Shown here: positions 1 through 64,000 of the stretch, in pieces
Layout of the letters: each line of letters starts with the position of its first letter
Position numbering within the stretch: the first letter of the stretch is position 1
Assembly (NCBI GenBank): GCA_030390025.1
Contig: CM059434.1
Coordinates: 15,438,001-15,502,000, forward strand
Source: Squalus acanthias
Lineage: Eukaryota
Length of the DNA: 64,000 nt
Direction: 5' to 3'
The notes under the pieces: generated by a model
The model's input: only the letters and a program-made list of their open reading frames with translations
What the model was told of the DNA's origin: nothing
The model's database searches: none
Program-made: the position numbers and the translations under genes

Positions 1-511
1 TATCTTGTTTAGTAACGTGAAATGCATCACTTTTCTATTTACAGTCTGCAGTGTAATGTGTGACTCTTGAGCCTATTGTTTGAGTTATTGGCAAACATTA
101 TTTAGTTTGTTATATTACACCAAGTCACATCGAGTCTACAACACAGAAACAAGCCATTCGGCCCAACTGCTCTACGCCAGCGTTTGTGTTCCACACGAGC
201 CTCCTCCCACCCCTCTGCATCTCGCCGTATCAGCATAACCTTCTATTCTTTTCTCCCTCATGTGCTTATCTAGCTGCCCCTTTAAATGCATCTATGCTAT
301 TTGCCTCAACTACTCCTTGTGGTAGCGCGTTCCACTTAGGTGGCATTAAACAACTGGGTGTAGCCCACAACTGATAAATTGGCAGATTCACCTAACCAAA
401 CGAGGAATCTTGTAGTTCTTGTGAGATTCAGATTTAATTCCATGTGCTTCTTTTATCTCTACATGGAGATGGCACAATGCGGGTTTTGGTAATTTCCCTT
501 GACCCTCTCTC

Positions 512-850
512 CAGCACAGCGGTGTCGGGATGGTGGCGGGATAGCTGGTTGCCGGGTTCCCGTCCCGCTCCCGGCTGCAACCGCTCTGTCAAAGGGATTT
601 TCCCATGATTGGCCTTGTTAAGTCCGCCCTGCAGGCTTCTCAGCCAATTAACAGGAAGCGGGTCTGATGATGTCATTTGATGACGCGCCATCAGCCGGTT
701 TCCTTAAAAGGACCACGGCCACATTGAGTTTGACAATTGTCCTGTCAGTGTTTGACAGCATTGAGGTGCTGCAAACACCAACAAGCACTGCACAAAGGTG
801 AACAGTTGCACCCAGGCTCTCCCGACACCGCTGAGAAAATCCAGCCCTTG
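512..850 (+). mobile_element. Non-autonomous Harbinger/PIF-like DNA transposon derivative (left-end part)
   Basis: Colinear with 53470-53760, the left part of the Myb-encoding element. Internal inverted repeat cagcggtgtcggga / tcccgacaccgctg. Ends in aaaatccagccc. Confidence 0.65.
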
Positions 851-854
851 TATC

Positions 855-1235
855 GTTCAGGACGTCACAACCTGTTTTACAGCCAATGAAATATTTTTGA
901 ACATTAGTCACTGTTGGAAATGCAGCAGCCAATTTGCACACAGCAAGGTCCCATAAATGGCAATGTGATAATGACCAGATAATCTGTTTTGTAGTGATGT
1001 TGGTGGAGGGATAAATATTGGCCAGGGCTCCCCTGCTCTACTTCAAAATAGTGCCATGGGATCTTTTATGCCCACCCGAGAGGGCAGACGTCTCATCCAA
1101 AAGACGGCACCTCTGATAGTGCAGCACTCCCTCAGCACTGCACTGGAGTGTCAGTCTAAATTTTGCGCTCAAGTCTCTGGAGTGGGACGTGAACCCACAA
1201 ACTTTCTGACTCAGAGGCAAGAGTGCTACCCCCAC
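855..1235 (-). mobile_element. SacSINE1-like DeuSINE (tRNA-derived), partial
   Basis: Reverse complement of the Deu-domain core (gtgctgcact...ggatgagacg) and of the tRNA-like head. Confidence 0.85.
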
Positions 1236-1242
1236 AGACTCA

Positions 1243-1541
1243 ACTCACGCCCGGGTGAGCTGGCGTGTTCCCCGAGCAGCGGGTAACCCATGGGGAGAAC
1301 GTAAAATTGGAAGGAAGCCTCAAAATAGCATTAAATTGGCTCTTAACAAGCCATTGAATGAGCTCAATTGTCTCCCCCGCCGTTTGGTGTCGGGTCAGTT
1401 CTCCGCTGACAGACCCGACACCTGGGAGACTCGCGTGGAGGCGGGTTGACGGCAGGTTTCCTACCCGCTGTCAATCTTTGCTATTTTGACAGCGGACCCG
1501 CCTCCGAACCCGCCCTCTGAGCGCCGGCAAAATCCAGCCCC
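1243..1541 (+). mobile_element. Harbinger-like element right-end fragment
   Basis: Similar to 54930-55200 (cccgagcagcggg...ggtgtcggg...gacagacccgaca). Terminates in aaaatccagccc. Confidence 0.65.
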
Positions 1542-3049
1542 AAGTCTTCCTTTCTTTCAACCATGGTAGTTTCAGTCAGGGTGCCAGTCTAAGGTCTGGC
1601 TGCTTACATTACTGCAGAGGTCTGACTTTTAAACTGCTAATATATAGACACTGATCCCAGACAACAGTGCAGTAACTTCCAGTTACCATATAAACATTAT
1701 TTGTTGCCTGGAGACATGTGGGGAAGATCAAAGGCTGACGAGTGTCGCACTAAGCCCAGATTTACACTGGAATGAAATCCGTGCGGAAAGGACAACAGAA
1801 AATTACATTAAATGTTACAAAATCTGTGGGAACATTTTGTGAAACTTGGAGGATATTGTACTTATTCTCTTATCAAATAGCGCTAAACATAGATTTTGTT
1901 ATTTAAGCGCACTTGATATATTTGGAATCATTGGCCTTATTTTGACACTGCTTGGTATAAGGATATTACAGACAGATTGATGGCAGTAACTGCTTACTGT
2001 TAAGTTTTCTAGGTTCCATTTTTCAATTCCACTGGGTTGTAACTTAAAAGTTAAGTTAAGCCTAACCATCTGGAAAAGTGGAAACGAGCCACTGACTCAA
2101 GCAAAAGAAGTAACTTAGTGCACTTTCAGAGGTAAAGAGTGGGAAATAGCAACGCAGACCAGGTACTGAAGATAATGCTTCAGGGAGGTAGTACTTTATA
2201 CATAATTACACAGTACCAGAATTCTTAGTTACACATAAACAGTGCTATTATTAAGAAACATCCACTGAAAGCCATGGACCAGCACTGTCAATGAAGTTAA
2301 TAAATGTGCAAAATTTCAGAAGAATGTAAAATAAAATGCATGACCTGAAGAAGATTGCAAGAGTTAAACTACAACACTAGCAAGAATCATGCCTGTATTT
2401 TTCTCTTGACGTACCATTGGTTACGGGGTGAATTTTCTTATAGGAGTCGGTATACTGTCAAGCTTTGTTCGGTAGTATATACACAGCTCACGGTGGCCCA
2501 ATGCTAGTAGTGTAAACACAGTAGAAATAAGTCTGGTGGCTTAATGTTCTGTTTCCAAAAGATAAATGTTTGCTCACTGGCATTTAGTTAAGAGTTAGTC
2601 ACATTTAATTCATTTAAGCTCTGTGGTTTGAAATGATTGCTTCACAAATGCGAGGCTCTGGAAAATGGGTAACCGGCAACATTTTAGAGCAACCAAGACT
2701 CATTCTTCCAACCCTCCACGTGTAGACAGTGATAATGTGGCACTCAGTCTGCACTACCACATTCAACAGAAACCGCTGCCTTTGTAGAATCAACCAAGTG
2801 TATCTTGAAACTTTTACTCTTTTGGCAGTTTTCAAGATCTATAAAAGTCTAAAGATTATTCTTAGGGGAAGAGCACCAAATTGCATAGGATATACTGCAC
2901 AAGTAAGGAGTGTGATGGAATACATAGAAACATAGAAACTAGGAGCAGGAGTAGGCCATTCGGCCCGTCGAGCCTGCTCCACCATTCAATACGATCATGG
3001 CTGATCATCCAAATCCAGTACCCTGTCCCTGCTTTCTCACACAGAATCC

Positions 3050-3370
3050 CCATCGAGCCTGCACCGACACATATCCCACCCTATCCCCGTAACCCCACGT
3101 ATTTAATTCCCCCTAACATATCCCATCCTATCCCCGTAACCCCACATATTTAATCCCCCCCTAACACTAAGGGTCAATTTATCACAGCCAAATCAACCTA
3201 ACCCGCACATTTTTGGACTGTGGGAGGAAACCGGAGCACCCGGAGGAAACCCACGCAGACACGGGGAGAATGTGCAAACTCCACACAGACAGTCACCCGA
3301 GGACAGATTCGAACCCGGGTCCCTGGCGCTGTGAGGCACCAGTGCTAACCACTATGCCACCGTGTTGCCC
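3050..3370 (-). mobile_element. HE1 (V-SINE), shark tRNA-derived SINE
   Basis: Minus strand reads gggcaacacggtggcatagtggttagcact (A box)...gggttcgaat (B box), then the V-domain tgtgtggagtttgcacattctccccgtgtctgcgtgggtttcctccgggtgctccggtttcctcccaca. Confidence 0.9.
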
Positions 3371-3900
3371 TCTCCACTTGCCTGGATGAATACTCTCCAC
3401 TTGCCTGGATGAGTGCAGCTCCAACAACACTCAAGAAGCTCGACACCATCTAGGACAAAGTAGCCTGCTTGATTGGCACCCCATCCACCACCTTATACAT
3501 TCACTCCCTCCACCACCGGTGTACCGTGGCTGCAGTGTGTACCATCTACAAGATGCACTGCAGCAACTCGCCAAGGCTTCTCCGGCAGCACCTCCCAAAC
3601 CTACGAGCTCTTCCAGCTAGAAGGACAAGGGCAGCAGACGCGTGAGAACACCACCACCTCCAAGTTCCCCTCCAAGTCACACACCATCCTGACTTGCCAA
3701 TATATCGCCGTTCCTTCATCGTCGCTGGGTCAAAATCCTGGAACTCCCTATCTAACAGCACTGTGGGAGTATTTTCACCAGACGGACTGCAGCGGTTCAA
3801 GAACGCAGCTCACCACCACCTTCTCAAGGGCAATTAGGGATGGGCAATAAATGCCGGCCTTGCCAGCGACGCTCACATCCCATAAACGAATAAAAAAAAA
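3371..3900 (+). mobile_element. CR1/L2-group LINE 3' fragment (family B), interrupted upstream by a CR1 tail and HE1
   Basis: Encodes ...AAPTTLKKLDTI.DK...CTIYKMHCSN... and ends in a poly-A run. Host sequence upstream of the nested insertions lies at about 2890-2922. Confidence 0.85.
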
Positions 3901-3988
3901 GAAACAGGCCATTCGGCCCAACCAGTCCATGCCGGCGTTTATGCTCCACACGAGCCTCCTCCCATCAAATGCCAGACCTAATATCATT

Positions 3989-4510
3989 GAAATAACAACA
4001 GAAAGTGCTGGAAACACTCAGCAGGTCAGGCAGCATCGAGGAGAGGAGAAACAGAGTCAGCGTTTCGGGTCGAACCCTTCGTCAGACATGGAAAAGGTTA
4101 GGGAGGAGAGATTTTTAAGCAGGGGCAGGGGGAAGGGGAGGAAAGAAAAAAGGGAAGGTCTGTGATAGGATGGAAGGCAGGAGAGATTGACTGACAAAAG
4201 GGATGGTGGTGCGAGGCAAAAGGAGATGGTAATGGGACAAGTTAAGAAACAAAAGTTGGCTCTAGATGATGTGTGAATGATGATGGCAGCAACATTAACA
4301 GCTACCATGTGAGGAAACAAGAGAAAAAAGAAAGAAATCCAGGGGCCAATTTATAGTCTGAAATTATTGAACTCGATGTTAAGTCCAGAAGGCTGAAAAG
4401 TGCCTAATAGAAAGATGAGGTGCTGTTCCTCGAGCTTACGTTGAGCTTCATTGGAACAATGTAAGAGGCCTAGGACGGAGAGATCAGAGTGGGAGTGGAG
4501 GGGAGAATTA
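3989..4510 (-). mobile_element. Penelope-like element 3' end (GIY-YIG C-terminus plus pLTR with degenerate hammerhead)
   Basis: Minus-strand translation HSHSDLSVLGLLHCSNEAQRKLEEQHLIFLLGTFQPSGLNIEFNNF is typical of a Penelope endonuclease C-terminus. It is followed by ctgacgaagggttcgacccgaaacg. Confidence 0.85.
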
Positions 4511-4764
4511 ATTTGGCTCATTTCTGATCTATTAGAAAAGTTCTAAGGTTGTTTCAAAATGGACAATTTTAGTTCAGATCCATCTGTTTGTTAAAAAAAA
4601 GTGCTGCTGTTCGTCTGCTAAAGAACAAAAGTCCCTCTGTGCAGGCACAACACTATCTTCCATCTCTTGCTTGTATCTGTTATGGACCATTGTGACCACA
4701 ATGCATATTCGTGGTTATTTTATGTATTCTACCACAGTCTCCCACTATCATGTTGGATGATAGC

Positions 4765-5137
4765 CAGTATTTATATAGTGCCATTCATACTAACGCGGCA
4801 GCCAATTTGAACATAGCAAGGTCCCACAAACTGCGAATGAGATAAATATCAAGTTAATCTGTTTTGGCGGTGTTGGTTGAAGGATAAATATTGACCGGGA
4901 ATCTAGGAGAACTCCCCAATTAGTGCCTTGGGACGCTTTTACGCCCACCTGGACAGGAAGGTCTGGTCATGATTTAATATCACATCTGAAAGACAACACC
5001 TCCAACAATGTAGCATTCCCTCGGTGCTTCATTGAAGTGCAAGCTTACACTACGTGCTGGAGTCCTGTACTGGGTCCTGAACCCATGGCCTTCTGACTCA
5101 GACATAAGAGTGCTACCACTGTGCCAAGCTGATGTCA
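4765..5137 (-). mobile_element. Degenerate SacSINE1-like DeuSINE
   Basis: Diverged reverse complement of the SINE consensus seen elsewhere in the window. Confidence 0.75.
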
Positions 5138-6656
5138 AATGCATCTTTTAAAAGCGGGAAGAAGTCATGGCTGCTGAGTGGTGTCTGATCCCTGTTATTC
5201 TGGGGACAGAGCCTGAATCTATTTTCCCTGGAACAATAGCAGGAGAGGCACCCAATCCCTTTCTCATCTACTGTCAGAATATGTTTTTAGTGCAAATATG
5301 ATCTGTGGCGCAAAGCTGTCATTGAGTCCTCAGTGCGCAATCTCTTATTTACAAATCTGCTTAAACAAGATCCTTCTGATTTTACCAGCAAGTTAAAGGC
5401 CCTTTATAGAATGATACTTTACAGAAATAGTCCTGCATACCAAGCGGAATAATATTTAAATTGGCCACGTTCATGAATAATGAGCTGTTAAATTGACTCG
5501 CTTAAACAAACACATTTACATTGCAAGGCTGAGACACAGTATAATTAATCTACTCTGCAATGTGTATCCCTACTCCATCCAGGAGAAGAAAAATAGGTGT
5601 CTATGCTTTAAAAACTGTTCATGCTGGAAGTTATAAATCAAAATGATCTTAGTAAGATGTTTGGCCTGGGATTGACATTCACACATTAGCCAGGAGATCT
5701 CAGACAGAAAAAGCAAATATTGCATCCCATATCAATGCATGCTAGTGGAAGCCTATTCGTACAAACCCTTGCATACTTTTTATACTTTGGGCCAGGGCAG
5801 AGCGCAAAATGTCAAGGAGTGAAATCAGAAAGTTTTATATACAAACGATCTAATGGGGGAAATGGGCTGCTTTTTCAAAGAGCTGATGCCGGCACGATGG
5901 GCCGAATGGCCTCCATCAATGCTGCAAGATAGCTAAGATTCTAATGTCTAGCCAGTGCCAGCGGCAGGTTATAAAGTTAGGCCGTCTGTCAGTACTTTTG
6001 ATATTCTGGTCGCTGCTGTTGACTGCGGCACACTCCAGCAAATGGCTGAGCTTCCAGAGCAAGCACTGCATTTAAATATCTTCACATCTCGCAACCTGTA
6101 AATACGACTTCACCACCTGTGCAAACGAATAATACCCAAAAATACTTCTAAACACACACAATGTCGAAAGGTAAAAAAAAAAATGCCTTTCCAAAATGTT
6201 GATTGTATAAACACTATCTTATGTTGGCAGTAGGTTATAAAGTCAAGTAGTCTCTTGGCATTTTTTAGTATTCGGGTACTTGTTAGAAAAGCTTTATTTT
6301 TCACGAGTGAACCATTAGGTTTTTTAATCCCCCTCCAGCTTTTCTCCCTCCTCTTCAATTCAGGCAGGGGTTTGACTCCATTGGTAACACATCTGAATGA
6401 TCATTATTCATGTGTGAGTGCTGGCAGGCTATTCGACTGAAGGATACATCTGAGCCTAGCATAATCCTGTCCAACAAAAGTCACTGGGATAGTGATCAGG
6501 AGTGGGAAACCCCTCACTGATTTTTCTCTTTCCCTGCCCGTGGGGTGCTGTTTTCAACTATGATGTCTCTGTCTCTGTCACTACCTTGACTGATTCTCCA
6601 GGGACTGATGATGAAATCTATGGCCTTGCTGGTCTCTCTGGCTCAGTTCCGCCTAC

Positions 6657-9600
6657 CATAGAAACATAGAAGATAGGCTGATCATCCAAACTCAGTACCC
6701 TGTACCTGCCTTCTCCCCATATCCCTTGATACCTTTAGCTTTAAGAAATATATCTAACTCATTCTTGAATATATTTAATGACTTGGCCTCAACTACCTTC
6801 TGTGGTAGAGAATTCCACAGGTTCACCACTCTCTGGGTGAAGAAATTCTTCCTGATTTCTGTCCTAAATGGCTTACCCCTTATCCTTAGATTATGACCCC
6901 TGGTTCTGGACTCTCCGAGCATCGGGAACATTCTTCCTGCATCTAGTTTGTCCAGACTGTCAGAATTTTATATGTTTCGATGAGATCCCCTCTCATTCTT
7001 CTATACTCCAGCGAGTATAAGCCCAATTGACCCAATCTCTCCTCATATGTCATTCCTGCCATCCCAGGTATCAGCCTTGTGAATCTTCGCTGAACTCCTT
7101 CCATGGCAAGAACATCCTTCCTCAGATAAGGCAACCAAAACTGCACACAGTACTCAAGGTGTGGTCTCACCAAGGCCCTGTACAACTGCAGCAGGACATC
7201 CCTGTTCCTATACTCAAACCTTTTCGCTATGAAGGCCAACATACCATTTGCCTTCTTCACCGCCTGCTGCACCTGCATGCTTACTTTCAGCGACTGGTGC
7301 ACAAGGAAACCCAGGTCTCGTTGCACTTCCCCTTCTCCCAATCTATTGCCATTCAGATAATAGTCTGCCTTTCTGTTTTTGACACCAAAGTGGATAACCT
7401 CGCATTTATCCACGTTATATTGCATCTGCCACGCTTCTGCCCACTCACCCAACTTGTCCAAATCATCCTGGAGTTTCTCGGTATCCTCCTCGCAGCACAC
7501 ACTCCCACCCAGCTTTGTGTCATCTGCAAACTTGGAGATATTACATTTAGTTCCCTTATCTAGATCATTAATGTATATTGTGAATAGCTGGGGTCCAAGG
7601 ACCCCACTAGTCACTGCTTACCACTCGGAAAAAGACCCATTAATTCCTACTCTCTGCTTTCTGTCCGCCAACCAGTTCTCTATCCAAGTCAATACCTTGC
7701 CCCCAATCCCATGTGCCTTAACTTTACACGCTAATCTCTTATGCGGGACCTTATCGAAAGCCTATTGAAAGTCCAAATACACCACATCTACTGGTTCTCC
7801 CTTATCTATTTTCCCAGTTACATCCTCAAAAAATTCCAGTAGATTAGTCAAGCACGATTTGCCTTTTGTAAATCCATGTTGACTTTGTCCGATCCTGTCA
7901 CTGTTTTTCAAGTGCTCAGCTATTACATCCTTTATAATGGACTCTAGCATTTTCCCCACTACCGATGTCAGGCTTACCAGTCTGTAATTCCCCGCTTTCT
8001 CTCTACCACCCTTTTTGAATAGTGGGGTAACATTAGCTACCCTCCAATCCATGGGTACAGTTCCAGATTCCATCGAATGTTGGAAGATGATCAGCAATGC
8101 ATCTACTATTTCTAGGGTCACTTCCTTAAGTACCCTAGGATGTAGATTATCAGACCCTGGGGATTTATCGGCCTTCAATCCCGTCAATTTCCCTAACACC
8201 ATTTCCCTGCAAATACTGATTTCTTTCAGTTCCTCCCTTTCATCAGACCATATGTTCTCCAACATCTCTGGGAGGTTATTTGTGTCCTCCTTTGTGAAGA
8301 CAGAACCAAAATATGCATTTAATTGGTCTGCCATTTCTTTGATCCCCATTATAACTTCCCCCGCTTCTGACTGCAAGGGACCTACACTTGATTTCACTAA
8401 TCTTTTTCTCTTCACATATCTATAAAAGCTCTTACAGTCAGTTTTTATGTTCCCAGCAAGCTTACTTTCATATTCTATTTTCCCCTTCTTAATTAATCCC
8501 TTTGTCCTCCTTTGTTGAATCCTAAACTGCTCCCAATCCTCAGGGTTACCGCTTTTTCTGGCCAATTTATATGCCCTCTCCTTGAATCTTATGCTATCCC
8601 TAATTTCCCTTGTTCGCCACGGTTGAGTCACCCTTTTTGTTTTATTCTTATGCCACACTGGGATGAACAAATTCTGTAGTTCATCCATGCAGTCTTTGAA
8701 TGTTTGCCATTGCCTATCCACCGTCAACCCCTTGAGTGACATTCCCCAATCAATCCTACCCAATTTGCGCCTCATACCATCGTAGTTTCCTTTATTTAAA
8801 TTCAGGATCCTAGTCTCTGATTCAACCACTTCACTCTCCATCCTAATGAAGAATTTTATCATATTATGATCACTCTGACCCAAGGGGCCTTGTACAACAA
8901 GATTGCTAATTAATCCTTTCTCATTACATAATACCCAGTCTAAGATGGCCTGATCTCTGGTTGGTTCCTCGACATATTGTTCCAGAAAACCATCCCGTAA
9001 ACATTCTAGGAATTCCTCCTCCACAGTATTTTTACTAATTTGGTTAGCCCAATCTATATGTAAGTTAAAGTCACCCATGATGACTGCTGTGCCCTTACTG
9101 CATGCTTTTCTAATTTCCCTTTTAATGTTGTCCCCAACCTCCGTATTACTGTTTGAAGGTCTATATACCACTCCCACTAATGTTTTCTGCCCCTTGTTAT
9201 TTCTCAGTTCTACCCATACAGATTCCGCATCATCAGAGCTAATATCCTTCCTTTCAATTGTGTTAATCCCCTCTTTAACCAGCAATGCTACCCCACCTCC
9301 CTTTCTTTTTTGCCTATCTTTCCTAAATATTGAATAACCCTGGATGTTGAGTTCCCAGCCTTGGCCACCCTGGAGCCATGTTTCTGTAATCCCAATCAAA
9401 TCATATTCATTTACCTCTATTTGCGCAGCTAATTCATCCACCTTGTTCCGAATGCTCCTTGCATTAAGGCACAAAGCCTTCAGGCTTCTTTTTTTAATGC
9501 TCTCAGCCCTATATGAATTATTATTTACTGTGACCATGTTTGATTTAAACCGTTGAGTTCTTTGCCTTCTACTTTTGTTTTTCTCCTTCCTGTCTTTAAC

Positions 9601-9913
9601 TTTTATCCTTGTTTCCCTTTCTTCTGTCTCCCTGCTCAGGTTCCCAACCCCCTGCCACTTTAGTTTAAACCCTCCCCAACAGCACTAGCAAACACTCCCC
9701 CTAGGACATCGGTCCTGGCCCTGCCCAGGTGCAGACCGTCCCATTTGTACTGGTCCCACCTCCCCCAGAACCGGTTCCAATGTCCAAGGAATTTGAATCA
9801 CTCCCCCTTGCACCATTCCTCTAGCCACGTATTCATTTGAAATATCCTCCTATTTCTACTCTGACTAGCACGTGGCACTGGTAGCAATCCTGAGATTACT
9901 ACCTTTGAGGTCC
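6657..9913 (-). mobile_element. Young 5'-truncated CR1 LINE: ORF1 C-terminus plus ORF2 (APE endonuclease and RT), disrupted
   Basis: ORF 7762-9537 has APE motifs (LNARS, ITETW, GDFN, LDWVL, SDH) and the RT N-terminus. ORF 6943-7614 has FADD and HLEYCVQFW. 9660-9913 gives the SGNH-esterase ORF1 tail (ISGLLP...DGLHL). Ends in a (ttctatgt)n tail. Premature stop at 7762 and a small deletion near 7600. Confidence 0.95.
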
Positions 9914-10759
9914 TATGTCATCAGGACAGCCTACGAGCCATTAGTTTCGATTCCATGTCACATTCACATCCAGCTACAGATAACTAAACACTTCCTAATC
10001 CAGGCAGGAATGTATGTGCAACCCTTTCTAAAATATTACGTGGTTAACCCAATAAAACATCCTATACAGGGCGAATTTATCCTCTGCGGGGTAGAATTTC
10101 TGACTGGTTAACTTCATTATTTGGGCCTAACTGTAGAGAAAAATTTCACTGAACAGGTTTAGTACTGGTGCAAGAATTGCTAACCCGTTTGCAGTTTATC
10201 ATATTAAAATTAGCTTCAATGCATGTTTATGGTGGTATGGTGCTCAGTCATCTGTCCACCCATATAAAATGAGTGCCCAGGGTTGTTTGGTTGTGCTGTC
10301 TATGAAAGTGAATTTAAAGAGCCTTATACTATATATAATAACACAGTGAGTATTGACACCATTGTGTCAGCCAATGAGATGGAGGCGGGGCGGGACTTAC
10401 AGTCAACAGAATCTATTTTACAGCCAACAGTCTATTTACTCAGAAAACAGCAAACAGAGTCTATTTACTCAGCAAACAGGGTCTTTTTAAACAGAGTCTC
10501 TACAAACTACAGCAAACAGAATTCATGACCGAAACTACAGCAAAGTCTCCCGATAACAGCAGGATTATATTTCCAGCACAGTGCAGTGAGTGGAGGATAG
10601 TTACATGATACAAATTATGTGTGTAAAATCAATCCCAGTCACTTACAGCAGTGCGGTGTCCAGGCATGATTGGGGGGTTGGGGGGCGACGGGGGTGAAAT
10701 TAACCAATCATCTCCATTTTGGCCGGGTTATGTGGTCTTATTGTATGCAGCCATATACT

Positions 10760-11400
10760 AATTAGACTCAAGCCAAGTGGGTAGGCTATTTGAGCTAGAT
10801 AGCATAGGAAGGACCGGGGACATAAGTATGAGTCAAAGAAGCATAGACCTAGGTTAGATGATAGGAGGTACTTCTTTTTGCAAAGAGTCGTTGACCTCTG
10901 AATAAGTTGCTGGTGGTTAAAGTCAGTGCCGATTCACTGTGGGCATTCAACAGGGAGCTGGACAAGTTCCTGTGAATGGCAAACACATCTACGTTTAAAA
11001 GGTATGTGGATCAGTGGGGGTTGTTTCACTTATCTTATACAAACATGCAAAGGTGATTGATAAGAAAAGACTAGCTGGTCCATCAAGACTTTCCCATACA
11101 GTCATGCTGCAATTAAGCATTATGACCCCCAATGTTCCTCACCTACCATCAGCCATGTAATCTCCTGGGAGAGGCAAAAAAAACCCTCGTCTCCTGGATC
11201 ATCTTCAAGGGTTAGAAAGGATTGTTCCAATGTTTCTTTCCTAAATTGGGTTAAGGTTTTTTTCCCTGTTGCCTTTTTCTCTAAGCCCGGGAGATTGTGT
11301 GACTGTGTGGGGGTGATGGTGTGTGGAAGTTACACCATGCCAGGTAGGACAGGCTTGATGGACCAACAGGTCTTTTCCTGTCCCTTTTACTTATGTTTGT
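10760..11400 (+). mobile_element. Old CR1 3' fragment with 3' UTR
   Basis: Degenerate RLDDRRYFFLQRVVDL.N coding tail. The 3' UTR resembles 15600-15885. Confidence 0.6.
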
Positions 11401-11454
11401 ATATTAAGATTTGTAGCAGCATTCTGAGGTTATTGTTTCTTGCATCTATTGTCT

Positions 11455-12250
11455 CTATTCCAATGCTCTCCTGGCCGGCCTCCCACTTTGCACCCTCCGT
11501 AAACTTGAGTTCATCCAAAACTCTGCTGCCCATATCCTAACCTGCACCAAGTCCCGTTCACCCATCACCCCTGTGCTCGCTAACCTGCATTGGCTCCCGG
11601 TCCAGCGACGCCTCGATTTTAAAATTCTCATCCTTTTGTTCAAACCCCTCCATGGCATTGCCCTGCCCTATCTCTCTAACCTCCTCCAGCCCTACAACCC
11701 TCCCAGATCTCTGCACTCCTCCAATTACATAAGAACATAAGAATTAGAAGGAGGAGTAGGGCATACGACCCCTCGAGCCTGCTCCACCATTCAATAAGAT
11801 CATGGCTGATCATCGACCTCAACTCCAACTTCCCGCCCGATCCCCATATCCCTTGATTCCCCTAGAGCCCAAAAATCTATCTATCTCACCCTTGAATATA
11901 CTCAACAACTCAGCATCCACAGCCCCTTGGGGTAGAGAATTCTAAAGATTCACAACCCTCTGAGTGAGGTAATTCCTCCTCCTCTCAGTCTTCTGGCTTC
12001 TTGCGCATCCCCGATTGTCGGCCATGTCTTTAGCTGCCTAGGTTCTACGCTCTCGAATTCCCTCCCTAAACTTCTCCCTGCCTCGCTACCATTCTCTCCT
12101 CCTTCAAGATGCTTCTTAAAACCTACCTCTTTGACCAAAATATCACCTTAAGCGGCTCGGTGTCAAATTCTGTTTGATAACTCTCCTGTGAAGCGCCGTG
12201 GGACATTTTACTACATTAAAGGTACTATATAAATGCAAGTTGTTGTTGTT
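11455..12250 (+). mobile_element. L2 LINE 3' fragment, interrupted by a minus-strand CR1 tail (about 11728-11990)
   Basis: Encodes IQNSAA...SPITPVLANLHWLPV...FKIL. Ends in ...atataaatgcaagttgttgttg. Confidence 0.85.
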
Positions 12251-12569
12251 TTTCTTTTCTTTACTGCTTCCACTTGGGAGTAGAAATTCCAATGCTCCAC
12301 TCCTTGGCGGACCGAGAAGACATATATCTAAATTGTCCACTCAAAGCCCACCGTTTTCTGTACAGGAAATTGGAGGTCGGAAGTGCACCAATTTGTGATG
12401 TGCACACCAAGGAGCAGCATCTCAGAAACGATACCATTTCGTTGGTAGGGAGGTTTTGTGCAAGTGTTCAACCGCTGCCACTTGTGTGTCCATGTTATTG
12501 GGACAATGGGTTTCGCAATAGGAATCCTTCTTTACTTACGTCTTCTGGACCAAGAAGAGGAAGAAGAAA

Positions 12570-12862
12570 GAAAGAATTTGTATTTATAAAGCGCCTTTCA
12601 CGACCTCAAGACACCCCAAAGCTTCTTACAGCCAATAAAGTACTTTTTGAAGTGTAGTCACTGTTGTAATACAGGAAACGCGGCAGCCTATTTAAGCACA
12701 GCAATGTGATAATGACCAGACACTCTGCTTTAGTGATGTTGGTTAAAGGATAAATATTGGCCAGGATATCAGGGAGAACTCTCCAACTCTTCTTCAAAAT
12801 AGTGCCATGGGATCTTTAATGCGCTCCCTCAGTACTGCATTGGCGTGTCTGGTTAGATTTTG
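12570..12862 (-). mobile_element. SacSINE1-like DeuSINE, partial
   Basis: Reverse-complement tail aagaaagaatttgtatttata...cagccaat and internal domain. Confidence 0.8.
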
Positions 12863-13413
12863 TACTTAGGTACACAGCATGTAGTTGAGGCAACTAGGGA
12901 TAAACAAATTCTAGATCTGGTTATTAACGGTGACCCTAGTGCTGTATCAAACCTTCATGTGGGGGAACATCTGGTCAGCTCTGATCATAATATGATTAGG
13001 TTTTATCTGACTGGCCAATCCAAGGCTGCAGCCAATCTAATGCTGGTCCCAGATTTTACGAGGGTTAACTTTACAAAAATGGCTGAAGATCTGGAAAAAG
13101 TTGATGGTGCAACCCTACTAGATAGGCAATCAAGTACTGAGGACAAATGGGTTCTATTTAAAACCATTCTCAAACAGAATGAAACCATGTATGTCCCAAT
13201 GGTGAAAAGAAGGGCACATGGTAAAACAAAACGAGGAATGTACAGAGGCAAATTCAAGGATCATACAGGGCCACGACAGGATACTGTAGGGCAGATTCAA
13301 AATGATTCTCAGGTTATGGCAGAGCATCAGTCTATACTCCTGCAGATGATGCTTATGCTCCAGATGAGGGGGTGCAGTATTGAATAGCATTATTAATATT
13401 AAAATAGATAGTA

Positions 13414-13777
13414 CAGGAAACTCTTGTTTAACCGGCACCTAAATATCCGTAATTCTCTCTTAACCAGCAAAAATCATACTCCGAAAACTCCTCTCAAATA
13501 ACCGGCAATGTTGCCGAGTCTGAGTCCGAGTCTCCCGCGAACGCCGAGTAATCTGAAAACTCCTCTCAAATAACCGGCAATGTTGCCGAGTCCGAGTCCG
13601 AGTCTCCCGCGAACGCCGAGTTAGTCAGTGGGGGTAGTTCTCCAAAGTGCCACTACTCGGCCTCCTGGCGCTGTCATTAAAAATAGCCTCGGTAGATATA
13701 ACTCTCCGTTATCCGGAACTTTTGATCAACCGGCACCACGCCGGTCCCGTCGGAGCCGGATACCAAAGAGTTTCCTG
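13414..13777. mobile_element. Tc1/mariner (Tigger/pogo-like) MITE
   Basis: TIR caggaaactctt / aagagtttcctg. TA TSD at 13412-13413 and 13778-13779. Removing it restores the host CR1 frame (IKIDS|NVILDRLEKLK). Internal tandem duplication of period 72 at 13483-13621. Confidence 0.9.
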
Positions 13778-15050
13778 TAATGTCATCTTGGATAGATTAG
13801 AAAAGCTCAAAATTGATAGGGCTCCAGCTCCAAATAATATCCATCCAAGGGTGATTAAAGAGATGGGACAGGTGCTCTGTGAGCCCCTTGCCCGTATCTT
13901 CAATAGTTCAATAGAGTCAGGGAGAGTTCCCTTAGACTGGAAGCTAGCTCATGTAGTTCCTATTTTCAACAAAGGGGACAAACCAGAGCCAGGGAACGAT
14001 AGGCCCATCTGCCTGATATCCATTAGTGGGAAGATGCTCGAAGGAATCGTAAGAGATGCCTTTTATGATCACTGGGAAAGGGAAGGGCCTATTAGAAATT
14101 CACAACACGGGTTGTGATAAGGTACCTCACACTAGGCTACCTCTCAGAATAGAATCTTGTGGTATCAGCAGAAATTTGAAACGCTGGATTAGGAATTGGC
14201 TCCAATCCCACAGCCAAAAAGTTGTAGTTAACAAATGTGGTTCAGCTTAGAGACGGGTTACCAGTGATGTTCCCCCAGGGGTCGGTCCTAGGCCCGCTAC
14301 TCTTCACAGTCATAGAGTCATAGTCATAGAGCCATAGAGGCATAACGGCACAGAAGGAGGCCATTCAGCCCATCGAGTCCATGCCGGCTCTCTGTCAGTC
14401 CCATTCTTTATTAATGACCTCGACAGCGGTGTTGGGATTACAGTGAGTAAGTTTGCAGATGATACCAAAATCTGTGCAAGGGTTAAGACAGTAGAGGAAT
14501 GCAATCAAATCCAAAAAGATTTAGATGTGCTAGGGGAGTGGGCCACACAATGGCAAATGGTGTTTAATTTAGATAAATGTAGTGTCATGCATGTTGGTAG
14601 GGCCAACACAGAGTACACATATCATTTGCAGGGAACAATACTGAAAGAGGTTGAGAGAGAAAAAGATCTTGGTGTTATTGTGCCCAGATCACTGAAGGCT
14701 CATGACTAATGTAGAGAAACTGCAGCTAAAGCTAACAAGGTATTGGGTTGTATTAATAGAACCATTCAGTATAAATCAAACATCACCATTTTGTCACTAC
14801 ACAGGTCGCTGGTCAGACTGCATCTAGAATACTGTGCCCAGTTTTAGTCCCCCCTCACAGGGGTTAATATAGTGACCTTGGAAATGGTCCATAGGAGAAC
14901 TACAAGACTGATCCCCAGCTTAAAAAACCTCAGCTGCTCGGATAGGCTCAAGGACCTTGGTCTATTTACTGTAGCCATGATGTGAACTGGGGTGGATAAA
15001 TGTGAGAAGTCGCACAACACCAGTTTATAGTCCAACAGCTTTATTTGAAA

Positions 15051-15087
15051 TCACAAGCTTTCGGAGCGCTGCTCCTTCATCAGGTGA
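15051..15087 (-). ncRNA. Minimal type I hammerhead ribozyme motif
   Basis: Minus strand UCAC-CUGAUGA-A-GGAGC-agc-GCUCC-GAAA-GC-UU-GUGA: conserved core, 5-bp stem II, 4-bp stem I. Confidence 0.75.
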
Positions 15088-15111
15088 AGTCTCTTGTGAC
15101 TCTCAGTGACT

Positions 15112-15148
15112 TCACCTGACGAAGGAGCAGCGCTCCGAAAGCTTGTGA
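15112..15148 (+). ncRNA. Minimal type I hammerhead ribozyme motif
   Basis: UCAC-CUGACGA-A-GGAGC-agc-GCUCC-GAAA-GC-UU-GUGA. Palindromic AAGCUU in place of stem III. AATAAA just downstream. Confidence 0.75.
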
Positions 15149-15475
15149 TTTCAAATAAAGCTGTTGGACTATAACCTGGTGTTGTGCGACTTCTCACATT
15201 TATTTACTGTAGAGCAGCATAGACTTAGAGATGGCCTGGTCGAGGTCTACAAGATACGTAAAGGGCTGGTATAGCATCCCTATTGAAAGATTATTCCAGT
15301 TTAACAGACGTGGGAATACCAGAGGACACAAGTTTAAACTATGGAAGAGTAGGAATAGACTGGGCATTAGGTCGTTCTTCTCCTCCCGGAGAGTGGTGAG
15401 CTTCTGGAATACATTTCCAGCTGGTGAGGTGGGTGCTGACTCTGTGCGTTTTCGTCAAGAGGGAGCTGGACTGGT

Positions 15476-15572
15476 TCGGACGAAGGGTTTCGACCTGAAA
15501 CGTTAACTCTCTTTCTCTCTCCACGGATGTTGCCTGGCCTGCTGAGTTTTTCCAGCGTTTTCTGTTGTTATT
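15476..15572 (+). mobile_element. Short Penelope pLTR insertion (second family) starting at a degenerate hammerhead
   Basis: 12-bp TSD agctggactggt (15464-15475, 15573-15584). Begins cggacgaagggtttcgacctgaaacgtt. Homologous to 3989-4085. Confidence 0.8.
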
Positions 15573-17051
15573 AGCTGGACTGGTCCCTGACTGGGGCACA
15601 GATCGCATCAGATATAAGTGTGCTTATTGGTAACAACTTGGCTCATGTGATCTCCTGGACTGGTTTCGATTGCCTCAGAGGGTCAGTGAGGAATTTTACA
15701 GAGTCATTTTTTTCCCTTTTTGGCCCTGGGGTTTTTTCCACCTCTCCCAGGAGATCACATGAGCTGTGGGGGTGGGTGAGAGGCCGGAGAGAGGTCAGAA
15801 GTGTTTAGCCGTGACACTCTGGCCATCATGGTGGTGCGCGGCAGCCTCGATGGACCAGCAGGTCTTTTGCTGCCTTTCAATTTTGTAAGTCTCCGGAGTG
15901 GGACTACGAACCCACGACCTTCTGACCCAGGGCTGCGAGTGCTACCAACTGAGCCACGGCTGACAATGAAGAGGACAATACAGAGTTGCTAACCAGGTTA
16001 GGCTCCACCAGAGGCACACTGCCCACCTGCCAGTACTTTCCCACCCACATTTGCAGGCAGAGACGGACAAAAAACATTAAAATCGACGGGAGAAGGAACA
16101 CAGCATTTGGCATCAAACCTCTTACTTCCAGTAAACTCTTCAAAGCTTTCCGACCCAACCTTGTTCCAAAAAGATAAATTGCAAAATTTGGAGAAATGTG
16201 TTGTTGAGGGAATTCCTCGTCCACAGAATTCCTGCAGTGGTGACTAATAGAAGCCAAGTGCGTGAACCTTATTAATACCAGGAGTCCTGAATCTGAAGAT
16301 TCCAAGCTGTCGCTAATTGTTTTCCTTTAGGTATGTGACAGCAGCTAGTCTGCATCTGTAGCGTACCAACATGCTAAAGCCCATAACGGGAGAGAATTAT
16401 TATTTTTTTGTTAAGTTTATGTGATTTCTTGGGGCTTCCTCCTACATTTACCATTCCGTCCTACAGCACTGGCAGGAAAGCTAAACACTAAGTGAACCAT
16501 ATATAGCCATTTTATATGCCATTATTATCAGCCGGCAATAAATTATGAGGATTATTCATTGCCAAAGCTTTTTACTCAGACTAAATTTTGATATTACCAC
16601 ACAATGCGAGGCAGCTCTCCCCCAGCCCATTCTGTCCTCCACTGATTCTACACCGAGACAGCTTGGAATGCGCAGAGCGCTGTATTTCGACTGTGAAAGC
16701 TGCTGATATTTACTAGCTCTATTCAAGACACAGTAACGAATGGTAAGAACGAAGGTTAGAGGAGCGTTCAGGAAGCCATGAACAAAAGCCTGCTGTTTGT
16801 TACACTCAATTCATAATGATAGATTTAACATTCATTTTTGATCTTGAAATTACGTTCTAACTTCCCAGCACAGTGTTTGAAATCGAGTGAATGTAGAACA
16901 AATGTATTCTTAAGCAAATAATGGATGCTCCCAAATGGTACAAATATGTTGAGAGAAAGTGAATTTGAGTATCTTTTGACCAACATTACTTTTTAATTTA
17001 GTCCTATTTATATTTGTTTGCAGTGTTATTGCTGCATCATTGGTGCTTCAT

Positions 17052-17880
17052 GTGTCAGTAGTGGCTCAGTGGTAACATTCTCACCTCTGAGTCAGAAGGT
17101 TGTGGGTATTATCTTGGCTGGCACTTCAGTGCAGTACTGAGGGAGTGCTGCACTGTTGGTGGTTGTCATCTTTCAGATGAGACATTAAACCAGGCGTCTG
17201 CCCTCTCAGGTGAATGTAAAAGATCCCATGACACTATTCGAAGAAGAGAAGGGGGGAGTTCCCGATGTCCTGGCCAACATTTATCGCTCAACCAGTACCT
17301 AAAAAAAACAGATGGTCTGGTCACTTATTTCATTGCTGTTTCATAGAATCATAGAATGGTTGCAGCACAGAAGGAGGCCATTTCATCTGCCACGGGTCCG
17401 CCCATTCCACCAGCCCGTCTATGTCCTCTTGAAGTCTATCACTATCCTCCTCACTGTTCACTATACTTCCAAGTTTTGTGTCATCTGCAAATTTTGAAAT
17501 TGTGCCCCTGTACACCCAAGTCCAAGTCATTAATATATATCAAGTAAAGCAGTGGTCCTAGTACCGACTCCTGGGGAACACCACTGTGTACCTTCCTCCA
17601 GTCTGATAAACAACCGTTCACCACTACTCTCTGTTTCCTGTCACTTAGCCAATTTTGTATCCATGCTGCCACTGTCCCTTTTATTTCATGGGCTTCAACT
17701 TTGCTGGCAAGCCTATTATGTGGCACTTTATCAAACGGGAGCTTGCTGTGCGCAAATTACCTGCCACGTTTCCTACATTACAACAGTGACCACACTTCGA
17801 AAGTACTTCATTGGCTGTAAAGCACTTTGGGATGTCCTGAGATCGTGAAAGACGCTATATGAATACAAGTTCTTTCTTTA
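17052..17880 (+). mobile_element. SacSINE1-like DeuSINE split by a minus-strand CR1 RT fragment (about 17343-17735)
   Basis: SINE head and core to 17342, tail from about 17735. The insert encodes [18 protein letters not shown]. Confidence 0.85.
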
Positions 17881-18429
17881 ATGTTCCCAGATACTGAGGA
17901 CATCGAGTAGGATATGCGCATATAAGCCTGGATGTTACTGTGAATTATGTTATTGTATAAATGCGAACACATTCATGTTTCTCTCCTCTATTTTACTGGA
18001 GGTTTTAGCCTATTTAAAATAAACTGGTTAATGTCTCCATTAAACTGGCAGTGACAGCATCTTTTTAAGAGCACACAATGTGCGATAATGGTGCTCGCAG
18101 TAATTTCCAGGCTGCGTTATTTTATAGGTCAGCTATGAAGTACTAATTAATAATTTATATTAGCATATTTAAAGACACAAATCTTGCTGGTGGAGAAATT
18201 TGCATAAAATATACCTAAAAAATGTGCCCAGTAAGATATGCTTCGAAATGATCAAAGGTTTTCTGATGACTTGATAAAGAATACTCAGAATGCATTGCCC
18301 AAGGATTTATAGACAGATTTTGTGGACTTATTCAACAAATGATTTTGCATCTACTCCATATTAACAGAAGGAGAGAAGGTTAGACTGGACAAAGCAAAAG
18401 CACTTAATCAACAGTTTTGGACTTCTGTC

Positions 18430-18769
18430 TCGGGTTGGCAACTCTGGTTAGATGTATTCTGGGAGATGTTCAACACATGACCTCCCACCTCCAACTGCTC
18501 CGCCATTGGTCACCGGACATGTCCATCCCCGCAGCGCACTACCTCTCCACGCCAATTGGAAAGCGAACAGACTCTTAGTTAGCCTATTGGATGTTACATT
18601 GACTGTCAGTCTAGCAGCCTTTTTATCCTCATCTCCAATATTTTTATAACAAAAGGGTTCAAAGAAAATGAAAAAAACAATTTTTCTTGGAATGATTTTT
18701 CTCCCGAGTTGCTTGCAGCAGTTTCCGGAAGATTAATCTTTAATTCCTGGAGACTCCAGGACAACCCTA
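18430..18769. mobile_element. hAT-like MITE (TAGGGTTG-type termini)
   Basis: Termini tcgggttggca / gacaacccta. Imperfect 8-bp TSD cttctgtc / ttcctgtc. Left end also seen near 31999 and 61629. Confidence 0.65.
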
Positions 18770-19445
18770 TTCCTGTCATTATTTGCCTTATTCCAAAATG
18801 GCTGTCAGATGTTTTCCACATTCTAAAATGGAGCCGCCTAAAGTGTGCGTCACTCAAGTGAGCTCATGAACTGATTAAGTGCTTGTGACACACATTGTGT
18901 TTCTTTAACATTTAACAAAATACCAGAGTAATTTTATTTCTATACTTTCTTTGGGTTGTTTTCACTCATGGGTGAATTCCAGAAAACAAGACAGAACAAT
19001 GATCAAAGGCTTAAGAGGAAAATGTTTACAGTGCACGAGAAGTGCTTGCTCATGATCTGGAAGTATTGGTACAAATGACAGTGCTTTCGGAATTTCCGGT
19101 TTACCGAGCATATGATTGTTGATTGCATCAGAATTTAGAGTGTCAGAGCGACAGAACTTTTCCAATGGCCCCCTGTGGAGCAAGCACAGCCATTATTCAG
19201 GCTTTTCCATCAAATCGTAAATCAAGCTTTGATGAAAATTTGTGTTCAGTGTCCTCTTTGATCCCTCTTTATTCTTTAGGCAGATTTAATTTGGAAAGTA
19301 TTAGGGGATGCAAAAAAGGGTAGGCACTGTAGCCCCGAGCCTCTGACTTCAATGGATTGTGGAATTACCCCCAAAAAGTAAGTCTGTTGTTTTGCAACTC
19401 TGTATTTTATGAATGAATGAACTTGCACTATATACCTTCAGTATA

Positions 19446-19925
19446 TAAGAACATAAGAGCATAAGAAATAAGAGCAGGAGTCGGCCATACGGCCCCTCGA
19501 GCCTGCTCTGCCATTCAATAAGATCATGGCTGATCATCGACCTCGACTCCACTTTCCCGCCCGATCTCCATATCCCTTTATTCCCCATGAGTCCAAAAAT
19601 CTATCGATCTCAGCCTTGAATATACTCAAAGACTCAGCATCCACAGCCCTCTGGGGCAGAGAATTCCAAAGACTCACAACCCTCTGAGTGAAGAAATTCC
19701 TCCTCAGCTCAGCCTTAAATGTCCGACCCCTTATCCTGAGACTATGCCCCCTAGTTCTAGACACTCCAGCCAGGGGAAACAACTTTCAGCATCTACCCTG
19801 TCAATACCCTTCAGAATCTTGTATGTTTCAATGAGACCACCTCTCATTCTTCTAAACTCCAGAGAGTATAGGCCCAATCTACACAAATTCTCATCATAGG
19901 ACAACCCTCTCAGCCCAGGAATCAA
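19446..19925 (-). mobile_element. CR1 3' fragment
   Basis: LIPGLRGLSY..LGLYSLEFRRMRG..RRNFFTQRVVSLWNSLP plus (ttcttatg)n tail. Confidence 0.9.
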
Positions 19926-20129
19926 TATACACTGCTTTGTCACACCCTCAGGATATCTCAAAGTGCTGTGCAACCAACAAATTACTTTTTGAAGTGCAGT
20001 TATTGTTGCTATGTAGGTAGATGCAGCAGTTAACTTGCAAGCAGCAAATTCCCACAAACAGCAAAACAGACCTGATAATCTGCTTTTAGTGATGTTGGTT
20101 AGATCCCTACTCTCCTTCATAATAATAAT

Positions 20130-20487
20130 ATTAGAGGTGTTCAAAATCATGAAGGGTTTTGATAGAGCAAATTAGCAGAAACTGTTTCCATTGGCAGAAG
20201 GGTCGGTAACCAGAGGACACAGATATTGGCAAAAGAACCAGAGGTGAGATGAGGAGAATTTTTTTACACAGCGAGTTGCTATGACCTGGAATGCGCTGCC
20301 TGAAAGGGCGGTGGAAGCAGATTCAATTATAACTTTCAAAGGGAAATTGGATAAATACTGGAAGGGGGATAAATAGCCGGGCTACGGGGGAGTGGGACTA
20401 ATTGGACAGCTCTTGTAAAGAGCCGACACAGGCACGATGGGGGCAAGTAGCCTCCTTCTGTGCTGTATTATTTTATGATTCTATGAT
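20130..20487 (+). mobile_element. CR1 3' fragment
   Basis: EVFKIMKGFD..TQRVAMTWNALPE and an attctat tail. Confidence 0.85.
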
Positions 20488-20802
20488 GTAGTGTTGTGAA
20501 ATCTTTTACTTCCAGCTAAGCAAGCAGATGGTGCCTCAGTTTGAAGTTTCATTTAGAAGGCAGCACCTTGCGACAGTCCTTCAATATTGCACTGACGGTT
20601 CAGCCTGGATCATGTCCTCAAGTCTGTACTGGGACTTGAACCTACTACCTTGTGTCAGCCGTGGCTCAGTGGGTAGCTCTCTCATCTACTGAGTCAGAAG
20701 GTTGTGGGCTCATAGTCCCACTCCAGAGACTTGAGCACAAAAATCTAGACTGACACAAGTTTAGAATTGGTGTTGGGTCGATACCACTTAAAGGCTGTGA
20801 TG

Positions 20803-20821
20803 GTGCGCCCTCCAGTGGCTG
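20803..20821 (-). promoter_or_regulatory. CTCF-like motif (copy 1)
   Basis: Minus strand CAGCCACTGGAGGGCGCAC; the core is one mismatch from CCACTAGAGGGCGC. Confidence 0.5.
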
Positions 20822-21050
20822 AATTCTAACATTTCTTTTTACTTTGATGACAACCGCAACTTATATTTATTCACAACAAAAGACAAATACAGATGAGGGA
20901 GGCCGTTCAGCCCATCTTAATTCATCCATCTAGGAGATCCTAACTTCCCCCGCGCCCCCCCCCCCCCCCATTTAAGCACCCAGCTATTTCTTAGGTGTGT
21001 CCAAGGTTGTCACCTCCCCTACTCTTCCTCATAGTCTATGTCATCCAGTG

Positions 21051-21516
21051 GTGTCAACCGTGGCTCTGTCGGTAGCACTCTCGCCTCAGAAGGTTGTGGG
21101 TTCAAGCCCACACCAGAGACTTGAGTACATAATCTGGGCTGACACTCCAGTGCTGTGCTGAGGGAGTGCTGCACTGTCGGAGGTGCCGTCTTTCGGATGA
21201 GACGTTAAACCGAGGCCCCCATCTGCTCTCTCAAGTGGACGTAAAAGATCCCATGGCCACTATTTCGAAGAAGAGCAGGGGAGTTATCCCCGGTGTCCTG
21301 GGCCAATATTTATCCCTCAATCAACATCACTAAAAACAGATGATCTGGTCATTATCACATTGCTGTTTGTGGGAGCTTGCTGTGTGCAATTGGCTGCCGC
21401 GTTTCCCACATTACAACAGTGACTGCACTTCAAAAGTAATTCATTGGCTGTAAAGAGCTTTGGGACGTCCTGAAGTTGTGAAAGGTGCTATATAAATACA
21501 AGTCTTTCTTTCTTTT
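21051..21516 (+). mobile_element. Full-length SacSINE1-like DeuSINE
   Basis: tRNA head, Deu domain and ...ctatataaatacaagtctttctttc tail. Confidence 0.9.
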
Positions 21517-22929
21517 TACCTTCTGACACTGAGGCAAGAGTCCCACCAACTGAGCCAAGTTGATAATTACCATGTGGAAATAATAGTGATTAAGGTTATC
21601 GATATATTTTCATTAGCAGTTAAAAAAAACACTACCGCACTCAATTCATGATATTGCCCCTGTCCTGCCCTGCCTCGATACCTAACCTCTCCCCACCTAA
21701 CCTATTTCGGATGGAATTCCTACCCGCAGTAGCTTTGGCTTGTTGTCTGGATTCTCGAGAGGTTTTGCTGGCAATTTCGCTTCAGGCTTGAACATATTCC
21801 ACAGCCACCCGAATGGCTGCTGCTAATCTGTTTCAAATACCCTTTCATAGTTTTTGCTGACTTTCCCAGCACAGCACAAATAGCACTTTTGTTCTGCTCT
21901 GCAAAGACAGTGCAAAACCACACAAGGCGCCTATTAGCATCAGAAAAAGAGTGAGGCTGAAATCAAGCACATGACGTCTTTGTGCAGTCATCGCAAACGC
22001 ACTTTAATTGAAGAGGAAGCTAACGATATCGGTGAGCACCATCACAGTTCTGCTTTTTTGTTGTTGCTGTTTTTCTCCTCCTCTTCTGAGGGTGTTGACT
22101 GCTTCTGGGGTTATGGTTCCACAGGCACTGGTCACTCAAAATGGTCCAGATAGTTAAGGGGTCATTTTACTGCCCACCAACAGTGCAAATTGGACATTTA
22201 GGGTGGTCTGCCCACGATTGTTTGAATGAGCGGAAAATTGTGACTGGAAGCCCCTGAATACGCCACTGGCTCATGAGGCTTCTGCCAGCAGCTCATACTC
22301 ATAAAATGATCCTTTTAGTGTCAGTAGGCTATTTAAAAGAAGAAAGAAAGACTTGCATTTATATAGCGCCTTTCACGACCTCAGGACATCCCAAAGTGCT
22401 TTACAGCCAATTAAGTACTTTTTGAAGTGTAGTCACTGTTGTAATGTAGGACCATGGGGGGGGGGGGGGGTGTGGAAATCACCGTGGGGTCTGATTCCGT
22501 CCTGCTCTGACGCCTACAAACATGAACATCCAGTAGTGGTGATGACTGAATAGCGACTGCAAGCATGGATCCCGGGAAATTTACCTCCTCCTGAGGCCAA
22601 CTTTGGCAGGCCAACAAAGAATAGGTAACTCAACACAAACCAGCAAACAAACGTGGATCTACTGGACTGTATGGCTCTGCTGCATGTTCCCATCACCAAC
22701 TGAGCCATCAGAGAGCCGGCAACACAGTTACGTACGTGCAGAGTTCCTTCAAACTTAGTTCAAAAAATTATGTCTTAATGCAGGTGAAATCTTCATTTAC
22801 ACAGCTCCTCTGTTGAGTCCTATAAAACTCCATCTCAGTCGACTTGTATGAAATGTTTGTACTGGGTCGACATCAGCCAGATGGATCACCTTCAAGTGTT
22901 CCAGTCCATAGAATGGGAATCTCCGTTTA

Positions 22930-23370
22930 CTTAACCACATTGGCTCCCGGTCTGGCAATGTCTCGATTTTAAAATTCTCATCCTTGTTTTCAAATCCCTC
23001 CATGATCTCTCTCCTCCTTATCTCTGTAACCTCCTCCAGCCCCACAAATCTCCGAGGTCTCTGCCCTCCTCCAATTCTGGCCTCTTGCACCTCCCGATTT
23101 TCATCGCTCCAGAATTGACGGCCGCGCCTTCAGCTGCCTAGGCCCTAAGCTCTGGAATTCCCTCCCTAAACATTTCTGCCTCTCTACCTCTCCCTCCTTT
23201 AAGATGCTCCTTAAAGCATACCTCTTTGACCAAGTTTTTAGTCACCTGTCCTAATATCTCCTTATGCGGCTCGGTGTCAAATTTTGTTTGATAATCACTC
23301 CTGCAAAGTGCCTTGAGACATTTTACTACGTTAAAAGCACTATATAAATACAAGTTGTTACTGTTGTTAT
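22930..23370 (+). mobile_element. L2 3' fragment
   Basis: HWLPV..FKILILVFKSLH..LWNSLP..LFDQ and L2 tail. Confidence 0.85.
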
Positions 23371-23381
23371 AGAGATGGACC

Positions 23382-23832
23382 TGTGTCAGCTGTGGCTCAG
23401 TTGGTAGCACTCTCACCTTCTGAGTCAGAAGGTTGTGGGTTCAAGTCCCACTCCAGGGACTTGAACACATAAAGCTAGGCTGACACTCCAGTGGAGTGCT
23501 GCACTGTCGGATGGTGCTGTCTTTCAGATGAGACGTTAAACCGAAGCCCTGGAAAGGTGGATGTAAAAGACCCCATGGCACTATTTCGACAGAAGTGTAG
23601 GGGAGGTCTCCCTGGTGTCCTGGCCAATATTTATCCCTCAACCAGCATAACAAAAACAGATTATCTGGTCATTATCACATTGCTGTATGTGGGACCTTGC
23701 TGTGTGCAAATTGGCTGCTGCGTTTCCCACATTCCAACAGTGACTCCACTTCAAAAGTACTTCATTGACTGTAAAGCGCTTTGAGACAGCCGGTGGTCAT
23801 GAAAGGCGCCATATAAATGCAAGTCTTTCTTT
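23382..23832 (+). mobile_element. Full-length SacSINE1-like DeuSINE
   Basis: gtgtcagctgtggctcagttggtagc (A box)...ggttcaagtccc (B box), Deu domain, tail. Confidence 0.9.
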
Positions 23833-24932
23833 CAATATCTTATTAAAAAAATTACATCTGTATACACAGGTCCAATAATCTCCCACCTTCTAACTCTGCT
23901 TCACTTGAAGACGACCCTTGGTCAAGCCTTCCTGTGAGCAATGCCATGGGTGATCAACTGTGCATATATGAAGTAACGCTGTATGAAAGTACCCATCTGT
24001 GATAGTACTTGGTTGTAGAGCTGCCTTTTCTATGAAGGTTGCCATTTACCACAATGCATAAAATGATTTTTTTTTTAAGTATATCCATTGTACAGGATCT
24101 GGGTCTAGTGTTTACATAGGTGGCCAATCACATTCTTTTTTGTGAAATCGTGCCTGGGTAGAGTCAGAGATTTTCTAAGGGAGCCTGGGTGTAAATTGTT
24201 AGATTCAGAAATAAAATTTACTACAGGCTAGTCCAAAATAAGATATAAATTCAGAATGTAATTGAGGGTATAATTATGCATGTTGAGAGTGGGGAACGGA
24301 TTTGGTAAAATGAAGCAACAGTGACATGCTGTGGCAATAAGAAATATTTCACAATATAATGTGCAAAGATTTAATTGAACGAGTAGGATTACTAAACTGG
24401 GAATAATATGATGCAATCTGTTTCACAATTGTTAACCCGACCACATAAATAAAAGAATTGCCAGTGTATTGAAAAAGAAAGGGCATTGATATAGCACCTT
24501 TTACGACCTTGAGATGTCCCAAAGCCTCCCCGTTATTTCTACCGCAAAATCCAGGTTATTGAAAGTTGGAAGCAAATGTTCAGACTGGTACCATAATAGG
24601 TCCTGAAATCAATTATCATGGGAATCAAACATTTTCAAGATAAGGAACAATCACACCAGGTGAGGGGCAGTTCCTGGGGACACAAAGGGCAACATTAACA
24701 TTGTGGGTTCTGAAGAAATTCCAGCTTTCAAAATGTACACCATTTTCTTTCCTATGTAACAATTATATTGATTTTGTACAAGTTTTCAAAGACTGATTTT
24801 CATGAAATACAATTCAGGAAATGCAGAGAACCAATTGTTGTATTTTTGATTTTGTTGGGAGTCCTCAAAGGGTTAAGCCAATCCATCCATGTCCAAGATC
24901 AGGAATAACTTTCAGGTTCTGAGGGCAGTAAT

Positions 24933-25170
24933 ACTCAGCGGGTTGTGAATCTTTGGAATTCTCTACCCCAAAGGGCTGTGGATGCTCAGTCGTTGAGTAT
25001 ATTCAAGGCTGAGATCGATAGATTTTTGGACTCTAGGCGAATCAGGGGATATGGGGATCGGTCGGGAAAGTGGAGTTGAGGTCGAAGATCAGCCATGATC
25101 TTATTGAATGGCGGAGCAGGCTCAAGGGGCCGTATGGCCTACTCCTGCTCCTGTTTCTTATGCTCTTATA
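24933..25170 (+). mobile_element. CR1 3' fragment
   Basis: TQRVVNLWNSLP..FKAEIDRFL and 3' UTR hairpin tail. Confidence 0.85.
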
Positions 25171-26082
25171 CGACCTCCTCCCCCAGCCCATAGTTTTGCC
25201 TTGCAAGGTAAACCCTTTCCATCCTTCGGATCCAAAGTGACAAAAGTACATGGATTTCCTCTCCTTGCATTCAAATACCTTTTAGTTCCCAGTTGTTCTG
25301 AATCCAATTCTTTGGAATTCATGAATCATTGGTTCAGCCCACCCATGGAAACACATAACCTAGGCATCCCTGTCAATCAGGTAAAAGTCAATGATAACTT
25401 TTACTGTAGGGAACGCAGATAATAATGGAGACCAATAAAATGTGATATGACATGGCTGAGAGAACTTCCAAATATGAAATTTAACGCTGGGGAAGTTGCT
25501 GAGCAACTGAGACAAGCAGACCAGGAAAGATTTGCTCCCAGGTCTCACCGCCCCTGGATTAAGGAGGGGGGAAAACATTGGCCCAAGGTTCCAAGTGACC
25601 CTGATGCATAACGTCTATGTGTGGACGTCCAGTGAAGACAGAACCTCCCGAGGTCAAAAAGCTCGGGGAGACTCTGATGGCACACACGTGACAAATAGCT
25701 ACTTGGGTTAGGTGCTGGAATTGCGACTGGCGCCACTATAAGCCTGCCACCAGTCTAAAGAACCCGGATTTGAAAGTATAAACATTGGGAACTGGCACCT
25801 CAAAAAGGAGGCCAAACTACTTATAAAGTGGGCAAGGTAAAATTTGCCTCCCATTGCCATTTTGGGGTACAACTGGGTGGACCGTGCGCACTCTGCCCAC
25901 TTTCACCTGGTGGTCCTGCCCAAGGGGAGCCAAAAAGGTGCGTTTTTAATTGTTTTTGCTCTAGTGCTCCTCGGGCTCCACAAAAAATAATGAGGGCACG
26001 CGGCAGTGCTGGGTTCCTGCCCCTTCCGCAGATGACCTTCCCACCCCAGCTCCCCCCCCCCCCCGCCCCCCCGAACCTAACC

Positions 26083-26480
26083 TGATTTTAAAATTCTCAT
26101 CCTTGTTTTCAAATACCTCCATGGCCTTGTCCTTCCTATCTCTATAACCTCCTCCAGCCCTACAACTCCCTCCGAGGTCTCTGCACTTCTCCAATTTTCC
26201 TGCTTTTCATCGCTCCACCATTGGCGGCCGTGTCTTCAGCTGCCTAGGCCCCAAGCCCTGGAATACCCTCCCTAAACCGCTACGCATCTCTACCTCTCTC
26301 TCCTCCTTTAAGCTGCTCCTTAAAATCTACCTCTTTGAGCAAGCTTTTGGTCATCTGTCCTAATATCTCCTTGTGTGGCACGGTGTCAAATTTTGTTTGA
26401 TAATTGCTCCTGTGAAGCACCTTGGGATGTTTTATTATGTTAAAGGCGCTATATAAATGCAAGTTGTTGTTGTTGTTGTT
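26083..26480 (+). mobile_element. L2 3' fragment
   Basis: L2 coding tail ending in (gtt)n. Confidence 0.85.
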
Positions 26481-27219
26481 GAATGACTGTGTATAATGCG
26501 GCTAGGTTGTGTTAGAATGAGTCGCTGTCTGAAGACCTTTGAAGATGTCAGTGTGCCGACCGTTTCAGTTGCATGTCAAAGCTTGTAGGTTGAATTTTAA
26601 AACTGAGGCGTTCCTGGACCGGGAGCTAATGTAGGCCAGCGAGCACAGTGGGGATGGGTGAATGGGACTTGATGTGAGTTAGGATACAGGCAGCAGAGTG
26701 GGTGGGTTGCAATTGGGGCACATGTCTGTCGCTGCATGTGCTCCTTCAAATTATAACCCAAGATTATGCTTGTTTGATAAGATAACACATTAGACATAGA
26801 CATTGGAAAAAAGGCCTCAAAATTACAAGCTTCTGACTCCCATTGAGGAGGCCACACTGGACAACCATGCCGACAGGAGCATCAAGAGTGTAAGGGGAGG
26901 TGAAGATCCAGGCTTCACCCAAGCTCAGGACTACTACAATCCTGCTCTTGTTATCTCTTGTTCCCAGACTTCACTCACACATAGGCAATAGCTACACAAA
27001 CCCTGGAATAAGTAGTTGGTTAGCCTGAGGAGGTAGCGCCAAGTGAATTACACCGCACAGGTCAGGAGAAACAAGTGGTGGTGTCAAAGGGATGAGTGCT
27101 GCTCCAACAACACTCATGAAGCTCGACACCATCCAGGACAAATCAGCCTGCTTGATTGGCACCCCATCCACCACCTTAAACATTCACTCCCTCCACCACC
27201 AGCGCACCGTGGCTGCAGT

Positions 27220-27296
27220 CAATGTTCCGTGTTTTTGCATTGAAAAGCTGGCAAGCTGGCTGCGTGGGATCCCTGGAGTGTTTACAGGGGACATTG
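27220..27296. mobile_element. 77-bp hAT MITE
   Basis: TIR caatgttcc / gggacattg. Perfect 8-bp TSD gctgcagt (27212-27219, 27297-27304). Confidence 0.85.
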
Positions 27297-27534
27297 GCTG
27301 CAGTGTACCATCTACAAGATGCACTATAGCAACTTGCCAATGCTTCTTCAACGGCGCCTCTCAATCCCGCAACCTCTACCACCTGGAAGGACAAGGGCAG
27401 CAGGCGCATGGGAACACCACCACCTACAAGTTCCCCTCCAAGTTACACACCCTCCTGACTTGGAAATATATCGCCGTTCCTTCATCGTCGCTGAGTCAAA
27501 ATCCTGGAACTCCCTCCCTAACAGCACTAATGGA

Positions 27535-27709
27535 CAATGTTCTCCGTAAGCCGCATTGCCTGCTGCGTGGCCTGCCTCCCCCAATTCACGGCCCATTCAA
27601 ATTTTTGCGCATGCGCGGTACCTACAATGTAGAAGCCGGTGAGCGACCTGCATGGGACTTTGCAGATGACTGTGCGGCCTCGTGGCCACGCAGCTTAGCG
27701 GGAACATTG
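27535..27709. mobile_element. hAT MITE (CAATGTTC termini)
   Basis: TIR caatgttc / gaacattg. TSD not clear. Confidence 0.7.
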
Positions 27710-28038
27710 AGCACCTTCACCACAAGGACTGCAGTGTTCAAGAAGGCGGCTCACCATCTTCTCAAGGGCGATTAGGGATGGGCAATAAATGCCCACATCC
27801 CATGAATGAATTAAAAAAGGAGGACATAGGCACCCGGCCCACTAACGTTTCAAATTTAAAATTCTCATCCTTGTGTTCAAATCACACCATGGCTTTAACC
27901 TCCCTAGCTCTGCAATCTCCTCCAGCAACTCTGCTTTCCTCCAACTCTGGCCTTTGCGCAGCCCCACTCCCTTTGCCCATCATTGGCAGCCGTGCCTTCA
28001 GCCATCTAGGCCCTAAGCTCTGGAATTCCTTCCCTTGA

Positions 28039-28460
28039 GTGTCAGCCAGTGGCGCAGTTGGTAGCACCCTCGCCTGAGTCAGAATGGTTGTGGGTTCAAG
28101 TCCCACTCCATGAAACTTGAGCACAAAAAATCTAGGCTGACACTCCAGTGCAGTACTGAGGGAGTGCTGCACTGTCGGAGGTGCTGTCTTTCGGATGAGA
28201 TGTTAAACCGAGGCCCCGTCTGCTCTCTCAGGTGGATGTAAAAGATTCCATGGTATCCTGGCCAATATTTATCACTAAAACAGATTATCTGGTCATTATC
28301 ACATTGCAGTTTGTGGGAGCTTGCTGTGCACAAATTGGTTGTTGTGTTTCCCACATTACAACAGTGACTACATTTCAAAAACGACTTCATTGGCTGTAAA
28401 GCACTTTGGGATGTCTGGTGGTTGTGAAAGGCGCTATATAAATGCACTTTGTTCTTTCTT
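28039..28460 (+). mobile_element. SacSINE1-like DeuSINE inserted in an L2 fragment (about 27850-28620)
   Basis: Head, core and tail present. L2 text resumes at ttccctaaacc. Confidence 0.85.
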
Positions 28461-28959
28461 TCCCTAAACCACTCTGCCTCTCCTGCTTTAAGACACTCCT
28501 TAAAACCTATCCTTCTGACCAAGCTTATAGTCTCGCCTCCAACATCTCCTTCTTTGGCGATGTGGCAATGTTTCTGTCTGTAAATCGCCTCGGGACACTT
28601 TCCTACTTTAGAGGTGCCATTTCAATGCCGTTGGGCGCAACTCAGTTCTGTCTTGCGCTGTAGAAAATTCTCAATAAATCTCTTACCAGAGGAACAGGAG
28701 TAGGCCATTCAACCCCTCCAGCCTGCTTCGCAAGGCACTGAGGCTCGGAGAGCTTTGTAACTAGCTGGGCTACTGATAAATTGGGTCAGTGGTCAAGTTG
28801 GTGATAAACACTTTTCCTGTCAAAGCTGACTTAATCAGGCAAACTGGGGGAGGAGGGGGATCTGGTGAAGGATCTCCACACCCATTTTAATTCCTTAGCA
28901 GTTGTCATGTCTGTTGTGCTTTTCCTCCCTTTCACGTTTCTTTGTCTCAGAAATCTGGC

Positions 28960-29409
28960 CTTTTTTTCTGATTGGCGGGGGGGGGGGGGAATTCCCCCAA
29001 AGTCGAAGCGCAAGCCTTCGAAAACCAAGCTCGGGGGACGTTCTCGGACTTGTCTGAACACGAAACTCTGAGACTTTTCTGATTGACAGTTCCGTTGACC
29101 AATGCAAAAAAGCTAACTGAGCCTTAGACCACCGCCTCAACCGGAGCTGGGAGCCAATGGGAAGAGGAAGGGAGGGCCACGCCCCAAAAACTAAAGTTGG
29201 GAAGTGAAGTTTGGACTTGCAAAAAAAATTCCCCTTCGGCACGATGACGCGAGAAGGGCGATTATAAGAAGTGACCTCACGGTATCATCAACGGCAGAAC
29301 AGGCGGAAGTTAGTTTCTTATTGAAAGGGCTTTTTTTTTGGTTTGTTGTTGCTTCTGTGTTTTCTGAAACATCGCGTGTGAGTCTTCCTGCGAGCACTTG
29401 TCAGTTTCA
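28960..29409 (+). promoter_or_regulatory. BAX proximal promoter / 5' UTR
   Basis: Unique, CpG-enriched sequence. CCAAT boxes at 28971 (reverse), 29099 and 29154. Sp/KLF box gccacgcccc 29176-29185. kB palindrome GGGAATTCCC 28987-28996. p53 half-site 29046-29055. TGACG 29245. ETS gcggaagt 29303. Confidence 0.7.
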
Positions 29410-29476
29410 ATGGCTAGTTTCAATGGGAGAGACGGGCCTGGAGAGAAGACTCCCCGGGGAAGAAGGACGCCCAGCG
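29410..29476 (+). CDS. BAX: BAX exon 1 (coding part, 67 nt)
   Basis: ATG at 29410. Donor G|gtaagt, phase 1, joins exon 2 in frame. Lies directly after the promoter cluster. Confidence 0.8.
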
Positions 29477-31204
29477 GTAAGTGTGGCAAAAAAGTGTCCC
29501 AAGGGGGAGGAGGAGATCTTTCCTTGTTCCTGCTTGGGGTTGTCTCGTTTAGCCGGCGCCGCCTGTTTGACCATTTCCTAGAATGATGTAGCACAGGGGG
29601 AGGCCATTCGACCCATCGTACCTGTGCCAGCTCTTAGAAAGAGCTATCCAATTAGTCCCACGCCCCTGCTCTTTTTTCCCCCACCCCTTCTAACATTCCC
29701 CCCCCCCCCCCCGTTCAAGTATAGGTCCAATTCCCGTTTGAAAGTTTACTATTGAATCTGCTTCCACCTCCCTTTCAGGCAGTGCAGTGCAGATCACAAC
29801 AACATTAAAAAAAAAAGGAATTGATCTTTTCGGGTTGCCTTTGAGAGGTGGGGCTGGTGAGATGGGATCTGGAGGCAGGAAAGTACTTGGGCGACGCAGC
29901 TGGGGACGACTAGCCTGCCCCGGAGAAGAAACTCAGGGAGGGAAGACAACCAAGGAAGAGAAACGCAGGATAAATAGGCGTTATGGACCGAATGGCCTCT
30001 TTCTGTGCTGTAAGATTCTAAATAGTGGGTGAAATAGGAGGGGGAGGGGGGGGGAAGAGAGAGCGAAAGGATTTGATCAAATGAAACTGTGAGTCTGTCA
30101 ATAAAATAGTATTGAAAAAAGAAACTGAGAAAGAAAGTAACACCCAGTCACCGATTACTTTGCGATTTAGTCCCAGTCTGGTCTTTGTGCTTCTCGCCCA
30201 GGTTTTGCATTTCCACTGCCCACACTCTTTCTGCCTTCTGATGTCTCCATTTGGCTCACTTCCATCCTTTCTACTGGCATCCTTCATCACCGCTTGCCAC
30301 TTCAGTGCCGAGTGTGAGGAGCTTATGCATGCTGACCCGAAGAAGGAAAGATTCGCAAACATGTCCCGCAACAAGTAGAAAATCAATATAATTGTTATGT
30401 AGGAAAGAAAGATAGTGTACATTTTGAAAGCTGGAATTTCTTCAGTACCCGAAGTGTTAATATTGCCCTTTGTGTCTCGTGAACTGCCCCTCACCTGGTA
30501 TGATTGTTCAATATCTTGAAAATGTTTGATTCCCATGATAATTAATTTCAGGACCTTTTTAGTCTTCAGTCTGGGTTCTGCCTTGCCCATGGCACCAAGA
30601 TGGCACTGGTCAAAGTCACCAACAATATCTTAAGTGACCGTAACACACTATCCTTTCTCGTGTTTCTTGTAATGTTTGACGCAGACAATCATGGCGTAAA
30701 GCAGAAAAGTTTGGTTTCTTAACAAAATCGAGACGTCCTCTACAATCTGGGACACTTGTGAGGGTCCCTGATTTTGGCCATTAGTTCCTGATTTTGTAGG
30801 GTATGTCCCTGATTGCAGCCATCAAGAGGGAGGCTGGCATTCTGAAGGCAGCCTCTAGCCATGCCACTTGTGGTGGATCCTGGGTGCAAGTGCCCACTGA
30901 TCAGTCGGAGGACAGACCTGCTGATATCAGTTAGATCCCGCAGACCCTGACCGATGATGCTCCAAAGCTCTTGGAAATCACTTTCTATTCTCTCCAAATG
31001 GTCCCCAAAAGGCCAGGATTCAAAACATCCACTTTGAATGCACTGCCTCATCTGGAGGCCTCTTTGTTAAGGGAGGCGGGGGTGGGGAGTCAGGGATGGA
31101 TGCAGATGTTTGTGGTGCCACCACCTGCTTCAGGTAGTGCTGCATGGTGCCTTCTTGGATATTGCCACTGAGGGTGGTATTGGACTTCGCTGGAACCTTT
31201 TCCA

Positions 31205-31397
31205 TAGTGCCATGGGATCTTTGACATCCACCTGAGAGGGCAGACGAGGCCTCGGTTTAATATCTCATCCGAAAGACGGCACCTCCGACAGTGCAGCACT
31301 CCCTCAGCACTGCACTGTCAGTCCCTGGAGTGGGACTTGAACCCACAGCCTTCTGACGCAGAGGCGAGTGTGCTACCCACTGAGCCACAGCTGACAC
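31205..31397 (-). mobile_element. SacSINE1-like 5' half
   Basis: Reverse complement of head and Deu domain. Confidence 0.8.
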
Positions 31398-31409
31398 TAA
31401 GCCCATCTT

Positions 31410-31862
31410 AATGTCTGCTGCTGTCTTGCATTAAGTTCCACTCACCCATTACCCCTTTGCTCGCTGACCTACATTGGCTCCCGGTCCCCGAATGCCTTAA
31501 ATTTAATATTCTCATCCTCGTGTCTGTAATCTGCTCCAGCCTTACAACTCCTCAAAACGCACCATTCCTCTGACTGCCTTTTGGTGCATCCTTCCCCATC
31601 CCTTCGTCCCAATATTAGCGGCTGTGCCTTTTGCCGTCTAGGCCCCACAGTCTGGAATTTCCTCCCTAAACTTCTTCGATTCTCCACCTCCCTCTCCTCC
31701 TTTAAGACCCTCCTTAAAATCAACCCATTGGTCAAGCTTTCGGTCACCCTGCCTAATATCACCACCTTTGGCTCGCCGTCCATTTTTGTCTGATTATATC
31801 TCTGTGAAGTACCTTCAGATGTTTTTCTATGTTAAAGGTGCTGTATAAATACAAGGTGTTGA
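31410..31862 (+). mobile_element. L2 3' fragment
   Basis: SPITPLLADLHWLPVP..VWNFLPK and L2 tail. Confidence 0.8.
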
Positions 31863-32539
31863 AGTAAATGGCATGTGACATTATAGATATAGTTGTATTG
31901 AACACTATTGAAATCTCGACAGATTTAACACAGCTGGAGGCCCAGATTTGGCCTTCAGTCCACCTTTCGTGCACTTCTAGATGAGGTGGTGCTGGTTTAT
32001 GGTTGCCATCTCTGGTTAGAGGCATTCCTGGAGGCTTGATGATCTGACCACGTGACATGATCACGCGGCATCTGATCACATATGACGTCTACAAATGTTA
32101 TTGCAGTTACCTTATAAAGGTTAGGTCCCCTATAGTTGAATATCTTTGCTCTCATGTAACCCCATTCCACAACTCTCCCCAGAGCCTTCTATATTCCTCC
32201 GTTTCAAATATTTACCCCATTCCCTTTTAAATTGTTTTTAGTCTCTACCTCAATAGCCATGTGGTGAAGCATCCCATAATCTTTCCCTAAATAACTCTCC
32301 TCCTCCCTTCCCCCTTGGTTCTTCCAATGAAAATCCTCAGACTCTGTCCCCTTGTTCCCCATTCGCTCGACAATCTTTCACTGTTTACGACGGTACATTT
32401 TTCACTCACCCCTTTACTTATTGCTCCTCTTTCTGCCCCAATCCCATTCACCTAGATTACTGCTGCTGCTCCTGCTTTGCAGTAAATGCTGGTCCCCACG
32501 ACCACCTGATTCCCCAGTCTACCTCTTGCCTTGACCCAC

Positions 32540-33010
32540 ATTCCCACGTCTCCCTCTCTTCTCATCCCCATTCCCCAGTCTCCCTCTCGCTCCCCCATTC
32601 GCCAAGCTTGTCTTGGCCTCTTCCCTCTTTCCCCAGTCTCTCTCCCTCTCTCCCCATTCCCCAGTCTCTCTCCCCATTCCCCAGTCTCTCTCCCTCTCTC
32701 CCCCTCTCCCAATTCCCCAGTCTCTCTCCCCATTCCCCAGTCTCTCTCCCTCTCTCCCCAGTCTCTCTCCCCAGCCTCTCTCCCTCTCTCCCCATTCCCC
32801 AGTCTCTCTCCCCATTCCCCAGTCTCTCTCCCCAGTCTCTCTCCCCAGCCTCTCTCCCTCTCTCCCCATTCCCCAGTCTCTCTCCCCATTCCCCAGTCTC
32901 TCTCCCCAGTCTCTCTCCCCAGTCTCTCTCCCTCAGTCCCCAGTCCCCAGTCTCTTTCCCTCTCTCCCCAGCCCCCCTCCCTCTCTCCCATTCCCTAGTC
33001 TCCCTCTCCA
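32540..33010. repeat. CT-rich minisatellite
   Basis: Recurrent units ccccattccccagtctctct, ccccagtctctct and ccctctct. Almost purely pyrimidine on the + strand. Confidence 0.95.
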
Positions 33011-33108
33011 GCAAGAAATGTATTGCTTTTATTTAAAGTGGACATAATCGAAATACGTTCTGTAACTATAGAGTTTATAATTAATTTTGATGTGTGTATT
33101 TTTTTCAG

Positions 33109-33157
33109 ATTCACTAAACGAGACTCTAAATAGACAATCTGGAGCACTCTTCCGTAG
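33109..33157 (+). CDS. BAX: BAX exon 2 (49 nt)
   Basis: ttttttcag acceptor, AG|gttggt donor. DSLNETLNRQSGALFRR aligns to human SSEQIMKTGALLLQG. Phases 1/2. Confidence 0.85.
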
Positions 33158-33224
33158 GTTGGTAACTTCCTTTGCTTTACATTCAACTTTCTGTATATCT
33201 TTGTTGAGTCAGTTGATAAAACAA

Positions 33225-33781
33225 TAGCCAATGGCAGCACACCATCTTCCATTCATAAGTTTCACATACGTGCTGTGAAAGCTATGAATCTTACACACCC
33301 CCAAAATAACAGCTAAACCTCAATTAAATTTAAAAAAAACCATCACATTAATAAAATAAGTATAGTTAAATAAATTAACCATTTTAAATAAAAAATTAAA
33401 TTTTTGAAAACATTTAAAATCTTTTAAAAAGTTATAAAAATAAACTTACCTGTCTTTAAAGTCTCTAAAAAAGATATACCTGTTAAAAAAAATTCAAAAT
33501 AATACTTAATTCACTACTTACCTTGTTAAAAGTGGGTCTTACTCCTCCTTTTTTCATTTCTAAAATCTTCCGTCCTTACCTGCGCGTCCAAAGCACTAAG
33601 TGCACAGCGTGCGCGCAGCCTGTAGCGCGCACGCGGTGCACCGAGGAACCGCCCCCTTTTCCAAAGACCAAGTGCCGGTTTTCAGCGCATGCGCAGTGCA
33701 TGCAGAAAACCGGCAATTGGAGAGAGAATACGTGAGAGTACGCAGTGCGTACTCTCGCGTAGCGGCATCAATTTTTGGCCC
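33225..33781 (-). mobile_element. Palindrome-rich non-autonomous DNA element, copy B (probably Harbinger-type)
   Basis: Minus strand starts gggccaaaaatt and is colinear with 39482-40355. Confidence 0.7.
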
Positions 33782-34169
33782 ATTACTGTTAAAATGTTGC
33801 TCCTCTCTGTATTCTACTGGATGCCTTAAAATGCATCATATTCTTGCCAAAAGCCACCTTTTTAGTGGGGCAATCTGTACATTTGAGCTACAATCTCTTC
33901 ACAGCCTAAACCGTCCAATAAAGTGTTCCTTTATTTCATTTTAAGTGACGATAATATGTTGGGCAACTGACTTTTTTTCCAGTCACCTGATGCATGAAGA
34001 CTTCAATTTAACTGTAAACCTTCAGATTATTAGAAGTAAAAGCAATTCATGATCTGTTTCCTGCAATGTTCTCATTGTTAAAATGTGTTTGTAAATCTGT
34101 AGTTATCGCACTTTTCATGAAGCAGACCCGGAAGGTGCAAGAAAAAAGGAAGACTTTTTTTTATATAGC

Positions 34170-34752
34170 TGTGTCAGCTGTGGCTCAGTTGGTAGCACAC
34201 TCGCTTCTGAGTCAGAAGGTTGTGGGTTCAAGTCCCACTCCAGGGACTTGATGCGGAGATGCCGGTGAACTGATGAAGGAGCAGCAGCTCCGAAAGCTTG
34301 TGATTTCAAATAAAACTGTTGGACTATAACCTGGTGTTGTGCGACTTCTCACTTTTGTCCAGGGACTTGAGCACATAAACCTAGGCTGACACTCCAGTGC
34401 AGTGCTGAGGGAGTGCTGCACTGTCGGAGGTGCCGTCTTTTGGATGAGATGTTCAACCGAGGCCCCGTCTGCTCTCTCAGGTGGACGTAAAAGATCCCGC
34501 GGCACTATTTTGAAGAAGAGCAGGGGAGTTATCTCCGGTGTCCTGGGCCAATATTTATTCCTCAATCAACATAATAAAAACAGATTATCTGGTCATTATC
34601 ACATTGCTGTTTGTGGGACCTTGCTGTGTGCAAATTGGCTGCCGCGTTTCCCACATTACAACAGTGACTACACTCCAAAAATACTTCATTGGCTGTGAAG
34701 TGCTTTGAGACGTCCAGTGGTCGTGAAAGGCGCTATATAAATGCAAGTCTTT
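34170..34752 (+). mobile_element. SacSINE1-like DeuSINE with nested Penelope insertion
   Basis: Full head, core and tail. Confidence 0.9.
34252..34357 (+). mobile_element. Penelope pLTR insertion with hammerhead core (34270-34303)
   Basis: 13-bp TSD tccagggacttga (34239-34251, 34358-34370). ctgatga-a-ggagc..gctcc-gaaagctt-gtga, with the stem I 5' arm disrupted. Confidence 0.85.
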
Positions 34753-35031
34753 TAGCACCTTATTCAGGATGCCCCAAAGCGTTTTTAGCCAATGAAGGAC
34801 TTCTGAAGTGTAGTCATTGTTGCAATGTAGGAAACAACATGAAGCACACACTAATTATTCCAAAATGTATTTTGCAATAAGCTAAGCCTTTCCATTACTT
34901 TAAAAAATATATATACAATGTATTTATGTGGGAAGATGCATCTAAATCTATGGAATAACTTGGATGTTAGAATGACGTCTTTCTAATTTAGAATGATGTC
35001 TTTCTAATTTTCTTTTTAAATTGTTGTGCAG

Positions 35032-35193
35032 GTTTGTACTGGAGACAATCCACGAAGAAGATCCACAAGTCCCACTTGGACCAGAGGATCTTGGTGGTAC
35101 CGAGAATGAGATTGAGGATCCGACAATCAAGGAAATATGCAAGAGTTTGAAGAAAATTGGGGATGAGCTGAACAGAAATGCTGAACTGCAACA
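35032..35193 (+). CDS. BAX: BAX exon 3 (162 nt, BH3)
   Basis: tgcag acceptor, CA|gtatgt donor. LKKIGDELN BH3 motif (human LKRIGDELD). Confidence 0.95.
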
Positions 35194-35444
35194 GTATGTA
35201 ACTGGGCAATATATTAAGCATTTTCTTTATCCCAGTGTAGTAACTGACTTGGCAATTATTATAGTACGGTATTTGATTGGAGTCTCCCAGTTGCACCAAT
35301 GATAGAATGCTGGCGTCTCGGGTTGAGGATCTACTTTTCAAACTATCAACTTTAATTTACGTTTGAAGTCTGCTACCTCCCAACGGATGAGTTGGTCTGA
35401 TTCTGACAGGGCCACTGTGTGCCTCACATGATGTGCAATCTTTG

Positions 35445-35919
35445 GCGTGCTCTCCTGGTCGACCTCCCACCGTGTACCCTCCGTAAACTTGAGCTCATCC
35501 AAAATTCTGTTGCCCGTATCCTGACGCTCACCAAGTCTCGTTCACCCATCACCCCTGTGCTGCTGACCTACGTTGTCTAAATTCTCAACCTTGTTTTCAA
35601 ACACCTCCATGACTTCGCCCCTCCCTATCTCTGTAACCTCCTCCAGTCCGACAACCCTCTGAGATCTCTGCGCTCCTCCAATTCTGGCCTCTTGCGCATC
35701 CCCGATTTTAATTGCTCCACCATTGGTGGCAATGCCTTCAGAAGTCGAGGGCCTAATCTCTGGAATTCCCTCCCTAAATCTCTCCGCCTCTCTCCCTCTC
35801 TAAGAGGCTCCTTAAAACCTACCTCTTTGACCAAGTTTTTGGTCACCTGTCCTAATACTGTAGTCAAATTTTATTGGATAATGTCCTGTGAAGCGCATTT
35901 GGATGCTTTACTACCTTTA
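35445..35919 (+). mobile_element. L2 3' fragment (tail resumes at about 37889-37920)
   Basis: KLELIQNSVARIL..SPITPVL. Tail split by the CR1 insertion. Confidence 0.85.
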
Positions 35920-37888
35920 AAAAGCGGTAGCCCTGAGGATTGGGAGCAGTTTAGGATTCAACAAAGGAGGACAAAGGGATTAATTAAGAAGGGGAAAATA
36001 GAATATGAAAGTAAGCTTGCAGGGAATATAAAAACTGACTAAGAGCTTTTATAGATATGTGAAGAGAAAAAGATTAGTGAAATCAAGTGTAGGTCCCTTG
36101 CAGTCAGAAGCGGGGGAAGTTATAATGGGGAACAAAGAAATGGCAGTCCAATTAAATGCATATTTTGGTTCTGTCTTCACAAAGGAGGACACAAATAACC
36201 TCCCACAGATATTGGAGAACATAGGGTCTGATGAAAGGGAGGAACTGAAAGAAATCAGTATTTGCAGGGAAATGGTGTTGGGGAAATTGACGGGATTGAA
36301 GTCCGATAAATCCCAGGGCCTGATAATCTATATCCTAGGGTACTTAAGGAAGTGGCCCTAGAAATAGTAGATGCATTGCTGATCATCTTCCAACATTCGA
36401 TGGAATCTGGAACTGTACCCATGGATTGGAGGGTAGCTAATGTTACCCCACTATTCAAAAAGGGTGGTAGAGAGAAAGCGGGGAATTACAGACCGGTAAG
36501 CCTGACATCGGTAGTGGGGAAAATGCTAGAGTCCATTATAAAGGATGTAATAGCTGAGCACTTGAAAAACAGTGACAGGATCGGACAAAGTCAACATGGA
36601 TTTACAAAAGGTAAATCGTGCTTGACTAATCTACTGGAATTTTTTGAGGATGTAACTGGGAAAATAGATAAGGGAGAACCAGTAGATGTGGTGTATTTGG
36701 ACTTTCAAAAGGCTTTCGATAAGGTCCCGCATAAGAGATTAGCGTGTAAAGTTAAGGCACATGGGATTGGGGGCAAGGTATTGACTTGGATAGAGAACTG
36801 GTTGGCGGACAGAAAGCAGAGAGTAGGAATTAATGGGTCTTTTTCCGAGTGGCAGGCAGTGACTAGTGGGGTACCGCAGGGTTCGGTCCTTGGATCCCAG
36901 CTGTTCACAATATACATTAATGATCTGGATAAGGGAACTAAATGTAATATCTCCAAGTTTGCAGATGACACAAAGCTGGGTGGGCGTGTGTGCTGCGAGG
37001 AGGATACTGAGAAACTCCAGGATGATTTGGACAGGTTGGGTGAGTGGGCAGAAGCGTGGCAGATGCAATATAACGTGGATAAATGCGAGGTTATCCACTT
37101 TGGTGTTAAAAACAGAAAGGCAGTCTATTATCTGAATGGCAATAGATTGGGAGAAGGGGAAGTGCAACAAGACCTGGGTGTCCTTGTGCACCAGTCGCTG
37201 AAGGTAAGCATGCAGGTGCAGCAGGCGGTGAAGAAGGCAAATGGTATGTTGGCCTTCATAGCGAAAGGGTTTGAGTATAGGAACAGGGATGTCCTGCTGC
37301 AATTGTACAGGGCCTTGGTGAGACCACACCTTGAGTACTGTGTGCAGTTTTGGTTGCCTTATCTGAGGAAGGATGTTCTTGCCATGGAAGGAGTTCAGCG
37401 AAGATTCACAAGGCTGATACCTGGGATGGCAGGAATGACATATGAGGAGAGATTGGGTCGATTGGGCTTATACTCGCTGGAGTATAGAAGAATGAGAGGG
37501 GATCTCATCGAAACATATAAAATTCTGACAGGTCTGGACAAACTAGATGCAGGAAGAATGTTCTCGATGGTCAGAGAGTCCAGACCAGGGGTCATAATCT
37601 AAGGATAAGGGGTAAGCCATTTAGGACAGAAATGAGGAAGAATTTCTTCACCCAGAGAGTGGTGAACCTGTGGACTTCTCTACCACAGAAGGTCGTTGAG
37701 GCCAAGTCATTAAATATATTCAAGAATGAGTTAGATATATTTCTTAAAGCTAAAGGTATCAAGGGATATGGGGAGAAGGCAGGTACAGGTTACTGAGTTT
37801 GGATGATCAGCCATGATCTCATCGAATGGCGGAGCAGGCTCGAGGGGCCGAATGGCCTACTCCTGCTCCTATCTTCTATGTTTCTATG
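35920..37888 (+). mobile_element. Young 5'-truncated CR1 LINE in BAX intron 3
   Basis: 416-aa RT ORF 36352-37602 (GVPQGSVLG, FADD). Nearly identical to 6657-8560 on the opposite strand. tttaaa on both flanks is a likely TSD. Confidence 0.95.
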
Positions 37889-38459
37889 TTTAAAGGCCCT
37901 ATAAAATGCAAGTTGTTGTTTGATCTTGTTAGGAAAGGAAAAAGACAAACAAATTATCATGATTCTTGGCCTAAATTTTCATCCTTGTTTTCCAATCCCT
38001 CCATGGCTTCACCCCTCCCGAGCACTGTAACCTCCTCCAGCCCAACAATCTTCCGAGATCTCTGTGCTTCTCCAATTCTGGCTTCTTGCACAACCCTGAT
38101 TTTAATTGCTCCACCATTGGCGCCAATGTCTTCAGCAGTCTAGGCCCTTTTTTGACCATCATAGCTCACATGCAATTATTGGCTATTTGGGCTATTATGG
38201 AACTTTACCCCAACATTAGTCCACACTTTCAGGAGTGCAGGCAAAGTAGATGAATTATTGTTAATCTTAGTTCAATCTCGCAAGCTCGGACTGCAGTCGC
38301 TTTCAAAACTAACATATGACGTGTTAGCATGTTCAAGGCTACAGAAGCTTAGCAAAAATTCTTCTATGCATGTACTGTTTTTCTTTTAGAGATATTAGAA
38401 AACATTAAACTACAACAGGTAACTAAAATTCTCTTTACTTAAATGTTTTCTGATAACAG

Positions 38460-38595
38460 TGTAATCGAGGCTGTTCCGATTGAAAACATCCAAGAAGTAT
38501 TATACAAAGTGGCTGAGCAGATATTAGTTACTGACGGCTTGAACTGGGGACGAATTGTAACCTTCTTCTATTTTGCTGGCAAACTTGTTTCTAAG
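38460..38595 (+). CDS. BAX: BAX exon 4 (136 nt, BH1)
   Basis: aacag acceptor, AAG|gtaagg donor. DGLNWGRIVTFFYFAGKLVSK. Confidence 0.97.
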
Positions 38596-39069
38596 GTAAG
38601 GTGAAATATCCGGATTATTAGATAAAATGTGCTATATCATATTTGTAGGTGATAAACAAATCTTTAATTTCATTCTGTTTCTGCACCCTACAATGGTCAC
38701 ATTGTTTTTCACTAATAATGGCTGTGTGCAAGACTGTCCAAGCAGAATCAACTTTGAAGCAAAGCGGGTTCCATTCCATCATTTTACTATTTCAATAATT
38801 ATGGAAATAAATATGAACCTGGTTAAAATTAAATCATTTCTGTTTGCATGTTGAGACACCTGCCTCGAATTGTATTCATATTGGTAGAATAAACTGCAAT
38901 TGGGACTGAGCTCCGAACATAACTTAAAGTGATTCTTCTCCCCTGTGCCAACCTGTAGCCTAATGAATAAATTAAGCGATACAGCCCAGAAAGTGCTGTC
39001 ACGACCCTCAGTCCGATGCTGTGCTAAGTTAGTTTGACTTGAGTGCGGTAACGGTTGTGGTGCTACAAG

Positions 39070-39450
39070 ACTAGAGAGGTGGTCTCATTGAAACATACAA
39101 AGTTCTTACAGGGCTTGACAGGGTAGTTGCAGGGAGGATGTTTCCCCTGGCTAGGGAGTCCCGAACCAGGGGTCACAGTCTCAGAATAAGGGGTCGGCCA
39201 TTTAGGACTGAGATGAGGAGAAATTTCTTCACTCAGAGGGTGGTGAATTTTTGGAATTCTCTACCCCAGAGGGCTGTGGAGGCTCAGTCGTTGGGTATAT
39301 TCAAGACAGAGATCGATAGATTTTTGAATATTAAGGGATATGGGGATAGTGCAGGAAAGTGGCGTTGTAGCAGATCAGCCACGATCTTATTGAACGGTGG
39401 AGCAGGCTCGAGGGGCCAAATGGCCTACTCCTGCTCCTATTTTTTATGTA
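39070..39450 (+). mobile_element. CR1 3' fragment
   Basis: LIETYKVLTGLDRV..RRNFFTQRVVNFWNSLP. Confidence 0.9.
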
Positions 39451-39481
39451 ATTGGTCTTAAGTGTCCATAGTATAATCATC

Positions 39482-40550
39482 GGGCCAAAAATTTGGCCCT
39501 TGCCGGGTGAGTACGCACTGTGTACTCACCCGTAAGGCGTCCTGAAGTGCCGGTTTCCTGCATGCACTGCGCATGCGCGGGAAACCGGAACTTCCGGTCT
39601 GGTGAAGGGAGCGGTTCATAGGTGAACCGCGTGCGCGGTAGAGGCTGCGCGCACGCAGCAAACTTAGTTTTTTTTTCAGGTTTCTCCGGGAGGGTAAGTA
39701 CTGAAGAACCTGCGCTGTGGAAGCTACTTCGTTAAATAAATTTAAAACAGAAATAGACCGTTTCCTAGAAGTAAAGGGAATTAGGGGTTACGGGGAGCGG
39801 GCTGGAAATTGGACATGAGTTTGAGTTCGGATCGGTCAAGGCCCTGTGGGTGGCGGAGCGGGCCCAGGGGCCGAGTGGCCTGGTCCTGCTCCTACTTCTT
39901 GTGTTCTTTAGAGTTGAGGTTGGATCAGATCAGCCATAATCTCATTGAATGGCAGAGCAGGCTCGAGGGGCCGATTGGTCTACTCCTGCTCCTATTTCTT
40001 ATGTTCTTATGTTCTTTTAAAAAGGAGGCGCAAGACCCGTTTTCAACAAGGTAAGTGGTTAATTAATTATAATTTAAAAAAATTTTCAACAGGTTTATCT
40101 TTTTTAGATACTTTAAAGAAAGGTAAGTTTATTTTTAGCACTGTTAAAAAGTATTTTAATTTTTTCAAAATTTAAATTTTTGTTTAAAGTAGTTAATTTA
40201 TTTAACTTATACTGTAGTTATTTTATAAATGTGATGGTTTTAAAAAAAAATTATTTTAAGTTTAGCTGTTCTTTTGGGGCCGATTTCAATTCATAGATTT
40301 GACAGGTCTTCCTGTCAAATCTATGAATGAAAGATGGTCTGCTGCCATTGGCTCTCCATGGCCCACGTGATCCCAGGGGACGCATCGCACTAACTACGCC
40401 CCTGGGACACGCAAGCAATGTGCGCCGGCACTTGGAGCAGGTCCAGGAGCTGAAGTTCCCGTGGGCCCAGAGGTCAACGGCAGGTGCGGTAGGTAAGTGC
40501 GCGCGTGATCCTTACCCCCGCGGCAAGCCGGAGAGGCGAATTTCAGGGCC
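39482..40550 (+). mobile_element. Palindrome-rich non-autonomous DNA element, copy A, with nested CR1 tail (about 39711-40016)
   Basis: Termini gggccaaaaattt / aatttcagggcc. GC-rich ends, AT-rich middle, multiple hairpins. Confidence 0.7.
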
Positions 40551-41403
40551 GTTATTTTCCCCCCTGCTGCAAAGTCTTTTGAGGGAGGCAATTTTAACCC
40601 ACTCCACCCATCAGGCACGGAGCGAGCGCGCATTAAAATAGCTGCGCAAAGACTTGCTGCCCTATTCCTGCTGGAATTCGCCCCCCCCCGCCCCCCCCGC
40701 CATCTTAACTAGGCTCTTTTTTCTTTTAGGCGGCCGAGTCATCTGCCTGACTAGGCGGTAGTCTTATTATGTGTGCTAGTCGAGGTCCGACGATGTCATT
40801 AGAACCCCAATGGCATTTTAACGGCCTAGTACTCCGTAAAGCCTACCCAGGAAGAAGAGGAGGCTCTTTGAGGCAAGTCAAAAACTGTCCTTTAATCGGG
40901 CCAGGGAGAGCAGGCAGGCAGGGGGAGGAGGGGGCTTCCGGGCCCCGCAATTTGACTTGCCTGAAGCCTCTTTCTGTCCGTTTTAGACTGGCAGCTAGCT
41001 GGCCAATGGGATGTAACTGAGGCTCGGGAGTTTAAAATAAAAGCCCAGCACTCAAACTAATGTTGTTGGGCGGGTTAGATGCTCGCTTCACCTCCCGCCC
41101 ACCTCCTGAAACCCGCTCACAGTTAGAATTACGTGTAAACATTAGGCAAGAAGAGAGTCAGACTTGGCAATGATACCACCCATGGTTTGCCTGCCAACAC
41201 TCTGTGCTTGTCAATAATAACACAAGGTACTAAAGAGTGGGTTGCGCCTGATGAGCCGTATCCAGCAAAAAATCAACAACTTCAGGAGAGAACGGGAAGG
41301 GAGAACAGGAGGATGGGCGCCCTCCTCTTTGTAGATTTGAAATAATAGATAGAGGGATAAGTAGATAATGTTGCTTTTCATTAATTTTGCCATTCTTTTG
41401 CAG

Positions 41404-41505
41404 GCACTGAAAAATCTGAAAGCAATGATTCAACCTATAATAAATTGGTCTTTAGATTTGATTCAAACCCGTGTTATCCCATGGATCGAGCAACAAGGAG
41501 GATGG
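41404..41505 (+). CDS. BAX: BAX exon 5 (102 nt, BH2)
   Basis: ttctttttgcag-type acceptor ending at 41403, TGG|gtaagt donor. WIEQQGGW. Confidence 0.97.
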
Positions 41506-41882
41506 GTAAGTTAAAATGTTGGGAGTGTTGCAGTGTGGAACCATGGAGGCATAAAGGTTCACAACACACAAGGTGACCGTTCAGCCCATTATCTGTGCCA
41601 GCTCTGTGCCAGCACAATTCAAATTTCCCATAGCCTTGTATTTTCCTCCACTTCAAATACTGTTCTCTTTTTAAAATGGTACAAAAGTTTCTGCCTCAAC
41701 TCCTTCTTGTGGCAAAGGATTCTAACATCTTTTTATTAGAAAAACCTTTTAATCTTTCACTCCCTTTTGTATTTTAAATTGATGGCTCCCCATGACTGAC
41801 TCCCCAACTAAAGGAAATAGGTATTTTCCTATTAATTGTATCAAAAACCTTCATCTGTAATATATTAAACATTAAACATAAT

Positions 41883-42620
41883 GTATTTTCCGATCGGAGG
41901 CTTCCTGAGTGCGGAGGCCTCTGATCTGGAAAAAATCTACGCACTTACCTGAGGGCTCCCGAGGTGCGTACACTTCCGCTCCTGGGCCTCTCCAACTCGA
42001 AATGCGCAGGGCCCACGTATCCCAGAGGTGCAGGCGGTTCGCAAGCGTCCCTGGATCACGTGGGCCATGGGGAGCCAATCAAAGAAGGGAATCTCCCTTC
42101 ATACACTTGACAGATAGACCCGTCAAATATGTGAATGGAGATCACCCCAAAACACTTTAAAACATTAAAAAAAAAAATTTTAAATCACATTTTTAAAATG
42201 AGTTGAAATTACAATAAATTAAATATTTTAAACAAAAATTAATTTTTAAAAAAAAATAATTTTTTTATGGGGCTAAAAATAAACTTACCTTTTTTAAGTA
42301 TTTTTAAATGAGTGGGAAAAAAATTTTTTTTTTTTTTTTCAACCCTTATGCTGGTAAAAGCAGACCTTACTCCTGCTTTTACCAGGCATACGATTTCTAA
42401 GGTTTCTCTGTGGGCGGATGTTTTCCAGAATGCGGAACTGTCCGCCCGCAGAGGCCCTTCTCCAGGGCAGGCGTCCTATCTGTCAAGAGCATTCTTGACA
42501 GATCGGAAATGCCGGTTTTCAGCGCATGCGCTTGGCATGCTTGAAACCGGCATTTCCGATGTCCCTACAGGTGTGTACACAGCGCGTACACACCCGTAGG
42601 CATCGGAATATACGGGCCCC
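41883..42620 (-). mobile_element. Palindrome-rich non-autonomous DNA element, copy C (diverged subfamily)
   Basis: Subterminal IR gtattttccgat / atcggaatatac, gggcccc terminus. Same hairpin order as copy A. Confidence 0.7.
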
Positions 42621-42829
42621 TGTGTATAGTGTGCACTTGCTTGTGTCATTCAACACTTTCCCAGTTAAAACTTTCCTGTTGACTCCTATTGTTATGAACA
42701 ATGTTGTGGGAGATCACTCGGAATACTCAAAATGCTCTTTTAAATTTTCTCTTAGCCTGCTATGTTCCTTAAGTCTTTTCCTCATATCTGAAGTTTTCCA
42801 ACTGTCCGGTAAATCTACAGTGTGTGCTT

Positions 42830-44010
42830 TCTGTGTTAAGAGTACTGCGTTCAGTTCTTGGCGTCGCATCTCAGGAAGGATATATTGTCCTTGGAGGGGG
42901 TGCAGCGCAGATTCACCAGAATAATACCTGGACGAAAAGGGTTAAATTATGAGGATAGGTTGCATAGACTAGGGGCTTGTGTTCCTTTTGAGTATGGAAG
43001 ATTTGAGGGGTGATCTAATTGACATGGCTAAGATGATTAAAGGAGTTGATATGGTAGATATAGAGCAACTATTTCCTCTGGTGGGGGAACCCAGGACAAA
43101 GAGGCATAACTTTTTTTATTCGTTCACTGGATGCGGGCGTCGCTGGCTAGGCCAGCATTTATTGCCCATCCCTAAATGCCCTTGAGAAGGTGCTGGTGAG
43201 CCACCTTCTTGAACCGCTGCAGTCCGTGTGGTGAAGGTACTCCCACAGTGCTGTTAGGGAGGGAGTTCCAGGATTTTGACCCAGTGACGATGAAGGAACG
43301 GCGATATACTTCCAAGTCCGGCTGGTGTGTGACTTGGAGGGGAACTTGGAGGTGATGGAGTTCCCATGCGCCTGCTGCCCTTGTCCTTCTAGGTGGTAGA
43401 GGTCGCGGGTTTGGGAGGTGCTGCCGAAGAATCCTTGGCGAGTTGCTGCAGTGCATCTTGTAGATGGTACACACTGCAGCCACGGTACGCCGGTGGTGGA
43501 GGGAGTGAATGTTTAAGGTGGTGGATGGAGTGCCGATCAAGCGGGCTGCTTTGTCCTGGATGGTGTCGAGCTTCTTGAGTATTGTTGGAGCTGCACTCAA
43601 CCAGGCAAGTGGAGAGTATTCCATCACACTCCTGACTTGTGCCTTGTAGATGGTAGAAAGGCTTTGGGGAGTCAGGAGGTGAGACACTCGTTGCAGAATA
43701 CCCAGCCTCTGACCTGCTCTTATTGCCACAGTATTTATGTGGCTGGTCCAGTTAAGGGTGATGTCAGAAAGCCCTTCTTCACACAAAGGGTAGTGGAAAT
43801 CCCGAACTCTCTCCCCCAAAAAGCTGTTGAGGCTGGGGTCAAATCACAATTTCAAAACTGAGATTGATAGATTTTTGTTAGGTAAGAGTTTAAAGGTTAT
43901 GGAACCAAGACGGGTAGATGGAGTTAAGATGCCAATCAGCCATGACCTCATTGAATGGCGGAACAGGCTTGAGAGGCTAGGTGGCCTACTCTTGTTCCTA
44001 TGTTCTATGG
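42830..44010 (+). mobile_element. CR1 3' fragment split by a minus-strand family-B LINE (about 43113-43752)
   Basis: EYCVQF..LEGVQRRFTR. The nested insert encodes LNWTSHINTVA..IYKAQVRSVMEYSPLAW. Confidence 0.85.
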
Positions 44011-44259
44011 TTTTACTGTGTTTCTGTATAATGGGGCACCCACAACTACAAATGGTACTTTAACTGTGACATAACTAATGTTTTTCTATAAATTTATCAT
44101 TACATTTTTACCCTGTACTCTATGCCCCTATTTATATAACCCAAGTTTTTATAAAATCACAGTTAGAGAAAGTATATGGCAGGGCGCTGCCTTGAGAAGA
44201 TGCAGATTTGGACCCATGATTCTCGCCCTGAAAGAATGCCAATCTTGGCCTGTTTGTCA

Positions 44260-44600
44260 ACAACAACAACTTGCATTTATAAAGCGCCTTTAACATCCTG
44301 AAATGTCCCAAGGCGCTTCACAGGAGCGTTCTTAGACAAAATTTGACACCGAGCCACATGAGGAGATACTAGGACAGGTGACCAAAAGCTTGGTCAAAGA
44401 GGTAGGGTTTAAGAATCATCTTAAAGGAGGATAGGGAGGTTTAAGGGAGGGAATTACAGAGCTTGCGGCCTAGGCAGCTGAAGGCACCGCGCCAATGGTG
44501 GAGTGATGACAATCGGGGATACTGAGGAGCGCAGAGATCTCGGAGGGTTGTCGGGCTGGAGGAGGTTACAGAGCTCGGGTGGGGTGATGCCATGGAGGGG
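44260..44600 (-). mobile_element. L2 3' fragment
   Basis: Begins with (caa)n, the reverse complement of the L2 tail. Confidence 0.85.
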
Positions 44601-44955
44601 CCTTTGAAAGAAGTCGAGCATCTTCGTAAAGGAAAATTTAGACGATGAATCCACCCAGGCTGCCCTTGTGTGCATAGTGTACAAGCAGAAACTTAGGAGG
44701 TGGTCATTTGCCTAGTCTCTCAGCTGGGCCATATATACGTGTAAAGAACATTATTGAAGTATATCATTTAATACAAAAATGTTTTTTCTTTTTTTATGAC
44801 GTTGCTTCCACTCTTGTACATCTTCTGACATTTTTTAATTTTACCTTTAACCGATCCCGCTCGTATTTTGCAATATTAATGCTGATTGCTTTGACATTAT
44901 GTTGTGGGTTTGCAATTATGAATTAATTTGTTCGTTTTTTTTTCTGTTTTTTTAG

Positions 44956-45057
44956 GAGATGATCTTTTCTTATTTTGGAACCCCAACCTGGCAGACCTTT
45001 GCAGTCTTTTCAGCGGGTCTAATTACTAGCGTTTTGGCGTTGATGAGACTGACCTAA
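44956..45057 (+). CDS. BAX: BAX exon 6 (TM anchor and stop)
   Basis: tttttttag acceptor. EMIFSYFGTPTWQTFAVFSAGLITSVLALMRLT*, where SYFGTPTWQT is identical to human. Confidence 0.97.
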   Translation, partial: EMIFSYFGTPTWQTFAVFSAGLITSVLALMRLT

Positions 45058-45354
45058 CGGCACCCTTCCTTAGGTTCAAGCTCTTGACTTTCTCTACGCA
45101 GACTGTAGTCCAGTGGTTTATTCTCCAATTCTCTTGCACCTGAACCTACAAGGAATCTTCTGCACGGATCTGTTATACTTGAAATAGTGGGATTGTTAAT
45201 AATGAACTTTTGTGAAACATTGGACAGTTTTGCATTTATCCTCATTACTTGATTTTGTTTTTAGAATTAGTTTTTATTTGTTTGAAGTGGATTGTTTATC
45301 CAACTTGCTGACTTTTTAAAACTTGTAGCAGATGTTCCTGATAAAACCCTTGCT

Positions 45355-45360
45355 AATAAA
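45355..45360 (+). terminator. Candidate BAX polyadenylation signal
   Basis: First AATAAA after the stop, giving a 3' UTR of about 320 nt. GT-rich sequence at about 45421. Confidence 0.55.
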
Positions 45361-45616
45361 ACAGCAAGTGTTAGTGCTCTCTGTATAACAATGCTGGTGC
45401 CAACAAAAAAAAGTTAAACCGTTGGTTTGGTATCTGAAGAAGCTAGGTTACCTTCAAAAACCAGTTTGATTTATTATACCTTTTTAAGGTCCTCGCCTTA
45501 ATACTTCTGATAGTACAGCAGACCACTTTGTTAAATTTCTACTGATTTTTAAAAATAACTGACCGCTTCACCCACCCTTGAACTGGTCACAGTCAGAGGC
45601 AGTCATGTAGCATTCA

Positions 45617-46280
45617 TTAGGAACAGGAGGAGGCCATTCAGCCCCTCGAGCCTGTTCCGTCATTAAGTTAGATCATGGCTGATCTGTATCTTAACTCCGT
45701 GGTTTCGTAACCCTTAATACCCTCACCTAACACAAAGCTATCGATCTCCGTTTTGAAATTTTCAATTGACCCCCAGCCTCAGGAGCTTTCTTTGGGGGGG
45801 GGGGGGGAGGGAGTTCTAGATTCCCACTACCCTTTGTACGAAAAAGTGCTTCCTGACATCACCGCTGAACGGCCTAGCTCTAATTTTAAGGTTATACCCC
45901 CTTTGTTCTGGACTCTCCCACCAGAGGAAAGAGTTTCTCTCTATCTACCCTATCAAATCCTTTAGTCACTTTAAACACCTCAATTAGATCGCCCCTTAAT
46001 CTTGTACACTCAAGGGAATACAAGCCTAAGTCTATGCAACCTGTCCTCCTAATTTAACCCTTTTAGCCCCTGCATCATTCTGGTGAATCTGCATTGCACC
46101 CCCTCCCATGGGCAATACATCCTTCCTGAGGTGCGGTGTACTCTAAATGGGGTCTAACCAGAAGTTTATATAACTGTAACACAACTTGCACCCCTTCGTA
46201 TTCCAGCCCCCTCTTTCACCCCCCCCCCCCCCCCCCCCGCAGAGATAAAGACCAGCATTCTATTAGACTTTTAAATTCAA
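45617..46280 (-). mobile_element. CR1 3' fragment
   Basis: Reverse-complement CR1 tail and coding end. Confidence 0.8.
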
Positions 46281-46684
46281 TCTATACATGTGTTGGAGCT
46301 CTGCCAGACCCTTCACTCCACAGTGCTGCAAACGAGCAGTGTAACTGGGCTCCCCTTCGCATCACCGTTGAACTGACTAGCAATAGATATTTGTGTTGGG
46401 TTCAGTAAATGGGGAAAATCTTGTGTGTCATTCTTAATATCATCAAAATACATGTTATCTGAGTTGGAAGGTTGGGGGTTCACTGCATGTTTACTTGTCG
46501 GAATTTTATTTCATGTACTGTGGAGAAGCTACACTTTGAATTATGTTCGTGCATTGATTGTAGCGATAGCATTGTTTTTTAAAAATTCTCTATTTGAATT
46601 CAGCAGTGTATACTGTATAATGTAGCATATAAGACTAGAAATTTAGGTCACCTGGAGATTAATTGCAGCATTTAATGTGAGCAA

Positions 46685-47460
46685 CCGTTGCCTCTTCTCC
46701 ATGGGACTGTCCTCAATTGGTTCCACTCCTACCTGTGCCCCTCCACGTTCACCTCCGGAGTACCTGAAGGCCCTGTCCTTTTCCTCTTTTTAAAAAAAAA
46801 AAAATATTTTGCCCCATGGCACCATTGTAGGTTGGCAGCTTCCACGTGTGTATACAATGACACTCCACTCTACTTCAGCTCCCTTGACCTCACAAGCTCC
46901 TCCAGTTGTCAAACTGCGCATGACGTCAAGTTGTACCTGATCCAGAACATCCTCCACTTGAACGCTGGGGGAAAACCAAAGACGTCCTATTCAGCTCCCA
47001 CACAAACTCTGCTGCCTCCCCCACTATGTCCCTTGCTGGGTGCTCACTCGGGTTGAAGCAGACCGTGTTCTGTCTTGGTGTCCTGTTTGACCCCGAGCTC
47101 CGTTTCAAACCTCATACCCTATCCATGACCAAAACCACTCGCTTCCACCACAGCAACATTGCCTGCCTCTGCCTCTACCCCACCCCCACTGCCGCTGAAA
47201 CTTTTATTCATGCTTTTGTTATCTGCTTGTCTTTCTCCCCCCGCCCCCCCCCAATGCCCTTCTTCTGGCTTTCTGACTCCGCCCTGCACAAACCTGCTCT
47301 TGTTCAAAACTCTGCCGCCCGTATCCTTTTCCGTTTAATTGGCATGCCTCTCCTCAACTGGCTTTCTGTCCTCCGCTGCACTGAATTCAGAATCCTTGAC
47401 TTTGCCTACTGATCACTCCTTGGCTTTGCCTCACCTCTCACTATCTCTGCAATCAACGCT
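46685..47460 (+). mobile_element. Old L2 RT fragment
   Basis: VLNWFHSYL..SGVPEGP..LGVLFDPELRF..VQNSAARIL. Confidence 0.7.
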
Positions 47461-47677
47461 CGCCCCAAGTCCCACCACATAGCCTACAATTCTGAGACTG
47501 TAGCTTCTATGCATCAACCCCTGCCCCACGGAACTTACTTTCTCTTATCTCGATTCTATTTATTTCTTCCCTCGTCCACCAACCTCCGCGACTCTTCTGA
47601 CGCCCTCCGCCACTTTAGCCAATTCTAGTCCTTGGCCCTAAGTGTCTCTCGCTCTGACGTTCATTCACTCTACACCT

Positions 47678-50230
47678 CATGGGTTTCTTGAGCAGTATGT
47701 AACTGAACCGACCAGGGGGCAAGCAACCTTAGATCTGGTCCTGTGTAACGAGACAGGATTAATTAAAAATGTCCTAGTAAAGGATCCCCTTGGAATGAGT
47801 GACCATAACATGGTTGAATTCCATATTCAATTAGAGGGTGAGAAGGTTGGATCTCAAACAAGCGTGCTAAGCTTGAATAAAGGAGACTATGAAGGTATGC
47901 GAGCGGAATTGAGTAGAGTGGATTGGGAAAATAGATTAAAGGGTAAGACGACACATGATCAGTGGTGTACATTCAAGGAGTTATTTTACAACTTCCAAAA
48001 AAAATATATTCCACTGAAAAGAAAAGGGTGTAAAAGAAAGGACAGTCATCCGTGGCTAAGTAAAGAAATTAAGGATAGTATTCGACTAAAAACAAGGGCA
48101 TATAAGGTAGCGAAATCTAGTGGGAGGACAGAGGATTGGGAAAACTTTAAAAGGCAGCAAAAAGTAACAAAAGATTGATTAAGAAAGGGAAGATAGATTA
48201 TGAAAGTAAATTAGCAAAAAATATAAAAACAGATAGTAAGAGTTTTTATAGTTATATAAAAAGAAAAAGGGTGGCTAAAGTAAATGTTGGTCCCTTAGAG
48301 GATGAGACCGGGAAATTAATGGTGGGAAATATGGAGATGGCAAAAACACTGAATGAATATTTTGTATCAGTCTTTACAGTAGAGGACACTAAGAATATCC
48401 CAACACTGGACAAACAGGGGGCTATAGGGGGAGAGGAGCTAAACACGATCAAAATCACTAAGGAAGTGGTACTCGGTAAAATATTGGGACTCAAGGCGGA
48501 ATAAATCACCTGGACCTGATGGCTTACATCCTAGAGTCTTGAAGGAAGTGGTGGTAGGGATTGTAGATGCATTGGTAATAATTTTTCAAAACTCCCTGGA
48601 TTCCGCTAAGGTCCCGGCAGACTGGAAAACTGCTAATGTAACACCCTTATTTAAAAAGGGCAGTAGACAGAAGGCTGGTAACTATAGACCGGTTAGCCTA
48701 ACATCTGTGGTAGGTAAAATTTTGGAGTCCATTATTAAGGAAACAGTAACAGGACATTTGGATAATCATAATTTAATAGGACAAAGTCAGCATGGTTTTA
48801 CGAAGGGGAAGTCATGTTTGACAAATTTGCTGGAGTTCTTTGAGGAAGTAACATATAGAGTGGATAAAGGGGAACCAGTGGACGTAGTGTATTTAGACTT
48901 CCAAAAGGCATTTGACAAGGTGCCACACAAAAGATTATTGCTTAAGGTAAAAAATCACGGGATTGGGGGTAATATTCTGGCATGGATAGAGGATTGGCTA
49001 TCTAACAGAAAGCAAAGAGTTGGGATAAATGGTTCATTCTCAGACTGGCAATCAGTAACTAGTGGTGTTCCACAGGGGTCAGTGCTGGGTCCCCAACTCT
49101 TTACAATCTATATTAACGATTTGGAGGAAGGGACCAAGTGTAACATATCAAAATTTGCAGATGATACAAAGATGGGAGGGAAAGTAGTGAGTGAGGAGGA
49201 CATAAAAAACCTGCAAGGGGACATAGACAGGCTAAGTAAGTGGGCAGAGATTTGGCAGATGGAATACAACACTGGAAAGTGTGAGGTGATGCACTTTGGC
49301 AGGAAAAATCCTAGAGCAATTTATTATCTTAATGGCAAGAAACTGGAGAGTACTGAAGTGCAAAGGGATCTGGGGGTCCTGGTGCACGAAACTCAAAAGG
49401 TTAGTATGCAGGTGCAGCAAGTGATTAAGAAGGCAAATGGAATGTTGGCTTTCATTGCTAGGGGGATAGAATATAAAAATAGGGAGGTATTGCTTCAGTT
49501 GTACAAGGTATTGGTGAGACCGCACCTGGAATACTGCATACAGTTTTGGTGTCCTTACTTAAGGAAAGACATCCTTGCTCTCGAGGCAGTGCAAATAAGG
49601 TTCACTCGGTTAATACCGGGGATGAGGGGGTGGTCATATGAGGAGAGGTTGGGTAGATTGGGGCTCTACTCATTGGAGTTCAGATGAATGAAAGGCGATC
49701 TTATTGAAACATATAAGATTGTGAAAGGGTTGGATCGGGTGGATGCGGGGAGGATGTTCCCGATGACGGGTGAGACTAGAACTAGGGGACATAGTCTTAG
49801 AATAAGGGGCTGCTCTTTCAAAACTGAGTTGAGGAGGAACTACTTCACTCAGAGGGTGGTAGGTCCATGGAATATGCTGCCACAAAAAGCTGTAGAAGCT
49901 ACATCATTAAATAAATTTAAAACAGAAATAGACAGTTTCCTAGAAGTAAAGGGCATTAAGGGTTACGGGGAGCGGGCAGGAATTTGGACATGAGTCTAGG
50001 TTCGGATCGGTCATGGCCCTGTGGGTAGTGGAGCGGGCCCAGGGACCGTGTAGCCTGATTCTGCTCCTATTTCGTGTGTGCAATTCTGTTAGATGCAGGA
50101 GATGGTTCTGTGATAGATAGTAGATTGGCGGTTAGGATCAGATCAGCCATGATCTTATTGAATGGCGGAGCAGGCTCGAGGGGCCGATTGGCCTACTCCT
50201 GCTCCTATTTCTTATGTTCTTATGTTCTTA
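47678..50230 (+). mobile_element. 5'-truncated CR1 LINE (third subfamily)
   Basis: APE end (LDLVL, SDHNMV) and RT ORF 48539-49687 (GVPQGSVLGP, FADD), with stops and a frameshift. Doubled 3' UTR. Confidence 0.95.
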
Positions 50231-50234
50231 TCCC

Positions 50235-50990
50235 CACCAAGCCAGCCTGCGAGCCACTTTGTCTCTGAACAGCGACTCAACCAGTCTCCCTCCGCCTGAC
50301 TGAACTTGGTCTCACCTTGAAGAACTTTTCCTTTAGTTCCAGTGACTTCCTCCAAATAAAAGGTGTCACTATGTGAACCCACGTCGGCCCTAGCTGTGCC
50401 TGACTTTTTGTAGGATATGTTGAACACACTTTGTTCTAGTCCTACTACAATCCTTTCCCTGACCTCTTCTTCCAGTACATAGATGACTGTGTTGGTTCTG
50501 CTTCCCGTTCTTGCCACAAGCTGGGGAATTTTATTAATTTTGCTTCTAACTTCCACCCCTCCCTTGCCTTCACAAGGTCCATCTCTGACTCTTCCCTTCC
50601 CTTCATTGACTTCTCTCACTCTGGGGATAAACTGTCCACTGATATCTACTACAAGCCCATTGACTCCCATAGCTACCTTGATTATACTTCTTCCTGTAAA
50701 GATTCCATTCCAGTATCTCCGTTTCTGTCGCATCTGCTTTGATGATGCCATCTTCCATATGAAAGGTTCCAAAATGTCCTCTTTGCTCAGCCGAGGATTC
50801 CCCTTCACTGTAGTAGATACCTTAACTGTGTGTCTGTTCCATTTCCATCCTCACCCCTTCTACACCATCCCAGAACCCCCCCTGCCCCCCCCGCCCCCAC
50901 CAACCTGTCTTCATCTTCCAGCCCATCAGCTTCTACATTCGATGGATCATCCTCCACCTCCAACGTGAGATCCGACCCTGAAACTAATGG
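50235..50990 (+). mobile_element. Degenerate Penelope-like RT fragment
   Basis: Frame-hopping translation LTLKNFSF..FLQIKGVTM.THVGPS..LFVGYVE..FQYIDDC..TDIYYKPIDSHSYLDY. Confidence 0.8.
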
Positions 50991-51479
50991 CCTTTCCGAC
51001 TGTAATCGAGTCTCAAAACGTTGTCCTTGTTACTATTTTAATCAGAGGAATTAATGTCACCGTGGCCTATCAAAGCTAAGAGAATAAATGTCGTCTACCA
51101 AGGCCCAATGTTATAAAATAATCAAAGTGGTTGTAGATTGGGCAAAGGAATAGACAGCGTACTCGTTAGACTGAAAAAGCCTGTTATCAACTGTCACAGT
51201 TTAAGGTTAATCCGCTGTTACATGCAAACTGCAATTCTTAAATTCTTTTGGACCGGTTTTGCCAAATACCTTTTGTGGGCAGCATAGTGCATTGGAGCAG
51301 ATAATTCCAGAGTATTACATTAAATTAAATTATCCAGAGTAGGATTATGGGGCAAAAGTTCAAAGTAGTAAAAGGCAAATTTAGGATTGCTGTCGGGAAA
51401 TTCTTCACGCAAAGAGTGATCAATAGAAAGATTTGCATTCATATAGCGCCTTTTGTGACCTCTGATGTCCGAAAGCGGT

Positions 51480-52292
51480 TTTCAACAACAACAACAACAA
51501 CTTGTATTTATATAGCGCCTTTAACGTAGTAAAATGTCTCAAGGCGCTGCACAGGAGTATTTTAAGACAAAAAAATTTGACACTGAGCCACATAAGGATA
51601 AATTAGGGCAGGCAACCAAAAGCTTGGTCAAAGAGGTAGGTTTTAAGGAGCGTCTTAAAGGAGGAAAAAGAGGTTTAGGCAGGGAATTCCAGAGCTTAGG
51701 GCCTAGGCAACAGAAGGCATGGCCACCAAAAGTTGAGCGATTATAATCAGGGATGCTCAAGAGGGCAGAATTAGAGGAGCGCAGATATCTCGGGGAGGGG
51801 TTGTTGTGGGGCTGAAGGAGATTCCAGAGATAGGAAGGTGCGAGATCATGGAGGGATTTGAAAGCAAGGATGAGAATTTTGAAATCGAGGCGCTGCTTAA
51901 CCGGGAGCCAATGTAGATCAGTGAGCACAGGGGAGATGGGCGAACGGGACTAGGGTGGAATGTGGGAGGCCAGCCAGGAGTGTGTTGGAATAGTCAAGTC
52001 TAGAGGTAACAAAGGCATAGATGAGGGTTTCAGCAGCGGATGAGCTGAGGCAAGGGCGGAGTCGGGCGATGTTACGGAAGTGGAAATAGGCGGTCTTAGT
52101 TATGGCATGGATATGTGGTCGGAAGCTCATTTCAGGGTCAAATATGACACCAAGGTTGCGAACAGTGTGGTTCAGCCTCAGACAGATGTTAGGGAGAGGG
52201 ATGGAGTCAGTGGCTAGGGAACGGAGTTTGTGGCGGGGACCAAAAACAATGGCTTTGATCTTCCCAATAGTTAATTGGAGAAAGTTTTGCTC
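51480..52292 (-). mobile_element. L2 3' fragment
   Basis: VRNLGVIFD..AFVTSRLDYSNTLLAGLP..LHWLPVKQRLDFKIL. Confidence 0.9.
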
Positions 52293-52677
52293 AATGAAGT
52301 ACTTTTGAAGTGTAGTCATGTTGTGACGTAGGAAACGCACCAGCCAATATGCGCATAGCAAGATCCCACAAACAGCAATGACCAGATAATGTTTTTTTAG
52401 TGATGTTGGTTGAGAGATAAATATTGACCAGGACACGGGGGAGAACTCCCCTGCTGTGCTTTGAAATCATGCCATGCGATCTTTTACGCCCACCTGAGAG
52501 AGCAGACGGGGCCTCGGTTTACCGTCTCATCCGAAAGACAGAACCTCGGACAGTGCAGCGCTCCCTCAGTACTGCACTGGAGTGTCAGCCTAGATTATGC
52601 CCTCAAGTCTCTGGTGTGGGCTTGAACCCACAACCTTCTGAGGCGAGAGTGCTACCGACAGAGCCACGGTTGACACC
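52293..52677 (-). mobile_element. SacSINE1-like DeuSINE (duplicate of 21051-21516)
   Basis: Shares private head variants with the 21051 copy. Confidence 0.85.
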
Positions 52678-52894
52678 ACTGAATGACACAGACTATGAGG
52701 AAGAGTAGGGGAGATGACAACCCTGGACGCACCTAAGAAACAGCTGGGTGCTTAAACGGGGGGCGGGGAAGTTAGGATCTCCTAGATGGATGAATTAAGA
52801 TGGGCTGAACGGTCCTCCCTCATCCGTAATTGTCTTTTGTTGTGAATAAATATAAGTTGCGTTTGTCATCGCAGTAAAAAGAAATGTTAGAATT

Positions 52895-52913
52895 CAGCCA
52901 CTGGAGGGCGCAC
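52895..52913 (+). promoter_or_regulatory. CTCF-like motif (copy 2)
   Basis: CAGCCACTGGAGGGCGCAC, identical to copy 1. Confidence 0.5.
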
Positions 52914-53271
52914 CATCACAGCCTTTAAGTGGTATCGACCCAACACCAATGCTAAACTTGTGTGGTTTAAATCATTGGGCGTAGATTTTCAGTCTTGGGC
53001 GTAATCGAGAAATTGGGCACAAATTGTACTTGAAATTGCACTCACTAGGTTACGGCTCAGGCATCCGTTAAAATTCATTGGCATAATCACAAACTTAAAA
53101 TCTTCCATGAACCAGCGCAATCAGTCAGCGTAATCGAACGGAATTGTTTATTATTGCATTAAAAAATATTCATTGATGTATTTAAGACTGGTAACATGGT
53201 GCAGTTTTATTAATACAGCTGAAAATGGGTTCGTCATAAAAAGTAAGCATTTTTAATAAGAGTGTCTAGTC

Positions 53272-55805
53272 TAAGTGATACATTTTGGTAGGAAGAAGGA
53301 GGAGCGGCAACATAAATTAAAGGGTCCAATATAAAGAGGTTGCAGGAACAGAGAGACCTGGGGGTATATGTGCACAAATCGTTGAAGGTGGCAAGACAGG
53401 TTGAGAAAGCGGTTAAAAAAGCATACGGGATCCTGGGCTTCATAAATAGAGGCATTGTCCACGATTTTGCCTTCCGAGGTGGGGTCGGTGGTGGGGAGCA
53501 ACCCCACTGCTGGCTCCATCCCGCTCTGTGAAAAGAATTTTACGCTGATCGTGCTTGTTAAGCCTGCCCAGCACGTTTCCCAGCCAATTGAAGGAAGCGG
53601 GTCTGATGACGTCATTTGATGACGCGTCATCAGCCGGTTTCCTTAAAGGGACCATGCGTGAATTGTTTTTGACAGTTCTGCTGTCAGTGTTCTACAGCAT
53701 TGAGTTGCTGCAAACACTGACAAGCGCTGCACAGAGATATAGGGCTGCACCCAGGCTCTCTCATAACTCCCTCCATATGCTTATGGAGGGAGTCACAGCA
53801 TGCAGGGAGATTCTCTTCCCTTCCCATGGGCGGAAGAGACCCCCCAGGAGACCAACGCAATCTGGTTGCACATTGCACAGGAGGACACAAGCAGGGATGT
53901 CGTCAGGAGGACCAGGCTGCAGTGGCGCAAACCTTTCAATGATCTCAGCAGATCACGAAACGTTACTGCAAAGCCACACTCAACCTCATCCTGCTGTGCC
54001 ACTCATCACATCCCCATCACTCTGCCTTCCCTACCCTACTCCTGCACATCCTTACACCAACTTACCTTGCACCTCCACCCATCCCTCTCTATCTACATTA
54101 TCACATCCCTATTTCATTAGCCACCCCTCACACTCACCCTCATCCTAGTTCAATCATACCAACTAACAACACACAAGGGTAGGCATTTGGGTGTTTTATC
54201 CAATGTTCATGTAAAGTTTCTGGTAATGTGCTGTCAAACATTGAAATCTTTATTTTCAACACTTTGCATTCTTGGATAGATTTGTGTGCACCTTTGGAAG
54301 TGGCTTAGTGAGTTGCAGTGAATGGTGAGGCATAACGGTACCCCCCCCGCAATGGTCAGGAGTGTGAAAGGAATGGCTTGGGCATTGTAGGGATGCGTTA
54401 TGGTGTTGGTGTGGGGTGGTGCCAAGCTGGCGCATCATGCGGCAGCCAGGGTGTACAGCGTGAAGTGAAGTAAATCTGGCCATGGTGAGGCCATCCCTGG
54501 CCTCCCGGGCAGCAATGAGGTTGGGTGCTGATGCCCTGTGTCCTGTGCAGCAACAGGTGATTGCGGAGCTGCTGGTGTGCCTGGTGCTGTTGGTGTTGGG
54601 GCAGATCGTGATGCGATTCTGAGGACCAAGGTGAGATTTTTTCAAGGGCACCGGCGCTGATGTAATAGATGGCAGGTGAGGTTGAGATGACAGAAGCGAT
54701 CTGTCAGTGGCGAGAGAGGTTGTTCCAATGAGGTGACACTGGATAGAGAGTTAATTTCAAACACTTGCAAGCTGCATAAAGCTCAATCTGTCTTCCAAAT
54801 GCAGTAAGTAACAGCTTCTAACCCTGGAAAGTGAACGCCTATGAAATGGGAGCTTTCATAGACGATTTGCAGCTGTCAAGTAAAGAAATCATCCCATGCT
54901 GACACAACATCCGACCTCCTTACCTGACGTGATCCCGAGCAGCGGGGATGCCGTTGGCAAACTCTAAAAATCTAAAGGTAAGCATAAAATACCAGTTAAT
55001 TGGCTCTTAACAATGTATCTAATTATATAAATTACCTCCCCTGCCACTTGGTGTCGGGTTTGTTCAGCGATGACAGACCCGACATCTGGGAAACTAGCAT
55101 GGAGGCGGCTTGACCAGCGAGTTCCATACCCGCTGTCAAAAAAAATTCCCAGTTGACCTGCCTCCAAACGCCCCCGCTGACCCCCCGAAAAATTCCCCCC
55201 ATAGAGTACAAAAGCAAGGAAGTTATGATGAACCTTCGTAAAACACTGGTTCGGCCTCAACTGGAGTATTGTGTCCAATTCTGGGCACCGCACTTTAGGA
55301 AGGATGTGAAGGCCTTAGAGAGGGTGCAGGAAAGATTTACAAGAATGGTTCCAGGGATGAGGGGACTTCAGTTACGTGGATAGACTGGAGAAGCTGGGGC
55401 TGTTTTCCTTAGAGCAGAGAAGATTGAGAGGAGATTTGATAGAGGTGTTCAAAATCATGAGGGGTCTAGACAGAGTAGATAGAGAGAAACTGTTCCCATT
55501 GGCGGAAGGGTCGAGAACCAGAGGACACAGATTTAAGGTGATTGGCAGAAGATCCAAAGGCGACATGAGGAGAAACTTTTTTACTCAGCGAGTGGTTATG
55601 ATCTGGAATGCACTGCCTGAAAGGGTGGTGGAGGCAAACTCAATTGTGGTTTTCAAAAGGGAATTGGAAAAGTACCCGAGGGGGAAAAAATTTGCAGGGC
55701 TACGGGGAAAGGGCGGGTGAGTGGGACTAGCTGAGGTGCTCTTGCAGAGAGCCAGCACGGGCTCGACGGGCCGAATGGCCTCCTTCTGTGCTGTAATGAT
55801 TCTAG
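53272..55805 (+). mobile_element. CR1 3' fragment split by a Harbinger element
   Basis: KKAYGILGFINRG (to about 53455) continues as IEYKSKEV (from 55201). Confidence 0.9.
53457..55200 (+). mobile_element. Internally deleted PIF/Harbinger transposon with Myb/SANT-like remnant
   Basis: 53737-53960 frameshifted RAAPRLSHNSLHMLMEGVTACREILFPSHGRKRP/AIWLHIAQEDTSRDVVRRTRLQWRKPFNDL resembles the Harbinger Myb-like DNA-binding domain. A convergent minus-strand remnant (AAREARDGL) may be the transposase end. Confidence 0.75.
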
Positions 55806-56316
55806 TCCTTCACATGAGTAACCTGATTTTAAATCACTGAAAATTATTTTTAAAAGGCTCTACTGAACCATTTACTAGTTTCATTGGTGTACGGTAGTCA
55901 GTTCCTTCGTAAATTAAATATTTTTTAACATGTAGAAACTTTTAAAACGTGCCAACTGGTGTCTGTGTGCCTAAAAATAAAACAAGTTTAATTTGAATAG
56001 CCACCTCGAAATGGGTCCAATCAACGGAAACTTGCCATCCTCATTATTTTGATCTGGGGGCGGCTATGGGCGAAATTAGTTTTAAACCAGCGTTAAAAAT
56101 CGCAGAAACTCGATTTACACTTGATGCAATTTACGATTAAAATTCCCTGTTCTTTTGCCCCGGTTCAGGCCGATTTCACCTATTTTGCGCTGATAATACT
56201 AGCGCAAACTCGCGCCGCGTGTCGAGCTCCAAACTGATTCCAACATGAAGCAGAATGAGGTTCCCTCCTCTCGAGAGTCTTGCTCTCATTTCTGCTGTGC
56301 CAGGTTAAGCCCTGAC

Positions 56317-56483
56317 CAATGTCCCCTTTAATGTTTTTTCTGGCTGCGTGGCCCCTTTAAGAGGCTGGGCGGCCCATTCAAAATACCGCGCACGCACGCT
56401 TTTTCCCCCGTTTAAAAGTGGGTGAGCCGGCAGCGCGGGACCTCCCGAGCGCTGTGCAAGCGTGCAGCTTAAAGGGAACATAG
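56317..56483. mobile_element. hAT MITE
   Basis: TIR caatgtccc / gggaacatag. 8-bp TSD gccctgac / gccctgcc. Related to 27535-27709. Confidence 0.8.
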
Positions 56484-57903
56484 GCCCTGCCTAAGGTTTA
56501 GGCTGCATTTATAGTAAAACTGCCGTGTTGGTGCGAAGTGAAACTGGTTGCTGGAATAAAAACACCCATTTAGCCAATTGTTCGGTGCGGGACAATGAAC
56601 CGAAGTAATATCCCACTGAAGGAGCCTCTGCACTTTGATTTGGTTCCTAATGTGCCGAATTTGCCCATTGGCACTGTAGGTGGATTTAGTTCACTGGAGC
56701 TATAGTGAATGCACAGACTGCGTTGTTACGTGATTTGCGCATGAAATGAATGTGGTGCAAATAAGACATTCATATTCTGCCTCTTCTCCTTTCTCAAACA
56801 AAATGGCCCGGAACTTGCGGTCCTGATGACGGCGAACTGGCGGCATTCGTTGTCATTTCGCCTTTGAAACTGACCGCAACTTCAGGATTTAGCGCACGCG
56901 CAGCCTAACGTGGAAATCCTGAAGTTGCGGTCTACTGAGTCTCAAATGCTTGGTCGTGAAGAAAGTGGCTTTTTAATTCTTTAATTCTAGAAAACCAATA
57001 AACAAAAGAAAAGATGTTCGCCTCTGGGAGCTGGATTTGAATCCTATCTGGATGCAATGAAAGCTTCCTCCCTTTTTATGTTTTATATTTTCCTGTTTGT
57101 TAATTTTGGACCAAAGAGGTAAATGTGAGTATGATGTGAATGGAGAAAAATATACCCCCTCTGGATGTAAGGATTCTACAGGAAATTAATTTCGGACCAT
57201 GTTAACCCAGGTATTATACGCTCACGCCCAGACCCATAAAATTAACTAGAATCTGGTACGAATTTTGCAGCCTCATCGGAGGCCACAAGAATTACTGCTG
57301 TGGAAAACTGGCTTATATTCATGCAGTGTGGGGTAATCCTCTGATGATCCACATTGATGGCTGGGGGTGGTGGGGGGGGGGAACAATCAAATGTACAGAA
57401 TGAATAAAGTCTATTTGATATTCTAGTCCATTCACAGACCTTGTCCGCTCACCAGAGGTTCTTTTATCCCTGTTACCAAAAGTAAATCAAGCGAAGCTTC
57501 CGAATGTTGTTGCGGCTTGACATTATTCATCTGAGACCAGGTGCCTTCTTCGGCATGACAGTTCCATTGGTTCCAGCAGTTCGGGAAACATCCAATTGTA
57601 CTGATCCTTGTAACACTCAACTCCATTGCAAATCAGATATTTTCAAATATCTCTGTACCCTCACCAGACTCCAACATCTGCCTAACCTCTGTCCCTGGCT
57701 GAACGAGACTGTCTGCAACCTCAGCTTCCTATTGGACCACGAGATGAGCGTCCGAACCCATATCCTCTCCGTTACAAAGATCTCCATAACCTCTATCTCA
57801 GCCCATCTGCCGCTGAAATCCTCATCCAAGCTTTCCTCACCTCCAGACTTGACTATTCCAATGCCCTCATAGCCGACCTCCCATCCTGCACCCACTGTAA
57901 ACT

Positions 57904-58141
57904 GCCGAGGTGTGATAAAAGGCAGTCAGAAAGATTAACTGTAGTCGTCTGACATTGTACGCTGCACAGGCATTGTTCTCTGTCTATATATGCTTTGCCG
58001 ATTCGTATTCCTTCACTTCACCTGACGAAGGAGCAGCAGCTCCGAAAGCTTGTGATTTCAAATAAAACTGTTAGACTATAACCTGGTGTTGTGCGACTTC
58101 TCACTTTTGTCCACCCCAGTCCAACACCAGCATCTCCGCAT
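57904..58141 (+). mobile_element. Penelope pLTR insertion (longest copy) inside an L2 fragment (about 57620-58330)
   Basis: 11-bp TSD cactgtaaact (57893-57903, 58142-58152). Order: TATA-like ctatata, hammerhead, AATAAA, then end catctccgcat. Confidence 0.85.
58018..58055 (+). ncRNA. Minimal type I hammerhead ribozyme motif
   Basis: UCAC-CUGACGA-A-GGAGC-agca-GCUCC-GAAA-GC-UU-GUGA. Confidence 0.75.
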
Positions 58142-58609
58142 CACTGTAAACTTCAGCTCATTTATAACTCTGGTGCATGTATGTTATTCCTCATCAAGTC
58201 CCACTCGTCATCACCCCTGTCCTTGTTGACCTACCTTTACTCCTGGTTCCGCCCAACACCTCAAATCTAAAATTCTCAACTTTGCATTTAAATCCCTCAT
58301 GGCCTCACCCCTTCCTCTCTCTGTAACCTCCTCCAGCCCTGCAGCCCCCTCCTAGAAACATAGAAAAATAGGAGCAGGAGTAGGCCATTCAGCCCTTCGA
58401 GCCTGCTCCACCATTCAATATGATCATGGCTGATCCTCTATCTCAATACCATATTCCTGCTCTCTCCCCATACCCCTTGATGCCTTTTGTGTCTAGAACT
58501 CTCTCTTCCTCTGATTATAGCCGCTTGTGCCTCCGCCTCCCTTTGCCCCACCGCTGGCAACCGTGCCTACAACGCCTAGCATCCACCCTCTGGAATTCCT
58601 TCCCCAAAC

Positions 58610-59405
58610 CATGCAACAAGACTTGGACGACATTCAGGCTTGGGCTGATAAGTGGCAGGCAACATTGGCACCACAGAAGTGCCAGGCAATGACTAGCTCC
58701 AACAAGCGAGAGTCTAACCACCTCCCCTTGACATTCAACGACATTACCATCGCCGAATCCCCCACCATCAACATCCTGGGGGTCACCATTGACCAGAAAC
58801 TTAACTGGACCAGCCACATAAATACTGTGGCAACAAGAGCAGGTCAGAGGCTAGGTATTCTGCAGCAAGTGTCTCACCTCCTGACACTCCAAAGTCTTTC
58901 CACCATCTACAAGGCACAATTCAGGAGTGTGATGGAATACTCTTCACTTGCCTGGATGAGTGCAGCTCCAACAACACTCAAGAAGCTCGACACCATCCAA
59001 GACCAAGGCAGCCCGCTTGATCAGCACCCCATCCACCACCTTAAACATTCACTCCCTCCGCCACCAGCGCACCATGGCTGCAGTGTGTACCATCTACAAG
59101 ATGCACTGCAGCAACTCGCCAAGGCTTCTTCGGCAGCACCTCCCAAACCCGCGACCTCTTCCACCTAGAAGGACAAGGGCAGCAGGCGCATGGGAACACC
59201 ATCACCTCCAAGTTCCCCTCCAAGTCACACACCATCCTGACTTAGAAGTATATCACCGATCCTTCATCATCGCTCGGTCAAAATCCTGGAACTCCCTCCC
59301 TAACAGCATTATGGGAGTACCTTTACCACACGGACTGCAGCGGTTGAAGAAGGTGGCTCACCACCACCAAGGGCAATTAGGGATGGGCAATAAATGCTGG
59401 CCATA
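58610..59405 (+). mobile_element. CR1/L2-group LINE family B 3' fragment
   Basis: QQDLDDIQAWADKWQ..ILGVTIDQKLNW..IYKAQFRSVMEY. Confidence 0.9.
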
Positions 59406-59664
59406 AACAAATTTTTAAAAAACCTCCGCCTTGTCCCCTCCTTTAAGATCCTCCTTAAAACTTCTCACTCACCCCTTCTAGAATCCCCCCCTTTGGCTCG
59501 GCATCCATATTTTTTAATATGCCTCTGTGAAGCAGCTTAAGATTTTTTTTACATTAAAGGTGCTATAAAAATGCAAGCTATTGTTGTTTTCTGGGAAACT
59601 ACTCCACAGAGGCAGTATTCTTCAAGAAAAATACCTTCATAATAAAATAACTCCATGTTTTAAA

Positions 59665-60603
59665 ATCATAGAAATTTACGGCACAGAAGGAGGCCATTCG
59701 GCCCATCATGTCTGTGCTAGCCGAAAAAGAGCTATCCAGCCTAATCCCACTTTCCAGCTCTTGGTCCGTAGCCCTGTAGGTTACCGCACTTCAAGTGCAT
59801 ATCCAAGTACTTTTTAAATGTGATGAGGGTTTCTGCCTCTACCACCCTTTCAGGCAGTGAGTTCCAGACCCTCACCACCCTCTGGGTGAAAATTTCTCCT
59901 CCACTCCCCTCTAATTCTTCTGCCAATTACTTTAAATCTATGCCCCCTGGTTATTGACCTCACTGCTAAAGGAAATAGGTGCTTCCTGTCCACTCTATCT
60001 AGGCCCCTCATAATTTTATACACCTCAGTTACGTCACTCCCAGCCTTCTCTGTTCCAAAGAAAACAACCCCAGCCTATTCAATCATTCCTCATAGCTAAA
60101 ATTCTCCAGTCCTGGCAACATCCTCGTAAATCTCCTCTGCACCATCTCTGGTGCAATCACATCTTTCCTGTAATGTGGTGACCAGAACTGAACGCAGTAC
60201 TCTAGCTGTGGCCTAACTAGTGTTTTATACAGTTCTAGCATAACCTCCCTGCTCTTATATTCTATTCCTCGGCTAATAAAGGAAAGTATCCTGTATGCCT
60301 TCTTAACCACCTTATCTACCTGTCCTGCTACCTTCAGGGATCTGTGGACATGCACTCCAAGGTCCCTCTGTTCCTCTACATTTCTCAGTATGCTACCATT
60401 TATTGTGTGTTCCCTTGCCTTGTTAGCCCTCCCCAAATACATTACCTGACACTTCCCAGATTAAATTCCATTTGCCACTTTTCTGTCCACCTGACCAGTC
60501 CATTGATATCTTCCTGCTGTCTACAGCTATCTTCCTCACCATCAACCACACGGCCAATTTTTATATCATCTCCAAATTCTTAATCATGCCCCCTACATTG
60601 AAG
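59665..60603 (-). mobile_element. CR1 3' fragment
   Basis: EEQRDLGVHVH..LVRPQLEYCVQFWSP..TQRVVRVWNSLP. Confidence 0.9.
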
Positions 60604-61286
60604 TTTTGCCTGCGGCTTCTTAATTTTACACTACTCTCATTCTCAAAGTCCTGCTCGCAACCACAATATTGACTCCATTTAGTACATTACAACAGTGACT
60701 ACACTTAAAAAGTACTTCATTGGCTGTAAAGCGCTTTGGGACATCCGGAGGTCATGAAAGGCACTATTATAAATGCTAGTTCTTTCTTTTTACTTCAAAA
60801 ACCTTGATCATGTCCCGTCTTAACTGTCTTTTCTCAAAAACAAATTTATTTTTGCGAGTCGAACGTTGAAGCTGAAGTCCTTATTGAATGGCAGAGCAGG
60901 CTCGAGGGGCCGTACGGCCTACTCCTGCTCCTAAACCTTATGTTCTTATGTTCACACTAGCAAGAGATTCCTGTTGACCAGTTTGAAGTTTCTATTTGTT
61001 GAGAAGAAGATTTTGAGAAGAAGAATTGACAAAAATTCTAGAAAAAGTTGCTATTTAAGATTGATCTTCCTGATCAAGGAACTTCAAGTAGGACTGCAGG
61101 GGTTTTTTTTTGGTAATGACTGTTTGTGCTGGAATTATTTTACTGGTGGCATTTCTCAGACAAGTACACTTGCCATTAATTATCTAGAATAACAAATTGC
61201 CTGGAAGGATATAAAAGCTACTGATGTTCACCAGAAAGCTGATGGCGAGTTGTTGTGCCAGCTTCTTGATCATTAATATGTCACCT

Positions 61287-61305
61287 TGACCACTAGGTGG
61301 CACTC
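61287..61305 (+). promoter_or_regulatory. Strong CTCF motif
   Basis: TGACCACTAGGTGGCACTC matches CCASYAGRKGGCR in non-repetitive sequence. Confidence 0.6.
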
Positions 61306-61665
61306 TGTACACAAAAAAAGCCGATTGTGTGAGGCTCTCGTTCTCCTGGAACGAGAGGATGAAACTTATCAGATCAGCTGCTGTTGTGCCAAGGTTAGAT
61401 TATTGATTACAAGTTGTCACAGCACTCCTGACTCGCGATTTCATCCCATTGTAATGCACCAAAGTCATTCTTGGCGAATGGAGAGGCGTCTAGAATGTCC
61501 ACTCCCAACCAAGAAGCATTCAATTCCTTTGGCACCTTGTTACCACTCACGGGACCAATTTATAGCTTTCAGTTTTTGTTTTTCCCCTGTGATTTTTCTC
61601 CCAGTTCTGCTTTCCTAAAGGCTGTGACTTGGGATGCCAACGTTGGTTGGATGTATTCCTGGAAG

Positions 61666-61760
61666 TTTGATCATGTGATATTTGCTCACCTGATATTTCA
61701 ACACGTGACATATGGTCACGTGAGGTTTGACCATGCGACATTTGATCACGTGCCATTTGG
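61666..61760. repeat. 6 x 15-bp tandem repeat with E-box cores
   Basis: tttgatcatgtgata / tttgctcacctgata / tttcaacacgtgaca / tatggtcacgtgagg / tttgaccatgcgaca / tttgatcacgtgcca. Confidence 0.85.
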
Positions 61761-61904
61761 GATGGGAGGCAAAGAGAATGAGAGACCAAACCTTTATGAC
61801 TTGGAGTTTGATGGAGAAAAGCCACAAACACTGGAGTAAGAACAGGAGCCTGAAAATTGCTGCTGTTTCAAAAGATTCAGTAATAAAAATATTATTCTGT
61901 ACCA

Positions 61905-62335
61905 GGACACACTCCGTCTGGGTCAGAAGGTTGTGGGTTCAAGTCCCACTCCAGGGACTTGAGCACATAAAGCTAGGCTGACACTCCAGTGCAGTGCTGA
62001 GGGAGCGCTACACTGTCGGAGGCGCCATCTTTCGGATGAGACGTTAAACCGTCTGCTCTCTCAGGTGGACGTAAAAGATCCCATGGCACTATTTCGAAGA
62101 AGAGCAGGGGAGTTCTCCCCGGTGTCCTGGCCGATATTTATCCCTCAATCAACATAACAAAAAAAACAGATTATCTGGTCATTATCACATTGCTGTTGGT
62201 GGGAGCTTGCTGTGCGCAGATTGGCTGCCACCTTCCCTACATTGCGACAGTGACTACACTCCAAAAGTACTTCATCAGCTGTAAAGCGCTTTGTGGTCGT
62301 GAAAGGCGCTATATAAATGCAAGTCTTTCTTTTTT
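61905..62335 (+). mobile_element. SacSINE1-like DeuSINE
   Basis: B box, Deu domain, tail. Confidence 0.9.
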
Positions 62336-62672
62336 CTCCTCTTCCCTTCTCAGGGAATGATTCTCAGCTACGCCTGCGTATTGAACTCCACCAATAGAGA
62401 TAGGGCGTATTCTGCTGTGCAGGGCAGCCTGGGCACAGCACATCTCCATTGAAAGGGGAAATGTGCAGAATGCAAAAATGAGTTGGCCGGGTTCAGTCTA
62501 GGGAATGGAGAGAAGCACATCGGGAAAAAGGGGTGCGGGCTGAGTGATAATGTATTAAGAAAATGATTCCTGAGAGCCCGGGACCTCAGCCGATACTTTA
62601 GTAAGCTTAAGAAAATGATTGTTTTTAACATTGAAATAGTGATTCATTCTGTTGTATTTTAACTATAACTGA

Positions 62673-62871
62673 TGCGGAGATGCTGGTGTTGGACTGGGGT
62701 GGACAAAAGTGAGAAGTCGCACAACACCAGGTTATAGTCCAACAGTTTTATTTGAAATCACAAGCTTTCGGAGCGCTGCTCCTTCGTCAGGTGATGAAGG
62801 GGCAGCAGCTCCGAAAGCTTGTGATTTCAAATAAAGCTGTTGGACTATAACCTGGTGTTGTGCGACTTCTC
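62673..62871. mobile_element. Penelope-derived inverted-pLTR insertion; hammerhead on minus strand at 62758-62794
   Basis: 12-bp TSD aactataactga (62661-62672, 62872-62883). Inverted arms join inside the hammerhead core. Confidence 0.85.
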
Positions 62872-63299
62872 AACTATAACTGAAACGTTGGATTTACAAT
62901 AATGAACTGATATTCAGGGCTAAACTGACCCGGGCCTCCTGGACCAGTGGGTCTTTTCTAGTCTGTCATTGTGTGTTTATATGATTGGATGATTCCCCCC
63001 CCCGACCTAGCAGAAATCCCAACATGTTTCACCTTCCCTGCAGCCAGGGGAAAGCATGTTTGCATGGTGCAGGAGTGCTGATATGGAAGCGGGAACCTAA
63101 TCGATTGTTGTTAGGAAAGGGACTCCAGACAAATTGCCAGCGTTTTTATTTCTACTCATTTGACTCTTCGGCCGAAATGGCCAACGCCCTCTGGAGAGAA
63201 CGGCAAGGTGCTGCTGTGATGTTGCTGATCCCGTGGGGTGGACCCTCCAGGGATAACTATAAATAGTTCAGGCGCCAGCTCCTTTACGGAAATGACACT

Positions 63300-63806
63300 G
63301 AAAGAAAGACTTGTATTTATATAGCGACTTTCACTACCTCAGGATGGCCCAAAGCGCTTTACAGCCAATGAAATACTTTTGAAGTGCAGTACTGCTGTAA
63401 TGAAAGAAACACAGCAGCAGCCAACTTGTGCACAGCAACCTCCCACAAACGGCAATCAGATAATGACGAGATAATCTGTTTTTTTTTAAGTGATGCAGAG
63501 ATAAATATTGGCCAGGACACCAGGGGTGGGGGGGGGGAGAGGGGGGGGTGGTGGTGCAGGAGGTGGGTGTGGACAAACTCCCCGGCTCTTCTTCAACTAG
63601 TGCCATGGGAACTTTTATGCCCACCTGAGAGGGCAGGCAGGGCCTCGGTTTAACTTCTCATCCGAAAGACGCCACCTCCAATAGTGAAGCACTCCTTCTG
63701 TACTGCACTGAAGTGTCAGTCTAGACTATGTGCTCTGAAGTGGGGCTGTGAACCCACAATCTTCAGACTCAGAGGTGAGAGTGCTACCAACTGATCCATG
63801 GCTGAC
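63300..63806 (-). mobile_element. SacSINE1-like DeuSINE
   Basis: Reverse-complement tail aaagaaagacttgtatttatatagcg through to the head. Confidence 0.85.
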
Positions 63807-64000
63807 CCTGTTCCCCAGATAAGGCCAGACAGGTGGCTGGTAGTTCTACCCCATTGCACGTCCAGTGGCTGAGCCAGGCTCCAGGAATTTCAGAGCAAGG
63901 TGTCTCTACGTTGAGAGTGCCTCTGTTTAAATTCTGGCAAAATTACTCGATTACTGGCCGACGGGGAGAGAGTGGGGCAGTGGGATTCGTTTTGGATTGC

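What the first reader, a model, noticed from the sequence alone, without database searches (positions are those of the whole stretch)
14975..15200. Family of tiny hammerhead-ribozyme retro-insertions (retrozyme-like Penelope derivatives) with clean TSDs
Seen: four insertions of one family (14975-15200, 34252-34357, 57904-58141, 62673-62871), about 100-240 bp each, with 11-13 bp TSDs. They contain UCAC-CUGA(C/U)GA-A-GGAGC..GCUCC-GAAAGCUU-GUGA followed by AATAAA. Among the four intact motifs the differences fall at the free N7 position and in loop II. Stem III is reduced to the palindrome AAGCUU. Established: PLE minimal type I hammerheads with palindromic stem III are thought to cleave as dimers, and an extra A after A9 is tolerated in natural hammerheads. 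Inference: four insertions in 64 kb suggest a very abundant ribozyme-bearing element, and the sense copy in BAX intron 2 has a broken stem I. Caveats: the cleavage triplet is CUU, and paired motifs lie on opposite strands, so cis-dimers would not form.
Basis: partly seen in the sequence, partly recalled or inferred. Interest (0 to 1): 0.72.

Follow-up and report, generated by a model that had tools for sequence, protein, structure and literature searches.

The report
Truncated shark Penelope retrotransposon ends
The four small inserts are cut-short copies of the end of a very abundant protein-coding jumping gene (a Penelope-like element) in a shark genome, not a separate ribozyme mini-element; their exact edges suggest that many were likely copied from the capped, uncut front of its RNA, which would make the long-unclear role of this element's hammerhead ribozyme testable.

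Summary
In detail: four insertions (226, 106, 238, 199 bp) with exact 12, 13, 11 and 12 bp TSDs and a minimal type I hammerhead motif. The retrozyme reading fails. They are 5'-truncated or inverted ends of an autonomous 3.1-kb Penelope-like element (intact 892-aa RT + GIY-YIG ORF, Neptune/Nematis-type linker) in a shark; one 26-mer occurs 97,107 times. Full-length copies carry two same-strand hammerheads 3.1 kb apart, so a cis dimer is possible. Across subfamilies the stems covary and position 17 is U or C. Inverted copies pair one long and one short 3' end (143 of 147 with a TSD). Beyond what my searches found in print: 3,112 of 22,669 arms start at one A, 30-32 nt after a TATA box and 7 nt before the hammerhead core, preceded by a non-templated G (A: 366). 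This points to run-off copies of capped, uncleaved RNA. Only about 1% start at the cut site. The scan noted these inverted shark insertions before (eight notes); I found no note on the cap signature. Cleavage is untested.

The parts
14975..15200 (.). Insertion A: inverted pair of element 3' ends, inside a LINE fragment
14963..14974 (+). A, left TSD (12 bp); right copy at 15201-15212
14975..15091 (-). A, long-end arm (small internal deletion in the tail). Starts with non-templated G at 15091 before the +1 A at 15090
15051..15087 (-). A, complete minimal hammerhead motif; predicted cut between 15055 and 15054
15092..15107 (.). A, 16-bp filler between the arms
   Evidence: sequence
15108..15200 (+). 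A, short-end arm. Starts with non-templated G at 15108 before the +1 A at 15109; AATAAA at 15154-15159
15112..15148 (+). A, complete minimal hammerhead motif; predicted cut after 15144
34252..34357 (+). Insertion B: short-end arm from about 34270 (stem I 5' strand missing), preceded by a 16-bp inverted stub of the long end (34252-34267). Inside a SINE, in a BAX-like intron, sense
34239..34251 (+). B, left TSD (13 bp); right copy at 34358-34370
57904..58141 (+). Insertion C: simple 5'-truncated long-end copy with TATATAT (57985), +1 A (58015), hammerhead motif (58018-58055, predicted cut after 58051), AATAAA (58061) and tail
57893..57903 (+). C, left TSD (11 bp); right copy at 58142-58152
62673..62871 (.). 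Insertion D: inverted pair. Long-end arm 62673-62794 (-) with complete motif 62758-62794; short-end arm 62792-62871 (+) lacking C3. The arms differ at three subfamily-variable sites plus a CpG
62661..62672 (+). D, left TSD (12 bp); right copy at 62872-62883
33109..33157 (+). Likely BAX-like exon 2 (splice signals and phase fit; numbering by the recalled human BAX layout)
35032..35196 (+). BAX-like exon with BH3; further exons at about 38453-38592 (BH1) and 41403-41505 (BH2)

Best explanation
The four inserts are 5'-truncated, mostly inverted copies of the hammerhead-bearing end of an autonomous Penelope-like retrotransposon (likely Neptune clade), and many such short copies were likely reverse-transcribed from the capped, uncut front of the element's RNA. 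Shown: parent element and ORF, two fixed 3' ends (at the start codon, and 30-42 nt before it), 12-14 bp TSDs, one long plus one short end per inverted insertion, and a pile-up of 5' ends at one A preceded by a non-templated G. Inferred (about 0.75): Pol II starts at that A, 30-32 nt after a TATA box, so the hammerhead lies at +4 to +40, AATAAA at +46, the short priming site near +88 and the ATG at +128; the G is the copied cap. Inferred (about 0.7): the endonuclease nicks both strands 12-13 nt apart, each nick primes one cDNA at one of the two sites, and the two cDNAs are joined head to head. Inferred (about 0.4): the ribozyme acts only as a dimer of the two pLTR copies of a full-length transcript, likely protein-assisted, giving the circular or end-joined template needed for long copies. 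The window's stubs are dead by-products.
For: Copies share the 3' end and extend 232 to >=1738 bp (30 of 30 top-hit loci). 4 of 93 scored matches have a stop-free 921-codon frame, giving 892 aa from Met, flanked by pLTRs; window copies are 93-99% identical to L212. RVT_1 E=1.3e-8; DKG, YIDD, CX4CxxC and GIY-YIG-type motifs; nearest proteins are from sharks, up to 93% identical. In the unselected C1 sample 36 of 36 simple inverted pairs are long+short with a TSD; over all loci 143 of 147 pairs with an exact repeat >=8 nt, 112 of 143 being 12-14 nt. Base before the +1 A: G 3,112, A 366, templated C/T 19,191; one base further up G+A total only 514, 10 G and 10 A in 20 loci. 30 of 30 G loci are 5' junctions, 20 long-end and 10 short-end. 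Stem I pair C-G to U-A in 10 of 26 haplotypes, 97% of cells paired. Position 17: about 3,393 C, 583 A/G; U16.1 changed in only 344. Long copies also match the ORF start beyond their long end (15 of 71 for >=5 nt).
Against: No RNA 5'-end, poly(A) or cleavage data: only contigs were available, and 0 of 363 arms carry an A-run after AATAAA. In about 20 of 30 G junctions the G is also the partner arm's next base, so a one-base microhomology contributes. Most arm pairs are near-identical (36 of 54 with no difference at the scored sites), which fold-back copying also predicts. The dimer fold is not favoured by energy: -20.7 against -21.6 kcal/mol for two monomers, and the MFE dimer is a different duplex. 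A U4C subfamily exists (5 of 92 arms). Pfam GIY-YIG does not hit this protein directly. Neptune versus Nematis was not tested by a tree. Covariation counts are inflated by relatedness of the copies.
Confidence: 0.85

Rival explanations
1. A separate non-autonomous retrozyme-like family that spreads through small circular RNAs.
For: Short TSD-flanked inserts with a type I hammerhead. Retrozymes derive from pLTRs and occur in one chondrichthyan sampled (bioRxiv 10.64898/2026.07.22.740005). One 74-nt same-strand duplication at a rearranged junction (L107).
Against: Lengths form a continuum up to the full ORF. No short tandem unit among the 251 loci then held or among the 100 listed places of each. 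Ends follow the PLE tail rule.
Confidence: 0.05
2. The mirror half arises by self-priming or fold-back of one cDNA (proposed on an antisense template in PMC3846280), not by two target-primed cDNAs.
For: Arms are mostly identical (36 of 54 pairs without a scored difference; random re-pairing gives 48 of 54 discordant). Junctions are often palindromic or microhomologous.
Against: Both ends show microhomology between the TSD and the sense RNA continuation. Both arms of copy A start with the extra G. 5 of 54 pairs, including D, differ at two or more subfamily-variable sites. The long arm carries a 40-nt tail absent from the short arm. The Anolis protein cuts and extends both strands from two start sites (PMC11167929).
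Confidence: 0.2
3. The motif is kept as a fold that the element's protein binds or that controls translation; it rarely or never cleaves.
For: About 1% of arms start at the cut site with no clear peak (about 550, against about 455 one base downstream and about 185 one base upstream; estimates), while 14% start at the cap site. CUU triplet, U4C variant. PLE minimal hammerheads cleave weakly (PMC4209133), and the Anolis one is dispensable for insertion in vitro.
Against: Apart from U4C, the core positions show no shared variant in 40 long copies while N7 takes all four bases and loop II has 20 forms. Position 17 varies between U and C, as the NUH rule allows. The Anolis ribozyme does cleave with protein.
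Confidence: 0.3
4. The extra G marks a reverse-transcriptase pause at stem I with non-templated addition or microhomology, not a cap.
For: In about 20 of 30 junctions the G is also the partner's next base. A smaller cluster of ends lies at the stem I edge (9 arms at 4 nt before C3).
Against: The peak is 3 nt outside stem I, at an initiator-like TCA(+1)CTT 30-32 nt after TATATA. G:A is 8.5:1 there and 1:1 one base up. About 10 of 30 Gs are not in the partner. Untemplated G at full-length 5' ends is attributed to the cap in L1/SVA (PMC3287187).
Confidence: 0.2

Closest known systems
EN+ Penelope-like elements of the Neptune (or Nematis) clade (PMC8557442, passages; Pen2a_Av in PMC3846280, passages)
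   Same: Single RT + C-terminal GIY-YIG ORF, CX2-5CxxC linker, pLTR partial tandems, inverted 5'-truncated copy, 30-40 bp tail at one end, TSD, TATA plus TCACT initiator-like motif in the pLTR.
   Different: Shark family with about 97,000 exact hits. Most copies are tiny. The passages call the tail optional, whereas here one long plus one short end is nearly strict. A start site marked by an extra G was not found in my searches.
PAc, Poseidon from Anolis carolinensis (PMC11167929, parts 1-2 of 4)
   Same: Two internal RT start sites defining the tail; both strands cut; hammerhead cut about 90 nt upstream of the outer start site; uncut RNA used as template.
   Different: Poseidon clade. In PAc the ORF begins inside the hammerhead; here the ATG is 92 nt after the cut and coincides with the long end.
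Minimal type I hammerheads of metazoan PLEs (PMC4209133, parts 1-2 of 4)
   Same: Extra nucleotide between 9 and 10.1, G10.1-C11.1, palindromic 15.2-16.2, 4-bp stem I, tandem motifs about 3 kb apart and opposite-strand pairs close together.
   Different: Stem II is 5 bp. No shark family appears in the text read; supplementary figures were not seen.
Non-LTR retrozymes (PMC7229834, passages; bioRxiv 10.64898/2026.07.22.740005, parts 1-3 of 5)
   Same: Small, non-coding, type I hammerhead, pLTR-related.
   Different: Retrozymes are tandem units each with a ribozyme; these are solo or inverted truncations of a coding element.

Membership tests
EN+ Penelope-like element | Single ORF with RT followed by GIY-YIG endonuclease | tested here: met
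   892-aa ORFs in L212-L215; RVT_1 above cut-off. GIY-YIG has no direct Pfam hit, but VYLI...YIGET aligns with relatives carrying PF01541.
EN+ Penelope-like element | Direct pLTRs forming partial tandems | tested here: met
   L031, L212, L214, L215, L231; repeats of 110-775 bp, 94-100% identical.
EN+ Penelope-like element | 5' truncation, inverted copy and 30-40 bp tail at one end | tested here: met
EN+ Penelope-like element | Target site duplication | tested here: met
   11-13 bp in the window; 112 of 143 pairs at 12-14 bp
Neptune/Nematis clades | CX2-5CxxC linker before the endonuclease, and CCHH motif | tested here: met
   CHGNLCKTC at 753; two Cys after VYLI and two downstream His conserved; definition from PMC8557442
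Neptune (against Nematis) | Placement in an RT phylogeny with named references | not tested
   No named reference sequences held. Neptune and Poseidon are the groups reported in vertebrates.
Minimal type I hammerhead of PLEs | Core CUGANGA / GAAA / NUH, extra base after A9, G10.1-C11.1, palindromic stem III | tested here: met
   exception U4C in 5 of 92 arms
Minimal type I hammerhead of PLEs | Self-cleavage as a dimer or with protein | not testable with these tools
   No raw RNA reads; genomic 5' ends show no peak at the cut
Non-LTR retrozyme | Tandem units of 150-1000 nt, each with a type I hammerhead | tested here: not met
   None in 251 loci except one 74-nt duplication at a junction; not a genome-wide scan
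Non-LTR retrozyme | Non-autonomous element with its own defined unit | tested here: not met
   Variable-length truncations of a coding element, 93-99% identical to it
Non-LTR retrozyme | Expressed as monomeric circular RNA | not testable with these tools
   Only contigs of runs guessed to be RNA

The most novel reading that the evidence does not exclude
The pLTR is organised like a retroviral LTR: promoter, then a repeated segment from the cap through the hammerhead to the poly(A) signal, then a leader with two priming sites. Both target nicks prime in the leader, so tens of thousands of tiny inserts are integrated 'strong-stop' cDNAs ending at the cap. The hammerhead dimer between the two repeated segments cuts and circularises, or docks, the RNA ends so that long and partial-tandem copies can be made. 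The ribozyme would be a switch between capped mRNA and full-length template.
Probability: 0.3. Interest if true: 0.75.

Novelty: new member of a known kind. Interest (0 to 1): 0.47.

Why it matters
As sequence it is an ordinary, known kind of element. Its value is statistical: about 100,000 ends give a precise genomic record of how a PLE primes, where its RNA likely starts, and which RNA form is copied. PMC8557442 states that hammerhead function in EN+ PLEs is unclear. A likely cap site 36 nt before the predicted cut, with intact ORFs in the same genome, turns that question into a few direct assays.

Tried and rejected
Rfam scan: no hammerhead model hit; the miRNA hits reflect A's palindrome. 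Peak of 5' truncation at the cut site as proof of in vivo cleavage: not found (junction versus substitution judged by eye on 30 loci each). Crossover test of circle versus strand transfer: subfamily blocks are tightly linked, uninformative. Energy support for the dimer: none. RNA evidence: only contigs, no starts or ends; small-share runs not used. Poly(A)-tailed copies: 0 of 363 arms. Upstream-length estimates are inflated for inverted copies and were not used for them. The repeat regex mostly caught the native sequence and gives no count. A first exon 2 candidate near 29275 was dropped for lack of a donor site. No solved structure matches the ORF. PMC11875169 gave nothing on CUU rates, so 'CUU is a weak triplet' is recalled, not checked. 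Intron depletion of sense copies could not be tested without annotation; the sense AATAAA would confound it.

Full report
Observation. B interrupts a SINE whose other window copies show the site once. Four of six motifs are complete and fold with stems I and II; the two truncated ones do not form stem I. The BAX-like gene is real (BH1 exon: Pfam Bcl-2 E=1e-7, best PDB hits BAX). B lies sense between a likely exon at 33109-33157 and the exon at 35032. 'Intron 2' rests on the recalled human layout; exon 1 was not located.

What it is. The genome is 3.7 Gb and the nearest proteins are from sharks. An exact 26-mer of the 3' end occurs 97,107 times and a hammerhead 28-mer 51,625 times, with reversed controls at 0. 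In the first 3.1 Mb of C1, 109 arms form about 71 insertions, so roughly 70,000 insertions is my inferred lower bound. All 30 top hits end at the same base and reach 232 to >=1738 bp upstream. Following them gave pLTR-ORF-pLTR elements of about 3,120 bp. Four of 93 scored matches have a stop-free 921-codon frame, 892 aa from Met. [quoted passage not shown] By PMC8557442 (passages) that linker marks Neptune and Nematis. The window copies are 93-99% identical to L212. They are the short end of a continuum, not retrozymes, which are tandem units (PMC7229834 passages; bioRxiv 10.64898/2026.07.22.740005 parts 1-3). No such array was seen in 251 loci.

Ends. The 3' ends are bimodal: a long end at the start codon and a short end 30-42 nt earlier. 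In the unselected C1 sample 36 of 38 adjacent opposite-strand pairs are one long plus one short end with a TSD; the other two were two separate insertions and one inverted-plus-tandem full-length copy. Over all loci, many chosen by variant patterns, 151 of 160 pairs are long+short. Of 147 with an exact repeat of 8 nt or more, 143 are long+short; the rest are copy A (tail deletion), one end at +17 and two short+short. No long+long pair has a TSD. Of 33 unpaired C1 arms, 24 are short-ended and 9 long-ended, and some carry a tiny inverted stub of the other end, as B does. The tail and inversion are known (PMC3846280 passages), and the Anolis protein primes at two sites and extends both strands (PMC11167929 parts 1-2). 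I infer priming from both nicks. Arms usually come from the same subfamily: 18 of 54 informative pairs differ at one or more scored sites and 5 at two or more, against 48 and 37 for random pairing (some loci were selected for a variant). Copy D differs at three non-CpG sites, which suggests two template segments.

Hammerhead. In 40 long copies the region upstream of the motif is highly diverged, while the core has no shared variant except U4C. N7 takes C, G, A and T; loop II has 20 forms among 92 parsed of 115 arms (the parse itself requires an intact core, and the 23 unparsed arms are mostly truncated). In 26 haplotypes 97% of stem cells pair; one stem I pair changes C-G to U-A in 10, and one stem II pair does the same in 1. 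The terminal stem I pair is broken in 6, and relatedness inflates these counts. Genome-wide, position 17 is non-T in 3,976 arms, of which 583 are A or G and about 3,393 C; U16.1 is changed in 344. Full-length elements hold two same-strand motifs, so a cis dimer is possible, as proposed in PMC4209133 (parts 1-2). Folding energy does not favour it.

Which RNA is copied. If cleaved RNA were a main template, 5' ends would pile up at the cut. Estimated junction counts are about 550 at the cut, 455 one base downstream and 185 one base upstream, about 1% of arms; a weak excess is not excluded. The peak is instead 7 nt before C3: 18 arms in my loci, 16 preceded by G. Genome-wide, for this subfamily group, the preceding base is G in 3,112, A in 366 and the templated C/T in 19,191; one base further up, G plus A total 514. 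All 30 G loci examined are junctions. The script found the G absent from the partner arm in 12, two of which are reference artefacts (L252, L272), equal to the partner's next G only in 10, and part of a GA overlap in 8. TATATA begins 30-32 nt upstream in 5 of 6 pLTRs, the sixth being truncated. An untemplated 5' G is attributed to the copied cap in L1 and SVA (PMC3287187 passages). Both arms of copy A begin this way. Relative to this +1 the cut falls after +36, AATAAA at +46, the short end at +88 and the ATG at +128.

Mechanism. Likely a capped RNA starts just before the hammerhead, and priming in its leader runs off at or before the cap, giving the tiny copies. Long copies also match the ORF start beyond their long end (position +5: 0.44 against 0.16 expected, n=71; short copies 0.39, n=141), so they too seem primed at a pLTR-ORF junction yet continue upstream of +1. 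That needs a circle, a strand transfer or a read-through multimer. I favour ribozyme-made circles at about 0.4; the crossover test was uninformative. L031, whose 5' pLTR begins near +1 and differs from its 3' pLTR, fits a linear read-through template.

Novelty. Element, ribozyme, tail and inversion are known. Ten paper searches returned no description of a cap signature in PLEs or of this shark family; most were seen as listings only, subscription journals and Repbase are not covered, and the supplements of PMC4209133 and of the preprint were not seen. PMC6155905 was read as passages. The scan's earlier notes report the inverted shark insertions, twin priming and mixed arms; I reached those readings before that look-up. 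A search for a cap or start-site note returned nothing. Verdict: new member of a known kind, interest 0.47.

Noticed in passing
L033 and L034 (whole); L231 1500-7700: Long inverted copies with 1.0-1.2 kb arms, and a full-length tandem copy with a 2.85-kb inverted arm: the same architecture as window copies A and D at larger scale.
   Followed up: yes
L037, L169, L081, L256 inversion junctions: Short units from the first bases of the likely transcript are repeated two or three times at some junctions, as if the RT realigns at the template's 5' end (telomerase-like) or repair copies them. No valid count was obtained.
   Followed up: partly
L031 2775-6010; L214: Full-length copies whose two pLTRs differ in subfamily-variable sites; in L031 the 5' pLTR begins at about the likely start site.
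   Followed up: partly
L212 stem II position 10.3, many loci: An A-to-G variant in stem II recurs in at least six loop backgrounds (11 of 92 arms); recombination, homoplasy or RNA editing are all possible.
   Followed up: no
L302: One arm ends 74 nt inside the ORF, far from both usual ends.
   Followed up: no
L032 1347-1955 and 3470-4093: Retroviral env-like fragments (Pfam TLV_coat E=2.4e-5 for the second), interrupted by a LINE on the opposite strand with a 548-codon frame.
   Followed up: no
window 7762-9684 (-), 36310-37602 (+), 48443-49687 (+): LINE fragments with long open frames (APE endonuclease and RT; RT; RT), the second inside a BAX-like intron.
   Followed up: no
window 34309-34314: Insertion B places a sense AATAAA in the BAX-like intron, 720 bp before the next exon.
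   Followed up: no
C1 sample, e.g. L161 and L167: Independent insertions reuse the same target site within other repeats (identical 12-bp TSD in separate loci), suggesting target-sequence preference.
   Followed up: no
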